64,000 bases of DNA from a virus. Position numbers and translations under genes: made by a program. The stretch lies in UHGV virus genome UHGV-0141727. The stretch is one strand, 5' to 3'. Positions 1 through 64,000 of this stretch are shown piece by piece. Within the stretch, counting starts at the first letter, position 1. Every line of letters starts with the position of its first letter. Under the pieces are notes generated by a model, which saw only the letters and a list, made by a program, of their open reading frames with translations, did not search any database and was not told where the DNA came from.

Positions 1-90
1 TAAATCCGCCTTAAGCGGTACGGTTTGAGAGGGTATGGAGTGTGTTAATTTCGCAGAATCACACCCCGAAGGTTCTTACTCAAAAGGGGA

Positions 91-588
91 TCATGGTTGA
101 ACCTGGATAACATCACCGTTCTTAACGGTAATGATTTTGTTCAGAAGAACGATTTGCGGGAAATTTCCAGCATACCAACTGAACGAACCAATCACTTCAT
201 ACTGGCCTGGTGGTACGTTTTCGAACTCAAATTTGCCTTGAGCATCTGTCAGGACAGTTCTGTCATATTCCGCAACCCTGCCGTCGATTATTTCTAAGGT
301 CTGAGTGTCGTAATCAATTTTGGGGGTATTTTTGATATATGAAGTATACGGACGCAGTATGATATTGGAGCCAGCACCAATCTTCACATCCCCTCCGCGA
401 GTTACTCCAAATAATTCCCCCTTAACCTTACCTGTGCCTTTTTTCGGCAATGCCTGATATTCCTCGACAGGGAATGCCGGGCGTTTAACAAACTGTTTTA
501 CTTGCTGAGGCTTGTTGTATGTCTGAACCGGAGCACATCCTGATAATGCAAATGCACAAACAATAGTCGCTAATATTGCTTTTTTCAT
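91..588 (-). CDS. secreted lipoprotein with carboxypeptidase-regulatory-like beta-sandwich domain (possible moron)
   Basis: ORF 91..624; probable start at MKKAIL (588). Signal peptide ends in lipobox LSGC. The TDAQGKFEFENVPPGQYEV motif is typical of CarboxypepD_reg-like folds. Confidence 0.6.
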   Translation of the reverse strand: MKKAILATIVCAFALSGCAPVQTYNKPQQVKQFVKRPAFPVEEYQALPKKGTGKVKGELFGVTRGGDVKIGAGSNIILRPYTSYIKNTPKIDYDTQTLEIIDGRVAEYDRTVLTDAQGKFEFENVPPGQYEVIGSFSWYAGNFPQIVLLNKIITVKNGDVIQVQP

Positions 589-775
589 AACTTTCTCTTT
601 TCTCAAATAAATAACGCAAACCAATAATAACTAGTGTTATCATTAACTTAGCGCAACTTAACTTTTCTGTTAGATAATACATTGAATAAAGTTAAAGATG
701 AATGCCGTTTAATAATGTTTGGTGTAATAGAAATCACATTCTCAACATAGTTATTGCTCTTTTTTCATTCGGAGC

Positions 776-1267
776 ATGATTATGATCAATAATGAACCTC
801 GCTGGCTTATTGAAGCCCGTAAAAATATTGGAGTCACCGAAATAAAAGGAGCGAAACACAATCCTGAGATCGTCCAGTTCTGGCGGGATATTAAGCGCAG
901 CGGAATTAAAGACGACGAAACGCCGTGGTGCGCTGCATTTGTTGGTGCAATGCTGGAACGTGTAGGTATCCGCTCAACAAGATTTGAGTCGGCAAAATCC
1001 TATCTGGATTGGGGCGAGAAATTAGATACACCGGCATACGGATGTATCGTTGTATTTACTCGCGCAGGCGGTGGGCATGTAGGCTTTGTTGTCGGACGCC
1101 GCGCCAATGGCGATCTGCTTGTCTTGGGTGGGAACCAGGGGGATGCTGTTAATATTCGCGCATTCCCAACATCAAGAGTGTCTGGCTATCGCTGGCCTGC
1201 TGGCGAACCACGCAATACAGCTCTGTTACCAGTCGGAGACGCAGCAACCTCAACTAATGAGGCATAA
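776..1267 (+). CDS. cell-wall hydrolase, CHAP/NlpC-P60-like (TIGR02594-type); probable endolysin
   Basis: 163 aa with PWCAAFV (Cys) and GGHVGFV (His) motifs. The GGAG SD spacing favours ATG at 782 over 776. Confidence 0.6.
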   Translation: MIMINNEPRWLIEARKNIGVTEIKGAKHNPEIVQFWRDIKRSGIKDDETPWCAAFVGAMLERVGIRSTRFESAKSYLDWGEKLDTPAYGCIVVFTRAGGGHVGFVVGRRANGDLLVLGGNQGDAVNIRAFPTSRVSGYRWPAGEPRNTALLPVGDAATSTNEA

Positions 1268-1290
1268 AAAAGCCCCGGCCAGGCCGGGGC
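1265..1290 (-). terminator. rho-independent terminator after immI-like module 1
   Basis: GCCCCGG/CCGGGGC stem at 1272-1290, followed on the minus strand by UUUUUU (A-run 1266-1271 on plus). Confidence 0.6.
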
Positions 1291-1298
1291 ATCACACT

Positions 1299-1496
1299 TC
1301 AAGTTACGATCCAATCATTACCGACTGCATCCGCCGTCGATAAATCGACTTCCCGGATCTGGTATCCATTAATACAAAACCATCCAGTGGTAGAGCTATT
1401 ATCAGGCCAGACCCATACACCAACACTCCATGCTTTACGGCGGCACACTTCAGCCTGTCCTTCCCTGATTTTTTTTACCGCCTGCATGATGTCCAT
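1299..1496 (-). CDS. DUF2829 / Tad2-like small protein
   Basis: ORF 1299..1511. Start MDIMQAV (ATG 1496) overlaps the upstream stop as TGATG. The pattern AVKKIREGxxVxRRxAW ... DLSTADAVGNDWIV matches the DUF2829 N- and C-terminal signatures as recalled. Paralogous to the C-terminus of 51286..52227. Confidence 0.55.
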   Translation of the reverse strand: MDIMQAVKKIREGQAEVCRRKAWSVGVWVWPDNSSTTGWFCINGYQIREVDLSTADAVGNDWIVT

Positions 1497-2203
1497 CACT
1501 CGCCTCCCCAACCGATTACCTGGAATTGCCCCATCCTTGGGTGATACCAGCGTTTTCCTCGGTGTTCAGCCTCCGACATCATCAGGGTAAAGGCATTCAT
1601 GAAGGGAGATAAGGCCACAATAGTACGACGCGACAATACCCCCTCTGGCGTCAAAAACTCATGCGTATCTGTGGGGATCCGGTAAGCGTTGACCAAGTTA
1701 CGGCATTTGGCTTCAGTCAGGCCGCATTTCGCCGCTAACTGGCGATAGCCAATGTAACCTTCCGGCATGTTGCCCTTCTTGATCTGCTCGACGGTTTCAG
1801 CGACCTGGCTAACCTTTGACTCAACAGCATGAAGCCGCTTTTGCTGCTGAACTGCATTCGCAGCCATTGCAGCGATCATCTCTATTTCGGTCAACGGCTG
1901 GCGTACTTGTTCTTCCAGTTCGCGCCAGCGGTCCACCAGCCGGGCGGTAAATTCGGGAGAAAGCTGCGCAACGACAATGATACTGTCACGCTTGCCTTGC
2001 TCGCCTTCGAAGAAATAGGCTTTTGTGTATTTATTAGGGCTAAGTGATTGATTATTCTCAACTGTAGCCAATGGCGTATGTTGGATAACTCCTTTAGCAA
2101 CAAGTCTTTCGATGCTGCGTTTAACATCAGAGTGACGACTTCCCACCAGTTCCGCGATCTCAATGCTGGTCATTGATGGCTTTTCGAGAATGCAGATATC
2201 CAT
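1496..2203 (-). CDS. Rha-family phage regulatory protein / antirepressor (immI-like module 1)
   Basis: N-terminal TSIEIAELVGSRHSDVxRSIERL (Phage_pRha-like). About 90% nt identity over several hundred bp to 51286..52227. Its ATG overlaps the icd-like stop (TGATG). Confidence 0.7.
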   Translation of the reverse strand: MDICILEKPSMTSIEIAELVGSRHSDVKRSIERLVAKGVIQHTPLATVENNQSLSPNKYTKAYFFEGEQGKRDSIIVVAQLSPEFTARLVDRWRELEEQVRQPLTEIEMIAAMAANAVQQQKRLHAVESKVSQVAETVEQIKKGNMPEGYIGYRQLAAKCGLTEAKCRNLVNAYRIPTDTHEFLTPEGVLSRRTIVALSPFMNAFTLMMSEAEHRGKRWYHPRMGQFQVIGWGGE

Positions 2204-2427
2204 CAGTGAGCCTCCGCAATGCCGGGATTGGTAATATTGCGATACCAGGGATTAGTGTTTGGTTGTGGGGAAGTAGAGAAACGACCAGTGAGAACGCCAT
2301 ACTGATCAGGGATCAGAGAACGGGCTTCTTTTTCAGTTGCGGCAATTGCGAAGTGATCACAATGTTTTTGCAGGGAGTGGAAACGCCAGATGAATTCTGG
2401 ACGTGAGCAAGGATTGGCATTAACCAT
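2203..2427 (-). CDS. icd: Icd-like (host cell division inhibitor-like) small protein
   Basis: C-terminal 74 codons of ORF 2203..2751. ATG 2427 is preceded by GAGG. EFIWRF...AATEKEARSL motif as in Icd-like proteins. Position upstream of, and coupled to, the antirepressor as in P1 icd-ant. Confidence 0.6.
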   Translation of the reverse strand: MVNANPCSRPEFIWRFHSLQKHCDHFAIAATEKEARSLIPDQYGVLTGRFSTSPQPNTNPWYRNITNPGIAEAH

Positions 2428-2483
2428 AGTTACGGCCTCATGTACAGGTTTAACAACCTGCAACCCGCTGCTAAACGGGTGGC

Positions 2484-2551
2484 AGGACGTGACGGGGTTA
2501 GCAGACTGGCGTACATGAAACCAGCAGGCCGAAGCCTCCCCATCACGCCCC
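2484..2551 (-). ncRNA. c4: c4-like antisense RNA (module 1)
   Basis: 68 nt with a 14-bp closing stem (GGGGCGUGAUGGGG / CCCCGUCACGUCCU). Contains an AGGC-UUCG-GCCU hairpin and a CUGG/CCAG hairpin with an 11-nt loop carrying CAUGUAC. Single-stranded CUGCUAA follows, and 3' GCCA. The loop and single-stranded boxes are complementary to boxes at 2642-2636/2628-2622 and 2474-2468/2445-2438. Confidence 0.6.
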
Positions 2552-2583
2552 ACCATAATTTGGGCGTAACGTGGTTTACGGAC

Positions 2584-2614
2584 ACAAAAATACCGCAATA
2601 TCGGATATCTGCGG
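2584..2614 (-). terminator. terminator-like hairpin between the a1/b1 boxes and the c4-like RNA
   Basis: Minus strand CCGCAGAUAU-CCG-AUAUUGCGG followed by UAUUUUUGUGU. An analogous element is present in module 2. Confidence 0.4.
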
Positions 2615-2742
2615 TTGTCCGCATGTACATTCAGGCTGCTAAACCCGGTCGCAGAATTTGCTACGACGGCATGAATATAAGCCTGAACATTAGAAAGATC
2701 AACAGAATTTTTATCAGATGCTGTTTTTTTGTGACGATGTAA

Positions 2743-2788
2743 ATCATACATTCCTGATTAGAAACATCAATTTAATTTTCTAACACAC
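2743..2788 (-). promoter_or_regulatory. promoter-operator of immI-like module 1
   Basis: Minus strand GTGTGTTAGAAAAT-taaaTTGATGTTTCTAATCA-ggaatg-TATGAT. The -35 is TTGATG (2770-2765), the -10 is TATGAT (2748-2743), spacer 16. The palindromic operator overlaps the -35. Confidence 0.6.
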
Positions 2789-2842
2789 AATTACGAGCGA
2801 TGATTTTTCCGCCGCACGGTTATTGTACAGTCAATCGCAACA

Positions 2843-3802
2843 TCATCCCCGAAAGCCCTCCGGAATTGACCAGTCTTCCCGGTCAAATTCAGACCGATAG
2901 CCACGCTGTTTCATCTGGTCAAATGCTTCATTGATGGTTGCACATCCCTGGGAACCAGAATAATCCATAGAGAAATCCAGGGCGCTGGATCGTTTGGGCT
3001 TATTCACCGTGGTAGCACTACGTATCCATGCAAATTTTTTTGCCAGTTTTTCAGCGGTACGATACAGAGCCTGCCGTTTTGCGTACCCCTCGTCTGAACG
3101 ACGCTTTGCAGCTCTCGCTTTTGCCGCCGCCAAACAGTGGTTGGTATGTTCTTCCCTGATTACTGTTTTTTTATCCAGCAAGCCATTATCCGCTTGAGAA
3201 CTATCTGCTGGTGAAGCCTTTGGCTGAACCGCGCATGATCTTTCTCTTCTTTTGGCTATAGAGTGACTCTTATTTTCTATTGGCTGTTCATTTTGAACAT
3301 GGGGGGACTTGTTCAATTTGAACAGGGGGTGCCCAGTTTCAAAAAAATAACGAACCTTTGAAATCAACTGCTTAACCAGTTTTGTGGCGTTGGCAAATTT
3401 GATGCCCTGCTTACTCCCTATCTCCATTGCTACATGAATGAAGTGGAGAAATTGTGTTGTAAACCGGTACACGTTACACACCTGAGCATTGTTATTCGCT
3501 ACCTGATGCTGCTTAACAAGCATTCCGCACTTCGTCGCTTCGGTAAATGCCCGGCGCACAGTAGAAATACTGCGTCCTGTAATCTCGGACATATCAGCAT
3601 ATGAGCGACGGATCATGTATTCATCGGTAGCTCCTGCCAGGTTGGCGAACTCGGCAATAATGGCGCTATGTGAAGGGGAAAGAAAACCGCTATGACGAGC
3701 AAAAAAACTCAACTGATGACCTTTGATTTTTTTGTGGTATTCAGTGTTGTTTTTATACTCAGAAGTGTTGAAAGTTACTGGAACTGAATTTAAAATACTC
3801 AT
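2843..3802 (-). CDS. winged-helix DNA-binding protein of unknown role (possible RepL-like initiator or regulator)
   Basis: 319 aa. HTH-like SYADMSEITGRSISTVRRAFTEATKCGMLV with a basic C-terminal half. Lies between two operator sites; own putative promoter with ATAGATTT direct repeats at 3810-3860. Confidence 0.4.
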   Translation of the reverse strand: MSILNSVPVTFNTSEYKNNTEYHKKIKGHQLSFFARHSGFLSPSHSAIIAEFANLAGATDEYMIRRSYADMSEITGRSISTVRRAFTEATKCGMLVKQHQVANNNAQVCNVYRFTTQFLHFIHVAMEIGSKQGIKFANATKLVKQLISKVRYFFETGHPLFKLNKSPHVQNEQPIENKSHSIAKRRERSCAVQPKASPADSSQADNGLLDKKTVIREEHTNHCLAAAKARAAKRRSDEGYAKRQALYRTAEKLAKKFAWIRSATTVNKPKRSSALDFSMDYSGSQGCATINEAFDQMKQRGYRSEFDREDWSIPEGFRG

Positions 3803-3863
3803 CAGATAGTTCCGTGAAAAATCTATCTACCGTATAAATCTATGCCAGTGGATTTATACACCC

Positions 3864-3896
3864 AAAAGCCGCTACTCAGCGGCTTTTGCTTTTTTG
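3864..3896. terminator. bidirectional rho-independent terminator
   Basis: AAAAGCCGCU-ACUC-AGCGGCUUUU hairpin. Tail is UUUUGCUUUUUU on plus and a U4 tail on minus. Confidence 0.55.
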
Positions 3897-3970
3897 GCAG
3901 TCGCTACCGGAGCAGTGACCGCGATCCTACTCGATCACGTGCCGTCGGATCAACAGTGTATAAAAACACA

Positions 3971-4004
3971 CTGTGTTAGAAAATTAAGCTAGCTTTTAGC
4001 TCAC
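3971..4004. promoter_or_regulatory. operator site (strong left half, degenerate right half)
   Basis: CTGTGTTAGAAAAT at 3971-3984 is identical to the left arm at 42127-42140. The right half CTTTTAGCTCAC matches the consensus at 7/12. Confidence 0.45.
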
Positions 4005-4999
4005 ATCCTCTTAGACACAAAGATCAGCGGAGTCACCGTCTTGTTCTCTTTCACCGGTATTTCTTGTTGTTTATTGGCTGATATTGGCAGACCATAAGTG
4101 GCATTAGCCCCTAGGGATTCAAGCATCGCTGCGACAATGCGTGCATCATCCTCTGACTGCATACGGCAGAGCGCCCGGCGCTGTTCTGCGCTGATAAAAA
4201 CAGGCATTTCCTGGATAGCATCACGCAAAATACGGCGGCATTTCTTCGCGTTCTCCCCCTGGCTTTCCATCATCGCGGCCTGGTCGCGTAGTTTGTCGCG
4301 AAGCTGCATATTTTCCACTTCAAGATGTATCAGTTCCGATTCCAGAGCTTCACGCTGTGCTGATTCAATCATTGCTTGTTGACTTTGCATTTGTGCAAAG
4401 TGATGAACAATATCTGTAGCCTGATTGTCAGTGAAACCTTGATCCATCAGCGACGTGTGCATAACAGCTTCACGCTCTTCAACGGACTCCATCATCGGTA
4501 TCTGTTTATCGAGGCTGATATAGTTCGGCACGGTAACGTAATCAAATCCATGAAAGGAGTTTACTATTGACACGAAAGAATCAGGTCCAATAGTCGCCCA
4601 TGACCAACCGCCAGCATTTGAGTTGATCAATCCTTGAACAATATGCCCTGTATATGAATCAAGAATTTCTTGGGTGTGCGTAATGACACCATTATCGTCA
4701 ATAGAAATATCAACTGTTCTGTTAGATGGCACATTTTCCAGAAGAAGAGGCTTACCATCCATCATAACAACGCAAACCTCTGGCAAATCTAGTGATTTAG
4801 TTTTGTTGTAATACATCGAGCGGCGACCATGACCGTAATATCCAAATAGCTCACCAAGAGCCATGCGCTCTTTAACTAGCGGTGATGTTATGGTTTTTCG
4901 CACAGCCTCAATAATGTATTTTCGGTTGTTCTGCGGTGTATGTTTGCGGATTTTCTCTACCAGGGAGAAGCGATCCGTAACGGTATTCAGTGATTGCAT
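4001..4999 (-). CDS. putative prohead protease/scaffold (P1 Pro position)
   Basis: 332 aa immediately downstream of the portal gene, with a C-terminal coiled-coil-like region (ELIHLEVENMQLRDKLRDQ). Call rests on position. Confidence 0.45.
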   Translation of the reverse strand: MQSLNTVTDRFSLVEKIRKHTPQNNRKYIIEAVRKTITSPLVKERMALGELFGYYGHGRRSMYYNKTKSLDLPEVCVVMMDGKPLLLENVPSNRTVDISIDDNGVITHTQEILDSYTGHIVQGLINSNAGGWSWATIGPDSFVSIVNSFHGFDYVTVPNYISLDKQIPMMESVEEREAVMHTSLMDQGFTDNQATDIVHHFAQMQSQQAMIESAQREALESELIHLEVENMQLRDKLRDQAAMMESQGENAKKCRRILRDAIQEMPVFISAEQRRALCRMQSEDDARIVAAMLESLGANATYGLPISANKQQEIPVKENKTVTPLIFVSKRM

Positions 5000-5012
5000 T
5001 ATTTCCCTCCGG

Positions 5013-6698
5013 TTAATTATTGCTCATCACAAATTTTGCAAAGTTGATTAATTGTTCTTGCGTCCAGTTTTCCGGATCGTCACCGGACGACAACGGCGCG
5101 GATTCGTACATACCATGCTCGTTGTTTTGCTCTGATTCATTCGCCTTAAACTCTTTGATCATTACGTTGAGAGTGTCATCGTCGATACGAAGCTGTTCGG
5201 TGAACAGATAGCGCATAAACGCGTCGCTACCCGCCAGTTTCGGGTTGTTCTGGATCTGGTCCATTATTTGCGAGATGACAGCTACGAAGTTGGCGCGCGC
5301 ATCCAGCTCTCGGTTTTCCTCTTCCTGGATAGCTGTGTTCATTGAGTTGAATTGCACGTCATAAGGACGGTTTTTTTCGGTGTAAACCTTCCCGTATTTA
5401 TAAGCGAGGTGAATGTCATGAAGCCGATAAATAGTCCGCTGGGCGGCCTGTCTGATCCAGTTCGCGCGTAATGCGGCCTGGATAGCTGTTTGCTGCCAAC
5501 CGCCTTCTCCAAGCCCCCCACTCATCTGATCAGCCCAGCCAAGCATTGTTGCGTCAATGCCGAGGCTTGCCGCGAGCTGTCGGAGATGAAACATAACGTC
5601 TTCGATACCACTGATATCTGCGGGTATAGATTGCGTATCAATGGTGATCCCGTTCTTCCCATCCCCCATGACAGGTATCAGATGGTTAAGTACAGATGGG
5701 AGAGCATTAGAATTAATTGACCGTTGCGCTACGAGGTCGCTATGGCGCTTCAGTGCCTGGCTGACCCCGCGCGTATAATTCGCCGCGTTTACCGGATCTA
5801 TCGTGTTCGTTGTGAGTGCAATCAGGCGATCAATTTTTGCAGCGTTGTTTCGCGTTGCTTTCAGCGCAGCAAGCGCGGCACATAAATTCAGGTAGGGTTC
5901 ATAACTGTATTCAAGAAACGACGTACCGTAGTTCTGTGTCTCCATTAACGGCTTGTCCTGCTGTTCACTAAGCAAGGAATAGCCTGTAGTGCCGTAAGTT
6001 ACTGGCATTACTTTATGCTGAGGCGTCCAGTACGGGTTTTTCATGGAAACCAGATTCCACGGCTCGGTTATAACTCTGCGCAAAGTATGCGTGTCCAGAA
6101 TGTAATCACCGCTGAATCCGACAAGTTGGCTACCGCGATAAAACTCCTGAACGAAATGAGGGAGCGTGTAATAGCTCGACTCAATTCCAGTTATCCCCTT
6201 CCCTTGCTCTGCATATGGACGGATATACGACACACCGAAAATAGCCATGATCATGGCCCACGATGGAAGGCCATCATTAATCATTGAGCTTAAATCAGCG
6301 GTCAATTCCTCACATCGACTTACAGCCTCCTTATCCGCCCCATTTTTCGGAGCGAGAATAAATGCGAGGCCTGTTTTTTTTGATGGAGCCAGAGAATGCG
6401 CAATGTGAATGTTTAATGCTGTGGAGATAGTCGGACTTTTCGCCATCGTCTCCAGTATGTTGTATTTTTGCAGGCGGTCACTCGGTAATTCTGCCGATAT
6501 AGATACTGTATCCGCCGCGCTTGTCATTCCATCGCTATTGCTCCCCAGGATGCCTGGACGCAAGGCGGACAGGCCAGAACGAGCAACGACGCTATGCCCG
6601 CTCGCAAATACGACCGGATCGGCAGGCGTAACATCACCACCGCTGAAGGCTTTCTTCAATGCCGACAGAAAGCCCTTGTTTTTGTCTTTCGTTGCCAT
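5013..6698 (-). CDS. portal protein (P1 Prt position)
   Basis: 561 aa. Size and position upstream of the protease-like gene, with an acidic C-terminus. Call by synteny only. Confidence 0.55.
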   Translation of the reverse strand: MATKDKNKGFLSALKKAFSGGDVTPADPVVFASGHSVVARSGLSALRPGILGSNSDGMTSAADTVSISAELPSDRLQKYNILETMAKSPTISTALNIHIAHSLAPSKKTGLAFILAPKNGADKEAVSRCEELTADLSSMINDGLPSWAMIMAIFGVSYIRPYAEQGKGITGIESSYYTLPHFVQEFYRGSQLVGFSGDYILDTHTLRRVITEPWNLVSMKNPYWTPQHKVMPVTYGTTGYSLLSEQQDKPLMETQNYGTSFLEYSYEPYLNLCAALAALKATRNNAAKIDRLIALTTNTIDPVNAANYTRGVSQALKRHSDLVAQRSINSNALPSVLNHLIPVMGDGKNGITIDTQSIPADISGIEDVMFHLRQLAASLGIDATMLGWADQMSGGLGEGGWQQTAIQAALRANWIRQAAQRTIYRLHDIHLAYKYGKVYTEKNRPYDVQFNSMNTAIQEEENRELDARANFVAVISQIMDQIQNNPKLAGSDAFMRYLFTEQLRIDDDTLNVMIKEFKANESEQNNEHGMYESAPLSSGDDPENWTQEQLINFAKFVMSNN

Positions 6699-6930
6699 GA
6701 TTCACCGCAAAAGGTTTCCGATTTCGTGGCAGCTTATCCAGTGTGTGATTTCATCAGTAATTTTTCGTTGTTTTCACTATATGCTGATGTTTTTTCATAT
6801 GCGGAAATGCTTTTCCAAAAACGCAACCGCCAAACAAAGAAGTTATGTTTATAAACATTTTTGTTGTGTTTTATATCTTTTGTGTTATTATTCTTGTCGC
6901 CCATGATGGATAAATTGCATAAGGAAACTT

Positions 6931-7113
6931 GTGAAGTATTCAGAGTTCAAACGCTGGTTAATCCAGCAAGGGGCAGAGTTCAGGAAAGCGCCAGGTGGCG
7001 GCAGTCATCAGAAAGTGAACCTGAACGGAAAGCGGTCGGTTTTCCCGGACCACGGTTCAAAGGAAATGCCTGAACCGCTACGCAAGAAAATAATGAAGGA
7101 CCTGGGGCTTTAA
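6931..7113 (+). CDS. hicA: HicA mRNA interferase toxin
   Basis: 60 aa, GTG start after AAGGA. MKYSEFKRWLIQQG...GSHQK...PLRKKIMKDLGL closely parallels E. coli HicA. Confidence 0.9.
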   Translation: MKYSEFKRWLIQQGAEFRKAPGGGSHQKVNLNGKRSVFPDHGSKEMPEPLRKKIMKDLGL

Positions 7114-7143
7114 GCCCCAGCCTTTTTCACTAGGAGCTTCTCT

Positions 7144-7575
7144 ATGTTTAACTATCCGGTAAAACTGGAGCGCGACGACAATACCGGCGCGTATGTCGTA
7201 TCATGCCGCGACCTACCATTGTTTAATTCCGTGGGTGACTCAGTTGAAGAAGCGTTGCTTGAGGCTGGTTATGGATTGGTCGCAGCGGTTGCGATTGAGA
7301 TTGAAGAACGCCGACCTGTTCCCACTGGTAGCGAGCCAAAAGAAGGTGAGTACGTTGTCTCTTTGCCAGTGCTACCAGCAATGAAGGCTGCACTCCACAA
7401 CGCGATGATAGAAACCGGCACACGCAAAGCAGAGTTGGCGCGCAAACTCGGAAAAAATGGAACACAGATTGATCGGCTTCTCGACGTCGAACATTCATCG
7501 AAAGTTGAAACTGTCGAGTTGGCACTGCATCAACTGAATAAAAATATCGCCGTATCTGTCACACCAATGCGGTGA
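7144..7575 (+). CDS. hicB: HicB antitoxin
   Basis: 143 aa. N-terminal YPVKLERDDNTGAYVVSCRDLP (HicB fold) plus a C-terminal HTH (TRKAELARKLGKNGTQIDRLL). Confidence 0.9.
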   Translation: MFNYPVKLERDDNTGAYVVSCRDLPLFNSVGDSVEEALLEAGYGLVAAVAIEIEERRPVPTGSEPKEGEYVVSLPVLPAMKAALHNAMIETGTRKAELARKLGKNGTQIDRLLDVEHSSKVETVELALHQLNKNIAVSVTPMR

Positions 7576-7687
7576 CTGCTCCCCGCCCTGGCTGGGCGAG
7601 GATTTACGGGGTATTTGTTAAAAACGCTCTATTCAAAGAAGAAATACCGAATCCCCCGGAGGTTATCCGGGGTGTCCGGTCGCCAGG

Positions 7688-9073
7688 TCAGGTTTCCAGC
7701 CCAAAATCGCTTTGTTCTGTTTTGGCTTCGAACATCGTGAAGTTAAGCCCTTTCCCCTCTCCATGTTCCAGTTCAATCTCATTAGAAACAGCGGTCAAAA
7801 TACTACGTAGATCGACATCTCCACCGCCGAACATATCGCCCAACGCCTGCTGTTTATGAATCAGTTCGTCGTTGATTTTTTGTGCCATTTTTTTGAATGC
7901 AGCCCCCATGCGCTTCGCGCTTCGATTATTTGCCACGATGAATAGCGCCAACGCCTCAGCTTCCGGCGTGCTATCACCGAAGAGTCCGCGCTGGGCTATC
8001 ACCTCTTCCACTGCCTGACCGTTGTCTTTGGCTTCACGAACAAGGTTAATCGCGTCCTGGAGTGCTGCTATAGCCTGTTTATCCAGACCGTTCACCTGCT
8101 CTATACCATCAACCAGACCAGTTACAGCATCATGATGTGCATCGCCAGAAATCGACTGCATTTGCGCAAAGTCACTGGCTGCTGTATTAAGCGCGGTCAG
8201 GATATTGCGCATTTCCGGATCCGGTTCTTCCGCCACAAGCCGAACAAGTCGCTCATCCTTATAGGCTTTGGCAAAAATCGCATTCTGAATGCGATCGATA
8301 AGCTGTTTCGTTGGACGTCCATCGGCTGTAAGCAAACCTGCCGTCGCGGTATCGCCTATTTCGTGCAAAAACGCACGAATAAACGCATCATTGGACCGCG
8401 CCAGTAGATTGCCATCATCTGAAGGATTAAATAGCGCCATGACGCTCTCAGTGAGAAATTGCGCATCCGCATACGCTTTCTCACTTGCAGCCATCTCTTG
8501 CAGATCGCTGATGTTTGAGTCGCGTGCAAATTGAGCACGATCAACGTCAGTGAGGCGCTCGCGAACCAGTACAGGCATCACCATTGCCCTGACGTCTTCG
8601 GGATTAAGGCCAAACTCTTTAGCGTGATCGATAAGATATTGTCGGTAATCTTCAGCCTGCCCTTGTTCATAAGCACGCCAGATTCCCATGCTTCGACCAT
8701 TACCAGACTCAACGACATTATCCGGACCAACAATCGGGGAACCATGACTACTCATACCCGAATCAGTGAGTTGTGCCGGGCGTAAATTGGCGGCGATACG
8801 GTTAACCTGGAGCTTACTTGACAGTCGGGTGCGATCGCGAGGCTGGAGTTCCTCCGGAAATGACGGATTTATACTTCCGTCCAGGTTGTTAGAAATGATG
8901 AGCTTTTTGGCATCAATAACCTTGAACGCTGTTTTAACTTCGTCGCCTTTGCTGGTGACGACATAGCTGCTACGCCCCAACTTCGTCTCTTGCTTTTCAA
9001 GAGATGACACCACAGCGATAACCCCCTCAATGTTCGCTGCGGCTAGAAGTGCTGATGTTACGTTTTGAGTCAC
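7688..9073 (-). CDS. DdrB-like protein with ParB/Srx-like domain (Dar antirestriction operon position)
   Basis: 461 aa. N-terminal region with the ELQPRDR motif of the ParB-like (DdrB-type) family. Last gene of the lydA..ddrB-like operon. Confidence 0.45.
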   Translation of the reverse strand: MTQNVTSALLAAANIEGVIAVVSSLEKQETKLGRSSYVVTSKGDEVKTAFKVIDAKKLIISNNLDGSINPSFPEELQPRDRTRLSSKLQVNRIAANLRPAQLTDSGMSSHGSPIVGPDNVVESGNGRSMGIWRAYEQGQAEDYRQYLIDHAKEFGLNPEDVRAMVMPVLVRERLTDVDRAQFARDSNISDLQEMAASEKAYADAQFLTESVMALFNPSDDGNLLARSNDAFIRAFLHEIGDTATAGLLTADGRPTKQLIDRIQNAIFAKAYKDERLVRLVAEEPDPEMRNILTALNTAASDFAQMQSISGDAHHDAVTGLVDGIEQVNGLDKQAIAALQDAINLVREAKDNGQAVEEVIAQRGLFGDSTPEAEALALFIVANNRSAKRMGAAFKKMAQKINDELIHKQQALGDMFGGGDVDLRSILTAVSNEIELEHGEGKGLNFTMFEAKTEQSDFGLET

Positions 9074-9164
9074 AATTAACCACCTTTCTGTAAAAAAGGC
9101 AGTGTAAAAAGTGTGTTATTTCGCTGACTATTTTAAGAAGAAAGGGGCATTCTGCCCCTCTCTT

Positions 9165-9536
9165 TTACGCTGCATACCCGTTAGCTGAAACCCAGTTTAC
9201 GGTCTGTTCTTTGGCCTGGTCGAGTGTCAAAAATTCACCAATATATTGAGATATGCCTCTCAAAGCATCGATGAACTCCATTTGTGATGATTTAGTAAAT
9301 GCACCACTAAGGAAGTCAACAACAATTTTAGGCGTTTCTTGTGCCGCCGGTTGCACTTCCTCTTCTTGCTGTTGCGCTGGATTATTCGATGAACCAAGCC
9401 CCAGCTTCATCATCACTTCAACTATCCGCACGCCAATAGTGACACGTTGTACCGCAGTCGCGCTTTTTTGCGCTGACATCAGCTCAGACAGTTCTTTGCC
9501 TAAGCTAAGGCGCTCCGTTACTGATATTTTCACCAC
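9165..9536 (-). CDS. DdrA-like small protein (by synteny)
   Basis: 123 aa, between the DarA-like and DdrB-like genes. No motif recognised. Confidence 0.3.
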   Translation of the reverse strand: MVKISVTERLSLGKELSELMSAQKSATAVQRVTIGVRIVEVMMKLGLGSSNNPAQQQEEEVQPAAQETPKIVVDFLSGAFTKSSQMEFIDALRGISQYIGEFLTLDQAKEQTVNWVSANGYAA

Positions 9537-11482
9537 ACGCCCCCTTGTTGTATCTCTGCCAAAATGTTGATCAGGTGATCGGCTGCCGCACCAACAAGTG
9601 ACTCGTTCTCATCATATCGACCTGCGTTGATAAGAACATTAGCTGCCTCCTGAATGCGATCAAACTCCGCTCTAATCACCGTCAAATCACGGGACGTAAA
9701 CTGCAACGGCACGGATTTCAGATATTCCAGCGCACTGTCCGCCTCCTGATCAGCCTCACTAACGACTGGCCCATCTGAACCTGTATCAGACTCTTGGGGG
9801 GATTCAGGTTCAGACTCAGGTACTGGTACTGGTACTGCTTCCGGTGCCTGATCTAATGTCTGTTCAGCTTCGACTACTTCTGATTGATTCTGAAGCGCGT
9901 CATAGATATCCATTATAAAAAGGTTCTCCCCATCTCCAAGTGGATAAGCGACGTTAGGAAATGCTTTGCGGAAGAGGATTTTTATCTGCGCCTTAAAGGT
10001 TTTCAAGTCGCTTCCAAACAGATCAACATAGCCATCAATATGGTTCGACATACTGGACGCAACCAATTCGCCTGCAATCTCTTTCAATTCATCGTCACCA
10101 GGGAGATATAGCAACTCGTACTGACTGACTTCTTCGTCTGTCAGTTTGCGGTCATACGTAATGATTCCGTGACGAGCATATTCGTAATACGGATCAGCCT
10201 GATCAGGACGGTCAAGTACAGCTTTATTTCCTTCAGGAACCGCACCAACACCCGCCGGGCGAGATTGGAGCGCATAGCGATATTTACCAACCTCCAGGGG
10301 ATCAGGATGTGATTCTGGTTGTGGCTCCTGTTCAGGCTGCGGCTGATCAGTTGGCTCAGGCTGGCCCGGCAACACATCCACTTTGTATTGATCAGCATTA
10401 TGTTCACGATAGGCTTTAAGTAATTTGGTTGCAGCGTCCGCTGAACTCCCACCTTTAACAGCACTGACATCAATACTGAAATTGCCTTCTGGTGCCTCAA
10501 TCGTGACAAAGCTATCACTGCCTGACGTGACATACTTAACTACAGCACCATTATCCAGCGTTGTTTGGCCTTCTGTAGCAAGATTATGTTTTATGTGTCG
10601 CAGTTGATCATTGAAGGCACGCTCTTTAGTTCCTTGGCTCTTAGCTGACAATAAATTATCGCGTTTAGCCTGCAATTCCGCGTTAAGGGCTTTTTGTGCG
10701 TCTAATTTATTCTGCATATCATTGAGTGTTGAGCGTTTCTCTGCCAGCCCCCGCTGTGCGTCTTCAACCTGCTCAATCAGCACAGAACGTTCTTCTGCCA
10801 GCTTGTCGGCTTCATTGAGATACCCCTCAATATCAGCCTTCATTTTGTCTTGGCGCTCCTTTGCTTTTTTGAATTTTGCACTATTACGCTCAATGAGGTT
10901 AGAAAGCGCCTGGCATACCTGGCTCAGAGATACATCACGCCCACCGATTGGCGCAACAACATGCGTAACGTTTCTTTTGTTAAGAAGAAACTGAAACGCA
11001 ACCAGCTCGTCATCCCCTTTAATTCTTGTGCCGTCTGCGGTTGGAGAATGGAAAATTATGCTTGTCGTTTGCCCATCGGTTAGAGGTATTTGTGCTGTTA
11101 CAACAGGGATATTAGCAACCCGGCGCACGCGCCCAATGATTGCCCCACCGATACTATTACGTCCGTCTTCATATTCACCTGCCTCATCCGTACCCGCAGC
11201 AATGTCAGTGCCATTCAGGCCGCGATTAAGCGCCCGGACAAATGCTCGCATTGTTTGCGCTAACCGCAATTTTGTTGTGGTTATAGCTTCGAACATTGCC
11301 TCATTGGTAGTTACCAAAATTTCGTTGCCCATATAGGCCAGCTCGATATCTTCCAGCGTCGCAGGCTCGATAAGTAAATCATCCTCGGTGATATCTTCCG
11401 CCACCCAACGATTAGGCGTATATCCAGTGAGCGTATCTGCAAAAGTGGACTGGATATTTATTCGAATAGGTTTCTTTATCAT
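9530..11482 (-). CDS. DarA-like internal head / antirestriction protein (by size and synteny)
   Basis: 650 aa. Central coiled coil, Pro/Glu/Gln-rich linker (PGQPEPTDQPQPEQEPQPESHPDP). Same operon position as P1 darA. Confidence 0.4.
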   Translation of the reverse strand: MIKKPIRINIQSTFADTLTGYTPNRWVAEDITEDDLLIEPATLEDIELAYMGNEILVTTNEAMFEAITTTKLRLAQTMRAFVRALNRGLNGTDIAAGTDEAGEYEDGRNSIGGAIIGRVRRVANIPVVTAQIPLTDGQTTSIIFHSPTADGTRIKGDDELVAFQFLLNKRNVTHVVAPIGGRDVSLSQVCQALSNLIERNSAKFKKAKERQDKMKADIEGYLNEADKLAEERSVLIEQVEDAQRGLAEKRSTLNDMQNKLDAQKALNAELQAKRDNLLSAKSQGTKERAFNDQLRHIKHNLATEGQTTLDNGAVVKYVTSGSDSFVTIEAPEGNFSIDVSAVKGGSSADAATKLLKAYREHNADQYKVDVLPGQPEPTDQPQPEQEPQPESHPDPLEVGKYRYALQSRPAGVGAVPEGNKAVLDRPDQADPYYEYARHGIITYDRKLTDEEVSQYELLYLPGDDELKEIAGELVASSMSNHIDGYVDLFGSDLKTFKAQIKILFRKAFPNVAYPLGDGENLFIMDIYDALQNQSEVVEAEQTLDQAPEAVPVPVPESEPESPQESDTGSDGPVVSEADQEADSALEYLKSVPLQFTSRDLTVIRAEFDRIQEAANVLINAGRYDENESLVGAAADHLINILAEIQQGGVW

Positions 11483-12096
11483 GCATCTTCCTCCAGGCGC
11501 GCTATTTCTTCTTTCAATACGCGAGTTTTCGCCAGTTCCTGCGCCATCTCGGTTCTAATGATTTCAGTTTCTCTTGTTGCGCGGTCTGAATTACCTTGCA
11601 CCTGATTTAATTTTTCTTTGGCCCTTTCAATATCCTCGCGGATCGCATCGCGAGATTCCTTTGCCTCTGCTAGTTTCTGCGCATTGGACTTAACGCCTTT
11701 TATTTTCTTATTCCCATCATCAATATCTTTCGCCGCACGAGCTAACTTACGCGCCAATGATTTCTGAAATGATGATGCGCCTTTATTAAATAAAGCAGCC
11801 AGTGATTGCCCTAAAGCCGTCAGCGTTTTAACAGGCTTGAAAGGAACAATTTTTCCGTTCAGTTTTACACCAGAAATATCACCAGTATCATTAACCTGAA
11901 CGTCCATCGTCTGCTCATCGATTCCGATAAGGGTAAACGTGCGCGTCATGATCCCGTCTTTCTTCCTGCCATTACTGGCGGGGATCACCCTCGCTATCTT
12001 GTAGCCTCCTTTACCGATTTCTTTGACGAGTTTTGCCAGCCCCTTTTCGTTTAACTCATCATAATTAAGAAGAACATAATTAGACTTATTTGACAT
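11479..12096 (-). CDS. Hdf-like protein (by synteny)
   Basis: ORF 11479..12120. AAGGAG SD favours ATG 12096. Lys-rich with a C-terminal coiled coil. Confidence 0.35.
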   Translation of the reverse strand: MSNKSNYVLLNYDELNEKGLAKLVKEIGKGGYKIARVIPASNGRKKDGIMTRTFTLIGIDEQTMDVQVNDTGDISGVKLNGKIVPFKPVKTLTALGQSLAALFNKGASSFQKSLARKLARAAKDIDDGNKKIKGVKSNAQKLAEAKESRDAIREDIERAKEKLNQVQGNSDRATRETEIIRTEMAQELAKTRVLKEEIARLEEDA

Positions 12097-12532
12097 TCCA
12101 GTCTCCTTCACACTTTTCAATCATAAACTGGCGTTCTATGCAGTCATTGATAGGGAAAATGCGATAAAGCGGATTCAGGCGGCAATTACCGTTAGTCAAT
12201 GTGACCTTTAGATCCCACTTCGCTGGCTCAAGATATTTCGTGTCGATGAGCAAATATTCTTCTCTCTCACCGCGTTTTGATGCGTCAACTGGTCTTGTTT
12301 TCCCCGAAATAACCACAGATGGATTTTTCAAGTCCTGCAACCAATATTCGATTTGTGCATTGCTTACCCAGCTTCGCTTAACGCGAAGCGACACAGGAAA
12401 CGCTATAGCAGACTCTTTCACTACAGCTTCGCCAATGCTCAAAATATCAACACTCTTGCGACGAAATAAGAAACGGTCAATAACGGCAACAAATGCCATG
12501 ATAAAAATGAAATAATTTCCAAAGTCACCCAT
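12086..12532 (-). CDS. LydB-like protein (putative holin regulator), N-terminal TM segment
   Basis: 148 aa with hydrophobic N-terminus FGNYFIFIMAFVAVI, directly after the holin-like gene. Confidence 0.35.
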   Translation of the reverse strand: MGDFGNYFIFIMAFVAVIDRFLFRRKSVDILSIGEAVVKESAIAFPVSLRVKRSWVSNAQIEYWLQDLKNPSVVISGKTRPVDASKRGEREEYLLIDTKYLEPAKWDLKVTLTNGNCRLNPLYRIFPINDCIERQFMIEKCEGDWNVK

Positions 12533-12858
12533 TACTTCTCTCCACCTTTTCCCCCACTCGCTATTACGCTTAAGAGATTCAAGACGTTACTAGCTCTGGA
12601 CTTCAAGCCCTGTAAAATTTCACTTCCGTTGTTACTGGCAATCAGAACAACGCAGTAAATGATGCCTTCCGGCCATTCATAGCTATCAGCCACCCAAAAT
12701 CCCGCAAGCCCAGCAGTTACCGCAGTAAACAATTCACTCGCGAGGTTGAGCAGTGACGCAGAAATGCGCCCGTCTCTAACTCCGAGAAGGAATACGCCGG
12801 TTCCACTCAGCAGGGATGTTATGACTGCTACAGCCAGATTTTCATAATCTGCAAACAT
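12532..12858 (-). CDS. holin-like membrane protein (LydA position)
   Basis: 108 aa with three hydrophobic segments and a charged C-terminus (GGKGGEK). First gene of the operon. Confidence 0.5.
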   Translation of the reverse strand: MFADYENLAVAVITSLLSGTGVFLLGVRDGRISASLLNLASELFTAVTAGLAGFWVADSYEWPEGIIYCVVLIASNNGSEILQGLKSRASNVLNLLSVIASGGKGGEK

Positions 12859-13171
12859 ACCCCTCCAGAAATGACGTTTAACGCGGCTTCAACTTATCCA
12901 GTTTGTTATTTCCCGACTAAATGCCATTCACACAAAATGGATGCATATGATGGCCCGGTGGTCCGTAAACCTCGTCACTCAGAGCGTGGAGGATGCCAAA
13001 TTCGCGTATCAACAAAATGGTCCAAACACGGCTTTAAAGAGAAATACGCTTGAATGCGCAAGATGTGAGCTGATTCTTGAGGACAAAATGATGACATGTG
13101 AGTCTTCACAAGCGTCATTCAGTGAATATAATACCGACTCTCTCAGATACTACTAACTGGGTGTTCATTAT

Positions 13172-13207
13172 GCCCGCCGTCATTGACTAGACGGCGGGCT
13201 TTTTTTG
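13172..13207 (+). terminator. strong plus-strand rho-independent terminator
   Basis: GCCCGCCGUC-AUUGACUA-GACGGCGGGC followed by U7. Confidence 0.8.
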
Positions 13208-13322
13208 TGCCGAAGGATAGCGTTGCTCAAAAAAAACACAAAACCGCACGCTAATGAAGCCCTCAACAAAAGAGGGCTTGAAATATCAAAAAAAATAGTG
13301 CTGATTGGATTGTTATGATTGT

Positions 13323-13745
13323 TTATGCAGGCATCTCAGGCCATGAGATATCTGCATCAACAGAAGTGTCAACTCTATTAAGAAGAACTCTATACCTCTT
13401 TAACTTTGTCAACATTTCTATTTCCTCATCAGTGGCAATATCCATATCAACAGCATCCTGAAGCGTTGATATTTTTATGCTCACATCATTCATAAGACTA
13501 CTTTTGGTGTTTTCAGCAATGCTGACTCTCTCCTCTAAGCTCATAGGTTGTGGGTCAGATAACATTGGATAACCATCGCCATTTGCAATTATTATTTTCC
13601 CATTGCCATACCCTGATAACAGTTCATCATATAAGTCATCAGGTATATGTACAGCATCGGACGGCCATGAACCGTTTTTATCGTAATCTTCTTTTAGTCT
13701 ATCGTCGTAGAAACCACCAGTCTCTTTGCTGTAATACTTTGCCAT
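13323..13745 (-). CDS. tail fibre assembly protein (P1 U-like)
   Basis: 140 aa. N-terminal YYSKETGGFYDD... typical of Tfa/gpU-type chaperones, directly downstream of the tail fibre gene. Confidence 0.75.
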   Translation of the reverse strand: MAKYYSKETGGFYDDRLKEDYDKNGSWPSDAVHIPDDLYDELLSGYGNGKIIIANGDGYPMLSDPQPMSLEERVSIAENTKSSLMNDVSIKISTLQDAVDMDIATDEEIEMLTKLKRYRVLLNRVDTSVDADISWPEMPA

Positions 13746-13776
13746 TTAAAAACCTTCATTCTAATTAGCTATATTT

Positions 13777-16700
13777 TTAATACCCATAAGCAACATACTG
13801 TGCATATATTTTATCAGTGGAGCTACTTTTTACTGTAAAACCAGTGGCAGAGTTGTTGTATGTATAAAGAATTGCATTAACAGCATTCCCGCTATGAGGT
13901 GAAATCACAACTGCCGCACACGACTCAGGAAAAGAAGTCGGAAATTTAACTACGCTTCCTGGAGTAACAGCCGCTATAGTCCCCCACTGCATCATCACCT
14001 TAGTTGATGTATCCTTATGCCATCCATGAATGTTGGCATATGCAGTATTTTTAGCCTGATATTTCGTGTTGAAATTACTATAGTTACCAGGGGTAATCTG
14101 ACCAGCGGCAGATAAATTCCCCATAACCCTTACATGACCATCAGCACGTCCTAATTCTACGCGACCATCACCGCCATCTATCTTTAATGGAGTGTAAACG
14201 ACATCACCATTAACATTTTGCCCAGTGGTTGATATCTGGAAACTATATCCAGTATTAGTTATTAGGAATCCATAGTTATTATTATAAGTTAGGCGTATAG
14301 CATTTTGGCTGCTGGATATAATTTCACCGGTAACAGTACCACCTGTTGTTGGTAACGCACCAACATGACTTGCCGTTAATGTGATATCTGCAGAACCATC
14401 AAAAGCCACGCCACTTATTTTTCTGGCAGTTTTTAACTTTGTAGCTGTAGCTGCATTGCCACTTGTATTTTGATTCCCGGCAATATTAACGCCCGGAAGA
14501 TTGATGTTTGCTGAACCATCAAACGAAACCCCGCCTATTGTGCGTGCTGTTTGCAGTTTTGTGGCAGTTGCAGCATTGCCGGTAGTGCTCTGATTGCCTG
14601 TTTTATTCACGCCCGGCAGGTCGATGTTTGCGGTGCCATTAAATGAAACACCACCAATAGTTCTTGCCGTTTGTAATTTCGTTGCAGACGCCGCGTTTCC
14701 GGTTGTGTTCTGGTTGCCCGTGGTATTTACACCAGGGATGGAATCTTTCGATGTGTAGACCTGCGCCCACTCAGACCAACTAGCTGTATCAGTATCTCGT
14801 CGCGAACGTACATGTACAGGCGCATGAGCACCACTTGTACCGCTCCAACCTATGAACAACTCGCCTTCACCAGCGGCTGTTGCGCCCTTAAGATGAAGCA
14901 CATTCCCGTAAGCAGAAGGATAGCCGTTGTTGTACGCCTCATACATCTGCAATCCAGTGGTAGCACCTTGCGTTGTACTGGTGAGCGCAGTAACACGCCC
15001 TCTGGACGTAATTGTTGGTATCGAAATGTTCGCAGAACCATCAAACTTAACACCGTTGATTGTGCGGGCTGTTTGCAGTTTTGTAGCGGTTGCCGCATTA
15101 CCTGTTGTGTTCTGGTTACCGGCAATGTTCACACCCGGCAGGTTGATATTGGCGCTGCCATCAAATGCCACCCCGCCGATTGTGCGGGCCGTCTGAAGTT
15201 TCGTTGCGGTTGCCGCATTACCGGTTGTGCTCTGATTACCCGTTTTATTCACGCCAGGCAGGTCGATATTAGCACTGCCATCAAATGACACTCCACCGAT
15301 CGTTCGAGCTGTCTTGAGCTTTGTGGCAGTATCGGCGTTCCCGGTCAGCGTACCAGTAATCCCACCGCCAACTTTTACGCCGTTACCGATGGACACCAAC
15401 CCAGTTCTTAAGTTTATAGAAAATGGTCTTAATGGCCCGATGTCACCATTTTCACCCTCCCCTTCATTTGTCGGGATAAGATGAAGATATTCCTCGGATC
15501 TCCTGAAGATAAGGCCAAAGGCCTGGTTAAATATTCGAAGGGCATTTATTGTGCCAATTTTTAGCTGCCCCCCCATTGTGTCGCCAGAACGCTGAACGGC
15601 GTTACCAGCTTGAGAAGCAATATCCGTTAAGCCAAGATCTTCAGGGGTCAGAGTAATATCTGCCGAACCGTCAAATGCCACACCGTTAATCTTTCTGGCT
15701 GTTTTTAATTTCGTCGCAGTATCGGCGTTCCCGGTCAGCGTACCAGTGATCCCCGCGCTGAAAGTCTGGCGTGCACTCCATGTGTTAGCCGTGCTCAACA
15801 GGGGGATTTTTTCACCGCTGGTACCGAGTTCTCTTAAACCAAGGTATTGGATAACAGCCAGAGTGCTTGTTTTAGCCAGAATATCGCGACCGACTGACGT
15901 TAAATCAGTCTGGGCTACAGTGTCTGTTCCGGTAAAGTACGGTAATTTATTTGCCCCCGTCGCCAGGCCAGCGAGCGCGGTTAAGGTTGCGTCGAGAGGC
16001 TGCTTACCTGCAAGGGCATTTGTCATTGTAGTCGCAAAGTTCGGGTCATTGCCCAGTGCTGCGGCAAGCTCATTCAGGGTATCAAGAGCTTCTGGTGATG
16101 AGCCGACCAATGCAGAAATAGCGGCACGAACATAAGCGGTTGTTGCAATCTGAGTGTTGTTCGTACCTTGTGACGCCGTAGGAGCTGTTGGAACCCCCGT
16201 AAATGCCGGGCTTAATAACGGCGCTTTAAGAGCTAACGCATCATTAATCGTCTGGCTAAACTGGGGATCATTGTTTATTGCATCTGCAATTTTTTTCAGC
16301 GTATCCAACGCTGAAGGAGAACCATCAATAAGGGCGGTTATTGCGGCCTGAACAAAGGCAGTGTTTGCGATTTGTGTACTGTTTGTACCTTGTTCCGGAG
16401 TTGGAGATTTAGGTATACCAATAAACTCCGGGCTATCAACCGGAGCTTTTAGTTTGTTTAACGTGCTGATAGCAAGAGGTGTTGCGGCTTTATATTCTTC
16501 GTCACTATCCAAAGCACTGGAAAACTCAACACCAACAGCACGATTAGCACGATATTCAGTGCTAATCATATCTGCGGTAACGGCTTGAGCATTGTCAGGC
16601 ACGATCACGCGGCATAGCTCAATCTGGTTAGATGCTATTTCCTCATCAACGAGAGCAATAATTCTCGCTGCGCTAATATCCGATGAACTATCTACCTGGC

Positions 16701-17046
16701 TGGTTTTCACTCCATGTTCGTAATTAGCTTCAAGAACGATGATTGTCGTTACACCAGCTTCTACAGGAACAAGAACATCACTGACTTGCTGCACGGATAT
16801 CTGACATTTACCCACGTCAATTGAAGCCGCCCCTTTTCCCTCTGTTTTCTCGGATGTAATCCGCACAAACAGACCATCCCCTGGCACCGGGTCAAACCCA
16901 CAGTACACTCCGGGCAGAACGATATTTTTCATCTTCCTGTTTAGAGCTTCGGTGCTATACAGCTCAAAGTATTGCATGTCTGCAATTAGTGGAGCGGAAA
17001 TGTCCGAAGATAAGGTGACAATATTCTTTACTTTATCTGCGCACAT
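13777..17046 (-). CDS. tail fibre protein (P1 S-like) with phage tail-fibre repeats
   Basis: 1089 aa with seven copies of TGNAxTATKLxTARxIxGVxFDGSANI. Follows the baseplate genes. Confidence 0.85.
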   Translation of the reverse strand: MCADKVKNIVTLSSDISAPLIADMQYFELYSTEALNRKMKNIVLPGVYCGFDPVPGDGLFVRITSEKTEGKGAASIDVGKCQISVQQVSDVLVPVEAGVTTIIVLEANYEHGVKTSQVDSSSDISAARIIALVDEEIASNQIELCRVIVPDNAQAVTADMISTEYRANRAVGVEFSSALDSDEEYKAATPLAISTLNKLKAPVDSPEFIGIPKSPTPEQGTNSTQIANTAFVQAAITALIDGSPSALDTLKKIADAINNDPQFSQTINDALALKAPLLSPAFTGVPTAPTASQGTNNTQIATTAYVRAAISALVGSSPEALDTLNELAAALGNDPNFATTMTNALAGKQPLDATLTALAGLATGANKLPYFTGTDTVAQTDLTSVGRDILAKTSTLAVIQYLGLRELGTSGEKIPLLSTANTWSARQTFSAGITGTLTGNADTATKLKTARKINGVAFDGSADITLTPEDLGLTDIASQAGNAVQRSGDTMGGQLKIGTINALRIFNQAFGLIFRRSEEYLHLIPTNEGEGENGDIGPLRPFSINLRTGLVSIGNGVKVGGGITGTLTGNADTATKLKTARTIGGVSFDGSANIDLPGVNKTGNQSTTGNAATATKLQTARTIGGVAFDGSANINLPGVNIAGNQNTTGNAATATKLQTARTINGVKFDGSANISIPTITSRGRVTALTSTTQGATTGLQMYEAYNNGYPSAYGNVLHLKGATAAGEGELFIGWSGTSGAHAPVHVRSRRDTDTASWSEWAQVYTSKDSIPGVNTTGNQNTTGNAASATKLQTARTIGGVSFNGTANIDLPGVNKTGNQSTTGNAATATKLQTARTIGGVSFDGSANINLPGVNIAGNQNTSGNAATATKLKTARKISGVAFDGSADITLTASHVGALPTTGGTVTGEIISSSQNAIRLTYNNNYGFLITNTGYSFQISTTGQNVNGDVVYTPLKIDGGDGRVELGRADGHVRVMGNLSAAGQITPGNYSNFNTKYQAKNTAYANIHGWHKDTSTKVMMQWGTIAAVTPGSVVKFPTSFPESCAAVVISPHSGNAVNAILYTYNNSATGFTVKSSSTDKIYAQYVAYGY
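14390..15760 (-). repeat. intragenic tandem/dispersed repeats (about 87-nt units) in the tail fibre gene
   Basis: Seven copies in clusters of 1, 3 and 3. Exact stretches of at least 30 nt recur, e.g. gcagtatcggcgttcccggtcagcgtaccagt at about 15320 and about 15717. Confidence 0.75.
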
Positions 17047-17048
17047 AA

Positions 17049-17495
17049 TTATCCCTCGACCTGTTCAATGGTCATGAGCAAGCTGTATCGCTTACCTTTG
17101 AATAAGGTGTCCTGTTGAGTGCAAACAACCCCAAAAGCCTGATCCTCTGCATCTACGAGAACCAGCGTATTGAAATCGTAAGGTGTATCGTCCGGCATCG
17201 TTTCTTGTGGAAAAGCGGCATTAATCGTAATGACACCATCGAGGCTGGAAAGAATGAGATTGGATTCAGCAAAATGCTGTGCATCACTTAACTTGAAGTC
17301 GAGCGGAATATCAGAAATAGTCCAGCCACCAGCACTATTTACCGTCACAAGATCTGACTTGCACCAATAAGCCTTTGTCATAACAAAACGCTCACCCCTG
17401 CCGATTGCAGACTCTGCACGGCGAGAGTAGTAGTAAGAAAGGAGTTGCGCCTTGTAAATACTTGAATCGCTTTGAGATTTTAAAGTTTCAGCCAT
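17049..17495 (-). CDS. tail fibre/baseplate accessory protein (P1 R position)
   Basis: 148 aa, immediately upstream of the tail fibre gene. Call by synteny only. Confidence 0.35.
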   Translation of the reverse strand: MAETLKSQSDSSIYKAQLLSYYYSRRAESAIGRGERFVMTKAYWCKSDLVTVNSAGGWTISDIPLDFKLSDAQHFAESNLILSSLDGVITINAAFPQETMPDDTPYDFNTLVLVDAEDQAFGVVCTQQDTLFKGKRYSLLMTIEQVEG

Positions 17496-17611
17496 AAGAA
17501 CATAGCCCCTTTAACAAGCAATAAATCGAAGGGCAGTATGTTCAGTTTGTGATTTCCGGTGGTCTTCTGTTTTAAGAAATGGCCCCACCCAGTTTGGCGG
17601 GGCCTGGTTTG

Positions 17612-18454
17612 CTAAGGTGCAAAATTATAATCCAGCGCCCAGGCGTCGAGCGGGAGTTCATCGAGATGAAGCACTCTTTCCGTCGTCCGGTCTGGCCTTC
17701 CTGCGAACTGGATGCCGTCTAATTGAATGATCGTATCGCTAATAGATAGTTCATCGACCATCTCTTGCGTCGTGTACACCCCCTCAATAAAGGACACTTC
17801 CGCAGATAAGCAATTCAGGATCTCCGCCATTTCCGGCAATGTTGCGCTCAACTGGAAAGAAACACCATCAAACACGATATGCAATGGCAATAGCGGCGCT
17901 ATAACCGTATCAAAATCAGCAAGTAGCTTCTGTACAGCAACGTCTCGGTCATCGCTATCATAAGCTCGATACAGCTTATTTTGGTTGACGACAACCAGCC
18001 CTCTGGATGTCAGGAAAAACTCACCATATTGTGCCTGAGCGGTCGGTATTTCATTTGCGGTCGCGAAGAATGAACCATAGGGATGTTTTTCTGTATCGAC
18101 AGGCGCATACAAAGGTTCCCATGAGACGGGGATTGTGCCAAATTCACGCCAGAACGTTTGCTCTATCGGCCTTACTGTTCCTTTGAAGTGCACCTCATCC
18201 AGTCGTTGAGCTAATAGCATTGGCCTGCGTGTTTTGTCCGTTTCTGTGATAACAAAGAAACGACCATATTCAGCAATGCGAGTGTCCATATCCTCGCTTG
18301 CCATTGTGAAAAACGATTTACGGTTGCTTATTCGCGTGAGAATAGGTTCAACCGATTCATTCCACACGTCCTGAATCGTATCAACAAAGGCGGCCCACAA
18401 TTTAGAATCCTGTTTAAATTGCGTCAGACGCTCTTTTAGCCAGTTATTCTGCAT
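17612..18454 (-). CDS. baseplate protein (P1 gp16 / P2 gpI position)
   Basis: 280 aa, downstream of the baseplate J-like gene. Confidence 0.4.
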   Translation of the reverse strand: MQNNWLKERLTQFKQDSKLWAAFVDTIQDVWNESVEPILTRISNRKSFFTMASEDMDTRIAEYGRFFVITETDKTRRPMLLAQRLDEVHFKGTVRPIEQTFWREFGTIPVSWEPLYAPVDTEKHPYGSFFATANEIPTAQAQYGEFFLTSRGLVVVNQNKLYRAYDSDDRDVAVQKLLADFDTVIAPLLPLHIVFDGVSFQLSATLPEMAEILNCLSAEVSFIEGVYTTQEMVDELSISDTIIQLDGIQFAGRPDRTTERVLHLDELPLDAWALDYNFAP

Positions 18455-18463
18455 TGTGACCTC

Positions 18464-19894
18464 TTACGGATAGGTTATGCTGAACGTTGATGATTCCACG
18501 TCCAGATAAACAAAATCATTAAAGTACACAGCTTCTTTCATGTTCTGCGTAGCCACGTCATAAGACAGGAACATATCCAGCGATTCGATTACTCGCCAGA
18601 TATCTTTTACTTTGACCTGTGCATAACATTGCTGTGAGTCGTCATCACTCTGCAATAGCTGGCTAAATGACATGGAGTCTTTACCGAAGTTCTCCTCCAG
18701 TGCCGCTTTAATTGCAGTTAGCGCGTCATCCACCAGCACACTCTTTTTTACGATACCGGTAAATTTGATGTTGAACGGCTGTTCATTGGTGGCGACGTAT
18801 TCGAACTTCTTATTCAGCTCATTAGGGATACTCTCAAGGGCTGATAATATCTCTGTTTTCAGAGCTTCCTGTGTTACGCCGGGCTTATGCCCACAAAAGA
18901 AAATTTTGTTGATATTACGCACATCAAAGCCCGTTATTTTCTCCTGTAGCGCCTCCCCCCACACGTTAAGCCATGACGTGCCACTGACCACGTTCTGAAT
19001 GAACTGGCGGTAATCACCGCCCCAAACAACCTGCTCATCGTAGGCCACATAATACTGCGCCCTGTTTCGGGTTTCCTCGGTAGTTTCCATGCCACCACCG
19101 CCAGAAATGATCGAATCGGTTTTTACTTCCAGTGATTCGACATACCCGGAGATGTTCCCTGCTGGTTCAAGTTTCTGGCCTTCAGCCAGCGTGTAATCAC
19201 CGAGGCTTGCCATAATATCAATGCGTACCTGACTCCCTGCCGCTGGCATCATCCCCATTGATCCATCACCGAAGCGCACGCCGATCTGTTCTGTCGGCTT
19301 ATAAACCAACACATAATGTTTACTGTTATCCCTGGACATGCGGAATAGGGGGTTATGTGTCCATTTTTCCTCGACACCATTAGTTATCACGACAACTTCC
19401 AGGCTGGCGACTTCTGCTGTTAACTCACGGGAAAGTAACAACGTCAGGAATGGTGTTTCTTGCACCACGTCGAACGTTATGCTGACTGCTTCATGCTGTT
19501 TTACTTCTATGCCGGATACTGTTTCACCAGCAGGGATAACAACACTACTGCTTGTTGCAATTGGTGTCTGGTCGCTTGTCAGTAATTCAGCCCCTCCGGG
19601 TAGCGTAATATCCCTGTCGGTTTTGTTGGTGATGGAAACAGTGCCGTATGACGCATCGACCAAACGACCGACATAGCCACGGTCTTCCGCTGCCGCGAGA
19701 ATACTTGCTCTGCGCGTCGCGGTGGAAATGAATCCTTCTGTAAGTGCACGGCTTGCAAATGTACGCGCAATATAAACAATCTGCGCGCCCAAAACGGACT
19801 GCATTTGAATAAACTGGCTGTTTACAAATCGCGCCCACCAGGGGTTTTCGTTCAGCTTGGCATTAAACTTGTCCAGTAATTCGGTAATACTCAC
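18464..19894 (-). CDS. baseplate J-like protein (P1 BplA position)
   Basis: 476 aa. Size and position after the gp25-like gene; overlaps it by 4 nt. Confidence 0.6.
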   Translation of the reverse strand: MSITELLDKFNAKLNENPWWARFVNSQFIQMQSVLGAQIVYIARTFASRALTEGFISTATRRASILAAAEDRGYVGRLVDASYGTVSITNKTDRDITLPGGAELLTSDQTPIATSSSVVIPAGETVSGIEVKQHEAVSITFDVVQETPFLTLLLSRELTAEVASLEVVVITNGVEEKWTHNPLFRMSRDNSKHYVLVYKPTEQIGVRFGDGSMGMMPAAGSQVRIDIMASLGDYTLAEGQKLEPAGNISGYVESLEVKTDSIISGGGGMETTEETRNRAQYYVAYDEQVVWGGDYRQFIQNVVSGTSWLNVWGEALQEKITGFDVRNINKIFFCGHKPGVTQEALKTEILSALESIPNELNKKFEYVATNEQPFNIKFTGIVKKSVLVDDALTAIKAALEENFGKDSMSFSQLLQSDDDSQQCYAQVKVKDIWRVIESLDMFLSYDVATQNMKEAVYFNDFVYLDVESSTFSITYP

Positions 19895-20265
19895 GCTGTA
19901 TCTCCGCTATCTTTCTGCATAACAACATTCACGGTGCCTCCTTTTGCCTGGAAGCTAATTAGTAACTGGTCTTCAGAGACAGTCGCGCAGCGGATCGCCT
20001 GGAGTCCAAGCCCTGGTAAGTCCTGCTGTAGCTTCGTCATCATTCGCGCTTCAATCGCCACTTCAACAATGTGTGACGTATCAGAACCGAAGGGTTCGTG
20101 TTTGAACTCCTCCATCGGATTCCCCCATGACGGCAATCCGTAAACGCTGCCATTTGGTGTCCGTAGCCATTCATCGAGTCGGGCTATCCAGGCGTTTGTG
20201 TCGCCTTCAGCGATCACCACCCCGCTCTCGTTTGTCTGAAGGCGGGCATCAATCTCATAAAGCAT
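19891..20265 (-). CDS. baseplate wedge protein, GPW/gp25-like
   Basis: 124 aa. LRTPxGSxxxxPxxG and EVAIEARM...L pattern typical of gp25/W family proteins. Confidence 0.65.
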   Translation of the reverse strand: MLYEIDARLQTNESGVVIAEGDTNAWIARLDEWLRTPNGSVYGLPSWGNPMEEFKHEPFGSDTSHIVEVAIEARMMTKLQQDLPGLGLQAIRCATVSEDQLLISFQAKGGTVNVVMQKDSGDTA

Positions 20266-20270
20266 CGGTC

Positions 20271-23200
20271 TTAATCCTCCAGTAATTTGTCAAGAGATGG
20301 GTCATTGATAGTCGTGCTGGCACGCTGACGAGGTTGTGGTTGTGATGTGTTCACAACTTTGTCCTGATCGCCTTTGCGGTTGTCTTTGCTTACGCCAAGA
20401 ATCTCTTTGAGAACGGAATAAACGTTCTCCAGTGCTTTCAACATAGCCGGATCGTTATTTGCGGTATCTGTTGTTAGCATCTGCCTTATTCCGCTTCGAG
20501 CGAGGTCCGTGACGGTTGGTAGCTGAGGAGGCATTGCAAGGAACGGTTCTTTAGCAGCCACGCCCGAAGCAAACAGGCTTTGATTGATTGCGCCAGTCGT
20601 GTCCCTGATCGTATCCGCCGTTTTCTGTATGCCACCATTCAGCCAGCCGCCAACACTTCTTGTTAACGGACTAATAGCGCGAGCAACATCGGTATTCTGT
20701 CCAGAGGACTGCAATACAAAGTCATTTAACATTCCGGTGCTATCGATACCGCCAACAAGTCGCGAGAGGTTATCTCCAACGGCGGGGAGGACGGCGGAGC
20801 CTACCTGTTTAAGCCCTGACACCGTTGAATCAAATAGCGAGCCAAAGAAGCCCCTGTCCTCACCTTCAACCACCTTGTAGCCGTTGTCGTAAATCTGCAC
20901 ACCCGCCGGTGTCGATGTGGCACGCTTCCCGCTGATGGTTGCCGGACTCTCCGGAAGCAGGTCAATGGTTTCTGTATCGCGGTTAACGTTGCGCTTTTGC
21001 TGTATAGCCGTAGTGATATCGGCGATCTGTTCCGCCTTCTGGAAACTAAAGTTTTTGCCCGTTGCTCTGGATATTTTTTCAACAAGGAACTTATCCAATT
21101 GCTTGGCTTTTGCTGCTAACGAGGACATCTCTTCCGGAGAACTGACAGGGCCGAGATTTAGCCCCATATTGGGATCTCCCCCAACTATCCCGGCGATGAC
21201 GCCCCCAACACCGTCTGCACTCATTAACCGATCCGTCAATCCGGCTGCGGCGGAAGAGTTGCCACTAGCTTTCGCGTGGCTGATCGCCTGGGCATTTTCC
21301 TGTTGAGCCGCCTTCGGTTTTTTAGCTGCCTGTGCGTGTTGAACCACATCAGTAGGGGTAGGCATTACAGCCTGGGCTACGCTTGACGCAGGAATAGCAG
21401 AAGATGAGCCATTGGCGTATTTGACTTTGCTACCGACACTATATTGGGAGTTGCGAGCGATTAGAGGACCGCCCTTTTCCTTCTGGATTTTATTAATGTG
21501 TTCCAGCGTTTCATCATTGAATTGCCCTTCCCAACGCCCAGTTTTAGCGTTGAATGAACCAAGAGCTGTTTTGATGAAATTGTTGTTAACCGCCGGGTTC
21601 CCCCCCTCCTTCGTCGCAATAGCGCGAACAAGGTGCGTCATAACTTCAGGGTTACTAACGTCTATTTTATCGTTGGGGGATACCCCTAGATATTTGCTGA
21701 CGTTTTCAATGTACTGATTGGTGTTGTTCTCTGTTGGTGGTGCCCATTTTGAAATGATGCTGGATACTGTTTGCAGCTTCTGATACCCGGCGGCAGCACT
21801 TGTACCGTTGTAATAACTCGATACCTGGTTTGCCAATGCCCGAATCCCTTCTTCGGGCGTATTAAACCGCGCAAAACGCTGTTCGCCTTTCGCGTTCGGC
21901 GCTTCCAGTACCGCCCCCTCCTGATTTGCAAAAACCAGGTTCCCCAGGTTGTTATTCCGGTAATTCCTGTTCTTGGCGTTGCTTCCGCCTATATTCAGAT
22001 CAGCCGTTATTGTATTTTTTTCAGGCGCTTTAAATTCGTCTGGCGATTTGTAGCCGTGTTCACCCACGCCATCCTCACCTCTGCGCCCGCCCTGTAGCTG
22101 TCGGGCCAGATCATTAATTGCGGCTACCGTTTGCTTGGTGCCATCTTCAACGGCTTTCTTAACCTGCGCAGTGCCTTCGCTGCTTGATGAGAACGATTCT
22201 TTTAGGCTGCTGAATGCGTTCTTCGACGCGTCGATAGAACTATTTATGCCGCGAGCGATATTGCTGGTATCAAGACTCTGAAGTTTTTGTCCGACACCTT
22301 CAAAGCCTAGCGCGGACATCCCCTCGCCAATGAGGTTAGCCGCTCCCGTCACCAGACCGCCCATATCCAGGACGTTAGCAGCGGCGTAGGCGCTCTTTTG
22401 CTGTGTTGTAACGTCCTGCCCTTCCTTCAGGTTATAAGTCGCCCTCTGCGCTTCTGTGTCGCTGTAGCCGTCTACGGCATCATAACCAACCATAGCCACC
22501 TGGCCGATGACTGGAATCGCCCTGAATCCGGCCCTTGCGGCAACACCTCCGGCAGCTTTGAGAGCCACTTTTCCAGCTTCTTTTTTCGCGATGTTTTCAC
22601 CAGTGGCAACGGCAACCTTACCCGCCTCTTTCCTGGTAAGGCTTTCCCCAGCGGAAGTTGCCGCTTTACCAGCGTCTTTCCCTGCCGCTCCACCAGCCGC
22701 CGTTTTGGCTACGCTTTCTTCAGTGACCTTACCTGCTCTGGTTTTAACTGAAGATTTATCACCCGATGATTTTGGTGAGGTACTACCCTCGTTCCCACCA
22801 GCATTTTTTGTCCGATTTTTTTCCTCGCCCGCACTGTTGTTTTTGCCTGGCTGATTTTTTTTCCCCTCTTTGCCTTCCTGACTCCTGCCCGTCTCAGTAG
22901 GTTTGCTGGTGTTTTTTCCCTTCTTGCCCTTGTTTTCTTTACTGTCTCCAGTGCGGCCCGTGTTGCCACCACGTGCACTGCTACGACCGCGTGTAGGGGA
23001 TATTTTGGAACGTAATCTGCCACCGCCGAGGAGGTCGCTCAGTTTTAGCCCACTCTCCTGCGACTTTCGTAGTTTCCGGATCTCTTCGGATACAGTTTCC
23101 AGCTCATCAATTATCTGGCTGTCGTTGCGTTGAAGAACTTTCGTTTGTTCTTCGATCGCACGTACAGATTTTTCTTTAACGGCTTCAGTAAATGCCTTTG

Positions 23201-24134
23201 CTGAACCGGGCGCGTTATCTGGAGTCTTCCTTTCATTGTCAGGTGCCGGGTAAGTAATGGCGGGGGCTTTTGCGACCACCGGTGCGCCAGCCGCCTTGTC
23301 GTTGCCATTATCTATCCATTCTTTCAATGATTTAGCCTTACCAGTAATCTCGCGGCTGATATCAAATACGCCCCGTGCTGCCATCCATAGTGGACCACCA
23401 GCCCCTACCCCGGCAGCATCGGTTACAGCTCCATCGTCGGCTTTCCCTGAACCATCAACCCCCATAATGGAACCGAGTTTTCGCAGGAACCCAACCTGTA
23501 GTTTTGCCTGTGCGCGTAGCTCATTCTGGCGTGCGAGATCCTCGTTTTTTTTCTGAGAGGCAAATCGTCCGTTGCTATCCCGTAACGGTGCACCAGAGGT
23601 GCTCTGGCTTTCTCTAACTGGTTGTTCTTGCCTTGCAGGCTGAATGTCAGGAGTGAGCAACTGAATGCGCTCTGGCGATGACTTCGTGGCTTTGCCTTCA
23701 GCCAGTGGTGCTGTTTTTGATTCCGAATGAGCGGTGCGGTGATCTGCTGCTGCTTTTTGCGGATTATCTATCTCGCTAGTGTTGTTTATACGTAATCTCT
23801 GTTTCCTGGTAGGGAGCCGGTCTTTATACGGCCCCTGTGTGAAACTGTTGCGTTGCGCCCCTGCTTTCCCTGTTCGGGCCAAGCGACGACTTACGCGTCC
23901 TTGTGGTGCGTCGCTGGTATCAGGATTGCGTCCGTAAGACTCAAGTGCTTTTTTTATTTCTGAAAGCGCAGCTAGCTCTTTCGCGTTTGCCGTTTGTATT
24001 GCGTCGATTATCGCTATTCGGTCTTTTTTATCGTTCAAAATAACCTCACTTACATCGGCGGTGATCACCCTGTTTTTTTGGCGTGGGCTTTGTATTTCTC
24101 TTCCAGTGCTTTTTCCATATGGAGTGCCCGCCAC
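20271..24134 (-). CDS. tape measure / structural injection protein (P1 Sit-like) with cell-wall-hydrolase-like domain
   Basis: 1287 aa, GTG start. Long Gly/Lys/Ala-rich low-complexity core. Contains the RNNNLGNL...FARFNTPEEGIRAL module seen in virion-associated muralytic proteins. Precedes the baseplate genes. Confidence 0.65.
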   Translation of the reverse strand: MAGTPYGKSTGREIQSPRQKNRVITADVSEVILNDKKDRIAIIDAIQTANAKELAALSEIKKALESYGRNPDTSDAPQGRVSRRLARTGKAGAQRNSFTQGPYKDRLPTRKQRLRINNTSEIDNPQKAAADHRTAHSESKTAPLAEGKATKSSPERIQLLTPDIQPARQEQPVRESQSTSGAPLRDSNGRFASQKKNEDLARQNELRAQAKLQVGFLRKLGSIMGVDGSGKADDGAVTDAAGVGAGGPLWMAARGVFDISREITGKAKSLKEWIDNGNDKAAGAPVVAKAPAITYPAPDNERKTPDNAPGSAKAFTEAVKEKSVRAIEEQTKVLQRNDSQIIDELETVSEEIRKLRKSQESGLKLSDLLGGGRLRSKISPTRGRSSARGGNTGRTGDSKENKGKKGKNTSKPTETGRSQEGKEGKKNQPGKNNSAGEEKNRTKNAGGNEGSTSPKSSGDKSSVKTRAGKVTEESVAKTAAGGAAGKDAGKAATSAGESLTRKEAGKVAVATGENIAKKEAGKVALKAAGGVAARAGFRAIPVIGQVAMVGYDAVDGYSDTEAQRATYNLKEGQDVTTQQKSAYAAANVLDMGGLVTGAANLIGEGMSALGFEGVGQKLQSLDTSNIARGINSSIDASKNAFSSLKESFSSSSEGTAQVKKAVEDGTKQTVAAINDLARQLQGGRRGEDGVGEHGYKSPDEFKAPEKNTITADLNIGGSNAKNRNYRNNNLGNLVFANQEGAVLEAPNAKGEQRFARFNTPEEGIRALANQVSSYYNGTSAAAGYQKLQTVSSIISKWAPPTENNTNQYIENVSKYLGVSPNDKIDVSNPEVMTHLVRAIATKEGGNPAVNNNFIKTALGSFNAKTGRWEGQFNDETLEHINKIQKEKGGPLIARNSQYSVGSKVKYANGSSSAIPASSVAQAVMPTPTDVVQHAQAAKKPKAAQQENAQAISHAKASGNSSAAAGLTDRLMSADGVGGVIAGIVGGDPNMGLNLGPVSSPEEMSSLAAKAKQLDKFLVEKISRATGKNFSFQKAEQIADITTAIQQKRNVNRDTETIDLLPESPATISGKRATSTPAGVQIYDNGYKVVEGEDRGFFGSLFDSTVSGLKQVGSAVLPAVGDNLSRLVGGIDSTGMLNDFVLQSSGQNTDVARAISPLTRSVGGWLNGGIQKTADTIRDTTGAINQSLFASGVAAKEPFLAMPPQLPTVTDLARSGIRQMLTTDTANNDPAMLKALENVYSVLKEILGVSKDNRKGDQDKVVNTSQPQPRQRASTTINDPSLDKLLED

Positions 24135-24188
24135 TGCGGTAATTGTTCAACGTCACTAACTGGCTGGTAGCCGTATAACGTCAGGTTA

Positions 24189-25010
24189 TTAATAATGGTT
24201 AGCCATCCATTCAGATCTAATTGATGGGATAAACTCTCTATTGAGAAATGGGGCGTACAGCGTGGTAGTCACGTCTGCACCCTCCTTAGCGTTTTTGCAG
24301 CGTTGTGGCGGTAGGATCAGGCGGCTTGTGCCTCGTTCAATAGCCATTTTTAAGCCGTGGCGAAGGTCTTTCTGCATGAGCTGAATGCGAGCTACCAGAG
24401 GGGTAAACTCGGTTTCCAGTGCCATGTTTTCAATGATATCGAATCGTCTGTTTGCAGCTTGTGTGAAGTCTTCTGGATCGTCGTTCAGAGATGTACACAA
24501 GGCCAACTCAGCTATGCGGAGACGAGCAACCTCAGCACTGTACTCTGGAGTTTTCATATCAGGCAAAGTGGCGCGCATACGTTCAAGCAATTCAGCGCCT
24601 TTCCCTGTTAATGGTTTAAGCGTCCACTCGGTTGGTACTCCGTTTATAGGGACCATAGTTTTAATAAACGGCGGGACAGTCAGGATTTCTACCGTTTCGG
24701 CAAGGTCTGAAAGGTTAATATCTGCGTGATGAACGTTTCCACAGTGACCACACTCGTATGAGTAAGTCATTACGGCATCTGGTCTGGAATTGACAAAGAT
24801 CCACCAAAGCGCGGTTCTGCGATCCTGAACTGTCCAGTTTGAGCTGTCGTTAATTTCGCCGTCTTGCATGGCGTTGAGGTATTCTGTTGTGGTTGCCTCG
24901 TCTTCTGCCGGATTGATGTCTGAATATTTCAGGGCATCTTTCACAGTAGGTGCATGAAACTGAATTTCTATTTCAGGCTGTGAAGGCAATGGGAATTTGG
25001 GAATGTTCAA
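24189..25010 (-). CDS. structural/assembly protein upstream of tape measure (unknown)
   Basis: ORF 24189..25136. A GGAGGA SD 4 nt before TTG at 25010 is the favoured start, because the longer ORF would run into the origin (DnaA box/GATC cluster). Contains CGHCGNVHH. Confidence 0.4.
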   Translation of the reverse strand: MNIPKFPLPSQPEIEIQFHAPTVKDALKYSDINPAEDEATTTEYLNAMQDGEINDSSNWTVQDRRTALWWIFVNSRPDAVMTYSYECGHCGNVHHADINLSDLAETVEILTVPPFIKTMVPINGVPTEWTLKPLTGKGAELLERMRATLPDMKTPEYSAEVARLRIAELALCTSLNDDPEDFTQAANRRFDIIENMALETEFTPLVARIQLMQKDLRHGLKMAIERGTSRLILPPQRCKNAKEGADVTTTLYAPFLNREFIPSIRSEWMANHY

Positions 25011-25081
25011 GGATTCCTCCAGAAAAGTCGGTACTCGTTTGGCTGGAGGATAGGGAGTGTGTGATTTTGACTTTAACCTAT

Positions 25082-25330
25082 TTATCCACAGGGTAGATCC
25101 AATAAATAGATCCCAAAGAGAACCAGTAAGATCCAAAGAAGATCCCGGATCGCTGCGAGCCGCGCCATCACTGGCCTAAATGGAGATCAACATTGACTAT
25201 GTGCGATTTAATGTTGACTATGTGCGATTTTATGTTGACTGTACGCGATTTAATGTTGACTATATGCGATATAAACATTGACTGTATGCGATAATTCTCT
25301 CAGCCCTCAGACGGCTGTGGATAAGTATCT
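25082..25330. other. plasmid replication origin, P1 oriR-like
   Basis: Perfect DnaA boxes TTATCCACA at 25082-25090 and (complement) 25316-25324. Five GATC sites at 25097-25151 inside (A/T)AGATCC heptamers. Five iterons at 25190-25292. Confidence 0.75.
25190..25292 (+). repeat. five direct RepA iterons (incC-like), 21-22 bp phasing
   Basis: A(C/T)(A/G)TTGACT(A/G)T(G/A)(T/C)GCGAT at 25190, 25211, 25232, 25253 and 25275. Confidence 0.9.
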
Positions 25331-25372
25331 TTCATTTGGCTATAAAGCCCCGTCAATCAAGGAAATAACAGG

Positions 25373-26257
25373 ATGGTAGATGACAAAAAAGGCTTTCTGA
25401 ACGTTGAGGAAATATCAGGGAATACCGGAGAAATCCACAGCTTAAAGCCTAACAATAATAGCACTATTCAGCCGATAGCTTTGTTGCGGCTTGGGGTGTT
25501 TGTTCCCACATTGAAATCTACCAGTGTTGCTTTACGTCGCAAGAACGCCGGTTTAACTAACTCCACTGATGCGACAGAAGAACTGTCCAGCCTGAAGATT
25601 GTAGAGCAGGAAGGGTATCAGGGTATTGAGATTCATGGGCCACGTCTGGATATGGATACTGATTTTAAGGTGTGGATAGGCATTACATCTGCATTGTTTG
25701 ACTATAAACCAGATAATGATGGTGTGATCACCCTGACATTCTCTGAATTTGTGGATCGTTGCGGTTATCCAAGGAAGCGGCTGTCCAAGGCTTTTCGCAA
25801 GAGCATTGGCGACTCTCTAACGCGTATTCAGCAGACGTTGCTGAAGTTCAACTTGCCCACCAGCAAAGAACATGTTCGTTATATCCAGATGAATTTATTG
25901 GCATTTAGTGAACTTGATACTGAAAATGACATTATAAGAATCCAACCGCAGAAGCAGTTGTCTGAGTTGTATTACGTTGACTATAAGCGAATATTGAAGC
26001 TCAAAATGCTCGATAAACTTGGCAGGAAAGAGACAGCCAAGGTGCTTTATACGTTTTTCGAAGCGTTACCTTCAAACCCTGCGCCAGTGAGTATTGAGCG
26101 CCTTCGCGCCAGATTGAACCTCAAATCATCGGTTAGCGTTCAGAACAGTGTGATTCGTAAAGCCATGAAAGACTTGGAAGCTGTTGAATATCTTAAATTT
26201 TCAGAGATAAAGAATGGTCGGAAAATAGGTTTCCAGATCCATAAACGAAATCCATAA
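25373..26257 (+). CDS. repA: plasmid replication initiator RepA (P1 RepA family)
   Basis: 294 aa. TIQPIALLRLGVFVP and GPRLDMDTDFKVWIGI match recalled P1 RepA motifs. Flanked by iterons; AAGGAA SD. Confidence 0.9.
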   Translation: MVDDKKGFLNVEEISGNTGEIHSLKPNNNSTIQPIALLRLGVFVPTLKSTSVALRRKNAGLTNSTDATEELSSLKIVEQEGYQGIEIHGPRLDMDTDFKVWIGITSALFDYKPDNDGVITLTFSEFVDRCGYPRKRLSKAFRKSIGDSLTRIQQTLLKFNLPTSKEHVRYIQMNLLAFSELDTENDIIRIQPQKQLSELYYVDYKRILKLKMLDKLGRKETAKVLYTFFEALPSNPAPVSIERLRARLNLKSSVSVQNSVIRKAMKDLEAVEYLKFSEIKNGRKIGFQIHKRNP

Positions 26258-26486
26258 CATTGACTGTGTGCGATTCCAAGCGTTGACTATACGCGACAAA
26301 CATTGACGCTGGCGGATTTAGTTATTAACTTTTTCACATGATCAATGGATAAACCAGCTATTTCATTGAGTATTTGTCGCTTATAGTCAATCTTTCCTCA
26401 TTTCTTGTCGTGTGTAGTCAATGTTTTGTGATCGGGATCGAGTACAGTCAACATTAGTTGTAAGCCATTTCGCCTATAGTCAACAT
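26257..26486. repeat. incA-like iteron array downstream of repA (3 direct + 4 inverted)
   Basis: Direct copies at 26257, 26280 and 26300. Inverted copies (..GTCAATGT/GTCAACAT) at 26376-26393, 26407-26424, 26437-26454 and 26469-26486. Confidence 0.8.
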
Positions 26487-26502
26487 TTCTCCATCAGCAG
26501 TC

Positions 26503-26796
26503 TTAAGGGCAATTTCTACACCTCTCTGTAGGTGTAGGATTTGCCCTTAAAGATGGGAGATTGAGGGCAATTCTTACACCATTAGTGAGTTGGTTGGAGC
26601 TTTAACGGCTAACATCATTTGTAATTTATTGATTAATAAGTAATGTGTAAAAATCACCCTCAGATAGCATCGTATGTTATAGCTATTTTTATAGCACACC
26701 TGTTAAGTGTTTTTTGAATGTAACTCATTGATTTTGTTGTGATGTGTAAAAAATGCCATCATTGACGTAAACAGCAGGTGTAGAAATTGCCCTCAA
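26503..26796. repeat. second, unrelated 19-20 bp repeat family (6 copies) around an AT-rich core
   Basis: Consensus TT(A/G)AGGGCAATTTCTACACC. Copies at 26503-26522 (+), 26531-26550 (-), 26561-26580 (+), 26644-26662 (-), 26743-26761 (-) and 26777-26796 (-). The first two form a 20-8-20 palindrome. Confidence 0.7.
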
Positions 26797-26837
26797 GTTT
26801 GCCCCTTCCCCACCTTCTCGCACTTTAATATTGCATT

Positions 26838-27575
26838 TCAAAACTTGATCACGTTGCTGGCGGCGCTTTTAAGTGCGCTTGTTGCTAAACCAGCAGCTCC
26901 ATTGACTAATGCGGACAGGCCGGAACCAGCAGATGTGTATCGCTGGAACGTGATCGGATAGGACAAGAATTCGGACACCTGATCACGTGAGCGGCTGATC
27001 TCTCCTATCTGAGTAGGAAATACACGCATTTCCTCTTCCAGCTCTTTCCCGCCTTCCTGTGTAACGCGGTATAGCCTGATATTCATGAGATAATCTGGCG
27101 GCAGGTTTAGCGTACCATCGCTATTGGTTACACGGGCGCGGCGCTCCTTGAACCAATTCATTATTTTGCCGTCTTCTGTGTCTCTGACCGTCATTGTTAC
27201 CGGTCCGGCGGTTACGTGCGTTGGCTTATTGAACTCGACGCTACCAATGATTTTGCTTTCTGTTTCAATATTCCCGCTACTGTAAGTTATGTCCTTAACG
27301 AACATATCAAAGCCGCTTAATCCGTCTACATCTACCGTCCACTGCCAGCCCTGGGCATAGCGGATACGCATAGCCGTAGCAACTACGTTCTTTCCGTAAG
27401 CGATGTCATTGCCATAGCTCCCACTAACGCCACTGCCAGACACCGCTCTATCCAGAATGTCGCTGATAAGGTTGCTGGTGAATGATTTCGCGCTAAACGA
27501 TACCGCACTGGCTAGCGTTTGCGTTGCAGCACTAAAAATACTCACGTAGCCCTCCGTGTTAAAAAATGGTAGCAC
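26838..27575 (-). CDS. virion structural protein (unknown)
   Basis: 245 aa in the operon with sheath/tube-like genes; overlaps the upstream gene. Confidence 0.35.
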   Translation of the reverse strand: MLPFFNTEGYVSIFSAATQTLASAVSFSAKSFTSNLISDILDRAVSGSGVSGSYGNDIAYGKNVVATAMRIRYAQGWQWTVDVDGLSGFDMFVKDITYSSGNIETESKIIGSVEFNKPTHVTAGPVTMTVRDTEDGKIMNWFKERRARVTNSDGTLNLPPDYLMNIRLYRVTQEGGKELEEEMRVFPTQIGEISRSRDQVSEFLSYPITFQRYTSAGSGLSALVNGAAGLATSALKSAASNVIKF

Positions 27576-28110
27576 CAGGGATAATGGCCCGGTTGGCTGC
27601 CATTTTTTCTTCTATCTCCTGAACACGCGCGTAGAGCGTCGCCTCATCAGGAAGATCGGAGTAATCAAACTTGCCATCAATTGACGCCCTTCGCTGGCGG
27701 GCAACGTTGCGGACATTGATAAGTGCTTCAAGATATTCCTCAAGCATTCCGATAATCGCAGGTGGCACTTGCCACTCATCCAGGTTGCGATCGCGGAGAT
27801 TTACAAGGTATTGCATCTTGAAAGGCCAGCGTTCAGAACCGGTAAGCTCAAGTTCGACAAAACCGGCAATCTCGTCGGCGTAAACCAGAAGTCCGTTGTG
27901 GTCAGTGACGTGGACCAGAGACAGATAATCATCCGGAACAGGGATCGCCGTACCGTCTGCTTTCTCCAGCTTTAATGCCTTCACTACTCCCGCTCTGTCC
28001 TGGTAAGTAGTCAATGCTTTGATCAGGAATGCTTTCAGTGTCTCCTCTTCCCGTACAAGAAGAGGATTGAATCGCGCTTTAACGCTTTCTAATAGTTCAG
28101 AAGGTGTCAT
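27559..28110 (-). CDS. putative head-tail connector/adaptor
   Basis: 183 aa. The N-terminus resembles gp6-like adaptor starts. Call rests on position. Confidence 0.3.
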   Translation of the reverse strand: MTPSELLESVKARFNPLLVREEETLKAFLIKALTTYQDRAGVVKALKLEKADGTAIPVPDDYLSLVHVTDHNGLLVYADEIAGFVELELTGSERWPFKMQYLVNLRDRNLDEWQVPPAIIGMLEEYLEALINVRNVARQRRASIDGKFDYSDLPDEATLYARVQEIEEKMAANRAIIPGATIF

Positions 28111-28161
28111 AGATGCTCCGGACGGAGGGGGATAACCCCGCTCTTTTGAGCGGGATCGGTA

Positions 28162-28653
28162 TTACTCAACCCAGTTGTACACAATACGCAGGGTCGGTCT
28201 GACAACCGCCGTTACATCTTCTGATGAGAAATCAACGGCATCGGAATACACTTTGCAGTGTGAGTAAGTACGTGACAGACCTTTGCTGTCACCGCTGTTA
28301 GATTCAGCGGCAGCCTGGAAAGAGATATCCAGATATTTCTTCTCATAAACCATCTCTTTGACGGCAGCGAGTACAACACCTTCAATCGTCTCCGCACAGG
28401 TAACCTGAAATTCACCTGAGTTACGCAGCGGACCGTGTTGGTTGAACTTCATACCGCCTGGTGCGTAGTCTTCTACGTCTTCACGCGTCATTTCCGGTAA
28501 CTGCGCAGTGCGGATCAGCACTGACAGATTTTCGTATCCCTTAATGGTCATCCAGTATTCAGTGCCAATTAATTTTTCGCCTGCTGCCAGGTTCTTGTTG
28601 AATCTGGCTTTCAGGAAGGCGAGATCGGCTTTTGTGTTTGAAAAACCGGCCAT
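28162..28653 (-). CDS. putative tail tube protein
   Basis: 163 aa, with size and beta-rich composition as in myovirus tube proteins. Same operon as the sheath-like gene. Confidence 0.4.
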   Translation of the reverse strand: MAGFSNTKADLAFLKARFNKNLAAGEKLIGTEYWMTIKGYENLSVLIRTAQLPEMTREDVEDYAPGGMKFNQHGPLRNSGEFQVTCAETIEGVVLAAVKEMVYEKKYLDISFQAAAESNSGDSKGLSRTYSHCKVYSDAVDFSSEDVTAVVRPTLRIVYNWVE

Positions 28654-28661
28654 AATTACTC

Positions 28662-29279
28662 CTAAACAAAAACAGATGAGATATTGCTGCGGTTAATAGA
28701 TGTGTTACCACTGCATTGCAGAGTGACCGTGTTGTGGGTGAAATAGCCTTCCGATGTGCGCGGGGCGTCAAGCTGATAGCTGACGCTTTTGATCACAACG
28801 TTCGTTAACATCACGTTTCTGCCGATATTTATCGTTACGGCTTCCGGGATTCGACCAAAAAGAGCAACGTCGTTTAGTTCTGGCGATGCCATTTTCAGCA
28901 ACGTCGTTATGGCGTCGTTTACCTCAGTTTTTGCGTTGGACATCGCTAAAAAATCCAGCACCAGGGTAAACTCCGGCGGCTGCTGCCCTTCCCACACAAG
29001 GGTGGAGTTGAGGCGGCTTTTGGTTGTGCGCCCGCTTATCACCTGTGCCACGCCAGTAAGAGCTGACGTCGCCTCGCTGATAGCGCCTAACACACTGCCC
29101 ATTGCCTTATCTTCGAACGGCGACTGCCACAGAGACGTTAATTCGGCAGAGGAACCTTCGCCGATATATCCGATGACCATATCCTCGCTTGATATGATGT
29201 ATGCTTTCATTAGCGGACTGATTCCGTCCGCAACGTTAGCGCCGCAAATCACTGCTATTTCTCCCAAACAGGCCACCAT
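28662..29279 (-). CDS. virion structural protein (unknown)
   Basis: 205 aa, tightly packed within the structural operon. Confidence 0.3.
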   Translation of the reverse strand: MVACLGEIAVICGANVADGISPLMKAYIISSEDMVIGYIGEGSSAELTSLWQSPFEDKAMGSVLGAISEATSALTGVAQVISGRTTKSRLNSTLVWEGQQPPEFTLVLDFLAMSNAKTEVNDAITTLLKMASPELNDVALFGRIPEAVTINIGRNVMLTNVVIKSVSYQLDAPRTSEGYFTHNTVTLQCSGNTSINRSNISSVFV

Positions 29280-29297
29280 TACAGGTGGCTTACATCA

Positions 29298-30044
29298 TTA
29301 CAGACCGCGTTTTTTGCGAATGCGGATAGACTTACGGCGGCGAGTGTTAGCTATCGACGTATGTGCCTTACGGCGAGCTTTTTTCAGCGCCTGCTTTTGT
29401 AAGGACGTCATGCGACGCGGGCGCGGGCGTTTGCGGATGATAGTAACCTTGCCATCACGAACGACTTTTTTGCTGACAGCTTCGAGCATTGCGGCATTGC
29501 CACCAGCAACGGTGTAAATCGCAATGGCTTCTTCCATCATTTCACTATCGCTTTCTGACAGTGCGTCAAATACGCGTTCTGCTGCCGCGTCATCTTCGTC
29601 ATCGATCATCTCGGTGACGTCGTCCTGATCAGCGCCCAGGGCCACAGCCGCGTTAGCCAACGCCGCGAGTGCGTCGTTATATGCGTCAACCTGTTCGTCG
29701 GTCAGTTCCGTGTCTTCGTCAATGTCGGCCAGGCCAGCCATTGTGATTGCCAGCGCATCAAATGAATCCGCTTCAGGGTCGCCATCTTCTACCCAGCTCG
29801 CCAGCATTGAAGCTGCCAGACTGCGGATGTCACTTAGTGCACGGGATTCCACCGCTTCCATCATTGCGGCTTCGATATCCGCGCCATCGGTTCCATTCTT
29901 GGCACTTTCCAGGATGGCGTTATCGCCACTTTCAAAACAACCAGAATCTTTGGCGCTTTCCAGTATGGCTGTATCTGCGTTACCGGCTGTTTTGCCTGCA
30001 AATAGCGCGCGCATGAATGGATCAACAACAGAATAGTTTTTCAT
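29298..30044 (-). CDS. acidic protein with highly basic C-terminal tail (structural/internal protein?)
   Basis: 248 aa. Internal repeat DTAILESAKD / DNAILESAKN. C-terminus RKRPRPRRMTSLQKQALKKARRKAHTSIANTRRRKSIRIRKKRGL. Confidence 0.3.
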   Translation of the reverse strand: MKNYSVVDPFMRALFAGKTAGNADTAILESAKDSGCFESGDNAILESAKNGTDGADIEAAMMEAVESRALSDIRSLAASMLASWVEDGDPEADSFDALAITMAGLADIDEDTELTDEQVDAYNDALAALANAAVALGADQDDVTEMIDDEDDAAAERVFDALSESDSEMMEEAIAIYTVAGGNAAMLEAVSKKVVRDGKVTIIRKRPRPRRMTSLQKQALKKARRKAHTSIANTRRRKSIRIRKKRGL

Positions 30045-30087
30045 TAGGAAACCTCATTCATCCCCGCGTTTCAGCGGGGAAGATAAA

Positions 30088-31743
30088 TCAACGCATCAGG
30101 ATTGGTTTGCCGAGGATTCGACGAGCAGTGCCTGTTGGACACACGGACCATTCCACTTCCCACAAGTCGATGTCTTTTTGAGTTACCTTGACCACATAAG
30201 GGTCAGAACCTTGAGATTCATCGCGTGGTGTAACCAGCGCACCAGCCGCATAAAAACGGTCCAGAAGATCTGTCAGTGCGTTAGTCAGACTTTCCTGCGT
30301 TACGCCATCAGGTTCATGCTTGATTGCCTGAGCAACTTCATAGAAATTGCGGGCAATTGCATTCATCAGTGATGAAACGTGCTGGAATCGCAGATAGTTA
30401 TTTTTGCTGTATGTCGTCAGGGAGTCGTCGATGTAGACAGAACCATCCGCTGCAACGCTTACTGGGTTAATACGAGCGGTCACATACGCTTCACGATCGA
30501 TTGTGCCAATCCCGGAGAGTCTGGTGATGTTCTGGCGATCAATGATTGCGCGAGACAGACCAGCCGGGGCGTAATGCCAGCCGCCTACATCAGACACAAG
30601 CGCAACGCCTTTAGCTTTTGCCACAAATGCGTCGCAACTGATTCCGTAAACCACATTCATACCGCTGAAAGTGTCACGGCATGAGTACGGGAAGTGATAA
30701 CGTGCAGCCTGGTGGGATTTGCCGAAACCATGTGATTTAGCTTCCGCGATAGCGTTATCACCAGTCTGAGCACATTTCAGGTCGTAGAACATATCCACGC
30801 GAACGTCTTCTGCCAGCGAATTAATTTTTGCCAGCACGGATGCGTCGTAGCAGCCCATAGAAAGCAGCGCGGTATAATTAACTTCTGACGCTTCGAGAAC
30901 CTCTAACGCTTTCAGATAATCATCAGTGTCAATTGAGGACAGATCGCCATCTGTACCGCCTTCAAACGCTACATCTTCGAAAGTCAGCAAGTGAGCGGAG
31001 TCTTCGGCACCATCAGCCAGTACAGCTCCAAGCCTGGTGGACTGACTTTCTAACAACGCAGGAATCCATGCTGGCTGGCCCATATCGTTCGTTGCATCCG
31101 GATCGAAAGAAACCTGGTAGCTTTCCAGCGTTTCTACAGAACCATCGGTCTGTGTCTCTTTCAGTTCCAGAGTGAACAGGTCATTTTCTTCGTCCTCACG
31201 GGTCAGTGATAACGTGCGGTTTGTCGAAGCATCACCGTCCTTTATGTAGAAAATAGCCAGTTCACTGCCGGAAATTTCAGGTGTTTCGCTTGCAGCGAAA
31301 GTTACCGGAGAAGTGGCTCCAGAAACGGCACGAACGGTCAGTGTATCGCCGATATTTACCGTTGCTTCGGTCGGAGCAATTTGCAGAGTTTTTGCTGACT
31401 TGGTGCTTTTCGACCTGGCCTGAACAGAAACGGCAATGCCCGGTACTTTCATGTCTTTTGCGCATACGCGAACCACATAACCGGTGCCGCCTTTTACTGC
31501 GCGTTCAACGTGGCGATATGGTTCAAATGCGGCCCCGGTGCGCGGGTGAAGAGGTGAACCTAACACGCTCTGATAGTTGGCTGCTGTAACCTGCAAAACC
31601 TTGCCTGGTGCCCCTCTGCGGGAAATAACCAACCCGGCAAAGACGGAAGCACCGCCAGATGTGTTGGACAGGGTAGCATCGGCATTTACGTCCGCTACCG
31701 CAACGCCCGCCGCCTGACCAACAGAAAAACCAATTTTATTCAT
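30088..31743 (-). CDS. tail sheath protein (P1 gp22 position)
   Basis: 551 aa. Size and position between the capsid and tube-like genes. Preceded by an SD (AAAGAGGAAAAG). Confidence 0.55.
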   Translation of the reverse strand: MNKIGFSVGQAAGVAVADVNADATLSNTSGGASVFAGLVISRRGAPGKVLQVTAANYQSVLGSPLHPRTGAAFEPYRHVERAVKGGTGYVVRVCAKDMKVPGIAVSVQARSKSTKSAKTLQIAPTEATVNIGDTLTVRAVSGATSPVTFAASETPEISGSELAIFYIKDGDASTNRTLSLTREDEENDLFTLELKETQTDGSVETLESYQVSFDPDATNDMGQPAWIPALLESQSTRLGAVLADGAEDSAHLLTFEDVAFEGGTDGDLSSIDTDDYLKALEVLEASEVNYTALLSMGCYDASVLAKINSLAEDVRVDMFYDLKCAQTGDNAIAEAKSHGFGKSHQAARYHFPYSCRDTFSGMNVVYGISCDAFVAKAKGVALVSDVGGWHYAPAGLSRAIIDRQNITRLSGIGTIDREAYVTARINPVSVAADGSVYIDDSLTTYSKNNYLRFQHVSSLMNAIARNFYEVAQAIKHEPDGVTQESLTNALTDLLDRFYAAGALVTPRDESQGSDPYVVKVTQKDIDLWEVEWSVCPTGTARRILGKPILMR

Positions 31744-31808
31744 GCTGCTCTTTTCCTCTTTATCGAGCGGATTAGAGAAGTCTCCCCATTTGCATGGGGA
31801 GACTTTTA

Positions 31809-32087
31809 TCAGGCTTCGCCGACCGTGAAGCTGTCACCTACCGTCACTTCTTTGGTTGACGGTTCAACGCTGACGGCGCTTACGCTCTTTGGGGCTTCAT
31901 TAACCGTTACGGTGCATGTTGCCGTTTTATTGCCATCGGTGGTTTTGATAGTGAGCACTGCCTGACCTGCTTTAAGTGCGGTACAGGTTTTGCCATCTAC
32001 GCTCACAATTTCCGGATGATCTGACTCGATAGTGAAAGATTTATCTGTCGCATCGGAAGGTGTAATAGTTACCTGAATATCAGCCAT
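31809..32087 (-). CDS. Ig-like (Big_2) domain protein, possible capsid decoration
   Basis: ORF 31809..32099; GGAGG SD favours MADIQ at 32087. VTITPSDATDK...VSVDGKTCTALKAGQAVLTIKTTDGNKTATCTVTV is Big_2-like but lacks the first strands. Confidence 0.6.
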   Translation of the reverse strand: MADIQVTITPSDATDKSFTIESDHPEIVSVDGKTCTALKAGQAVLTIKTTDGNKTATCTVTVNEAPKSVSAVSVEPSTKEVTVGDSFTVGEA

Positions 32088-32124
32088 TTTTTCCTCCATA
32101 TAGCCCCTTATTCAGGGGCTGGTC

Positions 32125-32238
32125 TTACTTCTTTTTGGGTGTTTTTCGTGTCTTTGAAGTGCTCGCGGCGATAGTTTCACCTTCGTTTACTTCAATTGCC
32201 GTTGGTGAAACTGACACGTTCGCCACTGCTACTTTTTT
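32125..32238 (-). other. candidate -1 programmed frameshift site plus 35-codon extension at the capsid gene end
   Basis: mRNA reads GA-A_AAA_AAG-UAG, with the heptamer at 32238-32232 directly before the stop. The -1 frame is open to 32125 and encodes VAVANVSVSPTAIEVNEGETIAAS..., which resembles Big_2 N-terminal strands. Confidence 0.35.
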
Positions 32239-33926
32239 TCGTTGATTTGCCCGCTCAACATGTCAATCGCACCTTCTTTCGAACGTGTCAGGCGAAGGCG
32301 AGTGAAATAGTTCTCACCGTTGCGCGGATGCACATCGTTGATTGCTTTGCCCCAAAAAGTGGTGCGGTTCACTAGGGCTGGATTTGTTTCGTGGACATAC
32401 GGAATAGCAGGCACAGCATCACCTGCGACCAGGCCTGCTTTACCAATGCCTTCGCCACGACCATAGAAATAGATGTCGTCCAGGCCGAAGTCGTAGCCAT
32501 ATTTCTGGAATTGTTTGCAGATAGGCTTCGGCACTTCGTAGATACGAATGGAACCAAACAGGGTGCCGATGTATTGAATGTACGGCGACTGTACATAGCC
32601 CGGTGCCAACTGGAAGTGCTGCGGCGGTAAGGAACGCAGGAAGTTAGCAGCATCGCCACCAGCAAAGCCACCACGGATACCGGTGGTCAGGGTGCGGTCA
32701 GCCATCTCCTGTGACAGCGCGTTCACAACATGGCGAATTAAACCAACCCACGACTCGTAGTTCTGCGCTTCTGGCAGTGCCACATCAAATTCACGACCGT
32801 AAACGGTGTGGAATACCAGAGTGCGCAGGCGCATCATATCGATTTCGTGGGAAATCCAGTTGCGCATTGCAGAGAATTGCAATGCTGCCAGTTCGAGTCC
32901 GTGTTCACGGCTCAGGTCAGATGCAGCCATAACCGTATGTTCGGATGCGATCACGTACTCCGACGGGCGCAGGGCGTAATTGCGCATGGACTGGTTAATG
33001 ACTGGTATCAGGTTCGGATTGCGTTCAATGTTGATTTCAACCTGAACAGCGATTTCAGTGCCTTCTGCTGGTGCTTCATTAAAGGTGATATCGATAACGC
33101 CGGTATCGTATCGAACCTTTGCCGTCACAGAGAAAGAGTTGCCGTTGACGTCTTTGTCGTTGAAATACAGGTTGCCGTCACCATCATCTACTTTGGACGG
33201 TTTGCGGTTAATCAGCAGTTTGTTGTAGCCCTGGCGCAGCGGGCAGGCCTGGCCTTCGAAGTTCTGGATATCAAACTGGAAGGTGGTTTTTCTGCCATCG
33301 CCTTTTTCGGTCAGGATGTACAGGCGTTTCATCTGCGAATACACGCCAGCAGACTGCATGTTCAGTTCATCGCCCTGCTCGAATGTACCGAATTTTGTAC
33401 CAGCAACGTTGGTCAGCTCGTAAATATTGGTTTCATCACGATCACAAGGGATAAACGTACATGCGTCGCTGGTGGCTGCGCCGAGAGAAGCAGGCAGGAT
33501 CAGTGCGGCATATTGTGCAACCTTCATTACACCATCGGAGGTGCGCATGTCCTTGGCTACTGATTCAAACATGGCTTTGCCAGCGCCTTCATGCGTCTCT
33601 TTAGCGGACTCCATCATCAGGCGCTCAAGTGCCACATGGGCGTTGGCTAATACATCGCTTGCCGGATAATGCCCATACTGGCGTTTGTATTCATGAATAG
33701 ACATGGCCCAGCTACCAATGATCTGGCGAGCTGCTTCTGGTTCAACGCCTTCAAACATAGGCTCTTTCTGGATAGCTTTTTCCAGGTTAGCCATCATCAC
33801 TTCGTTGTCGGCAATCATGTTACCGGCAGCATCAGTGGTTGGATCGACGGTCATAGCCATGACGCTTGCCGCCCGATTCATAATCTCGCGCTCGCGCTTA
33901 CGAGCTGGCTCAATGTTCTTGTTCAC
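32229..33926 (-). CDS. major capsid protein (P1 gp23 position)
   Basis: 565 aa, GTG start. Size and placement next to the sheath gene as in P1 (22, 23). Confidence 0.6.
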   Translation of the reverse strand: MNKNIEPARKREREIMNRAASVMAMTVDPTTDAAGNMIADNEVMMANLEKAIQKEPMFEGVEPEAARQIIGSWAMSIHEYKRQYGHYPASDVLANAHVALERLMMESAKETHEGAGKAMFESVAKDMRTSDGVMKVAQYAALILPASLGAATSDACTFIPCDRDETNIYELTNVAGTKFGTFEQGDELNMQSAGVYSQMKRLYILTEKGDGRKTTFQFDIQNFEGQACPLRQGYNKLLINRKPSKVDDGDGNLYFNDKDVNGNSFSVTAKVRYDTGVIDITFNEAPAEGTEIAVQVEINIERNPNLIPVINQSMRNYALRPSEYVIASEHTVMAASDLSREHGLELAALQFSAMRNWISHEIDMMRLRTLVFHTVYGREFDVALPEAQNYESWVGLIRHVVNALSQEMADRTLTTGIRGGFAGGDAANFLRSLPPQHFQLAPGYVQSPYIQYIGTLFGSIRIYEVPKPICKQFQKYGYDFGLDDIYFYGRGEGIGKAGLVAGDAVPAIPYVHETNPALVNRTTFWGKAINDVHPRNGENYFTRLRLTRSKEGAIDMLSGQINEKK

Positions 33927-34004
33927 GGTTAAACCCTAAATTCGGGCGCGGCGTGAAGATTCTTTTGACGAGGTGACAATACTCACTTTGTTATTTAGTC
34001 AATA

Positions 34005-34070
34005 GCATTAGAAAAATAATTTTCGTTAACAATCTTGTGTTAGTATGGTTTAATCTTAATTTTCTAACAT
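34005..34070. promoter_or_regulatory. double operator region between capsid gene and plus-strand operon
   Basis: GCATTAGAAAAAT at 34005-34017, plus the palindrome GTGTTAGTATGG-N10-ATTTTCTAACAT at 34037-34070. Confidence 0.55.
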
Positions 34071-34084
34071 AAAACATTAGAACA

Positions 34085-34477
34085 ATGGCGTACAAGATCT
34101 TCGTTTCATACAAAAATGGTGCTAAAAGCCATTCTCTGAACACAAGCAGCAGATGCCTTGTAGAAGCTCAACTGTCATCAATCCTTACTGAAAGAGACAT
34201 TCTTTCCTTGGCTGAACGAATCGTGATTCTCCATTCAGGTAAGGCTATTCTTAATGTTCCTGCGCTTACCCCGCCTTCTGACGTTTTGGCATCTGTTAAG
34301 TGGCCTCAAATCGGCACACCTGTAAGAGTGGAAGATCCTGTAACCACCACTCTTTATATGCCGAAGTCAGTAAGGGATTGGCTTGCTGCGGTTGGTAATG
34401 GGAAGGTCAGCGCGGGGCTTCGGAAGTTAGTGGAAATGGCTGATATTCCGGAGCTGAAAAATGCATGGAGACAGTGA
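34085..34477 (+). CDS. small protein with C-terminal ribbon-helix-helix-like segment (candidate regulator)
   Basis: 130 aa. TTLYMPKSVRDWLAAVGNGKVSAGLRKLVEMA has a strand-helix-helix pattern. No SD, and the ATG is close to the predicted transcription start. Confidence 0.35.
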   Translation: MAYKIFVSYKNGAKSHSLNTSSRCLVEAQLSSILTERDILSLAERIVILHSGKAILNVPALTPPSDVLASVKWPQIGTPVRVEDPVTTTLYMPKSVRDWLAAVGNGKVSAGLRKLVEMADIPELKNAWRQ

Positions 34478-34947
34478 GCAGAGGACACATGAGTCACGCG
34501 AACCCATCGAAAACACAATATCGTTTAATGCTGGCTATCGCGTCAGCTATACCAACCAGCCTGAATCCACCCGCTGGCTATCCCGCTATTGTTGATGATT
34601 GTTTTCAGTATTACGGAGAAGACATCCTGAGCCAGTCCAAAGCGCTCAAGCAGTTATGTAAGGCAGGTATTCTTCACTGTATCGGAGATCCGGACGATTT
34701 TGTTGTTATGCTGGCGGATCGTGACTCTTTTCTGCTGTCATGGAAAGCCGGGGCGCGCGAAGCGCGTTTGGGCAATGGTATTGGCTACATCGACTATAGC
34801 GATTGTCCGCTGGCATTTGCTGGTGGATATATGCATTGGCATGAGCGAAATAGAGGCCGTCAGCGCCAGTATCGCTTGAGTGACTTTAACGTCTGTCACG
34901 GTTTCGAAGAAGCTGACAGCCAGGACATCTGGCTTCAGGAGCCTTAA
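34465..34947 (+). CDS. hypothetical protein
   Basis: 160-aa ORF. AGAGGA SD favours the internal ATG at 34489. Possible wHTH-like SKALKQLCKAGILHCIG. Confidence 0.45.
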   Translation: METVSRGHMSHANPSKTQYRLMLAIASAIPTSLNPPAGYPAIVDDCFQYYGEDILSQSKALKQLCKAGILHCIGDPDDFVVMLADRDSFLLSWKAGAREARLGNGIGYIDYSDCPLAFAGGYMHWHERNRGRQRQYRLSDFNVCHGFEEADSQDIWLQEP

Positions 34948-35267
34948 CCCCCCTTCCCTTCCCAAATCTCCCTATTCCTTTGGTTATTCAGTACGTTTCG
35001 TTGGTTGCATTCATCGATAGTGCTGAATAACTGTTCAGTGTATGCCGGATACTTGTTTAACAGCACAGGCGTGTCCTCTGGCACTATGCAAGGGGTATAA
35101 TCAATCAGATTTCCCTGCGGTTTGCTGGTGGCTTCTACGGTAATTTGCATTGGCACGCTGATTGATTTCTTTTGCCCGTTCCCGCTGCATCCTGATAACG
35201 TCATCAGGCACACGCACATCATTAACCCCAGCATTGCGTAAAGCAGTTTCAAGACGAGTAATTTCAT
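34944..35267 (-). CDS. o-spanin (outer-membrane lipoprotein, Rz1-like)
   Basis: Signal peptide with lipobox LSGC. Starts inside the i-spanin gene in another frame and extends beyond it (overlapped architecture). Confidence 0.7.
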   Translation of the reverse strand: MKLLVLKLLYAMLGLMMCVCLMTLSGCSGNGQKKSISVPMQITVEATSKPQGNLIDYTPCIVPEDTPVLLNKYPAYTEQLFSTIDECNQRNVLNNQRNREIWEGKGG

Positions 35268-35559
35268 TCTGGCTTTCCTCCCGTTGTTTGATCAGGCTGG
35301 TATTCAGTTCTGCTGTTTTGCGCTGGTACTCCTTCTCCAGTGTTTTAATTCTTTCGTTTTCAGCCATCATGGCAGATCGCGATTTTTCACTTAACTGCAA
35401 TGCGGTAGAAAGCGTGTTGTTCTCGCTTTCAAGTTGTGATTTTGAGTCTTCCAGGGAACGGATATACCTGATGTGATCGATAACTGCCGCCGTAGTACGG
35501 TAAATTCCATAAATGGCTAAAAGCGCAACTACTATCAAAATTATCTTTTTCAAAACCAT
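35101..35559 (-). CDS. i-spanin (Rz-like)
   Basis: 152 aa. N-terminal TM KKIILIVVALLAIYGIY, then a coiled-coil periplasmic domain. Confidence 0.7.
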   Translation of the reverse strand: MVLKKIILIVVALLAIYGIYRTTAAVIDHIRYIRSLEDSKSQLESENNTLSTALQLSEKSRSAMMAENERIKTLEKEYQRKTAELNTSLIKQREESQNEITRLETALRNAGVNDVRVPDDVIRMQRERAKEINQRANANYRRSHQQTAGKSD

Positions 35560-35629
35560 CCTCTTCAGATTTTTTGTTGGTGTGATATGTGTACCAATTT
35601 GTAACCATTTATGGGCTTAAATGGTGTGG

Positions 35630-36424
35630 TTATGGTTCCTTTTTAGTGTTGCTTTGGAGCGCATCGATTACACCTTGTGGCATGATCAAACTGATTGCCG
35701 GACTCATTACTTCATCGCCCAGTAGAGAACCGGTTAACGTAATAGCTACAGCATTTTCCAGTCCCTGTTTGGCTTTTCCGGTAGAGTCCTTAACTTGCTG
35801 TGCAAGTGTTGAGAGACTACTGCTCGTGTTGTTTATTGCATTTATTTGTTCTGTTGCTGCTTCCACAGCGTCTTTTAGTGCTTTGATCTCTTCTTCTGTT
35901 AGTGCTGGTTGCTGTGTTGTTCCGGTGGAACTTCCGTTGCCTGAAGCCTCCTCGCTTGACGCCTGAACTTTTGCATTTATAGCGGTCATAGCTGAAGTGA
36001 TTGGCACCAGTTCAAATGCTGCCAACGCGTCAATAAGCGATTGCGGATGCAGGGTATCTCCCATAACTGTTACGAGAGCAAATTCTGGCGCAGGAGATAA
36101 CTCATTACCTTTGACGTAACATTCCCAGCCAATTTTCATCTGAAGTAATTCAGTTGGCGAAGTATACGGAGACAGCGAGTCGGCTAAATGGGTTGCTTCT
36201 GCACTGACAGTTTTCAGTTGTTCTGAAAAGACAGAAAGCTGATTGACCCATGAAACCACCGACGCCGGGTATGCTTTATCCTTCAGGATAAGAGCCTGGA
36301 TATTCTCTTCCAGAGAACTGGCATTGGATGACGCTGTTTTACTTAGCGTGATAGATGCAGGCGTAGTTGTGCCTGATGCATTTAGAATTTTGAATGCGTT
36401 AACTTCAGCGATTGAATCAAGCAT
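35630..36424 (-). CDS. hypothetical protein downstream of PAAR gene
   Basis: 264 aa, Ser/Thr/Ala-rich. Its start overlaps the PAAR stop. Confidence 0.35.
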   Translation of the reverse strand: MLDSIAEVNAFKILNASGTTTPASITLSKTASSNASSLEENIQALILKDKAYPASVVSWVNQLSVFSEQLKTVSAEATHLADSLSPYTSPTELLQMKIGWECYVKGNELSPAPEFALVTVMGDTLHPQSLIDALAAFELVPITSAMTAINAKVQASSEEASGNGSSTGTTQQPALTEEEIKALKDAVEAATEQINAINNTSSSLSTLAQQVKDSTGKAKQGLENAVAITLTGSLLGDEVMSPAISLIMPQGVIDALQSNTKKEP

Positions 36425-36708
36425 TATGACACCTGAAAAATTGCCTCACCATTAGCGATGACTGAGCCACAAGAAAGGGGATCTCCCACACAAACAACTC
36501 CTTTCCCGCCTATTACAAACCATGAGCGCGTCGATACGGCTGATCCGGGGTGCGCGCTATTTCCGTCTGTATGGCTGGGGAACGCTCCCCCATCTACAAC
36601 CACTGGCTTTCCATTTACGGTAAACCAGGAAACTGTTTCTGCTACAGGTCGCGGAGGGAATCCTCCATGACCAGAACAAACTGTGTCACTGGTCGCAATT
36701 GCACTCAT
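36424..36708 (-). CDS. PAAR-like spike-tip protein
   Basis: 94 aa. CSGHGGFPPR..., HTDGNSAHPG and GDPLSCGS resemble PAAR repeat motifs. Strong AGGAGG SD. Confidence 0.7.
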   Translation of the reverse strand: MSAIATSDTVCSGHGGFPPRPVAETVSWFTVNGKPVVVDGGAFPSHTDGNSAHPGSAVSTRSWFVIGGKGVVCVGDPLSCGSVIANGEAIFQVS

Positions 36709-36788
36709 CTAACACCTCCTTTTTCTTAAATCTTCTCCACTTTGTGATTTTCACTCTTCAGATTTCTTACTTCTCATATTTGTCTCTG

Positions 36789-36953
36789 ATTTGTCTCAAA
36801 AGGGTATCATTGGTACATCATGTATCATCTAAGTCTCTTTTGTGTCTCTTTTGTGTCTCTAGTTTGATGCTTTTTACGCTATCTAACTTCTGGTCTTATT
36901 TTGTTTTCTCATATAAAATTCAATTCTTTCTCAAATGTGTCTCAGAAGTGGAG
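36789..36953 (+). repeat. parC: parC-like centromere/promoter iterons (11-bp phasing)
   Basis: (T)TTGTGTCTC-type repeats with the GTCTC core at 36792, 36803, 36843, 36854, 36865 and 36949, in sets spaced exactly 11 bp. AT-rich and upstream of parM. Confidence 0.6.
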
Positions 36954-36957
36954 CAAT

Positions 36958-37917
36958 ATGATGCGCATTTTTATCGACGATGGTTCTACCAATATCAAAA
37001 TGCTGTGGGAACAAGACGGGGAAACTCGAACCCATATCTGTCCGAACAGTTTTAAACGTGGATGGTCCGCCACATTTGGCGCAGGAAAGCCGTTTAACTA
37101 CATCATTGATGACGAAAAATATTCATATGACTTGATCTCGCCGGATGTGCTGCCGACGAATAACGTTGAATGGCAATACAGCCCGCTTAATGTGCTTGCT
37201 GTTCATCATGCCCTGCTTACAAGTGGCATTGAGCCTCAAGAAGTGGAAATAGTTGTCACGTTGCCACTGGCAGAGTTTTATGACGACGACGCACAATACA
37301 ACATGAAAAATATTGAGCGGAAAAAGGCCAGCCTGATGCGACCAGTCACCCTTAACAAAGGTCAGGTTTTTACTATCAAAAAAGTGACTGTGCGCCCGGA
37401 GTCAATACCCGCAGGGATCGGTCTGTGCGACAGCCTTGTGCCAGCGCATTCTGTGCTTATTGTTGATCTTGGTGGGACTACTCTGGATGTGTCGATGGTC
37501 GCCGGGCAAATGACCGCCGTTTCTCGCGTATTTGGCGATTCTAATCTCGGCGTTTCGCTGGTAACTAAAGAGGTCAGACAGGCACTTGCAAAAGCGAATA
37601 CCGAAACCTCTAATTATAATGTCGATCAATTAATCATTAATCGTGATGATGAGGATTATTTGACCGACAATATTAACGATCCGTCTGCTATTGATGATGT
37701 TAAGAAAGCCATTTCGTCAAGCATAGAACGACTCCGTACACGCGTACTGGATGTGATCAGTGATTTCAAAGGATACACGCATGTTATGGTCATTGGTGGC
37801 GGCGCGCCGCTTGTTGCTGATGCTATCCGTGAGCAGGTAAACATTCGTGACGATAGGTTTTTCGTTGCTGATGATCCACAACTTGCTCTTGTCTATGGTC
37901 TAAAATCTATCGGTTGA
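36958..37917 (+). CDS. parM: ParM actin-like plasmid segregation ATPase
   Basis: ORF 36901..37917; start MMRIFIDDGSTNIKM at 36958 after GGAG. Collinear similarity to R1 ParM (FIDDGSTNIK, ESIPAG, DLGGTTLD, YTHVMVIGGGA). Confidence 0.9.
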   Translation: MMRIFIDDGSTNIKMLWEQDGETRTHICPNSFKRGWSATFGAGKPFNYIIDDEKYSYDLISPDVLPTNNVEWQYSPLNVLAVHHALLTSGIEPQEVEIVVTLPLAEFYDDDAQYNMKNIERKKASLMRPVTLNKGQVFTIKKVTVRPESIPAGIGLCDSLVPAHSVLIVDLGGTTLDVSMVAGQMTAVSRVFGDSNLGVSLVTKEVRQALAKANTETSNYNVDQLIINRDDEDYLTDNINDPSAIDDVKKAISSSIERLRTRVLDVISDFKGYTHVMVIGGGAPLVADAIREQVNIRDDRFFVADDPQLALVYGLKSIG

Positions 37918-37927
37918 TGAGGTTGCC

Positions 37928-38293
37928 ATGTCTCAGGAACGTCGAAAAGTATTGTTTTATCTTCGTCCTGGTCTTAACGCCAGTGAGCAATATGCTGATG
38001 CAAAACTTGAGGGCCATCCATTAAGAGATCGCAATGATATGGCGCGCACAGCGATGCTTGCAGGTATCGCTCTTGGCGAGGTTGATAGCAGATTACCTCC
38101 CATGTTGGCATCGCTTTTATCCGGTGATAATAGCCCTGAAGTGATCAGAAAAATGCTGGTTTCATTTCTTGAAATTTCGCCTGAAGTTCGGGAAGCCTCT
38201 GAAGGAAACACCTCTGTCTCAGAGGATGTAAAAAAACCAGGCGTTCCGAAAAGCCGCTCTGCACAGAATTTGGCAAACTCACTCCCTGATTAA
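37928..38293 (+). CDS. parR: ParR-like centromere-binding adaptor
   Basis: 121 aa directly after parM. N-terminal RRKVLFYLRPG...R..MARTAMLAGIAL resembles the R1 ParR RHH region. Confidence 0.65.
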   Translation: MSQERRKVLFYLRPGLNASEQYADAKLEGHPLRDRNDMARTAMLAGIALGEVDSRLPPMLASLLSGDNSPEVIRKMLVSFLEISPEVREASEGNTSVSEDVKKPGVPKSRSAQNLANSLPD

Positions 38294-38310
38294 CCAATCT
38301 ACATCTTCAA

Positions 38311-38337
38311 AGGCTGCAATTTGCAGCCTTTTTTATA
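38311..38337 (+). terminator. rho-independent terminator after parR
   Basis: GGCUGCA-AUU-UGCAGCC followed by UUUUUUAU. Confidence 0.8.
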
Positions 38338-38339
38338 CC

Positions 38340-38570
38340 GTTATGGTTCTGGTTTGGTGCTCTTTTAGTACCAAAACGGTGTTGTTATGGTGCTGCTTTG
38401 TATCTGGTTCCACTTTGGGGCTGATTTCGTGTTAAACAGGATGCAACAGAGGGCAAATTTAGAGTGTTTAGTGTTATACTTTTGCAAAGCATAGTGACTC
38501 CACTATAGAGCCAAAACCGCATCAATAAGGCTTCTGTTTGGAACCAGTTTGATACCAAAATAACACCGAG
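38340..38570. repeat. degenerate 14-bp repeats upstream of parA (centromere/operator-like)
   Basis: GT(A/T)CC-N5-(C/T)GGTG-type motifs, e.g. GTACCAAAACGGTG at 38368-38381 and variants at 38346, 38405 and 38540-38567. Confidence 0.5.
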
Positions 38571-38578
38571 GAACGGAT

Positions 38579-39220
38579 ATGATTATATTGGTAGTCAGCC
38601 AAAAAGGTGGCTGTGGAAAATCAACCACAAGCGTAAACATCTGTGCGGAGCTTGCCCGCGAAAATAAGGATGTAGTGTTACTAGATGCAGACAAGCAAGG
38701 AACAGCTGCCCGCTGGGCAGCTGACCGTAACACGGCAGAGGTTTCTCCTGTAATTCATTGTGTCCAGAAGTTTGGTAATATTCGAGAAACACTTCTCGAT
38801 CTGGATAAGCGTTATGAATTTGTAGTTGTTGATACAGCCGGGCGCGATAGCAAAGAGATGCGTACAGGCATAACCGCTGCAGATATTGTGTTGGTCCCAT
38901 TCAGACCATCTCAACCAGATTTAGACACGCTGGCACACTTTGTTGAAGTGTTTGAAGAGGCTTTGGACCTGATGCCTAATCCTAGCATTAAGGCGTTCGC
39001 AGTCTTAACAATGGCCCCATCCAATCCGGTTGTGAATGAAACCAATGAGGCCAAAGAGTACCTAGCTGAATATCCGCAACTGAAGTTGCTGAAAACCATC
39101 ATTCGTGATCGTAAGGTTTACCGCGATTGCATGGCTGAAGGGAAGGGCGTTGTTGAGATGGACAACGGGAAAGCTAAAGGTGAAATCCAGATGTTGGTTA
39201 AGGAGTTATTAAGTGATTAA
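38579..39220 (+). CDS. parA: type Ib ParA/ParF-like Walker partition ATPase
   Basis: 213 aa. Deviant Walker A VVSQKGGCGKST. No N-terminal HTH extension. GAGGAA SD. Confidence 0.85.
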   Translation: MIILVVSQKGGCGKSTTSVNICAELARENKDVVLLDADKQGTAARWAADRNTAEVSPVIHCVQKFGNIRETLLDLDKRYEFVVVDTAGRDSKEMRTGITAADIVLVPFRPSQPDLDTLAHFVEVFEEALDLMPNPSIKAFAVLTMAPSNPVVNETNEAKEYLAEYPQLKLLKTIIRDRKVYRDCMAEGKGVVEMDNGKAKGEIQMLVKELLSD

Positions 39221-39500
39221 GCCTCGTAAATCGGTAAAAGCCCCCGAAGTAAAAGACCCCGATCTTGAACGCCGAATTGAGGATTTTGCCAGTAAGGCTG
39301 ATTTGGTGCCGGGTGAGCAACCAGAAGACAACAAAGTGCTCGATAAGGACGCCCCACGTGATTTTAAATCCATTCGTGTTGGCTTCAATGAATACGAGTA
39401 CCAGGTACTTGATGCGTTAAGCAAAAAGCATAATCGCAGCAAATTGAATATGATCCGCCATGCTATTCTCATGCTTGCAGAGTCTGAGGATACAAAATGA
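39213..39500 (+). CDS. ParG/ParB-like ribbon-helix-helix centromere-binding protein
   Basis: 95 aa, GTG start after AAGGAG, overlapping the parA end. C-terminal IRVGFNEYEYQVLDALSKKHNRSKLNMIRHAILMLAE is RHH-like. Confidence 0.6.
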   Translation: MIKPRKSVKAPEVKDPDLERRIEDFASKADLVPGEQPEDNKVLDKDAPRDFKSIRVGFNEYEYQVLDALSKKHNRSKLNMIRHAILMLAESEDTK

Positions 39501-39504
39501 CGCC

Positions 39505-39600
39505 GGAATAACACCGTTTTGGTTCCATGTGTTATTTTGAAGCTATTTTGATGCCTTTTTAGTACCAGAATGGTGTTATTAGTGTACCGTAACGGTGCTT
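39505..39600. repeat. same 14-bp repeat family downstream of the parA/RHH cassette
   Basis: CACCGTTTTGGTTC at 39512-39525 (inverted), GTACCAGAATGGTG at 39562-39575 and GTACCGTAACGGTG at 39584-39597. Confidence 0.5.
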
Positions 39601-39613
39601 GTTTGATGTTATA

Positions 39614-39637
39614 AAAGCCCCATATGGGGCTTTTCTT
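39614..39637. terminator. bidirectional terminator between the par cassette and dam
   Basis: AAAGCCCC-AUAU-GGGGCUUU with U-rich tails on both strands. Confidence 0.75.
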
Positions 39638-40478
39638 AATTAAGCGTGGCTATAATGTCGTTAGCTATCATTCGCGTTGATGCTTTACAGGATACAGAGC
39701 GACGGGATGGCATAGGATACACCTTGAAGCCATTGCCAACGTAAAGTTCGCGAATGTTAGGCGCTCCACTGTTTGTTATCACAATTTTCGCCCCGCGTCT
39801 GTGAGCATCTACCAGCAGCGACACCAGCCGTTGTTGATCTTCAAACCTAAAGCTATGCCCTGAGTAATTTGTAAATCCGGTAGTGTCGGGCAATGGTTCA
39901 TAGGGGGGATCGCAGAAAATCACATCATCATTCCCGGCAGCCTCAATTACACCAGCAAAATCGCCGGACACAAATTCCGAATACTTTGAAATATCGTCAG
40001 CCAGGAACGCCTCCATTTCCGCGAGAGGGAAGTGGGGTGATTTCTGCTTTCCATATCCGACGTTGAACTCTCCTTTACGGTTATAGCGAGTGACGCCATT
40101 AAAACAATGACGATTGAGATACAGGAACGCCGCTGCATGGTGAAGGGAATCATAAGCACCATTGTTGAATGCATTGCGAACATTCAAAAATGCATCAGCA
40201 GAGTTGTAATCCTGAAAAAAACGATATGCCAGTGTGATAAGAGAATGCCCTTCACGCTGCAATGTCTGATAGAAGTTAATCAGGTCATTATTGATATCGT
40301 TCAGCAGGTTGCTTTTAAATCCGGCATTAGTGAAAACAGCGCCACCTCCAACGAAAGGTTCTATCAACCGTTTTCCGTGGGGCAGGTGTTCGAAGATAAT
40401 GGGCAGTGCAGAAAATTTGCCGCCGACCCACTTAAAGACTGGGCGATCAAATTCGTCCTCCGAGCGAATACGTCGCAT
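39636..40478 (-). CDS. dam: DNA adenine (N6) methyltransferase, Dam family
   Basis: ORF 39636..40670. Conserved core starts at FKWVGGK. Motifs EPFVGGGAVF and DPPYEP. Start at M65 (40478) avoids a 125-nt overlap with the upstream gene. Confidence 0.85.
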   Translation of the reverse strand: MRRIRSEDEFDRPVFKWVGGKFSALPIIFEHLPHGKRLIEPFVGGGAVFTNAGFKSNLLNDINNDLINFYQTLQREGHSLITLAYRFFQDYNSADAFLNVRNAFNNGAYDSLHHAAAFLYLNRHCFNGVTRYNRKGEFNVGYGKQKSPHFPLAEMEAFLADDISKYSEFVSGDFAGVIEAAGNDDVIFCDPPYEPLPDTTGFTNYSGHSFRFEDQQRLVSLLVDAHRRGAKIVITNSGAPNIRELYVGNGFKVYPMPSRRSVSCKASTRMIANDIIATLN

Positions 40479-40545
40479 ATGGCTGATAGTGGCTTCCGCC
40501 GCAGGACGATGATTGTCGCTATAAGAAATAAATTTAGCACCAATA

Positions 40546-41193
40546 TCAGCCACGGATTCCCTCCTTATTTGCTTCAAATACAGCTCTTGCAAAACCGTAA
40601 GGTGTCGCGCTACGAAAATTCGCTCTTTCAGGTCCTGGCGGTGCCTTGTGTATTCGGTTATCTGGATCACCTAACGACTCGTCGATTCGCGGAGTTGGCA
40701 TGATGAATCCTTGTCCGCTCCACAGGCATGTTTTTTTGGTGTAATTGTCTTCCTTGCAATATGCAGTGAAGTGATAAGGATGGAATATGTGGTCAGGTTT
40801 ACGCCAGAATGTCGATATTTGGCTGACCGGGTTTTCAATCATGTACGGGCAACCAATCATCTTTGCAATGTCGTAACACTGCCAGACAACCTGCATTGCT
40901 TTGAACTGGAAAACCGGATCTTTTTTCGCTTTATCTGCGAACCAGCGTGCGCCAGATACAGCCAGGTCAGTACATGGAGGGAAACCGGCTAAAAATACAA
41001 CTCTGTGCAAATTTTTCCGAAGGAAATTGTAGACCTCATCACTGTCAATAATTGCGCTGATACGTGTGAGTACAGCACCTGACTCCATCAATTGGCTGCC
41101 GGACTCCTGGTGTTGCGGATCGACAATGACTGCATCAATGCCGTGTTCCAGCCAGGGGGAAACCATATTCCCTGTATAATCACAAAGACTCAC
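40546..41193 (-). CDS. DNA cytosine-5 methyltransferase-like protein (small, orphan)
   Basis: ORF 40546..41352 overlaps rdgC, so a probable start at GTG 41193 (VSLCDYTG = motif I-like) is preferred. GFPPCTDLAVSG (PC motif), IENP (ENV-like) and RSATPYGFA. Confidence 0.65.
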   Translation of the reverse strand: MSLCDYTGNMVSPWLEHGIDAVIVDPQHQESGSQLMESGAVLTRISAIIDSDEVYNFLRKNLHRVVFLAGFPPCTDLAVSGARWFADKAKKDPVFQFKAMQVVWQCYDIAKMIGCPYMIENPVSQISTFWRKPDHIFHPYHFTAYCKEDNYTKKTCLWSGQGFIMPTPRIDESLGDPDNRIHKAPPGPERANFRSATPYGFARAVFEANKEGIRG

Positions 41194-41209
41194 CGCCAGC
41201 GGTCGGTTA

Positions 41210-42115
41210 TTAATGCTCTGCTTCACCGCCAATGGCCTCCACCAGCGAGCTAAACATCGCGGATAATTCGCTTGTGAACAGAATGAAGTCAGCATCAAAT
41301 CGCTGGGCAACATCTTCACGGTCGATGTCATCGTTCTGGTCATAGAGATCATCGCAAAACGTCAGTGCTTTGATGCTCATGTCATCGTTTAACCTGAAGG
41401 TCGCGCGGTCCTGCCAGTTGATTGCAACTGTTGTTGCAACTTTTCCGGCTTCAATATGAGTCATTATTTCCTCTGACTGTAGGTCTACTTTCTTGCAACG
41501 AACTGCGCCGCCGTCATCGAACAGAGATTTCAATATGGCTTCTTCGCCTGCTTTAAAGCCTTGAGGAAATGTTGACTTGAACCATTCGGTCATAGTCATT
41601 TCGAGCGGTTCTATCGGCGTGAATGGAATCACCGGAAGGCTGCCAAGTGATTTACGTAAGAGCGCCAGCATTTCTTCTGCTTTTCTGGCGCTGGAAGCTT
41701 CTACGAAGACCAGATAGTTGTCGCGATCAATAAGGATTCGCGACAATGATTTGCGAGTGAATGCGCGAGGCAACAAAGAGTGGAGAACTTCATCCTTCAG
41801 GGTGTTTTTTTCCGACTTCTTCAGCTTACGGGATTGCTCATTTTCGAGCTTTTCCACTTTTTTCTGCACTTCCTCCTTAATGACATGAGAGGGCAGGAGC
41901 TTAATTTCTCGCTGTTGCTGGAGAAGTAGAAAACCGTGGTATTCATGGATCAGGTTGTCAGCCAGAACCGGCACCCATCCGACTTTTGCCATTTCTTGTG
42001 ATGCGCATGGAGTGAATGTGAATTGGCTTAAGGCATCACTAACGGTGGTTGAGTCCAGTTTAATTTCGCGGGCAAGGCGATAGACGTATATGTTTTTAAA
42101 TGCGACCAATCTCAT
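41210..42115 (-). CDS. rdgC: recombination-associated protein RdgC
   Basis: 301 aa, collinear with E. coli RdgC (FKNxxVYRL, FTPCxSQxMAKxGWVP, LKDEVLHSLLPRAF, LALLRKSLGSLPV). Confidence 0.9.
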   Translation of the reverse strand: MRLVAFKNIYVYRLAREIKLDSTTVSDALSQFTFTPCASQEMAKVGWVPVLADNLIHEYHGFLLLQQQREIKLLPSHVIKEEVQKKVEKLENEQSRKLKKSEKNTLKDEVLHSLLPRAFTRKSLSRILIDRDNYLVFVEASSARKAEEMLALLRKSLGSLPVIPFTPIEPLEMTMTEWFKSTFPQGFKAGEEAILKSLFDDGGAVRCKKVDLQSEEIMTHIEAGKVATTVAINWQDRATFRLNDDMSIKALTFCDDLYDQNDDIDREDVAQRFDADFILFTSELSAMFSSLVEAIGGEAEH

Positions 42116-42120
42116 ATTTC

Positions 42121-42163
42121 GTAAAACTGTGTTAGAAAATAAAACTCAATTATCTAACACAGT
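42121..42163 (-). promoter_or_regulatory. promoter-operator of the rdgC / C5-MTase / dam operon
   Basis: 38-bp palindrome ACTGTGTTAGAAAAT-N8-ATTATCTAACACAGT (1 mismatch). The -35 is TTGAGT at the centre and the -10-like element is TTTTAC at 42126-42121. ATG at 42115 has no SD. Confidence 0.65.
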
Positions 42164-42174
42164 TTTGTATTTTT

Positions 42175-42852
42175 CTATCCCTTCACAAAGGAGAAATTGC
42201 TCGCTGTTGCTTTTAGCGCGCCACCAGCGTTCAGGGCTATATCACCATCAGCGGCGACGGTTACATTGCTGCCTTTTACATTAACGTCTCCATCGGAGGA
42301 TACATTGGTTTTGCTGCTTGATTTGACGTTAACCTCACCTCCAGCATTAAGCACTATATTCGCCGGGCCGATTATGTAAATCTGGCCGGATTCGTTCATC
42401 CCTATCCTTGATCCTGCGGCGGTGTTTGCTATTTCATAGCCACCGCCAGCCGTTCTGACCTCAAGGATATTGTTTCGGTGAATAACAAAATCTTCAGTCG
42501 CCGAAAACTGGGGGCGGGCAGGAGCACCATCAACTTCTTCTGGCGACCATCCGTTTCCTTGTCCGGAGGCTTCCGGAGGCACATTTGGTACGCCTCCTGG
42601 GGCATCCTGCGCCGCGCCAACGATTAAAGGTCGGCGCGTGTCTATCCTGCCTTTAGCATCCAGATAAGGAAATTCGACCCAGACTAAATCGCCGCTGACT
42701 GTAGGTGTAAAGGCGTTACCGATAGGCATTTGATACTCTGCCCATGGGAGGTCTTCATCCGGTACACCGTTCCAGTCAGGCAGTATGCGGACCTGCGCTC
42801 GCATAAGTCCGGCAGGGTGTTTGGTCCCTACGATTTGCGCTCTGCGTTTCAC
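42175..42852 (-). CDS. baseplate central spike (gpV / Mu gp45-like) with C-terminal beta-helix
   Basis: 225 aa with an OB-fold-like N-terminus (LPWAEY..GDLVWVEFPYLD) and C-terminal repeats NVKSSSKTNVSSDGDVNVKGSNVTVAADGDIALNAGG. Confidence 0.7.
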   Translation of the reverse strand: MKRRAQIVGTKHPAGLMRAQVRILPDWNGVPDEDLPWAEYQMPIGNAFTPTVSGDLVWVEFPYLDAKGRIDTRRPLIVGAAQDAPGGVPNVPPEASGQGNGWSPEEVDGAPARPQFSATEDFVIHRNNILEVRTAGGGYEIANTAAGSRIGMNESGQIYIIGPANIVLNAGGEVNVKSSSKTNVSSDGDVNVKGSNVTVAADGDIALNAGGALKATASNFSFVKG

Positions 42853-43829
42853 TGGTTGGGTACTCCTAATATCATTCGTGTTGTATAGCCGATCCGGTCT
42901 TCAAAATGGGCTACGTTTTTCACCAGCAGCTTACGAGGCAACGATTCGTCCAGCTTATTTTCCTGGTCGTAACGATACACGAGGATCTCAATAACCATTC
43001 CCGGCGTGATGTCGGGATTACCCGCGACCTCAATATCCATTTTGGGTACGAGCGACAATTGCATATTGCGCAGAGTTTCCATATCCGGATCGGATATATA
43101 GCGTATTGGAAGTGAGCTATCGCCATATTCGACATAGCCTTCAGTCATTGAATAGCCGGTAAATCGATACTGAGTATTTGCCGTAACGGCATACTCTTGC
43201 TGTATAAGCCTCATTTTTGAAATCGTGTATTCCGCCCTGGGGTTGTTCCCTTCATAGGTGAATGATGGTTTGGCTTTCATAAGGTCAGCTAATGTATAAA
43301 AGTTAAACTGACCACGGCAGGCCCAGCATAAAGCGCCTTTGTCGCGGGCCATTTCAGATAGCATTTTGGAGGGTTTTTCCCCGGCGGAAAGATGGTACGT
43401 ACAGCTTCGTTTCAATGCGCTGGAGGCGATTTTCAGTGTACCGGTATACGTCTTGAAGATGGTATCAGGCGTTTTATTTGTATGCAGGTTAGCCCGTAGA
43501 GCGGGGATCTTAAATATCCGAACGTCTTCACTGACTGCAATGACCGTAATGACATCACCAGCCAGCACCGCAGATGTTACGAAAAAAGTTGTTTTAAACG
43601 TACCTGAATTGCCTTGTGGATCACCCATCTCTGCAACCAGTGCTGCGCCGTATTTTGTTTTCCAGTCATCAATTATGGTGCCGGTAATGTCGTGAATTTC
43701 CAGTTTCAGCAATGGTGCTCGCAGGTTTGCCTTTTCCACATATACGGCAGTGAATATCCACTCCCTGGGCACTTTGTTTCCGTTGATGGTAATGGACTGT
43801 AGAAAGTATTGCTGTAGCTCCTGGGACAT
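42849..43829 (-). CDS. baseplate hub protein (P2 gpD / Mu gp44-like)
   Basis: 326 aa, immediately upstream of and overlapping the spike gene. Confidence 0.55.
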   Translation of the reverse strand: MSQELQQYFLQSITINGNKVPREWIFTAVYVEKANLRAPLLKLEIHDITGTIIDDWKTKYGAALVAEMGDPQGNSGTFKTTFFVTSAVLAGDVITVIAVSEDVRIFKIPALRANLHTNKTPDTIFKTYTGTLKIASSALKRSCTYHLSAGEKPSKMLSEMARDKGALCWACRGQFNFYTLADLMKAKPSFTYEGNNPRAEYTISKMRLIQQEYAVTANTQYRFTGYSMTEGYVEYGDSSLPIRYISDPDMETLRNMQLSLVPKMDIEVAGNPDITPGMVIEILVYRYDQENKLDESLPRKLLVKNVAHFEDRIGYTTRMILGVPNQ

Positions 43830-43832
43830 GGC

Positions 43833-44600
43833 TTACCCCATTCTCAGAGAGGTTTCAGTAATAATTCGTTTCGCGTCCAGCTCCCAGGCGGTGATCACGT
43901 CTGCTATAACACTAATTGCCGTTTGTGCAGCATAAATACGCTCTTCCCCAATTGGGGCTGAAACATCAGTAAAACTGATGTCTTTAGCATCCTGAATCGC
44001 GCAAATTAGCGGGACGGGTACTCGTACCAGCGGGGTTGTTGCTTCAAACTGCGTTCCTGCCATCAAGCGAAGACGTGCTCCTAGCGAATTACACATCAGA
44101 CTCATGGTCGCCTTATCCGTCGCCATTAACGTAACGTCATACGTCAGATTTGCCTGGGTGTATTCCAGGGCTACTAAAGGCATACCGCTGCCAGGTTCGC
44201 AGAAGTGATCACAGCTTTTGCGGTCTATCTGCTGGTCATTGTTGATATAGCTGATATCCATTGAGCGCGAGATATTAATCAGAGGGAGCGCATCGCGATT
44301 AATGTTCGGATTCTCTGGCTTTCTCCCTTGCCCTGCATTAGCACGGCGAACCGCTTTAAGGAACTCGACCGCGTTATCAAAACGGGCAACATAAACACGC
44401 TCCGCTGGTGGGCGACTCAGGAATGATGCAAAGCGCCTTTCTTCTTTTGCTGGTTCCACCAGCGTTACGTCAGAAAAAATGTCGCTGATTAGCGTAGCAA
44501 AAGCGTTATCCACTCTTTCCAGACCAGTTGTCTGGAATTTTCCAGTACGCGTTGTCTGCCACTCGCCAATGCGGGACAGTAGAGTTTTGTTAGGTGTCAT
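43833..44600 (-). CDS. tail/baseplate-associated protein (unknown)
   Basis: 255 aa in the same operon, with 4-nt overlaps. Confidence 0.3.
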   Translation of the reverse strand: MTPNKTLLSRIGEWQTTRTGKFQTTGLERVDNAFATLISDIFSDVTLVEPAKEERRFASFLSRPPAERVYVARFDNAVEFLKAVRRANAGQGRKPENPNINRDALPLINISRSMDISYINNDQQIDRKSCDHFCEPGSGMPLVALEYTQANLTYDVTLMATDKATMSLMCNSLGARLRLMAGTQFEATTPLVRVPVPLICAIQDAKDISFTDVSAPIGEERIYAAQTAISVIADVITAWELDAKRIITETSLRMG

Positions 44601-45403
44601 TCGATCACTCCGTTTTGAGTGGTATCAAAGTTCCTGGCCGGGATGCAGTAATAAAGGGAACCAACGTGTTGTGTTCCGTAGCTGAAGATTCGATGCACGT
44701 ACCACCAGCGGCGGGCGAGGCCATTCGCCATTTCTTCGTTCCATTCCAGGATTGAACCAACAGGTACGTTGTTTGCAGCAATACGCAGGATTAGCACTTC
44801 ATCAGCAAGACCATCCTGTTCTCCATCGGCATCAATGGCATGAAACGAATCCCTTCCGTCCGGGTTATCTAGGACGTATACGATTTCCGGTTCCAGATAG
44901 GTAAGCTCACGCTGGTTGTTGTCCAGTTGCGTGAAAGACTCTTCACCTGTTTCATCGTTTACGACGCCATAGGTGCCATCAGCCGGGCGATATAAAAGCG
45001 CCTCGAATGCGTCAGGGCTTGATTCAATAATAAGCATCCAATCGGCGCGGATCTGGTCGTTGAACGCTTTGTGTCCGTTATATCGGGTTTTAAGCTGCTG
45101 GTTTGGTTCTCTGTTTGCGAGCGATGCCGGTAGGGGAGCGATGTCAGGTTCAATCACTTCCGTAACAGAGTCACCAGCATTATCAGGCCAATTATCATGG
45201 CGGCTATCTGCTTCGGTGGCAGCGCGTTCTTCCAGAATACTGAATGGCCCTGTACTGACCTTCCCATTTTCCGTTGTGCTTCCTTCATTCGCTTCAACCG
45301 TCGTTGTCTCTTCTCTCTGCGTGCTGTCATGTTCTGTTCCCTTTCTCATCAGGCTTGCATCATCAGCAAGCCATTCATCAAAACGGCCCATAAGCGTCCT
45401 CAA
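44597..45403 (-). CDS. acidic structural-module protein (unknown)
   Basis: 268 aa, first gene after the plus-strand insert. Confidence 0.3.
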   Translation of the reverse strand: MRTLMGRFDEWLADDASLMRKGTEHDSTQREETTTVEANEGSTTENGKVSTGPFSILEERAATEADSRHDNWPDNAGDSVTEVIEPDIAPLPASLANREPNQQLKTRYNGHKAFNDQIRADWMLIIESSPDAFEALLYRPADGTYGVVNDETGEESFTQLDNNQRELTYLEPEIVYVLDNPDGRDSFHAIDADGEQDGLADEVLILRIAANNVPVGSILEWNEEMANGLARRWWYVHRIFSYGTQHVGSLYYCIPARNFDTTQNGVIE

Positions 45404-45540
45404 AGGTCGATTTATCAGGTATAGAGGGGAATTGTCTGGAGATTGTGATTTGTTTGTCGCCAGGTAATTTCTTTAGATTGATGAGGCGAAATCTATCGGA
45501 GGTGCGGTATCATTGTTCGGTCAGAACTTAAGGAGAAACA

Positions 45541-46080
45541 GTGAGTCAGGAAGTTGAAAAGTGGCGAGCATTTGAACACCCTGATGGTGTTATTCGTGAT
45601 TTGTCATTTCTTGACGCTCATCAGGCTGTGTTTGTTCAGCAACAAGAAGGAAAGCAACCGATAGAGTATCGCTTTTGGGTTACGTACTCTTTTCACTGCT
45701 TCACAAAAGACTATGCACACCAGACTGAGGAAGAGAAACTGGCGTTAATGTACCACGCCCCTAAAGAGTCTCGTCCATTTTGTGAGCGTCGCTATAATCT
45801 TGCCAAACTTCACTTAAAAGAGGCAATTCTGTCATTGTCGGAAGGTAAGGTGATCCATGCCGGATACGGAAGCTATGCCGTTATTGAGGTAAATATTGGG
45901 GAGGGTAACAAGGAGTATTATTTTGTTGCGTTTAAGGCTTTCAGGGAAAAGAAAAAGTTGCGGTTACACATCACTAGCGCCTACCCGGTATCAGAAAAAC
46001 CAAATGGCAGGTCAGTGAAGTTTTTCGCAATCGCATACAATCTGTTAAGGAACAAACCGCTTCCTAAGCCACCAAAATAA
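45541..46080 (+). CDS. hypothetical protein, opposite-strand moron inside the baseplate operon
   Basis: 179 aa, GTG start 5 nt after AAGGAGA. Own upstream gap of 137 bp and a downstream hairpin. No family recognised. Confidence 0.6.
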   Translation: MSQEVEKWRAFEHPDGVIRDLSFLDAHQAVFVQQQEGKQPIEYRFWVTYSFHCFTKDYAHQTEEEKLALMYHAPKESRPFCERRYNLAKLHLKEAILSLSEGKVIHAGYGSYAVIEVNIGEGNKEYYFVAFKAFREKKKLRLHITSAYPVSEKPNGRSVKFFAIAYNLLRNKPLPKPPK

Positions 46081-46082
46081 CA

Positions 46083-46104
46083 AAGCCCACCTTAAGGTGG
46101 GCTT
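46083..46104. terminator. hairpin terminator between convergent genes
   Basis: AAGCCCACC-UUAA-GGUGGGCUU. The U-rich tail is better on the minus strand (UUGUUAUUUU). Confidence 0.5.
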
Positions 46105-46305
46105 CGCCAGAAATTATTTTCTGGTATTCAGAACGCCATTACCGGACTTTGCCTTGACCAAGTATCACAACTGGTTTGACCTGTTATGATAGCTGGTTGC
46201 GGGATGTCTGAATTTCTTCAGTCTGCTGCATCCTCGAAGGTTTGGTTCAACATGTACCATTCCTTCACCGTCATAATAGTGTACTATTCACGTCCTTGCA
46301 AACAC

Positions 46306-47511
46306 TTATACATTTTTTACGTTGTTCTTCACATACGCCATGAACATCTTTTCGGCTTGTGCTGGTGGTGTTCCTGCCATAACAAGCGCATCAATGAACG
46401 CCTGCTTCTTCAGTGCGAACTGATCAGCAAGGCGTTGCTGAAGTTCCTTGTTTTTCTGCTTCTCCCGTTGCAAAGCTGCTTCTTTTGCCGCTGCCCGTTT
46501 TTTCTGTGCGTCGGATAACTTTCTGGCCCTGGTCAGTTGGTCACGCAGCTTGTCGATCTTACCGTTGTCCTTTGCCAGTTTTGAGCTTAAAGCGGCCTGG
46601 CGTTTCTGATAGAGCTTCCATTCACGTTTAGCTGCCTCAACATTCGTTTTGCTGCTACGGTTTCGATTGAACGCCTTCTCGTCTTCTTTTGTGAAGTGTT
46701 TTGTCGTGCGGCGGCGATCGTCACCAAAGGCAACTTGCTTTGCAGCTTTTTGCAGGGCGCGAGCAATACTCATCTGCCAACTGGCAGACTGTAGTCGTGT
46801 CATTGAGTGGATCACATGTTTACAGGCGACGCCTTGCAGCTTAGGGTTGCGAACTTTTGGATAGGCGTATTCTTTTGGCGGGGCCAGGGCAAAGTTACCC
46901 GCAGTGGCGATGTAGCGATACCAGTATTGATGGCGACCGCAGTCACAGTCGAAAGACACTCGCCCGGCACACAGTGATTTTGTGACTTTCAGGGCTGATT
47001 TATCGTCTTCTGCGATGTCATCGACCATCTGATCCCATTCTTCAAAACGTACCCGGACAATGTGGTGCTGGTGAACGGATATATCGGACGCTTCCACGCG
47101 GATATTAATCACATTGTGACGAAGAGATACGGGCGTAGCTCTTTTGATACCAGAACCGTCGTCTACGGCGTTATTTGCTCGCTTAATATCGATAGCCTGG
47201 CTGGACGCTACCAGTTGTGCGTATGTGATGCCAGCCGTCTTGCTGTCATATTTTTCGCGTGCTTTGCTTCGCAGCTTTTCGAAGCCTTTCAGATCGTCAC
47301 GCGTAAAGAACGTGCCGCCTTTCTTTTTCCCCAGCTTAAGAATGTCTTCGGCTGATTTATTCCTAAGCCTGCCCGGCGTGAGTGTCCTGTGCGCCTGGCG
47401 GCGTTTGCGGTTTTGCTCTTTCCTGATGAGTTCAAATACGCGTGTGAAATCCTTAGAGGACAGACCGTTAGTGATATATCGCCCGTCCTGATTTTTCAGG
47501 AAGTCAGGCAT
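46306..47511 (-). CDS. SWIM zinc-finger-containing tail-module protein
   Basis: 401 aa with a CDCGRHQYW...CKHVIH (CxC...CxH) motif and a long basic coiled-coil C-terminus. Confidence 0.45.
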   Translation of the reverse strand: MPDFLKNQDGRYITNGLSSKDFTRVFELIRKEQNRKRRQAHRTLTPGRLRNKSAEDILKLGKKKGGTFFTRDDLKGFEKLRSKAREKYDSKTAGITYAQLVASSQAIDIKRANNAVDDGSGIKRATPVSLRHNVINIRVEASDISVHQHHIVRVRFEEWDQMVDDIAEDDKSALKVTKSLCAGRVSFDCDCGRHQYWYRYIATAGNFALAPPKEYAYPKVRNPKLQGVACKHVIHSMTRLQSASWQMSIARALQKAAKQVAFGDDRRRTTKHFTKEDEKAFNRNRSSKTNVEAAKREWKLYQKRQAALSSKLAKDNGKIDKLRDQLTRARKLSDAQKKRAAAKEAALQREKQKNKELQQRLADQFALKKQAFIDALVMAGTPPAQAEKMFMAYVKNNVKNV

Positions 47512-47833
47512 TTTCTATCTCCGGTGCCGAGCCAGCGTAATCGCGAATCTTGTTTCTTAGCCATGCTGCGTCAGGAAGAGTTAACGTTGTCCCTACCGGC
47601 ATTTCTTCCATTTCTGACTCATGGCCCACCAGCACGCGAAATACCCAGCGCAAATCAGCATTGCCATAGGCGCGATAGGCCGCCAGGTCTGAGCGATAAA
47701 CCTCATCAATTTTTATCGTGTACTGGAAATTATCGGAGTGATACTCCGATACCCGCTTGATCATCTCCTGATGGAATAGTGCGCGCAGCACATCGTCTTC
47801 AATGCATCGATCGTCGAGCCTGCTGTAACTCAT
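47504..47833 (-). CDS. tail protein X-like (LysM-like)
   Basis: 109 aa. YTIKIDEVYRSDLAAYRAYGNADL...PVGTTLTLPD resembles the P2 gpX family. Confidence 0.5.
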   Translation of the reverse strand: MSYSRLDDRCIEDDVLRALFHQEMIKRVSEYHSDNFQYTIKIDEVYRSDLAAYRAYGNADLRWVFRVLVGHESEMEEMPVGTTLTLPDAAWLRNKIRDYAGSAPEIENA

Positions 47834-47925
47834 AACAGTTCCTCACAGTCATAACCTGTGGGGAACTGTATGCAGGGTGTGAAATGCGGGAAAGCAGCGT
47901 CACCTGGCCTGGTGACGCTGTAAAA

Positions 47926-48207
47926 TTATGCGTGGGAAAATAATGGACGGATGTTTGGGCGAGCGGTTTGCGAAGCAACCCAAAGCTCATACTGGGATTG
48001 CATACCGGTCCACATTTCGGCACTGGTTCCAAGAGCGGACTCCAGACGAAGTGCCATATCAGCAGAAATACCTGTTTTTTCGTTCAGAATTCGGGAAAGT
48101 GCCGTGCGAGTAATGCCTAATGCAGCAGCTGCGTCTGTGACTGACATGTCTCCCAAATATTCACGAAGAACCGCGCCTGGATGCGCGGGATTATGCATAC
48201 GACTCAT
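47926..48207 (-). CDS. higA: HigA-family antitoxin (addiction module antidote), no cognate HigB adjacent
   Basis: 93 aa. [12 protein letters not shown]...[35 protein letters not shown] is the canonical HigA/VapI HTH pattern. Its start overlaps the upstream stop. Confidence 0.85.
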
Positions 48208-48503
48208 ATGTGGAAAGCAACCCGTTTACCGGTTGGCAATTCAACGTCCAGACTCAACTTTCCACCCATAGCCTCAACGTAACGTTTAAGCGTTGCTACT
48301 TTCAAGTCATTGCCTCGTTGTTCAAGTTTTGTGATGGCTGGTTGACTAATTCCCATCGCATCGGCAACTGTTTTTTGTGATAACTGAAGCTCCTCTCTCA
48401 ACATCTGCAATCCGACTTCCAGAATCATTTCATCAGCCTGCTCTTTGATACGAGCTTGGCTTTCAGGGGATTGCGCAGCAATAACTTCTCTTAGAGTTCT
48501 CAT
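48204..48503 (-). CDS. XRE-family HTH antitoxin
   Basis: 99 aa. [25 protein letters not shown]. Overlaps the toxin stop by 1 nt. Confidence 0.75.
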
Positions 48504-48850
48504 TATTTTTTCTCAAGTTCTGCAAGATGGTTGGAAAATTCGTCGTCTGCAATCCGTATCATTCTTTCGTAGAACTTTTTATCGTTACTCTTATCTCCGG
48601 CGCACAGGATTATGGCTTGCCTTACCGGATCAAATGCGAAGAATGCTCTGATAGGGCGACCAGCGTACTGAATCCGTAACTCCTTCATGTTTTTATGGCG
48701 TGAGCCTTTAACTGTGTCGGCATATGGCCTTGATAATGAAGGGCCATATGTTTCCAGATTGATCAGGTCAACCAGGATTTTTTCTTTTAATGCAGGTTCC
48801 TGTTCCTGGAACCATTCATCAAAAATTTTTCCAAAATAAATTTGCCACAT
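48503..48850 (-). CDS. RelE/ParE-superfamily toxin (phage gp49-like/DUF891 type)
   Basis: 115 aa. LKELRIQYAGRPIRAFFAFDPVRQAIILCAGDK is typical of gp49-like toxins. Confidence 0.8.
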   Translation of the reverse strand: MWQIYFGKIFDEWFQEQEPALKEKILVDLINLETYGPSLSRPYADTVKGSRHKNMKELRIQYAGRPIRAFFAFDPVRQAIILCAGDKSNDKKFYERMIRIADDEFSNHLAELEKK

Positions 48851-48870
48851 AGTTATTCAAAATCCTTTTT

Positions 48871-48923
48871 AATAAACTACATGTTATAAACTACAGGTTA
48901 TATCATATAACCTGTAGTTTATA
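48871..48923 (-). promoter_or_regulatory. TA operon operator: perfect 18-3-18 palindrome plus an extra half-site
   Basis: TATAAACTACAGGTTATA-TCA-TATAACCTGTAGTTTATA at 48885-48923. A third copy, ATAAACTACATGTTATA, lies at 48872-48888. Located 35 bp upstream of the toxin start. Confidence 0.7.
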
Positions 48924-48955
48924 TTTTCAAGGCCATTTTTTATTCGATTTAGCAT

Positions 48956-49609
48956 TTAAAGTATCACGGTATCCTCATCAACTTCTTTCCCTGCCAGTGA
49001 CTTTGGCTGGGAGGCTGCTGCTTTAACCTTCTCATGCCCAATAATGGACAGGAACGAGGCCATTATCCCTGCTTTGTTTTCTTTCTCTACCGCTCCTGTC
49101 ATTTGTTTCAGGTAATCCGCGCTGGCAACATTGTGGTATACCGTTGCATAGCAGCACAGAATCATCAGGATGTGCTCTGGTCGGATATCTTGCCAGTTAA
49201 CTCGATAAACCTCTTCACCGTTGCCGTTGTATTCGGTATCGACGATAGAGTCGGGGATCTCAAATGCCCCTTTGTTCTTGTCAGGCAGGGATAGCAGCCT
49301 TTGTAGTTTCAGCTCCCGGTATCTTTCCATGCCGACAATGATCGCCGCTCTGCCGTCGGCGTGCCGTGTTTTTAATGTTACCTGACTGGCACCTGTACCG
49401 GCTGAAATGGTTGGCGTGATTTCGTCAACCAGCACCTTAAATTCACTTTTACGCAGCTCGGCAATTGCTGGTGGAATTTTTCGTTTTTGTTCAATAGCAG
49501 ATGCAGGGAGCGGCTTTACTTTGTCAATTACAAGCGCGCCGTCTTTCAGGACTGCCGTAGCCATCAGCGGCTTGTTAGTCGAAAGGCTGAATATTGCGAT
49601 CTTTTGCAT
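48956..49609 (-). CDS. hypothetical protein
   Basis: 217 aa. Preceded by a minus-strand terminator, so probably has its own promoter. No family recognised. Confidence 0.5.
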   Translation of the reverse strand: MQKIAIFSLSTNKPLMATAVLKDGALVIDKVKPLPASAIEQKRKIPPAIAELRKSEFKVLVDEITPTISAGTGASQVTLKTRHADGRAAIIVGMERYRELKLQRLLSLPDKNKGAFEIPDSIVDTEYNGNGEEVYRVNWQDIRPEHILMILCCYATVYHNVASADYLKQMTGAVEKENKAGIMASFLSIIGHEKVKAAASQPKSLAGKEVDEDTVIL

Positions 49610-49634
49610 GGCTTTTACTCCACGATAGCAGGCA

Positions 49635-49660
49635 CAAAAAAAGGCCGCACATGGCGGCCT
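49635..49660 (-). terminator. rho-independent terminator (minus strand)
   Basis: AGGCCGC-CAUGU-GCGGCCU followed by U7 on the minus strand. Confidence 0.6.
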
Positions 49661-49874
49661 GCTTTGGCGTTATGACTCCCTACCGCGCATCGGCTGAAAG
49701 TTAGTCGTCAAAAGAACCTTCAACGGGAGCCGTTTGCGTAATGGATTTTGTCCAGATTGTGATTTCCAGAATAGTGTCAACAATTTTTTTGAATTTTTTA
49801 TTCGCTCTGAATTTGGCCTAGGTCATTTTGGCGTAGATGTTTGCTTTTGTAACATAAAGCTTCAGTTTGTTTAC

Positions 49875-50498
49875 ATGAAGGATGGTTTTGTGAAGTTAAG
49901 GGTTTTGGGAGCAGTGCTCGCGGTTATATTGGGGGGAGTTTCTCTTAATGCTGCCTATGCAGGCGCGTTACCTGCAAAGTATGAGGCTGGGCTGAAGGTG
50001 TTACGAAACGCCAAAACAAACTATACGCCTGATGAAGTTTCAAACTATTGCCAGAAAGAAAATATCCCACTGAAACCTGTAGAGCCATTCTTTAAAAGCA
50101 ACATAGAGTTCTGTGTATTTGCGTATGCAGCAGATGAAACAGGAAAGGCCATACAAAAGACAGGGTATTCCACCAAAGACACAATGTCAGTGTTAAGTAA
50201 CGGCGTGTTGCAGTTTGAGCTTTATCGTCAGCAAGGAATGGGAGATCTATTGCAGCCTTTGTATGGTCTAGCATTGGTGCCGGAAGGTCAGCAGTTTCTG
50301 ATCAAAAAAGGCCTCATGAGGCAGGAAGATGTAGCTGGTTTCGATGCCATCGTTGCCTATGAAAAACAACTCAAGGAACAGCGCAATAAAAAACCATCTG
50401 CCTCATGCGTGCAAAGCAAAACAGCAGAATACAGCGCAGTGGCTGGGCCTTTAGCCCCACAAATGGCAGAGCAATGGTGTAAACAATACGGGCAATAA
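49875..50498 (+). CDS. secreted (periplasmic) protein, unknown function
   Basis: ORF 49734..50498; start MKDGFVKLRVLG at 49875. Signal peptide ...VSLNAAYA|G. Confidence 0.55.
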   Translation: MKDGFVKLRVLGAVLAVILGGVSLNAAYAGALPAKYEAGLKVLRNAKTNYTPDEVSNYCQKENIPLKPVEPFFKSNIEFCVFAYAADETGKAIQKTGYSTKDTMSVLSNGVLQFELYRQQGMGDLLQPLYGLALVPEGQQFLIKKGLMRQEDVAGFDAIVAYEKQLKEQRNKKPSASCVQSKTAEYSAVAGPLAPQMAEQWCKQYGQ

Positions 50499-50518
50499 GT
50501 TACGCAGCGGAGGCAGAA

Positions 50519-50911
50519 TTGAAAAGATTAGCTATTGCTTTATTGGCAGCTTTCCCTTTGATCGCTCACGCCGGGAATTTACAAGTGAAGTGCGGTAGGT
50601 TTGATATAAAAATCTATCCGAACGCCATATTTCTGAATGGGAATAAGGTCGATAACGCGCACCGGAAAACTGAATCTGACGTAATGAGCTATGTGTTCCA
50701 GGAGTATGCCGAGATGGGGGGAACTTACACGTTGTACTCGCTGGATGTTCCATCTCGCGGTGATATGACGTTATCTCATCAATGGCAGAACGCCGATGGC
50801 GAAGCTCTGCGCGAGGTTAAAACAGAAAAATGTGGCACTTTCCATTCTTTTAAAGGGAAAGCGCCCAATGTTAAATCTACGCTTGAAAAACAGCGTGCTG
50901 GTGAGCTTTAA
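50519..50911 (+). CDS. secreted (periplasmic) protein, unknown function
   Basis: 130 aa, TTG start 6 nt after GGAGG. Signal peptide MKRLAIALLAAFPLIAHA|G; two Cys in the mature part. Confidence 0.55.
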   Translation: MKRLAIALLAAFPLIAHAGNLQVKCGRFDIKIYPNAIFLNGNKVDNAHRKTESDVMSYVFQEYAEMGGTYTLYSLDVPSRGDMTLSHQWQNADGEALREVKTEKCGTFHSFKGKAPNVKSTLEKQRAGEL

Positions 50912-51246
50912 ACCCCTTTAATCACGGAGATTTCGTTTCCCGCACGATAGCGGCGGGGAACGGAACTCTCCATCAGGTCACGAATTACTCCCGCTTCACG
51001 CAGTTCCTCTGTCTCCCAGTATCTGTTTGTCACCAGGTCAAGGCTGGCAATGACTTTATGCCGGTCATTCGGCATTGCTTCTTTTTCAGCCATTATCATC
51101 AGTGAGAACTCTTCATCCAGTAGAATTTGATACCAGACTTTTGACAGTTCCAACTCTCTAATGAGGGTGAAGCGCCGCTCAATTGTGGCAGCAGAATAAG
51201 TGAAATCTATTTTTTTGGTGGCATACATTTTGCTGTGTCCGGTCAC
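50908..51246 (-). CDS. hypothetical protein
   Basis: 112 aa. Its stop overlaps the convergent stop of 50519..50911. Confidence 0.45.
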   Translation of the reverse strand: MTGHSKMYATKKIDFTYSAATIERRFTLIRELELSKVWYQILLDEEFSLMIMAEKEAMPNDRHKVIASLDLVTNRYWETEELREAGVIRDLMESSVPRRYRAGNEISVIKGV

Positions 51247-51258
51247 TTAGTAGTTAAA

Positions 51259-51277
51259 GCCCCGGCATGACCGGGGC
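51259..51277 (-). terminator. hairpin after immI-like module 2 (weak U tail)
   Basis: GCCCCGG-UCAUG-CCGGGGC. The stem is related to the module 1 terminator at 1272-1290. Confidence 0.35.
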
Positions 51278-51285
51278 AAAAGCTA

Positions 51286-52227
51286 TTAACTAATAATCCA
51301 GTCGGTTGCTGCTACATCTTCTGGCTGCAAATCAATCGCACAGATCTTACCGTCGCGAATGGTGCGCCAGTTTTTCCGTGAGCCTCTTTCGGGCCATACC
51401 CAGACACTTTCAGGCCAGGATGCTCGACGGCATACGGTTGCATACCCTGTTTTAATCTTCTCTCTGGCGGTATGCAACGACAGGTTTGCCTTTGGACTTT
51501 CAGGCACAGGATGGTGAATGGCCTGAAATAGCCCCATCTTGGGATGATACCAGCGTTTGTTACGTGGTTCTGCCTCCGACATAACCTGCTTAAAGGCTTT
51601 CCGGAAGGGGGCCAGGGCCACAATGGAACGTCGCGCAAGCAAACCGTCGGGAGTTAAAAACTCATGCGTATCAGTGGGTATCCGGTAAGCGTTGACCAGG
51701 TTACGGCATTTGGCTTCAGTCAGGCCACATTTCGCCGCCAACTGGCGGTAGCCAATGTAGCCTTCCGGAATATTGCCTTTCTTGATCTGCTCGACGGTTT
51801 CAGCGACTTTGGACACTTGTGCCGATACTTCGGCTACCTGGGCATTAACGGCGTTGATCCGGCGTTCATGCTCAAGATGCATTTGCGCCATTTCAGCCAG
51901 AATTTCGGCTTTTGATTTTAACTGTGCCCGGGCATTCTCCAGTTCGCGCCAGCGGTCCACCAGCCGGGCGGTGAATTCGGGAGAGAGCTGCGCGACGACA
52001 ATAATGCTGTCTCGTTTGCCTTGCTCGCCTTCAAAGACATAGACCGGATCTTTGACAACCTTCCCTAAGTTATTGATTCTTTCGACGAACTCATTTTGAG
52101 TTTCTCGGATGACACCGCTCGCCATCATATTGCGAATGGTACGTAAAACGTTGCCATGACGACTACCAACTAACTCTGCAATATCCAGGCTATTCATTGT
52201 AGCTTTTTGGGTGATAGACAGATTCAT
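51286..52227 (-). CDS. Rha-family antirepressor fused to C-terminal DUF2829/Tad2-like domain (immI-like module 2)
   Basis: 313 aa. N-terminus NSLDIAELVGSRHGNVLRTIRNM. The middle is about 90% identical to 1496..2203. C-terminus REKIKTGYATVCRRASW...DLQPEDVAATDWIIS parallels ORF 1299..1496. Confidence 0.7.
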   Translation of the reverse strand: MNLSITQKATMNSLDIAELVGSRHGNVLRTIRNMMASGVIRETQNEFVERINNLGKVVKDPVYVFEGEQGKRDSIIVVAQLSPEFTARLVDRWRELENARAQLKSKAEILAEMAQMHLEHERRINAVNAQVAEVSAQVSKVAETVEQIKKGNIPEGYIGYRQLAAKCGLTEAKCRNLVNAYRIPTDTHEFLTPDGLLARRSIVALAPFRKAFKQVMSEAEPRNKRWYHPKMGLFQAIHHPVPESPKANLSLHTAREKIKTGYATVCRRASWPESVWVWPERGSRKNWRTIRDGKICAIDLQPEDVAATDWIIS

Positions 52228-52442
52228 CAGTGCACCTCCACGCAGTTCATTGGTAGATTCCAGTAATTGAGGATCTCCATCGCATCAAGAGTGAAGCGTG
52301 CGGCAAAAATGCAGGGTTCTTCGGGAAGGTATGAGCGCGCCTCTGCTTCGGTAGCAGCCATTACGCAGATATAGAGGTGTTTTTGGCAGGAATAGAAACG
52401 CCAGATAAATTCAGAATGAGTTGGGGTAGGGATAGTAGCCAT
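52227..52442 (-). CDS. icd: Icd-like small protein
   Basis: 71 aa. EFIWRFYS...AATEAEARSYL. AAGGAGG SD. Stop overlaps the antirepressor ATG (TGATG). Confidence 0.65.
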   Translation of the reverse strand: MATIPTPTHSEFIWRFYSCQKHLYICVMAATEAEARSYLPEEPCIFAARFTLDAMEILNYWNLPMNCVEVH

Positions 52443-52502
52443 ATTGGCAGCCTCCTTTGACTAAGTTAAGGAGCTACCGCGTGAGGTTCCAATCTCAATG
52501 GC

Positions 52503-52578
52503 GGTAGCACTGACTGGGTTGGAACTACCGGCGTCAAAGGGAACCGGCCTGCCTTTCGGCAGCCCAGCCAGCACTACC
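52503..52578 (-). ncRNA. c4: c4-like antisense RNA (module 2)
   Basis: 76 nt with a 16-bp closing stem (GGUAGUGCUGGCUGGG / CCCAGUCAGUGCUACC). Contains a GCC-GAAA-GGC hairpin and a 5-bp hairpin with a 12-nt loop carrying CCUUUGAC. Single-stranded GUUCCAA follows, and 3' GCCA. Complementary boxes lie at 52681-52675/52664-52657 and 52492-52486/52461-52454. Confidence 0.65.
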
Positions 52579-52626
52579 ATTGATCTCTGAGCTAAACGCT
52601 ACGTATGGCTGTGCGATGGCATGACA

Positions 52627-52650
52627 CAAAAAAAGACGCTTTCGGCGTCT
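52627..52650 (-). terminator. rho-independent terminator between the a1/b1 boxes and the c4-like RNA
   Basis: Minus strand AGACGC-CGAAA-GCGUCU followed by U7. Confidence 0.7.
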
Positions 52651-52755
52651 GTGTCGCCTTTGACATTATCCGGGGTTCCAATCCCGGCACCCGTTTTTCT
52701 AAGGTGCCGTAGAAATATACCCCACGATAATGCCAGGGCGCAACTGTGTGTTTTC

Positions 52756-52923
52756 TTATGCTTTTCTTTTCTTCTTTTGGGCTTGCTTGCAAGCGTAGGC
52801 CATTGCTTTAGCTTTCACTTCATCCAGCTTCCCGGTGATCACTTCTTTTCCAAGAGTGACAAACCAATCATAGCAACCGCCAGTGATGTTCTGGATTTGA
52901 AAGTTGAGGTAGCGAACGGTCAT
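52756..52923 (-). CDS. small hypothetical protein (55 aa), not in the ORF track
   Basis: ATG 52923 after GGGGGTG. Sequence MTVRYLNFQIQNITGGCYDWFVTLGKEVITGKLDEVKAKAMAYACKQAQKKKRKA. An upstream 29-codon ORF (53009-52920) ends in an ATGA overlap. Confidence 0.35.
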   Translation of the reverse strand: MTVRYLNFQIQNITGGCYDWFVTLGKEVITGKLDEVKAKAMAYACKQAQKKKRKA

Positions 52924-53208
52924 TTTGACACCCCCAGCGCGAGTAAAGAATGCAGATTATCGCGTGAGTGGCGGACAACGAGTGATGGGAAAAGACAGTA
53001 GCTGTTCATAGTGTAGTGACTCCTTGCTTTTGGAGCCGCCATCGACTGTTCCACGGTCTGGTGGCGGCGCAATAAAGGTTGGAACACCGTGAGTCAACGG
53101 GGGCTTTTCAGCCACCTATATTGCACCGCCATTGGTATGGCGGCGGCAATCATACGAAAAACCAAACGGTTTGTCTCAAAAAGTTGACCGGTGTACCAAT
53201 CGGTTGTG

Positions 53209-53256
53209 AATGTACAACGGTGAATTTCACAATTCAACTTAAAATGTTAGAAAACT
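53209..53256 (-). promoter_or_regulatory. promoter of immI-like module 2 with upstream operator half-site
   Basis: Minus strand GTTTTCTAACAT (53255-53244), then 6 nt, then TTGAAT (53237-53232), N17, TACATT (53214-53209). The spacer contains the palindrome GTGAAATTCAC. Confidence 0.5.
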
Positions 53257-53830
53257 AATTTATTAATTCAGTCACCATCTGATACAACGTCATTTCATCG
53301 GCATTGTGCCGCCTGAAATCTGCTTTGCCGCCTATTTTTCCATCAGCATGAACAGGGACCAACCAGGGGTATTGCTCGCGTATCTCTGCTGGCGCTGCGT
53401 GTTGATGGTGCCATTTACACAAAGGGAGAACGTATTTATGCGCGTTCTCTGCCGTTCTCCCGAAGATGTGGTGCAGGGATACCACAGGGCTATGCTGTCC
53501 GTGCATATGGCAGGCAATGCAGGGGAGAGCACCGATGGCAGTTTGTATCCGGCGCTCATCTGCTGTGAGCGTTCTGCCTTTCAGGCCACGTGACGTGCGC
53601 GTTTTTTTGACTGGAGCAGAAGCGGCCTTCTCTTTTCTTCGCTGTTCATATTGCTTCGCTTTTTCAATTTTCTTTTGCCGATATTCAGGCGATGCAGCCT
53701 TTTCTCGCGCACGCTGCTGCTGGCGTTGAGCTTGCTGAAGACGCTTTGCCCTTTGTTCCTCCCGCCATTTCGGATCAGCCAGTTTTTTCAGGGCTTTTTG
53801 CGTCTGTTTCTCCCAATAGCTTTGCTTCAT
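53255..53830 (-). CDS. ref: Ref-like HNH endonuclease (P1 recombination enhancement function)
   Basis: ORF 53255..53872 has a TTG start; ATG 53830 is likelier. Basic disordered N-terminus, then RGLKGRT..ERRI...GALPCIACHMHG...SLHHI.GRT...LPLCKWHHQHAAPAEIREQYPWLVPVHADG, closely matching recalled P1 Ref. Confidence 0.8.
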   Translation of the reverse strand: MKQSYWEKQTQKALKKLADPKWREEQRAKRLQQAQRQQQRAREKAASPEYRQKKIEKAKQYEQRRKEKAASAPVKKTRTSRGLKGRTLTADERRIQTAIGALPCIACHMHGQHSPVVSLHHIFGRTAENAHKYVLPLCKWHHQHAAPAEIREQYPWLVPVHADGKIGGKADFRRHNADEMTLYQMVTELIN

Positions 53831-53873
53831 AGAAATACCCGGTTTGTCTACATCGCCGCTATGGTTGATCAAA

Positions 53874-53920
53874 TGTGTTAGAAAATCAAAATTGATTTTC
53901 TAACACAAAATGAAGATACT
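53874..53920. promoter_or_regulatory. best-conserved promoter-operator (divergent: ref / plus-strand early operon)
   Basis: Perfect 15-bp arms TGTGTTAGAAAATCA-aaat-TGATTTTCTAACACA at 53874-53907. Plus-strand promoter is TTGATT (53892-97), N17, GATACT (53915-20). Confidence 0.7.
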
Positions 53921-54101
53921 TTTTTCGGACGCTATATCAGGAGGTCATGATGCTTGTCGCAATAAGTGCAATCCACCAGCAATCCGGTACAGAAATTGGG
54001 TTGCTATATGCCCTGTTTTTCACTGTCCTGGCGTTGTTTGAGCTGGGTATTGAACTCTTTGCTCTCATTAACTTTTGCGTAACGTTCCTGGGGAAACTTT
54101 G

Positions 54102-54713
54102 ATGGCTATACGCATTATGAAAATTTACATCGCGGGTCCGATGACTGGTTATCCCGACTACAACCGCACAGCGTTTTTTTCGAAAGCAAAAGAGCTGATG
54201 GAGGAAGGGCATATTGTTCTGAATCCGGCGCTGTTACCTGCTGGCCTCTGCCAGAGCGAATACATGGATATTTGCCTTGCTATGGTGCGTTCGGCTAATG
54301 CGGTCTATTTGCTCAAGGGGTGGGAGGAATCAGTTGGCGCTCGTGCAGAGCACGAGCTGGCTCAAAAGCTGGGGCTGAATGTAATTTATGAGTCACCAAC
54401 CAACATTGAATGCCAGGTTGCTCCGCATATTTACCGGGAACTGGTCAATGCACTGCGTGATATCGCTGCTGTATATCACGGCACAGAACAGCTTCGTGAG
54501 CGTTTAGCCCATACCATTTCCTATTACCTGTCTGCATCTCATGAGCACAAGCTCCGTCAGAAGGTAATGATCAAATTTATCATGAGGTTATCGAAATCCC
54601 TGGCAAACGCCGATCCAAAGAATCCATTACCGAAAGTGGCAATGAATTACCTGAAGTCCTGCAACATTGTTTCTGAAGATGGCGTTCTTTTGGTTAGAAG
54701 GAGTTCTGCGTGA
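54102..54713 (+). CDS. DUF4406 / nucleoside 2-deoxyribosyltransferase-like protein with C-terminal extension
   Basis: ORF 54075..54713. MKIYIAGPMTGYPDYNRTAF...VLNPA...W(E)ES.GA..E matches the DUF4406 signature. Start at 54102 or 54117. Confidence 0.65.
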   Translation: MAIRIMKIYIAGPMTGYPDYNRTAFFSKAKELMEEGHIVLNPALLPAGLCQSEYMDICLAMVRSANAVYLLKGWEESVGARAEHELAQKLGLNVIYESPTNIECQVAPHIYRELVNALRDIAAVYHGTEQLRERLAHTISYYLSASHEHKLRQKVMIKFIMRLSKSLANADPKNPLPKVAMNYLKSCNIVSEDGVLLVRRSSA

Positions 54714-55027
54714 GCTGGCGGGGATGGGGAAGGGCAGAAATCATGATACTCCGCCAGTGCGCCGGGACTATGACAGTCGAGGGTATTGGGAGACTGATCG
54801 GGCGTACCGGTGGTGCTGTCAGGACTAAAGCGCGGCAATTGCGGATCAGCATGATTCTGAAAGGTGACTTTCACCAGTCAGCCAAATACCGGCAGAGCGA
54901 TATAGAGCTGGCGCGGCAGCTTCATCAGTGTGGCGTTCCCCGCCGTGAGATCGCAGAAAAACTCGAAATGCCCTTGGGCATGATTAATCAGTACGTTTAT
55001 TTCGAAAGGAGAGTGCATGAAGTCTGA
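54710..55027 (+). CDS. small HTH-containing protein
   Basis: 105 aa, GTG start (GTGA overlap). Two HTH-like segments (MTVEGIGRLIGRTGGAVRTKARQL; PRREIAEKLEMPLGMINQYV). Confidence 0.45.
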   Translation: MSWRGWGRAEIMILRQCAGTMTVEGIGRLIGRTGGAVRTKARQLRISMILKGDFHQSAKYRQSDIELARQLHQCGVPRREIAEKLEMPLGMINQYVYFERRVHEV

Positions 55028-55520
55028 AGGTTTAACGCCCGCACAACTGGCAGAGCGTAACGCTGAGTATGTAACGGAAATTTCCCGACTTGAGAAAGAG
55101 CGCGCGGCGCTGGCGGCGGAGAATGCACTTGCTCGTAAAGCTGTTCAGGCATTCTGTGATGTTGTTGGCGACAACACTGAGATTATCTCCGAGTTGGTTG
55201 GGCGAGATGGCGTTCTGGTTATTTTGGAGGCCATGAAAGTAACAGGAAATATGCCAGCCACCGACGCTTTCCTGGCTGAAATACGTGCGGAGGCACGCAA
55301 CGAGGGGATTAACTACACCGCAAGCCGCCTTGCTGCCGCTTTCAACCACGGATTTATCAATAAGTCTTTACGTGAAGTTTTCGACGTTACACGCATGATT
55401 CTGTCAGCGAAAGAAGAGTTGGCTAATGAACCGCACCCAATTGATGGCCTGTCCGGTGAATATGCGGAGAAATCCCTTGAAGAATGGGCGGAACAGATTC
55501 GCAAAGGAGTTCAGTCATGA
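55017..55520 (+). CDS. ead/Ea22-like family protein
   Basis: 167 aa. ERAALAAENA coiled coil and the [13 protein letters not shown] motif, shared with 56701..57411. Confidence 0.55.
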   Translation: MKSEGLTPAQLAERNAEYVTEISRLEKERAALAAENALARKAVQAFCDVVGDNTEIISELVGRDGVLVILEAMKVTGNMPATDAFLAEIRAEARNEGINYTASRLAAAFNHGFINKSLREVFDVTRMILSAKEELANEPHPIDGLSGEYAEKSLEEWAEQIRKGVQS

Positions 55521-55750
55521 GCATCCGAACTGAACATGGATTTGGTCCGTCAACGGTCGAAGTCGAATGGCTTGATGATTGCCCTAAGTGCCAGCACGGC
55601 AAAGCCAAGGTAACAGGATGGTCGGTAACCAAAGATTCTTTGTGGGCGGGTGATGAGGCCGTCTGTTCCAAATGCGGTCACAAAGGCGAAATCGATGCTG
55701 ATGGAGAGAATGCCTGGGTGGAATGGGACGAAATCGAGGAGGCACAATGA
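55517..55750 (+). CDS. small zinc-ribbon protein
   Basis: ORF 55484..55750; MSIRTEHG start after GGAG. CPKC...CSKC. Confidence 0.45.
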   Translation: MSIRTEHGFGPSTVEVEWLDDCPKCQHGKAKVTGWSVTKDSLWAGDEAVCSKCGHKGEIDADGENAWVEWDEIEEAQ

Positions 55751-56379
55751 GCAATATCGACACACTGGCGCTGCGTGAGGCGGCAGAACGTGCAATTCCG
55801 GCAATGGAACGCCTGTTAATGTTGCCAGTTGATGATGATCTGATAAGTGAACAGGAACTTAAAGATTACGGTGTGGATATTGATGCGCTCAACGCCTTCA
55901 AATTTCTGGCCGGACCAGAAACCGTGCTGGCACTACTGGATGAACGGGAAAGAAACCAGCAATACATCAAACGCCGTGACCAGGAGAACGAGGATATTGC
56001 GCTAACGGTAGGGAAGCTGCGTGTTGAGCTTGAGGAAGCAAAATCAAAACTCAACGAGCAACGCGAGTATTACGAAGGTGTTATCTCGGATGGGAGTAAG
56101 CGTATTGCAGAACTGGAAGCACGGGAAATAAAACCAGCCAAAGGTGAAGTTCTTGTCGTTGTTTCTGGTTTTACTGGTTGCGGAAAAAGCGCCATTGCCG
56201 GGGAAATAGAAATCGCGATGAAGGCTATTGGTGTACCGGTTCAGTGGACTAATGGCGATGCGGAAAAGCGCATGACAGGAGCTGACTGGCTGACAGCAAT
56301 TGAGATGTACAAACCAACTGTGCGCATCGTGGAAGTTAATGTGCCACGCGCCCCTGGCATTCGCATCAAAGGAGAGTGA
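55747..56379 (+). CDS. Ea22-like N-terminal module fused to a short P-loop-containing C-terminus
   Basis: ORF 55723..56379; start at 55747 after GAGGAGG. The N-terminus is paralogous to 60980..61732. C-terminus has GFTGCGKS (Walker A-like). Confidence 0.5.
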
Positions 56380-56380
56380 G

Positions 56381-56704
56381 ATGACCACATCGCATTCTGC
56401 AATCACCCAGGAAAAAGTATTTCGCTTGCTCGAACGTCTGGAGGCGCTCGCCACGGAGGAGGATATATCCCCGGAGATGCTGGTCGAGTGCAGCCGTGTG
56501 ATATTGCGTCGCAAGAACGACATCGCGCGGCTGACATCCGGCGCACCATCCGTATCAGCCAGTCCAACGCTTTATTGCAGCTTCTGCAACAAATCCCAGC
56601 ACACCGTTAAAAAGTTAATTGCCGGTGACAACGTTTTCATCTGCAACGAGTGCGTGAAAGATTGCAACAACATTATCCAGGAAGAGCAAAGGGAATCAGC
56701 ATGA
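56381..56704 (+). CDS. stand-alone ClpX-type C4 zinc-finger (ZBD) protein
   Basis: 107 aa. C-terminal [39 protein letters not shown] is near-identical in pattern to the ClpX N-terminal [29 protein letters not shown]. Confidence 0.8.
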
Positions 56705-57411
56705 AATTTTCCAAATTTTCTGAGTTGGTGAATCGTATTTTGTCCAACAACCACAGCCATCGTCGCGATATGGATGTAACAATCGTTATTCATTCGCCTG
56801 GCAGCATTGGTTCAACACCTTCAGTTGAGGTTCAGTCAATTCACGCTGGTTTTGATTGGGATTCCGGGAAAGTGCTGATTTTCCCAGCACAGCCACTGAC
56901 CGCGCTAACACCAGAACAGATTACTGATATCACGGATAGTGTGCGCAAAGGTCAGTCTTGGCACGCATATCAGGAATACAAGAAGCATAAAGAGCAGTTG
57001 GAAAAATTGTCGATTGAACTTGATGCTGCAAGACGGCGCATTACAGAACTGGAGAGCGAACGCGCGGTGCTGGCGGCGGAGAATGCGGATCTGAAGTCTG
57101 TGCACCCTCAACCATTCGGAGCTGAGATGATGAAGGCTCTTGATGCGTATGAGAAGCATCAGGATGAAGTGCCAGAGACTGGAATGCTCAATGCATTTTT
57201 CATCTTGCGCGACAGTATCCGTGTTGACACCCCAGCCACCGATGCTTTCCTGGCTGAAGTACGTGCGCAGGGCGTGGATATGGCTCGTAACGCGATGATT
57301 GATTTTGTCGATGGTGAAGTTGGTCCAAACAAGAATGTTCCGGGGCTGATTAGAGGCGCAGAGATATGCGTAAGTATTGCTGAACAGCTTCGCAAAGGAG
57401 GCAGCCAGTGA
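56701..57411 (+). CDS. ead/Ea22-like family protein
   Basis: ORF 56650..57411; ATGA-overlap start at 56701. [13 protein letters not shown] and [17 protein letters not shown]. Confidence 0.55.
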
Positions 57412-57683
57412 ATATCGACACGACAATAACGATCGATACGCTCCTAAATTCCGGTCTGGCACTTCTCGGTTGGCTTTACATCATGTCCCGTACATGGCGA
57501 TGGCTGGGTTCCATTTTCCTGAAACAGTGGAAAAAACGGCGCAAACATGAACTACGCCAGAAGGCATTAGAAGCGTTCTATGACGCATTTGAACTTGGCA
57601 GCATTGAACCAGGCACAACAGCGAGGATAGCGACAAAAGGCGACCTGATGATAGTGATGTTCAGACAGGAGAAAACAAAATGA
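57408..57683 (+). CDS. small membrane protein
   Basis: 91 aa, GTG start. TM segment LLNSGLALLGWLYIM. Confidence 0.4.
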   Translation: MNIDTTITIDTLLNSGLALLGWLYIMSRTWRWLGSIFLKQWKKRRKHELRQKALEAFYDAFELGSIEPGTTARIATKGDLMIVMFRQEKTK

Positions 57684-57904
57684 CAGAACAGACGATGACA
57701 AATCGCGAACTTGTTGATGCCGCGATTGAACTTGCTGGCGATTTTTATTCCATGATGGGTTACGAACATCGTCCTGGTTTTAAGTATTGGGAGTCACCGC
57801 ATCCGCAAGAACAACAGGTGTTTGAAATGGCCTGCCGTGCTTTTGAGGTTATTCGCGGTTCTGATGTGATGGAGGCCGTTGCCGACTTGGAGGATGAAGA
57901 GTGA
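57680..57904 (+). CDS. hypothetical protein
   Basis: 74 aa. GGAG SD with 4-nt overlaps on both sides. Confidence 0.45.
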   Translation: MTEQTMTNRELVDAAIELAGDFYSMMGYEHRPGFKYWESPHPQEQQVFEMACRAFEVIRGSDVMEAVADLEDEE

Positions 57905-58212
57905 GCATCATTGTAGAAATGCCGGTAGAACGTGATGAATATGGCTGCTGGACACATCCGGAGTATGAAAAGTTTTGCGCAGGTCGTGAATATATATCCA
58001 CTGAGGAATTTGACGCCTGGATGAAGGAAAATAATCTTCAGTGGACTATTCGCAGTATGGATGAAGATGATTTTAATCTGGACGCAGATGGCCCCGATAT
58101 TGCCGCCTGGGAACCAGAGCGACCAGAGGGCGAAGGCTGGTTTGTTGGCTCTATTCATGACACTGAAGATGGTCCGGTTTGTATCTGGCTGCGGGAGAAG
58201 GTTGCCGCATGA
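57901..58212 (+). CDS. hypothetical acidic protein
   Basis: 103 aa, GTG start, operon packing. Confidence 0.4.
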
Positions 58213-58895
58213 CCCAGGTGCTGCATGAAGTGAATTTATATAGCCGTATTGATGGTTCAGGCTACAGAAACATATGGGTTGTTGGTGATTTGCACGGTTG
58301 CTACACCCTACTTATGAATGAACTCCATCGTGTGGATTTTGACCCTACACAGGATTTACTGATATCGGTTGGCGACCTTATCGATCGCGGCACCGAAAAT
58401 GTTGAATGCCTGGAGCTATTGCAGATGCCCTGGTTTCGGTCGGTTATGGGAAACCACGAGCGATTAATGATCGATGCGTTAAGTCCCGCAGGCAACGTGA
58501 ATAACTGGCTAATGAATGGTGGTCAATGGTTCTTCATGCTGGACGCTGATCGGGAAATATTAGCCAGGGCGCTGGTGGAGCTGGTAAGACGTTTGCCCTA
58601 TATCATTGAGCTGAACACCGGGCATGAAACTATCGTTATAGCCCATGCCGACTATCCTGATAACGAATACCAGTTTGGTAAACCTGTTAGCGATCTCAAT
58701 GTTACCTAGCGGCGTGAGCGATTTTATGACGCGGTTGATGGTGTTGGTGGAATAATCACTGGTGCAGATAGCTTTATTTTCGGGCATACGCCAGTAAGCA
58801 GCCCGAAATCTTTCTGGAACCAGCACTACATAGACACTGGTGCGGTTTTTTGCGGAAATCTGACGCTAAAGCAGGTGAAGGTAGGGCAGTCGTAA
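58209..58895 (+). pseudogene. lambda-type Ser/Thr protein phosphatase interrupted by one in-frame TAG
   Basis: GDLHGC, GDLIDRG and GNHE motifs in 58209-58706. TAG at 58707-58709. The same frame continues RRERF...[11 protein letters not shown]...[14 protein letters not shown] to TAA at 58893-58895. Confidence 0.8.
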
Positions 58896-58926
58896 TCCTG
58901 AACACATCGTTTATGCACTCAAAATG

Positions 58927-58966
58927 ATGTTAGAATATTGATTTTAATTTTCTAACAGATTATTTT
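58927..58966 (+). promoter_or_regulatory. promoter-operator of the 59000+ operon
   Basis: ATGTTAGAATAT-N8-ATTTTCTAACAG. The -35 is TTGATT (58938-43), N17, TATTTT (58961-66). Confidence 0.6.
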
Positions 58967-58999
58967 ACCGCTCGGAACAAAACAGAGTCGGTATACATT

Positions 59000-59995
59000 A
59001 TGAGTGCAATAATCACACCTCATTTCGTAAACGGAGCTGGTGTGGCTGTCTTTCCGGTAGACAAGCCCACCAGTAACTACATTGGCGCAGGTCGCCGTTT
59101 CATTATCTCTCCACTTCCGCGTGAACAGGCTGAAAACACGCCAGATGGCGTAGTGGATCTGAATTATTCGCTGGTTGCCAACCAGTCTCTGAAACCGTTT
59201 TTTCAAAGCGAGCGCGTATTTAACGCGTTGGGCGGTGAAGATTCGCTTGTTCATTGGGTAAGTTCCAATATCCACGATTGCCAGGCGCACGATAAGCGCG
59301 ATTGCAGCCACCAGCTAACCACTCATTTCTATAACGGCTCTGCCGTTCGCCTGTGCTGGAAGCATGATGCGGAATACATGATGAAGGGGTACAGCAAGCT
59401 GGACGACCAGTTATCCCTGAATCGTGCCAACTGGGTTATGAACTGGGCTGCGAGCGAGTTAAAACTACCGCCAGAACGCGATCTGAGCATGGTTGAACTC
59501 ACTTTTTGGGCCATTCGCCGAAATCTTAAAGACGAGCTGCCAGATGAAGCCGGTCGCATTGCATTTTGTCAGCCAAAACAGGAAATCCCTACCGGCACAC
59601 TGAAAGAATCGGATATCACCTGGGAGCACAGCACCCGTGAGCTGGTGGACATAACCGCAGAGCAGATCGTCAACCTGTCTGTAGATGAGGATTCCGGCCT
59701 GCTGTATATGCGCCGACCAAAAGCGGTTCTCGGTAAAAGCCCGACTTATCTCCGGTTTGTGATTTCTCGTCCGTGCATCGGATGCGGTGGCAAAGTTAAT
59801 CACCCGTTCATGTACCGCGCCCGCTCGTTAAACGAACACGATCGCTGGGCCGTTCCTCTTTGCGATGAATGCGCCAGAAGCGCAGAAAACGATGTCCGTG
59901 CATGGGAAAAAGCACATGGCATACGCCTTTACGTAGCCGCTAACCAGCTTTTCGACTTCGCCATCGAGCGCGGAGTGATCACGTTCAATAACTGA
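59000..59995 (+). CDS. hypothetical protein with C-terminal Cys-cluster (DUF968-like?)
   Basis: 331 aa. C-terminal CIGCGG...H...PLCDEC suggests a zinc/HNH-like module. Family assignment from memory only. Confidence 0.35.
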   Translation: MSAIITPHFVNGAGVAVFPVDKPTSNYIGAGRRFIISPLPREQAENTPDGVVDLNYSLVANQSLKPFFQSERVFNALGGEDSLVHWVSSNIHDCQAHDKRDCSHQLTTHFYNGSAVRLCWKHDAEYMMKGYSKLDDQLSLNRANWVMNWAASELKLPPERDLSMVELTFWAIRRNLKDELPDEAGRIAFCQPKQEIPTGTLKESDITWEHSTRELVDITAEQIVNLSVDEDSGLLYMRRPKAVLGKSPTYLRFVISRPCIGCGGKVNHPFMYRARSLNEHDRWAVPLCDECARSAENDVRAWEKAHGIRLYVAANQLFDFAIERGVITFNN

Positions 59996-60011
59996 TGGAG
60001 TGGATCAAAAA

Positions 60012-60734
60012 ATGAAAGAACGCGGGATGATTTTTAACGATGAAATGGTCCGGGCCATCCTCGAAGGAAGAAAAACGCAGACTCGCCGACCTGTAAAAAA
60101 TGTCAGGGCCGATAACTGCCTAGTTATCCGTAAACCGACAAAGAAACGCAATGGTGTCTATACCCACGTTATGGATGCACCTGAACATGGTTTATGCCCG
60201 TTCGGTAACGTTGGTGATCGCATATGGGTCCGTGAAGCGTGGGCGATATTAGGCAATGAGGATGGTTGCAGTGTGGACTGGAACGACAACCTTTGTCGTG
60301 GCGATGAGAAGAACGCAGCAAGGATTTATCGGGCCAGTTGCGAGCAAAAGCCTGGTGATTACGGCTTATGGTCGATACCCGATGATGCCGACTGGAAACC
60401 TCACACTGTGAATGAAAAGTTTGATGGCGGGTGGTGTCCATCAATTCACATGCCGCGATGGGCATCACGCATTCTGTTGGAGATTACCAACGTGCGCGTT
60501 GAGCGGTTGAACGATATCAGCGAATGCGATGCAGGGGCTGAGGGCGTTCCGCCTGCTGGAAGTTTGCTTCCTGATTACCCGGAAACATTCCTTACTCCCA
60601 AGGGGGATTTCGCAATGGCCAAGGTTGCGTTCCAGCGTCTGTGGGAATCCATCTATGGTGAAGAAAGCTGGAACACTAATCCCTGGGTATGGGTAATCGA
60701 GTTTAAGCGTATTCAGGGGGCAACCTGTGAGTGA
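60012..60734 (+). CDS. conserved phage protein (ASCH/PUA-like fold suspected)
   Basis: ORF 60000..60734. N-terminal MIFNDEMVRAILEGRKTQTRRP is a motif common in phage proteins of this type. Confidence 0.35.
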   Translation: MKERGMIFNDEMVRAILEGRKTQTRRPVKNVRADNCLVIRKPTKKRNGVYTHVMDAPEHGLCPFGNVGDRIWVREAWAILGNEDGCSVDWNDNLCRGDEKNAARIYRASCEQKPGDYGLWSIPDDADWKPHTVNEKFDGGWCPSIHMPRWASRILLEITNVRVERLNDISECDAGAEGVPPAGSLLPDYPETFLTPKGDFAMAKVAFQRLWESIYGEESWNTNPWVWVIEFKRIQGATCE

Positions 60735-60993
60735 GTCAAAATGCCAAATTAATGGCAACAAGATAGAACCGTGCGCGGCGTTGGCACAATCCCTGGAGCA
60801 TGACGCTGAATACACGACGCGAAAAGGTCTGCTGAAATACAAAATCTATAACCATGCATTAATTCATTCACAAGACCTGATCATGCTGCGGTCAGGCGAG
60901 TTTTCTAAATCGCCTATTCGAGTTTCATTTTGCCCATTCTGTGGTGAAAGTCTGAAAACGTGGGAAGCGGAGGCAGCCAGTGAGCAAAATTAA
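60727..60993 (+). CDS. small protein with C-terminal zinc-ribbon half-motif
   Basis: 88 aa, GTG start. FCPFCGESL. Confidence 0.35.
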   Translation: MSESKCQINGNKIEPCAALAQSLEHDAEYTTRKGLLKYKIYNHALIHSQDLIMLRSGEFSKSPIRVSFCPFCGESLKTWEAEAASEQN

Positions 60994-61732
60994 CTATCAA
61001 GAACTGCGTGAGGCAGCAGAACGTGCAATTCCAGAAATGGAGCTACTGACGCTTCCATTTGATGCTTGGTTAAGCAAACAGGAGCTTAAAGACTACGGTG
61101 TGGATATTGATGTCATCAACACCTTCAGGCTTCTGGCTGGACCGGAAACCATGCTGGAACTGCTGGATGAAATTAAGCGCCAGGAAGACACAAATATTGA
61201 TGCCACGTGCCGAATTTCAGAGCTTGAGACTATTCTAGCGACGCTGGTGGCAGAGAACGCCGGGCTGAGACACGTAATGACCACCTCCATTGAGCATGAG
61301 AATGTGGAGATTGAGCAAACGGCAGGTTGCCCACGTTTTAAGCTGAAAGGCAAAGACAGACTGATTGCAGATCTTAGAAAGCAACGTGCCGAATGGATAC
61401 GGAAAGCATTGCGTTACTCTGAAGAACGCGCAGCATTGGCTAAACGAATCGAAGAGATGGAGCAGGCCAACACAAGACAGGACGCCAATATAAACCACCA
61501 GCAGGAGGGCGTGACCCAATCAGTCACCCGATACATATATCACTACAACGCAGTGAATGGTTCTGACTCTATGTCTGGAATTGCGCGGTTAAGTTTCATG
61601 ATCAAATCACAATCTGACCTTGAAGAACTTAAAAGCGCGCTTAGGAATATTGGTGGTTTCCGTGCGAAAGCAATTACATCTCTTTCATATCTTGGGCGTG
61701 AGGAAGAAGGGCAAAACGATGAAAAACCGTAA
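60980..61732 (+). CDS. Ea22-like N-terminal module protein
   Basis: 250 aa, GTG start. The first ~60 aa ([13 protein letters not shown]...[11 protein letters not shown]...LLAGPETMLELLDE) are paralogous to 55747..56379. Confidence 0.5.
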   Translation: MSKINYQELREAAERAIPEMELLTLPFDAWLSKQELKDYGVDIDVINTFRLLAGPETMLELLDEIKRQEDTNIDATCRISELETILATLVAENAGLRHVMTTSIEHENVEIEQTAGCPRFKLKGKDRLIADLRKQRAEWIRKALRYSEERAALAKRIEEMEQANTRQDANINHQQEGVTQSVTRYIYHYNAVNGSDSMSGIARLSFMIKSQSDLEELKSALRNIGGFRAKAITSLSYLGREEEGQNDEKP

Positions 61733-61895
61733 AGCAAAATTACTTCTTTTATCGCGTTCGACGGGGTACGAGAAGCTACCAATCAGCAATCACAAACGGG
61801 CGGTGATCGGCATGTTTGGTAGGGTGGTATTCGCATTTAACTATAAACCCACCGCGTCGCGGAACAGACGAGAGAAGGGGTACGCAGTGCGATGA
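61719..61895 (+). CDS. small basic protein (MKNRKAK paralogue 1)
   Basis: 58 aa within ORF 61620..61895. ATG 61719 follows an A/G-rich stretch. Shares 5' atgaaaaaccgtaa(a/g)gcaaa with the next gene. Confidence 0.4.
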   Translation: MKNRKAKLLLLSRSTGYEKLPISNHKRAVIGMFGRVVFAFNYKPTASRNRREKGYAVR

Positions 61896-62083
61896 AAAAC
61901 CGTAAGGCAAAGATGCTGATAGCAAAGCCCGGGCAGCGTATCCGTATCTCAAATCGGCTTGTTATTTACTATAGATATCTGGGTTTTAGGGGGTGTTCCT
62001 CTATTCGTTTTTACGGTGTCTGGCGGAGCAGAAGCGCGGCGCAAAACCGCTGGAAAAACCACTTGCGCACTAAAGGAGAGTGA
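61892..62083 (+). CDS. small basic protein (MKNRKAK paralogue 2)
   Basis: 63 aa with an ATGA overlap to paralogue 1. Confidence 0.4.
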   Translation: MKNRKAKMLIAKPGQRIRISNRLVIYYRYLGFRGCSSIRFYGVWRSRSAAQNRWKNHLRTKGE

Positions 62084-62084
62084 G

Positions 62085-62540
62085 GTGCCTACACTATTCA
62101 GGAAAAACTATCCGCGAAAGAGTAGAGCAATAGAATTGCTGTTTATCATTCTGTTTTTCGTGTTGCTGATACCAATAGCCTCAATATTAGTGACTGTTCT
62201 AATGGGGAGAGTATTTGAACCGTTAGTTGAACTGTATATCGATATAGTGTGGACCCCATTCAGGAAGCTACACAATAAAATTAACCCACATAAGGAAACA
62301 GATATGGCAACTTTGACAAAAGAAGATCGTTTTACCAAAAAACAAATCGCCGAGGCAAAAATCCTCGATAACAACGGAACCTACTTCATCAACGGTTCCA
62401 TTCTTCCTGTTTATATCAATGAAGATGGAGACACTTACCTTATTGAAGAGTACGAAAAAGGCGAGCCGAGCGAACACCTCATTAAAGATTTGTTCGCGGA
62501 TGGCGTTATTGTTGCTGTTAATCCGATTGGCTACAACTAA
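62085..62540 (+). CDS. membrane-anchored hypothetical protein
   Basis: ORF 61959..62540. GTG 62085 after AAGGAGAG avoids overlap. TM segment LLFIILFFVLLIPIASILVTVLMG. Alternative internal start at 62304 (AAGGAAA SD). Confidence 0.4.
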   Translation: MPTLFRKNYPRKSRAIELLFIILFFVLLIPIASILVTVLMGRVFEPLVELYIDIVWTPFRKLHNKINPHKETDMATLTKEDRFTKKQIAEAKILDNNGTYFINGSILPVYINEDGDTYLIEEYEKGEPSEHLIKDLFADGVIVAVNPIGYN

Positions 62541-62550
62541 AGCATAAATT

Positions 62551-63063
62551 ATGACCAGTATTACCAGAGAACAGGCCAAGAAAATTATTGAAGCTGCCGA
62601 TGAGGTTATTAGTGCGCTTGCCGGAACTAACGAGGATGTTCACCCTGGTAGCGATAACATGCTACGTCTGTGGGATGACCTGAATGACCGTTACGCGCCG
62701 CCGGAAGTTGTGCGTGAGCTGGCGCGTATCGTGCTGGCATCGCTGGAAGCGGAGCCTGTAGCGTGGCGATATCGCTACGTGAAAAAAAGCGTTACGGACT
62801 CTCAGGGGGAGCCGTGGGTTGGTGACTGGAAATATGTACCGACAAAAGAGGATTGCAACGACAGGCCGAGCTATGAGATTCAGGCCTTATTCACTGCCCC
62901 GCCAGTCCCGGTGACATCAGAAGGACTGGTTAAAGCCGTGCGTTTCTATGAACAAGTTAAGCGTGAAAATCCGCCAGTCGAAACCGGAGCATGGAAAGAC
63001 GCGGTTGACTGGGTGCTCAAAGAGGCCTGCCAGGTTGTAAACACTGGCATCAAAGGAGACTGA
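62551..63063 (+). CDS. hypothetical protein
   Basis: 170 aa. Shares ASLEAEPVAW with the next-but-one gene. Confidence 0.45.
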   Translation: MTSITREQAKKIIEAADEVISALAGTNEDVHPGSDNMLRLWDDLNDRYAPPEVVRELARIVLASLEAEPVAWRYRYVKKSVTDSQGEPWVGDWKYVPTKEDCNDRPSYEIQALFTAPPVPVTSEGLVKAVRFYEQVKRENPPVETGAWKDAVDWVLKEACQVVNTGIKGD

Positions 63064-63064
63064 T

Positions 63065-63274
63065 ATGGCTATTGCCGCAAGTTACACCATGCATCTCTAT
63101 TGTGATTGCCTCCAGTGTACAGATGGCAAATATAAGTCGCCAGACTTCGGTGAGTATATCGGTACGTCATGGGCTGGCTGTGCAAAAGAGGCGCGCAAGG
63201 ATGGCTGGCGAATAAGCAAAGACAAAACACGTGCTTTTGCGCCCGGGCATAAAGTTTTGAGGATTAACAAATGA
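63065..63274 (+). CDS. small Cys-rich hypothetical protein
   Basis: 69 aa, GGAGA SD. Confidence 0.4.
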   Translation: MAIAASYTMHLYCDCLQCTDGKYKSPDFGEYIGTSWAGCAKEARKDGWRISKDKTRAFAPGHKVLRINK

Positions 63275-64000
63275 CCACTGTAACCGACAAAGAACTGATT
63301 AAAGAAATCAAAGAGCGCATAGGCAGCCTGGACGTGCGAGACAATATTGAGCGCCGGGCTTATGAAATAGCGTTAGCCTCGCTGGAAGCTGAACCGGTGG
63401 CATGGCAGGTCACAATCACAAAAGACGGTCAGGACTCAGCCTCTATTATTTACCGTGACTGTGCAGAGAAAGACACATGGGTTCGGATACATGAGACACT
63501 TGGTTCTGTCGTACATGTCACTCCGCTTTACATGGCACCGCCAGCGCCGGTAACACAGGCTGATGTCGCGCAAGCAATTGAAAATCTCAGGCAGAAGTTA
63601 GTGGAATGCAATCGCTATAACTACTGCGCAGATGCAGTTAAGGGCGTAGAGGATGCCTGCCACGCTACCATGCTTCAGGGTAGCCAACCTGTAAGCCAAA
63701 CTTACAACTTGCCAGAATTAATCGAAGGGATGGAAGTTTCCATTGATGTAAGCACTTGTGATGCTGATTTAGGTAATCGCTATTTCGGCACCGTCACCGA
63801 GGCGTTAGAACTTGATACAGCCAAGAATGGTTACATCCTCCTGGTTCAGGACGCAGAGCCAAACTTCGATGTAAATGGCAACTCTCCGGGAACTCCGGAT
63901 AGTTGGATAAGCTGTAGTGAGCGAATGCCAGATGATGGTCAGCACGTAATTATTTTATGTGATGGCGCATTCGTTCTTTATGCGCAATATCGAGACGGAG
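63271..64000 (+). CDS. DUF551-like protein, 3' end outside the window
   Basis: ATGA-overlap start at 63271; frame open to the window end. WISCSERMPDDGQHVIILCDG near the end resembles the DUF551 signature. Confidence 0.5.
   Translation, partial: MTTVTDKELIKEIKERIGSLDVRDNIERRAYEIALASLEAEPVAWQVTITKDGQDSASIIYRDCAEKDTWVRIHETLGSVVHVTPLYMAPPAPVTQADVAQAIENLRQKLVECNRYNYCADAVKGVEDACHATMLQGSQPVSQTYNLPELIEGMEVSIDVSTCDADLGNRYFGTVTEALELDTAKNGYILLVQDAEPNFDVNGNSPGTPDSWISCSERMPDDGQHVIILCDGAFVLYAQYRDG

What the first reader, a model, noticed from the sequence alone, without database searches (positions are those of the whole stretch)
52227..53256. immI-like module 2: second c4-type circuit with the same architecture but different recognition boxes
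On the minus strand the promoter is TTGAAT, N17, TACATT at 53237-53209, with an operator half-site just upstream. Two small ORFs follow. Then come box a1 UUGGAAC (52681-52675), box b1 GUCAAAGG (52664-52657) and a strong terminator (52650-52627).

Next is a 76-nt element at 52578-52503. It has a 16-bp closing stem, a GAAA hairpin and a second hairpin whose loop carries CCUUUGAC (b'). Single-stranded GUUCCAA (a') and a 3' GCCA follow.

Downstream, a2 UUGGAAC (52492-52486) and b2 GUCAAAGG (52461-52454) are found. Box b2 overlaps the AAGGAGG SD of the icd-like gene. A further GUUCCAA copy lies at about 53080 inside another structured stretch.

The fold is equivalent to module 1: closing stem, tetraloop hairpin, b' loop, a' single strand, GCCA.
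Basis: partly seen in the sequence, partly recalled or inferred. Interest (0 to 1): 0.85.

Follow-up and report, generated by a model that had tools for sequence, protein, structure and literature searches.

The report
Second C4 antisense-RNA immunity cassette
This stretch of a phage D6-like plasmid prophage is a genuine but already-known kind of switch: a small C4-type antisense RNA that blocks translation of a cell-division inhibitor and an antirepressor, and just upstream of it sits a further, unannotated C4-like RNA.

Summary
In detail: every box, stem and coordinate is in the sequence. The 76-nt element scores 77 bits on Rfam's C4 model (gathering score 45). The a1/b1 leader plus terminator scores 63 bits on Rfam isrK. 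The downstream gene is a P1 Icd homolog (63% identity), followed by a Rha-type antirepressor.

Across 30 distinct relatives the a'/b' boxes and all four target boxes change together, giving seven specificity types. 99.8% of cells stay paired, against 27-58% in slid controls.

Corrections:
- The cassette most likely has its own promoter at 52743-52714, equivalent to P1 P51b and Gifsy-1 PisrK.
- The "structured stretch" at about 53080 is a third C4-like RNA (42 bits, E 1e-4). Its loop and single strand match a UGGAAC box and the Shine-Dalgarno region of a small ORF pair. It is conserved, but no covariation supports it.

The kind is well known from P1/P7 c4, P4 CI and Gifsy-1 IsrK/STnc1160. A second c4-icd region in D6-like plasmids is already in the literature. 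Only the tandem third RNA and the catalogue of box types appear new.

The parts
53245..53261 (-). D6-type operator-like 17-mer AAATTAGTTTTCTAACA. It lies 7 nt upstream of the -35 of the upstream promoter and overlaps the stop codon of the ref gene.
   Evidence: The motif AAATTAATTTTCTAACA at up to 3 mismatches has 11 sites in the window against 0.30 expected, with 0 of 100 shuffles reaching that number. Three sites are overlapping inverted pairs. The same motif-promoter arrangement occurs in L092 and L120. The P1 operator consensus has 0 hits.
53209..53237 (-). It most likely drives the upstream unit (C4-0, orf86, orf85).
   Evidence: It is in the sequence but scores only 8/12 and is not listed by the scan. 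Its position is conserved right after the operator motif in D6-like loci, in L092 (TTGATC-17-TAAATT) and in L120 (TTGATA..TACATT).
53149..53177 (-). Promoter candidate B (GAGACA-N17-TATGAT), immediately 5' of the upstream C4-like RNA.
   Evidence: The scan scores it 9/12. Most relatives have TATTAT, and L092 has GAGACA-17-TAATAT at the same place.
53057..53136 (-). C4-0, a third C4-like RNA with core about 53130-53059. It has a 17-bp closing stem, a GGCU-GAAA-AGCC hairpin, a CCGU-UGACUC-ACGG hairpin (loop 53096-53091), a single-stranded GUUCCA (53085-53080) and a 3' ACCA tail.
   Evidence: Rfam C4 matches full length at 42.3 bits (gathering score 45), with E 1.8e-6 locally and 1.1e-4 over the window. 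The 131-nt context folds with z = -4.4. It is nearly invariant in about 25 distinct D6-like sequences while the flanks vary. 98.9% of cells are paired, but no pair changes on both sides.
53048..53053 (-). a0 box UGGAAC, complementary to the single strand GUUCCA of C4-0.
   Evidence: Read from the sequence. It is invariant in all variants although the adjacent spacer changes. Duplex energy is -8.9 kcal/mol, p about 0.005 against shuffles.
53017..53022 (-). b0 box GAGUCA, the exact complement of the 6-nt loop UGACUC of C4-0. It overlaps the SD AAGGAG (53026-53021) of orf86 and lies 25 nt after a0 (a2 to b2 is 24 nt).
   Evidence: Read from the sequence. It is kept in L028/L029 despite an adjacent 5-nt deletion, and in L092. 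Duplex energy is -8.7 kcal/mol, p about 0.04.
52920..53009 (-). orf86 (29 aa), probably a truncated remnant of an Icd-like ORF. Its stop overlaps the start of orf85 (ATGA).
   Evidence: ORF list and sequence; the D6 record has orf86. In L092 the same position holds a 61-aa ORF that matches NF033153 phage_ICD_like at 47.1 bits.
52756..52923 (-). orf85 (55 aa, basic C-terminus), function unknown, restricted to D6-like elements.
   Evidence: phrog_7786 at 9e-42, unknown function. Only 16 homolog clusters, all hypothetical and mostly on contigs of about 90 kb. No similarity to P1 Coi.
52714..52743 (-). Promoter candidate C (TTGCGC-N18-TATATT), equivalent to P1 P51b and Gifsy-1 PisrK. The predicted start is about G52707.
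   Evidence: The same geometry (-35, 18-nt spacer, -10, 5-6 nt, leader hairpin) occurs in D6-like, P1-like and Gifsy-1 contexts and in P1's annotated P51b. PisrK is shown experimentally in PMC4825925.
52629..52707 (-). IsrK-like leader: hairpin GGCACC../GGGUGCC, a1 UUGGAAC (52681-52675) in a hairpin loop, b1 GUCAAAGG (52664-52657), and an intrinsic terminator (52650-52627).
   Evidence: Rfam isrK 62.7 bits (gathering score 50). Terminator scan. The a1-a' and b1-b' duplexes co-vary.
52500..52578 (-). Main C4 antisense RNA (Rfam hit 52584-52497): 16-bp closing stem, GAAA hairpin, b' CCUUUGAC in the hairpin-2 loop, a' GUUCCAA single-stranded, 3' GCC(A) tail.
   Evidence: Rfam C4 77.1 bits. Fold z = -5.6. 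13 of 26 intramolecular pairs change on both sides in relatives.
52486..52492 (-). a2 target box UUGGAAC.
   Evidence: Read from the sequence. 4 of 7 pairs with a' change on both sides and 100% of cells are paired.
52451..52461 (-). b2 target box GUCAAAGG (52461-52454), overlapping the SD AAGGAGG (52457-52451) of the icd-like gene.
   Evidence: Read from the sequence. 3 of 8 pairs with b' change on both sides and 100% of cells are paired.
52227..52442 (-). icd-like gene (71 aa).
   Evidence: 63% identical to P1 Icd, E 6e-28. NF033153 phage_ICD_like 49.4 bits. phrog_1426 3.7e-41.
51286..52227 (-). Rha-type antirepressor (313 aa). Its start overlaps the icd stop (ATGA).
   Evidence: PF09669 Phage_pRha 3.7e-9. 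phrog_63 'anti-repressor Ant' 6.3e-61. 63% identical to the module 1 paralog. No similarity to P1 Ant1 or Gifsy-1 AnrP.

Best explanation
Module 2 is a working C4/IsrK-type antisense-RNA immunity cassette of a phage D6-like plasmid prophage.

Proposed mechanism:
1. Transcription starts at a P51b/PisrK-like promoter (52743-52714).
2. Part of it stops at the leader terminator, giving a roughly 79-nt IsrK-like RNA that displays a1 and b1.
3. The remainder reads through. A tRNA-like RNA of about 79 nt (52578-52500) is cut out of the read-through transcript, by analogy with P1 through RNase P.
4. This RNA uses its loop b' (CCUUUGAC) and single strand a' (GUUCCAA) to pair with a2 and b2 on the same kind of transcript.
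5. Pairing at b2 covers the Shine-Dalgarno sequence of the icd-like gene. This blocks icd translation and, through coupling and polarity, expression of the Rha-type antirepressor behind it. The prophage repressor therefore stays active.
6. The a1/b1 leader acts as a competing binding site (decoy) and/or a termination checkpoint.

The box sequences set the specificity. This element is type A, whereas phage D6 itself is type D and module 1 has unrelated boxes. The two modules in this replicon are therefore independent, heteroimmune-style channels.

A separate, smaller C4-like unit lies upstream (53136-53017). It is driven from the operator-flanked promoter and probably represses the orf86-orf85 pair in the same manner.

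Shown here: family membership, fold, box complementarity, covariation, gene content and conserved promoter geometry. Inferred: RNA processing, repression in trans, polarity, the decoy role, and what the antirepressor targets.
For: Family and fold:
- Rfam C4 77.1 bits and isrK 62.7 bits, both above their gathering scores.
- Fold z = -5.6.
- One-to-one correspondence with the annotated P1 immI features.
- Gifsy-1 has the same order isrK, C4, antirepressor. In Gifsy-1, IsrK and a processed RNA of about 80 nt (STnc1160) were detected experimentally, and IsrK supplied in trans raised antirepressor translation 140-fold (PMC4825925).

Covariation (30 distinct sequences):
- 99.8% of cells are paired. 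20 of 41 pairs change on both sides for the fold plus a'-a2 and b'-b2, and 7 of 15 for a1-a' and b1-b'.
- Slid controls give 27-58% paired.
- There are seven specificity types (A-G), including all four combinations of two a' and two b' variants on one scaffold.

Other evidence:
- Cognate duplexes are favoured, and module 1 and module 2 are orthogonal.
- b2 overlaps the SD.
- Icd homology and the Rha-type antirepressor.
- Promoter geometry shared with P51b and PisrK.
- ACCGCCA 3' of the stem is invariant in all 30 distinct sequences (31 rows).
- A review states that c4 RNA blocks antirepressor synthesis by pairing around the ribosome binding site and underlies P1/P7 heteroimmunity (PMC12197685).
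Against: - There are no expression or processing data for this element.
- Promoter C scores only 8/12 against the sigma-70 consensus and was not listed by the scan.
- The covariation rests on about seven independent specificity types, not on 30 independent events.
- The antirepressor is not a P1 Ant1 homolog, and its target repressor is not encoded in the window: tblastn finds no C1 homolog.
- One relative, L034, carries a mismatched a1, so a1 is not strictly required to match.
- For the upstream C4-0 unit no covariation exists, its Rfam score is below the gathering score, and a divergent relative (L120) lacks it.
Confidence: 0.85

Rival explanations
1. The RNA acts mainly as a transcription-termination factor in the manner of P4 CI RNA. 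Pairing with a1/b1 in the nascent leader, and with a2/b2, would drive premature termination at the 52650-52627 terminator or downstream, rather than blocking ribosome binding.
For: The region is 72.6% identical over about 145 nt to the P4 cI region. C4 and c4-a1b1 share an Rfam clan. A strong intrinsic terminator follows b1. The IsrK paper calls IsrK a structural homolog of P4 SeqA and proposes that STnc1160 modulates termination at the IsrK terminator (PMC4825925).
Against: b2 overlaps the SD in every relative. That conservation is not required for a purely termination-based mechanism. The downstream context is icd plus antirepressor, as in P1, and not a replication operon. The two mechanisms are not exclusive.
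Confidence: 0.3
2. The functionally dominant species is the short IsrK-like leader RNA. It would act in trans as an activator by titrating the C4 RNA or opening an inhibitory mRNA structure. The locus would then be an inducible 'on' switch for the antirepressor rather than an immunity repressor.
For: isrK scores 62.7 bits. The leader has its own promoter-like element and terminator. In Gifsy-1, IsrK in trans raises anrP translation 140-fold (PMC4825925).
Against: This complements the C4 model rather than replacing it, because the same boxes are involved. In Gifsy-1 the activation required translation of 'orf45' coupled to anrP. Here the ORF over the RNA stops 19 nt before the icd ATG, and it is not conserved as an ORF (14 aa in P1; in-frame read-through in type E).
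Confidence: 0.35
3. The 76-nt element is part of a small protein gene (the 39-aa ORF 52580..52461, called 'ash family protein' in some plasmid annotations) and not an RNA gene.
For: An ATG at the 5' end of the element is invariant. PGAP annotations under the match include 'ash family protein'. 'orf45' in Gifsy-1 was reported as translated (PMC4825925).
Against: 13 of 26 stem pairs show compensatory double changes. ORF length and frame are not conserved. NCBIfam finds no protein family for the 39-aa product. The covariance-model score is 77 bits.
Confidence: 0.04

Closest known systems
P1/P7 immI: c4 antisense RNA with a1, b1, a2, b2, icd, ant1/2 (Rfam RF01695 and RF03163; annotated in NC_005856)
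   Same: Same order of parts: leader with a1 and b1, terminator-like hairpin, a tRNA-like RNA of about 77 nt with b' in a loop and a' single-stranded, then a2, then b2 over the SD of icd, and an antirepressor gene overlapping the icd stop. Icd is 63% identical. The promoter sits 5-6 nt before the leader hairpin, as for P51b. Specificity is set by a few bases in the boxes, as in P1 versus P7.
   Different: The scaffold sequence differs: module 2 uses the RCS47/JL22/D6 scaffold, whereas module 1 uses the P1 scaffold. The boxes differ. The antirepressor is Rha-type and unrelated to Ant1/2. There is no P1-type C1 operator. An extra C4-like unit and two small ORFs lie between the operator-flanked promoter and the cassette.
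Gifsy-1 IsrK - STnc1160 ('orf45') - AnrP locus (Rfam RF01394; PMC4825925)
   Same: The leader matches the isrK model above the gathering score. It is directly followed by a C4-family RNA and an antirepressor gene, and the promoter geometry is the same.
   Different: There is an icd-like gene between the RNA and the antirepressor. The antirepressor families are unrelated. The ORF over the RNA is not coupled to the next gene.
Satellite phage P4 immunity: CI RNA with seqA/seqB/seqC
   Same: The RNA is processed from its own transcript, with complementary sites upstream and downstream. blastn finds similarity to the P4 cI region.
   Different: P4 CI causes premature termination before replication genes. 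Here the 3' target overlaps an SD, and the cargo is icd plus an antirepressor.
Second c4/icd region of D6-like plasmid prophages (pYU39_89; PMC6799933) and the extra antirepressor cassette between pacB and c1 in RCS47-like P1 plasmids (PMC6906374)
   Same: This is the same cassette. The window is 92-97% identical to D6 and to D6-like plasmids here, and the leader-C4-icd start is 95.5% identical to RCS47.
   Different: Those papers mention the region only at gene level. The D6 GenBank record annotates no RNA there. The papers I could read do not describe the box types, the internal promoter or the upstream third C4-like RNA. The D6 genome paper could not be read.

Membership tests
C4 antisense RNA (Rfam RF01695; P1/P7 c4) | Covariance-model score at or above the curated gathering score | tested here: met
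   77.1 bits against 45, full-length model 1-87, E 2.4e-13.
C4 antisense RNA (Rfam RF01695; P1/P7 c4) | Three-way fold: long closing stem, tetraloop hairpin, second hairpin with b' in its loop, single-stranded a' | tested here: met
   The MFE fold is as described, z = -5.6. 13 of 26 pairs have compensatory changes.
C4 antisense RNA (Rfam RF01695; P1/P7 c4) | a'/b' complementary to a2/b2 downstream, with b2 over the ribosome binding site of the next gene | tested here: met
   Read from the sequence. 100% of cells are paired and 7 of 15 pairs change on both sides.
C4 antisense RNA (Rfam RF01695; P1/P7 c4) | Second set of target boxes a1/b1 upstream of the RNA | tested here: met
   Read from the sequence. 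99.8% of cells are paired and 7 of 15 pairs change on both sides. c4-a1b1 reaches only 22.4 bits here, but isrK reaches 62.7 bits over the same stretch.
C4 antisense RNA (Rfam RF01695; P1/P7 c4) | Downstream icd, then an antirepressor with overlapping stop/start | tested here: met
   Icd is 63% identical to P1 Icd and matches NF033153. There is an ATGA overlap with a 313-aa antirepressor. The antirepressor is Rha-type and not an Ant1 homolog.
C4 antisense RNA (Rfam RF01695; P1/P7 c4) | Mature RNA of about 77 nt produced by RNase P processing of the operon transcript | not testable with these tools
   Only indirect signs: an invariant CAAUGG at the 5' end and an invariant ACCGCCA at the 3' end, which give a tRNA-like acceptor stem plus NCCA.
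C4 antisense RNA (Rfam RF01695; P1/P7 c4) | Promoter pair with a C1 operator (Op51/P51a plus constitutive P51b) | tested here: inconclusive
   A P51b-like promoter lies at 52743-52714. There is no P1-type operator. A D6-type operator motif at 53261-53245 flanks a promoter 500 nt upstream. No C1 gene is present in the window.
C4 antisense RNA (Rfam RF01695; P1/P7 c4) | Repression of antirepressor synthesis in trans; determines heteroimmunity | not testable with these tools
   Inferred from box types A-G and from orthogonality of duplex energies.
IsrK sRNA (Rfam RF01394) | Covariance-model score at or above the gathering score, ending in an intrinsic terminator | tested here: met
   62.7 bits against 50 at 52707-52629. 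Terminator at 52650-52634 plus a U-run.
IsrK sRNA (Rfam RF01394) | Own promoter directly upstream; followed by a processed RNA of about 80 nt and an antirepressor | tested here: met
   Promoter geometry is shared with PisrK. The order C4 then antirepressor matches Gifsy-1. This is in silico only.
IsrK sRNA (Rfam RF01394) | Hfq binding and trans-activation of antirepressor translation via a coupled upstream ORF | not testable with these tools
   The ORF over the RNA is not coupled to icd here.
P4 CI RNA immunity | RNA-dependent premature termination upstream of replication (alpha operon) genes | tested here: not met
   The downstream genes are icd-like and an antirepressor, not replication genes. 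Only sequence similarity to the P4 cI region was found.
C4 antisense RNA - upstream element C4-0 (53136-53057) | Covariance-model score at or above the gathering score | tested here: not met
   42.3 bits against 45. E is 1.1e-4 over the window. L092 scores 38 bits and L122 39.5 bits.
C4 antisense RNA - upstream element C4-0 (53136-53057) | Loop and single strand complementary to downstream boxes, the second over an SD; supported by covariation | tested here: inconclusive
   The complementarity is exact (6 + 6 nt), with the same spacing as a2-b2, and it is conserved at three levels of divergence. However, no pair changes on both sides.

The most novel reading that the evidence does not exclude
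D6-like phage-plasmids run a two-tier, tandem antisense-RNA circuit.

Tier 1: an operator-controlled promoter drives a minimal C4-like RNA (C4-0, with a 6-nt loop). This RNA gates translation of a small ORF pair, orf86-orf85, where orf85 is an uncharacterised 55-aa basic protein found only in these elements.

Tier 2: the classical IsrK/C4 cassette, with its own promoter, follows immediately.

In elements of box type A or B, which includes this window, the two RNAs share the a-box. They could therefore cross-talk, linking repressor status to antirepressor release.

Together with module 1, one replicon would then carry three C4-type RNAs with combinatorial 'barcode' specificities.
Probability: 0.35. 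Interest if true: 0.55.

Novelty: new member of a known kind. Interest (0 to 1): 0.35.

Why it matters
Two things go a little further.

First, relatives show a natural catalogue of at least seven box specificities on near-identical scaffolds, including all four combinations of two a' and two b' variants. This amounts to ready-made compensatory-mutation evidence. It also predicts which D6-like and P1-like phage-plasmids, many of which carry resistance genes, are immune or sensitive to each other's antirepressor control.

Second, an unannotated third C4-like RNA with its own SD-overlapping target suggests these elements stack several antisense switches in series. It also links the P1 c4, P4 CI and Salmonella IsrK literatures, which treat the same RNA module under different names.

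Tried and rejected
- **P1-type C1 operator near the promoter.** The P1 consensus ATTGCTCTAATAAATTT has no match at up to 3 mismatches anywhere in the window. I replaced it with a D6-type motif.
- **C1 repressor gene in the window.** tblastn with P1 C1 found nothing, so the operator-repressor link remains an inference.
- **An IsrK-like a/b leader in front of C4-0** (UUGGUAC, GUCAAC and a U-run at 53201-53180). It is not conserved in D6, L028, L029 or L092, so I dropped it.
- **The AGUCGA next to a0 as the b-target of C4-0.** It is not conserved. GAGUCA in the SD is the conserved complement.
- **orf85 as a Coi-like C1 inactivator.** There is no alignment to P1 Coi and no family name in Pfam, NCBIfam or PHROGs. 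Homologs are all hypothetical.
- **Covariation for C4-0.** I looked for divergent copies through orf85 homologs. All copies carry identical boxes, and L120 lacks the RNA, so the test could not be done.
- **The D6 genome paper (PMC5800970).** It is not held, so I could not check whether it already describes these RNAs.
- **Whole-window box counts as evidence.** They are not significant.


Full report
**1. Observation**

Reading the minus strand confirms every element at the stated coordinates:
- a1 UUGGAAC, 52681-52675
- b1 GUCAAAGG, 52664-52657
- a GC-rich hairpin plus U-run, 52650-52627 (also returned by the terminator scan)
- a 76-nt element, 52578-52503, followed by GCCA
- a2, 52492-52486
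- b2, 52461-52454, overlapping the AAGGAGG ahead of the ATG at 52442
- a second GUUCCAA, 53085-53079

The element folds as described: a 16-bp closing stem, a GAAA hairpin, a second hairpin with CCUUUGAC in its loop, and a single-stranded GUUCCAA. MFE is -46.7 kcal/mol and z = -5.6.

Counts of the 7- and 8-mers across the 64-kb window are not unusual in themselves (11 against 9.9 expected; 5 against 1.9). The case rests on arrangement, model scores and covariation.

**2. What the replicon is**

The 2.7 kb around the finding is 92.4% identical to Escherichia phage D6 and 90-97% identical to about 90 plasmids of roughly 90 kb from E. coli and Salmonella. The window is therefore a D6-like plasmid prophage.

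The D6 record annotates only ORFs here: ref, orf86, orf85, orf84, an icd-like gene and an antirepressor. It annotates no RNA.

[quoted passage not shown] The D6 genome paper itself is not in the held library.

**3. Family assignment**

Rfam at gathering thresholds gives four relevant hits:
- C4 (RF01695) at 52584-52497, 77.1 bits
- isrK (RF01394) at 52707-52629, 62.7 bits, covering a1, b1 and the terminator
- for module 1, C4 at 2560-2475, 71.7 bits
- for module 1, c4-a1b1 at 2680-2628, 53.9 bits

P1's richly annotated immI supplies a reference with Oc4, P51a, P51b, a1, b1, C4 (77 nt), a2, b2, icd and ant1. Module 2 maps onto it part for part. Module 1 shares P1's actual scaffold sequence, while module 2 uses a second scaffold that is also found in the P1-like phages RCS47 and JL22.

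In Gifsy-1 the published IsrK sRNA is followed directly by an Rfam C4 hit (69 bits) and then the antirepressor. The IsrK paper itself reports three relevant things (PMC4825925):
- a processed RNA of about 80 nt (STnc1160) complementary to IsrK
- that IsrK is a structural homolog of P4 SeqA
- that IsrK supplied in trans raises antirepressor translation 140-fold

P1 c4, P4 CI and IsrK/STnc1160 are therefore one module under three names, and module 2 belongs to it.

**4.

I fetched 80 IMG/VR loci through an alignment of the two Icd-like proteins and added further loci later. On an almost identical 78-nt scaffold the RNAs fall into box types:

| Type | a' | b' | Loci |
|---|---|---|---|
| A (this window) | GUUCCAA | CCUUUGAC | 18 |
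| B | GUUCCAA | CCUUUUGC | 26 |
| C | GUCUCAA | CCUUUGAC | 4 |
| D (phage D6 itself) | GUCUCAA | CCUUUUGC | 4, plus D6 itself |
| E (different arms) | AGGCCAA | CCUUGGAC | 25 |
| F | AGACCAA | CCUUUGAC | 2 |
| G (L120) | GUUCCAA | CUUUAGUG | 1 |

In every type a1, a2, b1 and b2 carry the matching complement, sometimes through G·U pairs.

On 30 distinct sequences:
- The fold plus a'-a2 and b'-b2 is paired in 99.8% of cells, and 20 of 41 pairs change on both sides. Sliding the partners by 1-3 columns gives 27-49%.
- a1-a' and b1-b' give 99.8%, with 7 of 15 pairs changing on both sides. Slid controls give 32-58%.

The flanks are nearly identical among types A-D. The complementarity is therefore maintained by concerted change, and the stated refutation condition is not met.

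Two caveats apply. These represent roughly seven independent types, not thirty events. One locus (L034) has a mismatched a1 and is probably a recombinant.

**5. Orthogonality**

Duplex energies of each RNA's loop and single strand against each target region favour the cognate pairs:
- main C4: a -8.5 kcal/mol, b -14.2 and -15.3 kcal/mol
- module 1: a about -8 kcal/mol, b -15.3 and -11.8 kcal/mol

The module 1 RNA on module 2 targets, and the reverse, is no better than shuffled sequence. The two modules are independent channels.

**6. Promoters and operators**

The P1 operator consensus is absent from the whole window.

A different 17-mer, AAATTAATTTTCTAACA, occurs 11 times at up to 3 mismatches against 0.30 expected. 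Its sites include:
- the module 1 promoter region
- three overlapping inverted pairs, the arrangement that P1's record calls bivalent operators

It is not, however, the proximal promoter of the cassette. Directly before the leader hairpin lies TTGCGC-N18-TATATT (52743-52714). It shares its geometry with P1 P51b, with Gifsy-1 PisrK (an experimentally shown promoter) and with the same cassette in P1-like contexts. In those P1-like contexts a true P1 operator lies further upstream. The predicted start, about G52707, coincides with the start of the isrK match.

No C1 homolog is encoded in this window.

**7. The 'other structured stretch'**

The region 53136-53057 is a full-length match to the C4 model at 42.3 bits, just under the gathering score. 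E is 1.8e-6 locally and 1.1e-4 over the whole window.

It has a 17-bp closing stem, a GAAA hairpin, a short second hairpin with loop UGACUC, a single-stranded GUUCCA and an ACCA tail. Downstream lie UGGAAC (53053-53048) and, 25 nt later, GAGUCA (53022-53017). GAGUCA is the exact complement of the loop and overlaps the SD of orf86. That spacing matches a2-b2, which is 24 nt.

The element and both boxes are invariant in about 25 distinct D6-like sequences, in L028/L029 (82% identity, despite a 5-nt deletion beside b0) and in L092. The spacer between the boxes varies.

Its a' does not follow the main RNA's type. D6 is type D and L004/L028 are type F, yet C4-0 keeps GUUCCA in all of them. It is therefore an independent unit and not a spare target. 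The identity of its a' with the main a' in this window is a property of types A and B only.

In L092 the unit stands alone: ref, the C4-like RNA, a 61-aa ORF matching NF033153 phage_ICD_like (47 bits), and the orf85 homolog, with no IsrK/C4/icd/ant behind it. L120 has the operator, promoter and orf85 but no C4-like RNA.

Because no copy has different boxes, no covariation test is possible: 0 pairs change on both sides. This part rests on conservation and model score only.

**8. Proteins**
- The 71-aa product is an Icd homolog: 63% identical to P1 Icd, E 6e-28, and NF033153 at 49 bits.
- The 313-aa product has an N-terminal Phage_pRha domain and matches phrog_63 'anti-repressor Ant' at 6e-61. 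It is 63% identical to the module 1 paralog but unrelated to P1 Ant1 and to Gifsy-1 AnrP.
- orf85 is a 55-aa ORFan of D6-like elements with no similarity to P1 Coi.
- The 39-aa ORF lying over the RNA is not conserved as an ORF and matches no family.

**9. Mechanism**

By homology and covariation, the RNA pairs with a2 and with b2/SD to block icd translation, and with it antirepressor expression. A review summarises this for P1/P7 c4 (PMC12197685). That Ant expression depends on C1, C4 and Icd is stated in PMC8201110.

From my own knowledge of the P1 literature (Citron and Schuster 1990; Biere et al. 1992; Hartmann et al. 1995):
- The block on icd translation causes Rho-dependent polarity on ant.
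- The RNA is released by RNase P.

The invariant CAAUGG 5' end and the ACCGCCA 3' end are consistent with RNase P processing. Whether the leader acts as a decoy, as a termination checkpoint, or as both cannot be decided here.

**10. Verdict**

The thing itself is a known kind: it is detectable with curated models and has already been mentioned for D6-like plasmids. To my knowledge the following are new:
- the RNA-level anatomy of this cassette in D6-like elements
- the seven-type box catalogue
- the internal promoter
- the tandem third C4-like unit

I score interest at 0.35 and class the finding as a new member of a known kind.

Noticed in passing
window 53057-53136 (-), with boxes at 53053-53048 and 53022-53017: A third, unannotated C4-like RNA scoring just below the Rfam gathering score (42.3 against 45 bits). 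Its own a/b-type target boxes lie in front of orf86-orf85. It also occurs alone in L092 (533-611).
   Followed up: yes
window 2769-2785, 3974-3990, 34006-34069, 42130-42159, 53245-53261, 53876-53905, 58928-58957: A recurrent 17-bp motif, AAATTAATTTTCTAACA, with 11 sites against 0.3 expected. Three sites are overlapping inverted pairs resembling P1 bivalent C1 operators. It is probably the operator set of the D6-type C1 repressor, whose gene is not in this window.
   Followed up: partly
window 1299-1511 and 1496-2203 (-): The module 1 antirepressor is split. A 235-aa ORF is followed by an overlapping 70-aa ORF whose sequence resembles the C-terminal domain of the intact 313-aa module 2 paralog (..VWVWP..). 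This could be a frameshift or a two-gene arrangement.
   Followed up: no
window 46082-46267 (-): A strong Rfam sroH match (113 bits, gathering score 80) on a phage-plasmid. sroH is otherwise known as an E. coli chromosomal sRNA.
   Followed up: no
window 2586-2667 (-): The module 1 leader also matches the isrK model (46.3 bits, just below the gathering score) in addition to c4-a1b1. Gifsy-1 IsrK matches c4-a1b1 as well (48.1 bits, L085 34277-34329). The two Rfam families describe the same leader but are not in one clan.
   Followed up: partly
L034 (IMG/VR), leader region: A natural recombinant with a mismatched a1 (UUGAGAC) next to an RNA with a' GUUCCAA and a matching a2. a1 can evidently be non-cognate in a circulating element.
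   Followed up: no
L122 and L123, 1672-3189: An IS605-family element (TnpB plus Y1 transposase) is inserted right after the orf85 homolog, where the main cassette's promoter and leader would be. The upstream C4-like RNA is retained (39.5 bits).
   Followed up: no
window 52461-52580 (-), and plasmid annotations under the match: RefSeq plasmid records list an 'ash family protein' in this region. This is probably an ORF call laid over the C4 RNA, as happened historically with P4 'ash'/cI.
   Followed up: partly
window 53139-53146 with 53036-53043 (-): GCCGCCAU upstream of C4-0 can pair either with the 5' arm of the C4-0 closing stem or with AUGGCGGC downstream of a0. L028/L029 change both partners compatibly (GUCAU / GUGAC). 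This may be an alternative-structure switch around the upstream RNA.
   Followed up: partly

What the first reader, a model, noticed from the sequence alone, without database searches (positions are those of the whole stretch)
51286..52227. DUF2829 (Thoeris anti-defence Tad2-like) domain fused to, or coupled with, the antirepressor
The last ~65 aa of the 313-aa Rha-type protein (REKIKTGYATVCRRASWPESVWVW...DLQPEDVAATDWIIS) and the separate 65-aa ORF 1299..1496 (MDIMQAVKKIREGQAEVCRRKAWSVGVWVW...DLSTADAVGNDWIVT) both fit the DUF2829 pattern: xxAlxxlxxGxxVxRxxW near the N-terminus and D..A.DW at the C-terminus.

DUF2829 is the family of Tad2, a sponge for Thoeris signalling nucleotides. In module 1 the domain is a separate, translationally coupled gene (TGATG overlap). 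In module 2 it is fused in frame.

This places a putative immune-signal sponge under c4/operator control. It would then be produced exactly when the prophage derepresses or when a new cell is infected.
Basis: inference. Interest (0 to 1): 0.7.

Follow-up and report, generated by a model that had tools for sequence, protein, structure and literature searches.

The report
Divergent Tad2-like domain in antirepressor modules
A small protein domain, distantly related to phage "sponges" that soak up bacterial immune signals, is attached to or translated together with the switch proteins of a P1-like plasmid prophage; its signal-binding pocket is only half conserved, so what it does here is still open.

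Summary
The window is a phage D6-like plasmid prophage (about 92% identical to D6). It carries two c4-icd-ant-type (immI-like) modules. A 65-aa unit occurs as a separate, translationally coupled ORF (1299-1496, TGATG overlap) and as the C-terminus of the 313-aa Rha-type protein (51286-52227). The two copies are 38% identical (E 1e-15).

The sponge interpretation is not supported as stated. Two of the four main gcADPR contacts of SPO1 Tad2 (N26, W73) are replaced.

New here: the domain always lies downstream of a C4 antisense RNA, in four architectures. These are split, fused to a Rha-type body, fused to an ORF6N-type body, and alone as the only ORF after C4.

I favour a role tied to the antirepressor module (0.4) over an altered-specificity sponge (0.3). 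It is a new variant of a known kind, of moderate interest.

The parts
51286..51483 (-). C-terminal domain with a DUF2829/Tad2-like fold (residues 249-313 plus stop) of the 313-aa Rha-type protein. This is the fused copy, type B.
   Evidence: 38% identical to the 65-aa ORF, E 1e-15. Pfam Tad2-like E 0.76, matching profile positions 4-72 of 73. phrog_7385 E 8e-12. Full-length AlphaFold model gives a helix at 251-259 and five strands, after a disordered linker at 238-248.
51286..52227 (-). 313-aa Rha-type Ant-like protein of module 2. It consists of a winged helix-turn-helix domain, a long helix, a middle domain, a linker and the Tad2-like domain.
   Evidence: Pfam Phage_pRha 37.5 bits (cut-off 29.9) at residues 11-98. 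phrog_63 'anti-repressor Ant' E 6e-61. D6 orf82. AlphaFold model, pLDDT 59.
52227..52442 (-). icd-like ORF (71 aa) of module 2, overlapping the start of the Rha-type gene.
   Evidence: phrog_1426 E 4e-41. D6 orf83 is annotated 'similar to P1 gene icd'.
52497..52584 (-). C4 antisense RNA of module 2.
   Evidence: Rfam RF01695, 77.1 bits (gathering score 45), full length.
52629..52707 (-). Leader element of module 2, matched by Rfam isrK. It sits where the a1/b1 C4 target element sits in module 1.
   Evidence: Rfam RF01394, 62.7 bits. Alignment of the upstream regions.
1299..1496 (-). 65-aa stand-alone protein with a DUF2829/Tad2-like fold. This is the split copy, type A, and the last gene of module 1.
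   Evidence: Pfam Tad2-like E 0.011, 16.7 bits, matching profile positions 1-72 of 73. phrog_7385 E 4e-47 and phrog_643 E 0.0024. AlphaFold model pLDDT 75.8 with topology a1-b1-b2-b3-b4-a-b5. Tad2 proteins are the top fold matches.
1496..2203 (-). 235-aa Rha-type Ant-like protein of module 1. It has no C-terminal domain, and its stop codon overlaps the start of the 65-aa ORF.
   Evidence: Pfam Phage_pRha 34.4 bits. 63% identical to residues 1-237 of the 313-aa protein. TGATG junction.
2203..2427 (-). icd-like ORF (about 74 aa) of module 1. The 182-aa ORF listed at 2203-2751 is a mechanical read-through across the C4 gene.
   Evidence: phrog_1426 matches only residues 109-180 of the 182-aa ORF. 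D6 orf19 is 225 nt.
2475..2560 (-). C4 antisense RNA of module 1.
   Evidence: Rfam RF01695, 71.7 bits.
2628..2680 (-). a1/b1 target element for C4 RNA in the leader of module 1.
   Evidence: Rfam RF03163, 53.9 bits.
1272..1290 (-). Intrinsic terminator that closes module 1, directly after the 65-aa ORF.
   Evidence: 8 G-C pairs, a 3-nt loop and a TTTTTT tail.

Best explanation
What it is (confidence about 0.8): a divergent, minimal 65-aa member of the DUF2829/Tad2-like fold superfamily. It is the terminal component of the C4-antisense-RNA-gated, immI-like modules of D6-group phage-plasmids.

How it most likely works (inferred, confidence 0.4): it is a functional component of the antirepressor module itself, not a free-riding immune-signal sponge. 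It is made only when C4 control is lifted, that is on infection or derepression. It is made in fixed proportion to the Rha- or ORF6N-type Ant-like protein, either in cis as a fusion or in trans through TGATG coupling. I propose that it acts as the partner-binding or assembly end of that protein. It would contact the D6-type C1 repressor or another immunity component, or it would bring Ant chains together in the way Tad2 protomers assemble. Where it is the only ORF behind C4 (Raoultella-type elements), it would be a minimal antirepressor.

Shown here: the fold relationship, the gene arrangement, and the obligate linkage to C4. Inferred: physical cooperation with the Ant body and the protein-binding role.
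For: Fused and split forms, the classical indication of a functional or physical partnership:
- The same Ant body occurs with the domain in frame (313 aa) and with the domain as a one-base-overlapping downstream ORF.
- Among the 41 IMG/VR loci, 16 are split and most of the other 25 are fused; six of those 25 are cut or frameshifted.

The N-terminal DNA-binding domain is exchangeable, but the Tad2-like end is kept. CP043746.1 has a third module with an ORF6N N-terminus (Pfam 46.4 bits), the same middle domain and the same C-terminal domain.

Linkage to C4 is without exception. Every locus with at least 1.1 kb of upstream sequence has a C4 RNA on the same strand. In the Raoultella ornithinolytica plasmids and in a Logan contig, the domain (P0124, P0125) is the only ORF between the C4 RNA and a terminator or an opposite-strand gene. 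That is the position where the antirepressor is expected.

This branch is confined to the D6 group. A full HMMER scan of 1.84 billion representative proteins found only these proteins. Only D6 has it among 50,697 phage records. All 122 PLSDB plasmids with it come from Escherichia, Salmonella or Shigella, nearly all about 90 kb and non-mobilizable, as D6-like plasmid prophages are.

The canonical ligand pocket is not kept: N26 is S or P, and W73 is V or I.

The full-length model shows a long helix (83-149), a likely coiled coil, that would bring the C-terminal domains together.
Against: - No DUF2829 protein is known to act by binding a repressor. Every characterised member is an anti-defence protein (papers read).
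- The Ant body is not homologous to P1 Ant. Its antirepressor role is inferred only from its position.
- The Ant body exists widely without this domain. phrog_1726 ends where the middle domain ends. The domain is therefore an add-on.
- The two paralogues in one genome are only 38% identical, yet D6 has a single C1 gene. That is awkward if both bind the same target.
- A stand-alone, C4-controlled copy fits an autonomous anti-defence gene equally well.
- The confinement argument is limited by detection power. A 65-aa profile needs about 36 bits in a library of that size.
Confidence: 0.4

Rival explanations
1. The domain is an anti-defence sponge of the Tad2 kind. It oligomerises and sequesters a nucleotide-derived immune signal early in infection. 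Its pocket is remodelled, so its ligand is probably not canonical 1''-3' gcADPR. The Rha or ORF6N part would be an unrelated or autoregulatory neighbour, as in HTH-anti-CRISPR fusions (my knowledge, not tested here).
For: - All tested members sequester signals: gcADPR, His-ADPR and cyclic dinucleotides (PDB titles).
- W25 and D79, two ligand contacts, and the terminal D-W are kept across the whole branch.
- The domain can stand alone under C4 control.
- BFVD holds short DUF2829 proteins of 65-66 aa.
- Expression at infection is the right time for a sponge.
Against: - W73 is invariant in 36 relatives and is a main van der Waals contact, yet it is V or I here. N26 is S or P. Only 3 of the 10 named contact residues are kept.
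- Li et al. report the gcADPR site conserved in about 99% of Tad2 proteins. This branch falls outside that.
- The b2-b3 insertion with helix a2, which forms the Tad2 dimer interface, is absent.
- The Pfam scores are below the cut-off.
- A portable sponge would be expected in other phage contexts, yet this branch is found only in C4 modules.
- An operon tightly silenced by antisense RNA, with output tied one-to-one to a regulator, is an odd design for a stoichiometric sponge.
Confidence: 0.3
2. Ligand-gated antirepressor. The Tad2-like domain still binds a small nucleotide, such as a host immune or stress signal. It uses that binding to switch the attached or co-translated Ant-like protein on or off. 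The prophage's lysis-lysogeny decision would then depend on the host's signalling state.
For: This reading reconciles the nucleotide-binding ancestry of the fold with the fused/split linkage to a regulator and the partly kept pocket (W23, D56).
Against: There is no direct evidence and I know of no precedent in this family. The stand-alone copies have no attached regulator to gate. The pocket is half lost.
Confidence: 0.1
3. Chance resemblance. The 65-aa unit is a lineage-specific small beta-rich domain, or a linker-tail of Ant, that only looks like DUF2829 because small SH3-like barrels are common.
For: - All direct sequence scores are sub-threshold.
- A PDB sequence search finds no Tad2 chain.
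- A narrow ModTad2-clade HMM gives only 2-7 bits, with an empirical p of about 0.01-0.02 for three of the four members.
- hhalign probability is 50%.
Against: - The matches run end to end, with the same order of secondary-structure elements and the same R..W ... D....DW anchors.
- A control with P1 Coi gives probability 0.1.
Confidence: 0.15

Closest known systems
Tad2 (SPO1 Gp34.65, ModTad2, HgmTad2/AcrIIA7, SptTad2); Pfam PF11195 Tad2-like/DUF2829
   Same: - Predicted topology: an N-terminal helix, then an antiparallel sheet with a short helix before the last strand.
- End-to-end profile match.
- Kept anchor residues: R and W in b1 and the b1-b2 loop, and D....DW at the C-terminus.
- A phage-encoded small protein.
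   Different: - 65 aa against 85-104 aa, with no b2-b3 insertion or a2 helix.
- Below the Pfam cut-off.
- N26 and W73 equivalents are lost.
- It has its own signature, V-C-R-R-x-x-W-x-x-G-x-W-x-W-P.
- It occurs fused to, or coupled with, Rha- or ORF6N-type regulators.
- It always lies behind a C4 antisense RNA.
- Ligand binding, tetramer formation and anti-Thoeris activity are untested.
Phage P1/P7 immI operon (c4 - icd - ant1/ant2)
   Same: - A C4 antisense RNA with an a1/b1-type leader.
- An icd-like ORF overlapping the next gene.
- A larger protein in the ant position.
- Two products made in fixed proportion. P1 makes Ant1 and Ant2 from one frame; here there is Ant plus a coupled 65-aa protein.
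   Different: - The protein in the ant position is of the Rha or ORF6N type, with no detectable similarity to P1 Ant1.
- There are two modules per genome, and three in some plasmids.
- A Tad2-like terminal domain is added.
- No P1-type C1 operator sequence is present.
Rha / Roi-type phage regulators (PF09669; HK97 Roi according to the D6 annotation)
   Same: An N-terminal Rha winged helix-turn-helix domain followed by a helical middle region. The 235-aa protein of module 1 has exactly this architecture.
   Different: Ordinary family members, such as phrog_1726, end after the middle domain. Only the D6 group adds the Tad2-like unit.
P1 Coi (69-aa C1 inactivator)
   Same: A small phage protein of similar size that inactivates the P1 repressor. 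This is a functional precedent for a repressor antagonist of about 65 aa.
   Different: No sequence or profile similarity (hhalign probability 0.1). Coi is encoded in immC, not behind C4.

Membership tests
Pfam PF11195 Tad2-like (DUF2829) | Score at or above the curated gathering cut-off (25 bits). | tested here: not met
   The 65-aa ORF scores 16.7 bits (E 0.011). The fused copy scores 10.8 bits (E 0.76). The relative P0124 scores 23.9 bits (E 6e-5). Tad2-like is the top Pfam hit for these three and covers nearly the whole model; for the relative P0125 it ranks second (E 0.076), behind a short DSRB match.
Pfam PF11195 Tad2-like (DUF2829) | Profile-level homology to bona fide members. | tested here: met
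   hhalign of the branch alignment A3 against 36 PF11195 proteins gives E 1.6e-4 over 64 aligned columns, score 26.5. In 200 column shuffles the mean is 10.7, the sd 2.5 and the maximum 20.3. phrog_643 is hit by both sides. The hhalign probability is only 50%, so this is a remote relationship.
Pfam PF11195 Tad2-like (DUF2829) | The Tad2 fold: helix a1 followed by a five-stranded antiparallel sheet, with a short helix before the last strand. | tested here: met
Tad2 signal sponges (functional class) | Conserved gcADPR-binding residues: W25, N26, W73 and D79 of SPO1 Tad2, plus I63, T65, D67, H71, S76 and T78. | tested here: not met
   From the mapping: W25 corresponds to W23 (kept) and D79 to D56 (kept). 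N26 is S24 in the split copy and P in the fused copy. W73 is V50 or I. S76 is S or Q. 3 of the 10 residues are kept in each copy. W72 is invariant and N25 nearly invariant among the 36 relatives in A4.
Tad2 signal sponges (functional class) | Homotetramer with ligand pockets at the protomer interfaces. | not testable with these tools
   Only monomer prediction is available. The a2 helix that forms the Tad2 dimer interface has no counterpart in the 65-aa unit.
Tad2 signal sponges (functional class) | Binds gcADPR, His-ADPR or cyclic dinucleotides and blocks Thoeris or CBASS. | not testable with these tools
   This needs biochemistry and phage challenge assays.
P1-type immI module (c4-icd-ant) | A C4 antisense RNA upstream on the same strand. 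| tested here: met
   Rfam RF01695 scores 77.1 and 71.7 bits in the window. C4 is also found in all related loci with enough upstream sequence.
P1-type immI module (c4-icd-ant) | An icd-like ORF between c4 and the ant-position gene. | tested here: met
   phrog_1426 E 4e-41 and 4e-39. The D6 annotation reads 'similar to P1 gene icd'. The icd-like ORF is absent from the stand-alone Raoultella-type modules.
P1-type immI module (c4-icd-ant) | The ant-position protein is homologous to P1 Ant1/Ant2. | tested here: not met
   BLASTP of P1 Ant1 against the 313-aa protein gives a best E of 0.087, in a coiled-coil stretch only.
P1-type immI module (c4-icd-ant) | The product inactivates the C1 repressor. 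| not testable with these tools
   No experimental data were found. The D6 genome paper (PMC5800970) is not held.
Rha family regulators (PF09669) | An N-terminal Phage_pRha domain scoring above the cut-off. | tested here: met
   37.5 and 34.4 bits against a cut-off of 29.9, at residues 11-98.

The most novel reading that the evidence does not exclude
The Tad2-like domain is a sensor, not a sponge. It binds a host immune or stress nucleotide and thereby gates the attached or co-translated antirepressor. A D6-type plasmid prophage would then read the cell's defence signalling, for example during superinfection or abortive-infection signalling, and decide whether to stay lysogenic or to escape. 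A milder version is that the Tad2 fold has been re-used as the repressor-binding end of an antirepressor, which would be its first known function other than sequestration.
Probability: 0.1. Interest if true: 0.85.

Novelty: new variant of a known kind. Interest (0 to 1): 0.5.

Why it matters
D6-like plasmid prophages are common in E. coli, Salmonella and Shigella. PLSDB alone holds 122 plasmids with this domain, and individual protein clusters are seen on hundreds of contigs. In public annotation the 65-aa gene is 'hypothetical' and the 313-aa gene is simply 'Rha family transcriptional regulator'.

Recognising a Tad2-like fold that is hard-wired to C4-RNA-gated immunity modules gives two clear and cheap experiments:
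- Does it bind immune nucleotides?
- Does it take part in antirepression?

Either answer is useful. One would extend the Tad2 sponge family to a minimal 65-aa form with a different pocket, produced under lysogeny-switch control. The other would show a new, non-sponge use of the fold. The four architectures (split, two kinds of fusion, and stand-alone) are a natural dissection of the protein that can guide construct design.

Tried and rejected
1. PDB sequence searches with the branch profiles A1 and A3 found no Tad2 chain. The only hits were weak and spurious: a hexosaminidase and endonuclease I.
2. The search for homologous proteins with the 65-aa ORF found only near-identical copies and fragments.
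3. The full HMMER scan of 1.84 billion representatives added only P0124 and P0125. P0127 is a repeat protein and I treat it as spurious.
4. An HMM built from the narrow ModTad2 clade (A4) scores the branch at only 2-7 bits. I judged it too narrow a model and relied on the Pfam and hhalign results instead.
5. A scan of GTDB representative genomes found no relative.
6. tblastn against 50,697 phage records found only D6.
7. P1 Ant1 and P1 Coi show no similarity, so the idea that the domain is a known P1 antirepressor element is rejected.
8. A search for the P1 C1 operator consensus, allowing up to 3 mismatches, gave 0 hits in the window.
9. The afdb50 fold library was unavailable.
10. The D6 genome paper is not held.
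11. I could not walk along the Raoultella plasmid to see whether it has other Ant modules, because look-ups are restricted to window or search-returned proteins.
12. Counts of synonymous and non-synonymous changes against D6 were too few to be informative.
13. The full-length AlphaFold model has low confidence (pLDDT 59). I used it only for domain boundaries.
Full report
**Setting**

The window is a phage D6-like plasmid prophage. The two regions named in the finding are 92.0% and 91.5% identical to Escherichia phage D6 (NC_050154) over 92-97% of the query. In D6 the same genes are annotated as follows:
- orf17: hypothetical, 65 aa
- orf18: 'anti-repressor Ant, similar to HK97 Roi', 235 aa
- orf19: Icd-like
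- orf82: 'anti-repressor Ant', 313 aa
- orf83: Icd-like

Rfam finds a full-length C4 antisense RNA upstream of each icd-like ORF. One is at 2475-2560 (71.7 bits) and the other at 52497-52584 (77.1 bits), both on the minus strand. Module 1 has an a1/b1 target element at 2628-2680, and module 2 has an isrK-type match at the equivalent place.

**Check of the observation**

- The 313-aa ORF (51286-52227, -) and the 65-aa ORF (1299-1496, -) exist with the quoted sequences.
- The 65-aa protein aligns without gaps to residues 249-313 of the 313-aa protein: 38% identity, E 1e-15.
- Residues 1-237 of the 313-aa protein are 63% identical to the 235-aa protein that precedes the 65-aa ORF. The two modules therefore encode the same protein, once split and once fused.
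- The split junction is ...GGGGAGGCGAGTGATGGAC.... The stop and start codons overlap by one base and a GGAGG lies upstream.
- A strong terminator follows the 65-aa ORF.
- In the fused form, a proline-rich stretch predicted to be disordered (residues 238-248, HHPVPESPKAN) links the body to the domain.

**Is it DUF2829/Tad2-like?**

Direct Pfam scores are below the family cut-off of 25 bits. The 65-aa ORF scores 16.7 bits (E 0.011) and the fused copy 10.8 bits (E 0.76). In both cases Tad2-like is the best Pfam family and covers nearly the whole 73-position model. PDB sequence searches with profiles of the branch find no Tad2 chain.

A full HMMER scan of 1.84 billion representative proteins shows that the branch is tiny. 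Apart from copies from D6-type elements, it holds only two distant relatives, P0124 (96 aa) and P0125 (68 aa).

Several results link the branch to the Tad2 family:
- P0124 scores 23.9 bits (E 6e-5) on Pfam Tad2-like.
- phrog_643 is hit by the 65-aa ORF (E 0.0024, end to end) and by the solved ModTad2 protein (E 3e-5).
- I built an alignment of 36 bona fide PF11195 proteins found with the ModTad2 sequence. hhalign of the branch against it gives E 1.6e-4 over 64 columns. The score is 26.5. In 200 column shuffles the mean is 10.7, the sd 2.5 and the maximum 20.3. A reversed control gives 8.6.
- P1 Coi, a size-matched control, gives probability 0.1.

The fold evidence agrees:
- The AlphaFold model of the 65-aa protein (pLDDT 75.8) has the Tad2 order of elements, a1-b1-b2-b3-b4-short helix-b5. 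This matches the description of Tad2 in bioRxiv 10.1101/2023.05.01.538930.
- The ten best Foldseek matches in the PDB are all Tad2 structures: 8v3e, 8wje, 9eib, 8smf, 8smg and 8sme. TM is about 0.53 and E is 0.15-0.6.
- The best BFVD matches are DUF2829/Tad2-like proteins, some only 65-66 aa long, with probability up to 1.00.

Each score is weak, but all methods point to the same family. I put the probability of true, remote homology at about 0.8.

**Is the sponge pocket there?**

The SPO1 Tad2 paper names W25, N26, W73 and D79 as the main contacts to 1''-3' gcADPR. It also names I63, T65, D67, H71, S76 and T78. I recovered the SPO1 and ModTad2 chain sequences from the PDB and mapped them through the hhalign alignment.

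| SPO1 Tad2 residue | 65-aa ORF (split copy) | Fused copy |
|---|---|---|
| W25 | W23 (kept) | W (kept) |
| N26 | S24 | P |
| W73 | V50 | I |
| S76 | S53 (kept) | Q |
| T78 | A55 | E |
| D79 | D56 (kept) | D (kept) |

The terminal D61-W62 is also kept. At the W73 position, P0124 has Y and P0125 has F. Three of the ten named residues are kept in each copy.

In my 36-protein set, W72 is invariant and N25 nearly invariant. Li et al. state that the gcADPR site is conserved in about 99% of Tad2 proteins. The insertion between b2 and b3 that carries helix a2, part of the Tad2 dimer interface, is also missing. The branch has its own invariant signature, C18-R19-R20...W23...W28..P31. The fold is therefore Tad2-like, but the defining ligand site is half lost.

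**New context evidence**

The domain occurs in four architectures, always behind a C4 RNA.

| Architecture | Description | Where seen |
|---|---|---|
| (a) Split | 65-aa ORF coupled to a 235-aa Rha-type body | Window module 1, D6, 16 IMG/VR loci |
| (b) Fused to Rha | 308-313-aa Rha-type protein | Window module 2, D6, most of the other 25 IMG/VR loci (six are cut or frameshifted) |
| (c) Fused to ORF6N | N-terminus is ORF6N (Pfam 46.4 bits), with the same middle domain | A third module of some plasmids, e.g. CP043746.1, 332 aa |
| (d) Alone | The only ORF after C4 | Raoultella ornithinolytica plasmids and a Logan contig |

Details of architecture (d): in the Raoultella ornithinolytica plasmids (P0124), the order is a1/b1 element, C4 RNA (L004:5869-5956), a Shine-Dalgarno sequence and ATG at 6001, a 96-aa ORF, and a terminator-like hairpin. 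In the Logan contig (P0125), the 68-aa ORF again directly follows C4, but a 65-aa ORF of unknown function lies 160 nt downstream on the same strand before the first opposite-strand gene. The N-terminal extension of P0124 aligns with the linker of the fused form, so this form probably arose by deletion. It has nevertheless been kept intact, with the family motifs, in two lineages that differ strongly from each other.

An nhmmer model of the window's two C4 genes finds a C4 on the same strand in every locus with enough upstream sequence. In PLSDB the domain occurs in 122 plasmids (223 places). All are from Escherichia, Salmonella or Shigella, nearly all about 90 kb, and most are non-mobilizable. 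Among 50,697 phage records only D6 has it.

**What the larger protein is**

- The larger protein is not a P1 Ant homologue.
- It has a Rha winged helix-turn-helix domain at the N-terminus (37.5 bits), a long helix (83-149), and a middle domain with an HTH-like stretch (157-234; phrog_6610).
- Families such as phrog_1726 end where the middle domain ends. The Tad2-like unit is therefore an addition specific to the D6 group.
- 'Antirepressor' rests only on its position behind c4 and icd.
- D6 has a single C1-type repressor.
- No P1-type C1 operator is found in the window.

**Weighing the mechanisms**

Arguments for a role tied to the antirepressor module:
- The fused/split pattern, the one-base translational coupling, and the retention of the domain while the N-terminal DNA-binding domain is swapped.
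- The confinement of this branch to C4 modules.
- The stand-alone copy in the position where an antirepressor is expected.
- The loss of the canonical pocket.

I take this as the best explanation (0.4): a partner-binding or assembly end of the Ant-like protein, possibly a minimal antirepressor when it stands alone.

- It is the only known function of the fold.
- W23 and D56 are retained.
- The domain can stand alone.
- Expression at infection is the right time for a sponge.

A ligand-gated antirepressor (0.1) would combine both. Chance resemblance remains possible (0.15). None of these can be decided without binding and genetic tests, which are listed under next steps.

**Verdict**

The feature is a new variant of a known kind. 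No paper in the searched library links DUF2829 or Tad2 with antirepressor or immI modules. Interest is moderate (0.5).

Noticed in passing
window 52629-52707 (-): Rfam isrK (Hfq-binding sRNA of Salmonella Gifsy-1), 62.7 bits, lies in the leader of module 2. This is where module 1 has the c4-a1b1 target element (2628-2680). The two Rfam families may describe homologous leaders of C4-controlled operons.
   Followed up: partly
window 46082-46267 (-): A full-length Rfam sroH sRNA match (113 bits, gathering score 80) inside the prophage.
   Followed up: no
window 2203-2751 (-): The 182-aa ORF listed here is a mechanical read-through across the C4 RNA gene. Only its last 74 or so residues (2203-2427) match the Icd-like family phrog_1426. 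Residues 55-96 match a separate phrog (16064), which probably represents mis-called ORFs over C4.
   Followed up: partly
L008 (CP043746.1 46022-47439) and other PLSDB plasmids with 3 places: Some D6-like plasmids carry a third c4-icd-ant module near the capsid and spanin genes. Its Ant has an ORF6N N-terminus in place of Rha but the same middle and Tad2-like domains. The window has no C4 at the equivalent site.
   Followed up: yes
L004/L005 (Raoultella ornithinolytica plasmids, e.g. CP196041.1), L006/L007 (Logan contigs): Distant D6-like phage-plasmids have a minimal module: an a1/b1 element, a C4 RNA, and only the Tad2-like ORF (96 or 68 aa), with no icd or Ant body. I could not check whether these elements have other Ant modules.
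   Followed up: partly
L038, L040, L041, L042 (IMG/VR): Four loci share a frameshift in the Ant body that leaves a 120-aa ORF ending in the intact Tad2-like domain. This may be a pseudogene, a sequencing error or a truncated functional form.
   Followed up: no
NZ_MK356558.1 (Salmonella sp. plasmid, 168,834 bp) 35585-35773: An unannotated copy of the domain at only 54% identity to the 65-aa ORF. It lies on a much larger plasmid than the usual 90 kb, so it may be a further allele or a cointegrate.
   Followed up: no
window modules 1 and 2, residues about 150-237 of both Ant-like proteins: The middle domain is nearly identical between the two modules. The N-terminal winged helix-turn-helix domains and the Tad2-like domains are much more diverged (38% identity for the latter). 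Database homologues show every combination of N-terminal alleles (P0109, P0114, P0121). This indicates recombination between modules.
   Followed up: partly

Follow-up and report, generated by a model that had tools for sequence, protein, structure and literature searches.

The window (the whole stretch of 64,000 nucleotides that was analysed) belongs to a D6-like (P1-family) phage-plasmid of Escherichia coli, and it contains a real gene for a 107-aa protein in which a private N-terminal domain, predicted to be a helical hairpin, is joined to a free ClpX-type zinc-binding domain (ZBD). We tentatively propose, at somewhat below an even chance, that this protein is a decoy, or anti-adaptor, for the ligands that dock on the ClpX ZBD. 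Sigma-S, the proteins of SOS mutagenesis, the lambda and Mu replication proteins and antitoxins like P1 Phd are all under the control of ClpXP, and to our knowledge its tuning by mobile elements is known for few cases only, e.g. RexB. If the proposal is true, a natural free ZBD would stand as the first modulator known to copy the docking platform of a protease, it would provide a simple in vivo tool for separating adaptor-dependent from adaptor-independent ClpXP degradation, and a function would be assigned to a family that phage-plasmids and P2-like prophages bring to about 3.6% of complete E. coli genomes. Should it be unrelated to ClpXP, the protein would simply join the small accessory proteins of phages that have borrowed a zinc finger.

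Gene and domain architecture

The reading frame runs from an ATG at 56381 to a TGA at 56702-56704, and its product is 100% identical to RefSeq WP_021551796.1, named "ClpX C4-type zinc finger protein"; PHROG 6797, a family with no assigned function, spans its full length (E=1e-56). The domain assignment as such is already in the databases and is not new, and a literature search found no paper on stand-alone proteins consisting of a helical hairpin and a ZBD. The stop codon of the upstream gene (TGA, 56377-56379) lies 1 nt 5' of the ATG, a gap that suggests translational coupling, and the stop codon of the ZBD gene shares bases with the start codon of the gene that follows (ATGA, 56701-56704). 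The features are listed in Table 1.

Table 1. Positions in the window of the ZBD gene, its domains, its neighbours and operator-like sites
Feature	Position	Strand	Basis or remark
Complete gene of the stand-alone ClpX-ZBD protein, stop codon included	56381..56704	+	WP_021551796.1; PHROG 6797
Shine-Dalgarno-like AGGAG, 6 nt 5' of the ATG	56370..56374	+	Direct sequence read
N-terminal domain, residues 1-53, predicted helical hairpin	56381..56539	+	AF2; exhaustive HMMER search
Flexible linker, residues 53-62 (10 aa)	56537..56566	+	pLDDT <50 at residues 56-59, pTM 0.35
ClpX-type C4 zinc-binding domain, residues 63-102	56567..56686	+	PF06689; PDB 1OVX/2DS5; Foldseek 2DS6; 28/40 vs E. coli ClpX 12-51
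A81-G82-D83-N84, equivalent to the ClpX A30-G31-P32-S33 'adaptor-docking loop'	56621..56632	+	Own mapping by Cys register
K93-D94 in the C-terminal helix, replacing ClpX D/E42-L43	56657..56662	+	Alignment; ClpX ZBD set
Upstream gene, 218 aa, coiled-coil, Ea22-like	55723..56379	+	Ends 1 nt before the ZBD-gene ATG
Downstream gene, 236 aa	56701..57411	+	ATG overlaps the ZBD-gene stop
Perfect palindrome GTGTTAGAAAATCAA-aa-TTGATTTTCTAACAC	53875..53906	.	Divergent intergenic region, head of the + strand operon
Operator-like half-site that follows, with 2 mismatches	58944..58958	+	Ahead of a pdcB-like gene

Pfam PF06689 (zf-C4_ClpX) aligns to residues 65-101 at E=9.8e-18 over profile positions 2-39 of 39, and scores 64.2 bits where the gathering cut-off is 27 and E. 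coli ClpX 1-65 reaches 77.4 bits in the equivalent test. It is the sole Pfam match at E<=1, and no HTH or other nucleic-acid-binding signature was seen in this search. Among solved structures it is 1OVX and 2DS5, both of the E. coli ClpX ZBD, that match best (E about 1e-15). The AlphaFold (AF2) model shows the finger with short strands (64-65 and 72-73) and with a helix that spans 89-106, the hairpin being only partly modelled (block-mean pLDDT 63-79), and Foldseek matched this part best to 2DS6, 2DS5 and 2DS8 (probability 1.00, TM 0.56-0.59 on the target); a treble-clef hairpin followed by a C-terminal helix is thus supported by both. The cysteine ligands C66, C69, C88 and C91 (codons at 56576, 56585, 56642 and 56651) form a CxxC-(18)-CxxC pattern that is in register with C15/C18/C37/C40 of ClpX and invariant across the family. 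Over the ZBD core, 28 of 40 residues (70%) are identical to residues 12-51 of MG1655 ClpX, with conservation of the zinc knuckle CSFCxKSQH and of the hairpin strands V(K/R)KLIAG and V(F/Y)IC. Also kept are polar residues of the zinc knuckle and hairpin that ClpX conserves (S16, K20, S21, Q22, H23, K27, E39, N45, E50 and E51 in ClpX numbering) and that would be exposed at the surface.

The AAA+ module of ClpX is absent: the ClpX equivalog models TIGR00382 and NF003745, with cut-offs of 370.75 and 359, give 43.6 and 47.5 bits and match at profile positions 5-50 only, and the protein ends at residue 107. None of the PADLOC-DB defence models matched at E<=1, and inspection of the family sequences revealed no XB-like (LRVVK or LKxh), IGF-like or ssrA-like motif conserved across clades. 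A sequence-only reading of this DNA had described the C-terminal 40 residues, whose sequence it quoted exactly, as almost a copy of the ClpX finger, attached to an unrelated N-terminus and without an AAA+ module. The searches bear it out on the type of domain, on the missing motor and on the N-terminus; "almost a copy" is an overstatement, with 28 of 40 residues identical and seven positions of at least 97% conservation in ClpX changed.

The N-terminal domain is predicted to fold into helices at residues 10-26 and 31-52 (block-mean pLDDT 75-90 in AF2). Its ~60 residues have no relatives outside the family in an exhaustive HMMER search of 1.84 billion representatives, where all nine hits were to the same two-domain family or to low-complexity sequence. 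There was no significant match to Pfam or PDB profiles, Foldseek had matches for no part of the model except the ZBD, and a GTDB genome scan with an N-domain pattern returned nothing, while the domain without the ZBD was seen only as truncated fragments. The linker is the junction at which two rare chimeric variants (P0022 and P0024) bear other N-termini; these are probably recombinants with Ea22-like genes, and since each is in addition a single rare contig they carry little weight in an argument for modularity.

Departures from ClpX in the D6-like clade

As a reference we used 75 proteobacterial ClpX ZBDs from the matches listed in a GTDB scan with a full-length pattern, in which clpX genes predominated. 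Seven positions that are 97-100% conserved in ClpX differ in the protein of the window (G19N, E24T, P32D, D42K, L43D, D46N and R49Q), in a comparison where the reference set is biased to sequences fitting the search patterns and the informative columns are those outside the patterns only. The adaptor-docking loop, as defined previously (PMC7647994), is A-G-P-(S/T) in ClpX and A-G-D-N here: P32, invariant in 75 of the 75 ClpX ZBDs, is replaced by Asp, and S33N falls at a variable position. In the C-terminal helix, L43 is likewise invariant in the ClpX set, and in the other clades of the family D or E precedes V, A or L; both the AGPS loop and the D-L helix motif are retained in the P2-like and distant members.

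ClpX ZBDs dimerise via the C-terminal helix and the hairpins (PMC5890618). Most hydrophobic residues of the dimer helix are retained (V41, C44, I47 and I48), and the change of L43 to Asp may mean that the homodimer interface differs from that of ClpX. Given P32D with S33N, and D42K/L43D, binding of SspB and heterodimerisation with ClpX are less certain for the D6-like clade than the sequence-only reading assumed, and judging from these substitutions XB/SspB binding and ClpX-like dimerisation may be altered or lost in this clade; for XB contacts and the dimer interface we relied on secondary sources and on what we infer from them.

Distribution and selection

The arrangement of hairpin, linker and ZBD was found in D6-like and ~108-kb phage-plasmids, in P2-like prophages and in two more distant IMG/VR viral contigs, and a ZBD-only word-index protein search gave just two candidates, too few to be informative. 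By blastn at E<=1e-5, 195 out of 5,426 complete E. coli genomes (about 3.6%) match, the species distribution covered being that within Escherichia and Salmonella. Intact copies of the gene, under purifying selection, occur in at least three phage lineages and 110 complete E. coli genomes.

Identity of the family to the host ClpX ZBD is 70-79% at the protein level. At the nucleotide level the ZBD gene and host clpX are 60% identical, with a pS of 0.76, i.e. saturated synonymous sites, and in none of the 5,426 genomes was host clpX matched by blastn. A recent capture from host clpX is thus ruled out. That 28 of the 40 core residues were kept despite such saturation fits selection for ClpX-like surfaces and not for the fold alone. 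Between clades, NG86 dN/dS was 0.13-0.31 for the N-domain and 0.04-0.6 for the ZBD, values that are noisy because only 40-48 codons enter each, and at the deep splits the ZBD evolved more slowly than the N-domain (pN 0.18-0.28 vs 0.47-0.55). By these sequence comparisons, both domains are under purifying selection.

Genomic context and putative regulation

The ZBD gene lies within a co-directional block of small accessory genes of diverse or unknown function. Its upstream neighbour differs among relatives, and the N-terminal ~110 aa of the downstream gene are also encoded 3' of the ZBD gene in the ~108-kb phage-plasmids and not in the P2-like prophages. We looked for a conserved partner gene by comparing neighbourhoods, and none was common to the phage types; the target of the protein is therefore probably a host component.

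The palindrome at the head of the operon is likely a repressor operator, placed over a weak putative promoter (TTGATT-17-GATACT). Its half-site occurs 11 times in the window as against 2.46 expected, a count reached in none of 100 shuffles, and the half-site at 58944 bounds, on the downstream side, a block without operators in which the ZBD gene sits. For the P1 C1 operator consensus there is no match in the window, where this different palindromic motif is found instead. The layout of palindrome and half-sites fits a repressor-controlled early operon. Membership of an early operon had been claimed from the letters of the DNA; the co-directional + strand block, the operator-like palindrome at its head and the half-site at 58944 agree with it, and the regulation is what we infer from them. 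The closest plasmid has its phd gene outside the window.

A possible decoy of the ClpX docking platform

According to the explanation that we tentatively prefer, the 107-aa protein would be a two-module modulator of host ClpXP, made from the putative repressor-controlled accessory operon of the phage-plasmid. Its N-terminal hairpin would probably self-associate and hold two ZBDs together, and this free pair of ZBDs would engage those tails or surfaces by which adaptors and ZBD-dependent substrates dock on ClpX, with RssB carrying sigma-S, SspB-type XB tails, UmuD-type tethers and lambda-O- or MuA-type substrates as candidate ligands. Adaptor-dependent or ZBD-dependent degradation would then be selectively slowed, while the ClpX motor and ZBD-independent substrates would be unaffected, so that the protein would be an anti-adaptor acting through mimicry of the protease's own docking domain. 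In favor of a decoy, the isolated ClpX ZBD supplied in trans inhibits the RssB-mediated breakdown of sigma-S by ClpXP in vitro (PMC7226468), XB-containing peptides bind the isolated ZBD with a KD of 35-82 nM (PMC12373786), and phages are known to inhibit host proteases, as do T7 gp4.5 and T4 PinA (Lon) and lambda RexB (ClpP family); P1 Phd is itself a ClpXP substrate (PMC10286901). On the other hand, competition in vitro took 5-20 uM ZBD vs 0.6 uM ClpXP (PMC7226468), which implies that a large excess would be required in cells. Among the plasmid clades, dN/dS of the ZBD is only moderately low (0.4-0.6, small n), which, like the seven changed positions of this clade, also speaks against a decoy, and the decoy explanation leaves the constant companion of the ZBD, the private and conserved N-domain, unexplained.

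Alternatively, the protein might be a hijacking adaptor, whose ZBD would dock on ClpX in mixed dimers or in the ZBD layer and whose hairpin would recruit a particular host or phage protein for degradation or remodelling by ClpXP, or would sterically gate the pore. The layout is adaptor-like, a docking module and a separate conserved module being joined by a flexible linker; the N-domain has low dN/dS and is seen without the ZBD only in truncated fragments, and the dimer-helix hydrophobics of ClpX are mostly kept. Nevertheless, Asp for L43 and Lys for D42 in the clade of the window do not look favourable to mixed dimers with ClpX, whose own ZBD dimer has been described as constitutive (PMC7226468), so that a free monomer may exchange into it only slowly. 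Beside the gene there is no conserved cargo candidate, and the N-domain has no recognisable binding fold; we consider this explanation unlikely. We are equally doubtful about a binder without any link to ClpXP, in which the ZBD would be a dimeric treble-clef scaffold that binds and inhibits some other target, e.g. a sigma factor, another regulator or a nucleic acid. There is precedent in CsfB, a stand-alone ClpX-ZBD-like zinc-finger dimer that acts as an anti-sigma factor (PMC5890618), and PF06689 is present in other architectures as well, e.g. in cyanobacterial sigma factors (PMC11119718); the seven changed positions and the company of diverse accessory genes would also agree with it. However, CsfB is only ~20% identical to ClpX, whereas the present family keeps its 70-79% identity, including residues without an obvious structural role, in the face of saturated synonymous divergence, and the Pfam and PADLOC results give no hint of nucleic-acid binding or defence.

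One may also consider a labile antitoxin paired with the neighbouring gene, or a functionless leftover from capture of the clpX 5' end, and either is very improbable. A PHROG 'antitoxin' family (phrog_4681) matches weakly, the ATGA overlap couples the ZBD gene to the downstream gene, and some relatives (L038 and L040) are frameshifted into that gene. Yet the phrog_4681 match (E=0.1) is not significant and the downstream gene differs between phage types, i.e. the two marks of a type II antitoxin that were looked for, a significant profile match and a conserved toxin gene next to it, are absent, while a remnant would be hard to reconcile with an intact gene under purifying selection in so many genomes, or with DNA that is not similar to clpX.

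A bolder version of the decoy explanation, which we regard as speculative and rather doubtful, is that capture of the ClpX docking domain as a free "platform mimic" happened repeatedly in temperate phages of enterobacteria and, independently, in other phages such as Caulobacter phage Cr30, the D6-like mimic being orthogonal to host ClpX and sequestering a subset of ligands. K93-D94 and AGDN would then preclude mixed dimers with host ClpX and shift the adaptor preference, and the sequestered subset might be RssB/sigma-S, or UmuD-type tethers that would otherwise deliver the HumD-like or Phd-like proteins of the phage-plasmid for degradation. Such mimics would form a new class of protease modulators that reprogramme substrate choice by ClpXP via mimicry of the adaptor-docking site.

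Relation to known systems

With the E. coli ClpX ZBD the protein shares a C4 treble-clef finger followed by a helix, the cysteine spacing and 28 of 40 residues. In contrast to ClpX, where the ZBD is N-terminal, here it is the C-terminal part of a small protein that lacks the AAA+ motor, AGPS has become AGDN and the helix D-L has become K-D, and dimerisation and ligand binding are putative. Lambda CIII, an inhibitor of FtsH, is an example of a phage protein directed against a host protease. RexB, PinA and gp4.5 are likewise small phage proteins that blunt a host protease, for which the proposed benefits are protection of phage proteins or of antitoxins (PMC10286901), but the resemblance is in the proposed mechanism only: their sequences are unrelated, none is a copy of a protease domain, and inhibition by the ZBD protein is hypothetical. 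The RssB anti-adaptors IraD, IraM and IraP (and the prophage-linked IraL) are small proteins too, and the ZBD protein would, as they do, block delivery by an adaptor and so stabilise a substrate; the ZBD and IraD have been proposed to share an overlapping site on RssB (PMC7226468). Unlike the Ira proteins, to which it has no sequence relationship and which bind the adaptor with folds of their own, the ZBD protein would copy the docking domain, and its effect on RssB is hypothetical.

Bacillus subtilis CsfB (Gin, PDB 5N7Y) comes close in form, being a small stand-alone protein of the ClpX-ZBD-like treble-clef fold class whose dimer binds another protein (PMC5890618). Its authors doubt that it shares ancestry with the ClpX ZBD (PMC5890618), whereas the ZBD protein, at ~70% identity, is a clear homologue. 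Other short phage ORFs are essentially a ClpX-type finger, in PHROGs 12435, 5259 and 20296, in Cr30 (79 aa) and in Pseudomonas phage PP9W2 (65 aa, 'Clp protease'); these are uncharacterised and without the N-terminal hairpin that defines the PHROG 6797 family. Out of 50,697 phage records, only 48 reach E<=1e-3, and some of these do so through the full-length clpX of jumbo phages. The short ZBD ORF of Caulobacter phage Cr30 is independent and has an L-C-M variant (M at ClpX position 45), which is found in 24% of the 75 ClpX ZBDs and which we take to be alphaproteobacterial, a hint that phages have captured host-type ZBDs more than once.

A ClpX-type zinc finger without an AAA+ module

The window is a D6-like phage-plasmid of the P1 family, 94-98.6% identical in aligned blocks to the E. 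coli plasmid pMUB-MIN14-1. At 56381-56704 (+) it carries an intact ORF of 107 codons (the ZBD gene, for zinc-binding domain), with AGGAG 6 nt 5' of its ATG and 88% nucleotide identity to its phage D6 counterpart, orf93. Since the stop codon of the preceding gene (56377-56379) leaves a gap of 1 nt to this ATG, and the ORF's own stop shares bases with the following gene's ATG (ATGA, 56701-56704), the gene is one cistron of an operon whose genes are closely packed and run in the same direction. In the product, residues 65-101 match Pfam PF06689 (zf-C4_ClpX; E=9.8e-18, 64.2 bits, gathering cut-off 27), compared with 77.4 bits for residues 1-65 of E. coli ClpX in the same test, and the top solved-structure matches were 1OVX and 2DS5 (E. 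coli ClpX ZBD, E about 1e-15). The full ClpX models of NCBIfam were matched only over their first ~50 positions, far under cut-off, so the protein has no AAA+ module. An AlphaFold2 model from a 23-sequence alignment (mean pLDDT 73, pTM 0.35) has helices at residues 10-26 and at 31-52 (block-mean pLDDT 75-90), then a linker at residues 53-62 that is disordered, and a C-terminal zinc-finger-plus-helix module, for which Foldseek gave ClpX ZBD crystal structures as best matches. Thus the sequence-only reading was correct in seeing a ClpX-type finger that lacks the AAA+ module, and the "unrelated N-terminus" it described is borne out as well: when 1.84 billion representatives were searched exhaustively by HMMER with the N-terminal ~60 residues (the N-domain), the 9 hits were all family members or low-complexity, with no homologue outside the family, and Pfam and PDB profile searches returned nothing significant.

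The domain assignment is not new, as both RefSeq and Pfam contain it: WP_021551796.1, with 100% identity to the protein, is named 'ClpX C4-type zinc finger protein' by PGAP, and the PHROGs entry is phrog_6797, function unknown. In older records (phage D6 NC_050154 orf93, phage P88 and many GenBank proteins) homologues are named 'carboxylate--amine ligase', a name for which the sequence offers no support, PF06689 being the sole Pfam match; the label looks like an error spread from phage P88. A literature search for the function of stand-alone phage ZBD proteins found no paper describing it. The protein is a member of an annotated, uncharacterised family with a distinctive two-module architecture.

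Distribution and selection

A word-index search gave relatives in about 25 clusters, with Escherichia and Salmonella as the only genera. A scan of IMG/VR gave 204, and the best 80 of these 204 loci encode 48 distinct ORF products, including two frameshift fusions and one full-length ClpX. The two-domain proteins belong to D6-like phage-plasmids, ~108-kb phage-plasmids, a third clade with the linker YTSSVS, P2-like prophages (e.g. in UTI89), and two distant members (loci L085 and L086), and in all these groups a helical hairpin is followed by a linker and the ZBD. Among 5,426 complete E. coli genomes, 195 have a blastn match to the ZBD gene (full-length in 110), divided about evenly between plasmid and chromosome. 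Between clades, NG86 dN/dS is 0.13-0.31 for the N-domain and 0.04-0.6 for the ZBD, values that are noisy because only 40-48 codons are involved; both domains are under purifying selection. At the deepest splits of the family the ZBD is slower-changing than the N-domain.

In the P2-like prophage of the E. coli UTI89 chromosome (locus L003, 4480-6151) the gene of the ZBD family comes after gpA and a ParM/ParR-like pair of partition genes, which is not the usual cargo of a P2-type prophage that is integrated. In rare chimeras (proteins P0022 and P0024) the same ZBD is preceded by an Ea22-like or a different N-terminus, with the junction exactly at the linker, and in two viral contigs (L038 and L040) a frameshift in the ZBD helix leads to fusion with the downstream gene; these chimeras and fusions may be products of recombination or decay, or sequencing errors.

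Divergence from host ClpX

The core of the finger is identical to MG1655 ClpX at 28 of 40 residues. At the nucleotide level identity to MG1655 clpX is only 60%, with pS 0.76 and synonymous sites saturated, and host clpX was not detected among the blastn matches of the ZBD gene in the 5,426 E. coli genomes; the gene is therefore an old acquisition that selection has held ClpX-like, and we reject a recent copy of clpX on the same grounds. We compared the finger with 75 ClpX ZBDs from proteobacterial genomes, a set biased by the search patterns, so that only its free columns are informative. The protein has kept the CSFCxKSQH zinc knuckle, the two strands of the hairpin and, in the helix, V41, C44, N45, I47, I48, E50 and E51, whereas seven positions that are 97-100% conserved in the set are changed (G19N, E24T, P32D, D42K, L43D, D46N and R49Q, in E. 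coli ClpX numbering). P32 and S33 belong to the hairpin turn. [quoted passage not shown] D42 and L43 sit on the C-terminal helix, which together with the hairpins makes up the hydrophobic dimer interface (PMC5890618). The P2-like and distant clades keep an AGPS loop and the D-L helix pair, other plasmid clades have an AG(D/E)x loop and a (D/E)(V/A/L) pair, and the K-D pair occurs only in the window's clade. In the window's member the docking loop and part of the probable dimer surface have been remodelled. The earlier description of the finger as "almost a copy" of that of ClpX is fair for the family as a whole, but overstated for the window's member, since seven conserved positions, including loop and helix, are changed.

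Operator-like sites and neighbouring genes

Between a ref-like gene and ppp-/pdcB-like genes is a run of small accessory genes to which the ZBD gene belongs, together with Ea22-like, DUF4752, metallophosphoesterase and other genes. The operator-like motif TT(G/A)ATTTTCTAACAC occurs at 11 sites in the window against 2.5 expected, and at least 11 were reached in 0 of 100 shuffles. Two inverted pairs are found among the sites, one being a perfect palindrome with half-site TTGATTTTCTAACAC. The P1 C1 operator consensus has no match in the window, and the sites are probably the operator set of a D6-type immunity repressor. With the palindrome at the head of the run and the first copy downstream of it at 58944, the 'early, repressor-controlled operon' proposed earlier is plausible, as a regulation that we infer from these sites.

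Positions of operator-like sites in the window and of the ZBD ORF of a Caulobacter phage
Feature	Sequence	Position	Remarks
Operator-like palindrome	window	53875-53906	perfect 15+15, 32 bp; between ref-like gene and accessory operon (operon head)
Other operator-like sites	window	2772, 3973, 34056, 42129/42146, 53244, 58944	motif match
Weaker operator-like matches	window	31042, 49841	motif match
ZBD ORF	Caulobacter phage Cr30, NC_025422 (L168)	1486-1725	79 aa, TTG start

No gene neighbour common to all phage types carrying the ZBD gene was found. The gene 3' of it (56701-57411) has an N-terminal ~110-aa module that also lies 3' of the ZBD gene in ~108-kb phage-plasmids (L004, 5321-5851), where the C-terminal half differs; the C-terminal half of the window's gene has the motifs AAENAxL and PATDAFLAE(I/V)RA in common with a 167-aa ORF at 55017-55520. 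This combination points to mosaicism by Ea22-like module shuffling. Apart from several stretches that do not align, the window is colinear with pMUB-MIN14-1 (NZ_CP069647), its closest plasmid; two of these stretches were inspected (25068-26486 and 55789-56355). The 218-aa Ea22-like gene directly 5' of the ZBD gene is mostly missing from that plasmid. Opposite the plasmid's gene for the RepB initiator lies window sequence with no megablast match, and that gene was not detected anywhere in the window; the two may therefore differ in their replication-initiator allele. Just beyond the window limits the plasmid carries genes for an antitoxin of the Phd family and for an S24 (HumD/UmuD'-like) peptidase; the ~108-kb plasmids, too, have an S24 peptidase gene, close to their ZBD gene. 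UmuD' is reportedly delivered to ClpXP via a ZBD-binding tether in UmuD. That the antitoxin and the peptidase are beneficiaries of the ZBD protein is speculative.

A possible docking-platform mimic

The most economical reading, which we favour only tentatively, is that the ZBD protein acts as a free docking-platform mimic, an anti-adaptor by mimicry. It would titrate ZBD-binding adaptors or substrates, and the N-terminal hairpin would probably give self-association. The ZBD is reportedly also a primary site at which lambda O and SspB bind. The ClpX ZBD, where adaptors and some substrates dock, folds and dimerises autonomously (PMC9035409), XB-containing peptides bind the isolated ZBD with a KD of 35-82 nM (PMC12373786), and the isolated ZBD in trans inhibits RssB-dependent degradation of sigma-S by ClpXP (PMC7226468). 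Phage-encoded inhibitors of host proteases are known, namely T7 gp4.5, T4 PinA and lambda RexB, and P1 Phd is a ClpXP substrate (PMC10286901). Against mimicry speak the remodelled loop and helix of the window's ZBD, the large excess required in vitro (5-20 uM ZBD versus 0.6 uM ClpXP), and the ever-present N-domain, which it leaves without explanation.

The adaptor-like architecture would also suit a protein that docks on ClpX while its N-domain brings cargo or gates the pore; this is unlikely, given the L43D substitution and the absence of any conserved gene for a cargo. One may also consider a partner other than ClpX, for which the anti-sigma factor CsfB, a ZBD-like dimer that stands alone, provides a precedent, yet identity to ClpX is only ~20% in CsfB and has stayed at 70-79% in the ZBD protein family, and we regard this alternative too as improbable. 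An antitoxin or a decaying fragment fits poorly with the selection on the gene, its distribution and its non-conserved neighbours, and is very improbable. Docking-platform mimicry is a reasonable, unproven mechanism for this protein; that phage ZBD proteins constitute a new class of protease modulators acting in this way is more doubtful.

ClpX-type fingers in other phages and in a metagenome

Out of 50,697 phage records, only 48 give a match at E<=1e-3, some being the full-length clpX of jumbo phages. Short ZBD-only phage ORFs occur in PHROGs 12435, 5259 and 20296, and ZBD-only entries of 58-65 aa in a viral structure library. The 79-aa ORF of Caulobacter phage Cr30, which encodes a ClpX-type zinc finger, has no annotation as one ORF in its record, gp170 covering the last 41 codons only and gp169 overlapping the start in another frame. 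Its finger has the L-C-M variant (M at ClpX position 45), which we take to be alphaproteobacterial and which is present in 24% of the 75-member ClpX set, and its loop is also changed, to ASVN; variant and loop together hint that host-type ZBDs have been captured repeatedly and independently by phages. A metagenomic protein of 145 aa (P0025) has two tandem ClpX-type zinc fingers (122.6 bits) joined by an acidic Ser-rich linker, and could form a ZBD 'dimer' within the molecule, which would make it a docking platform of a single chain.
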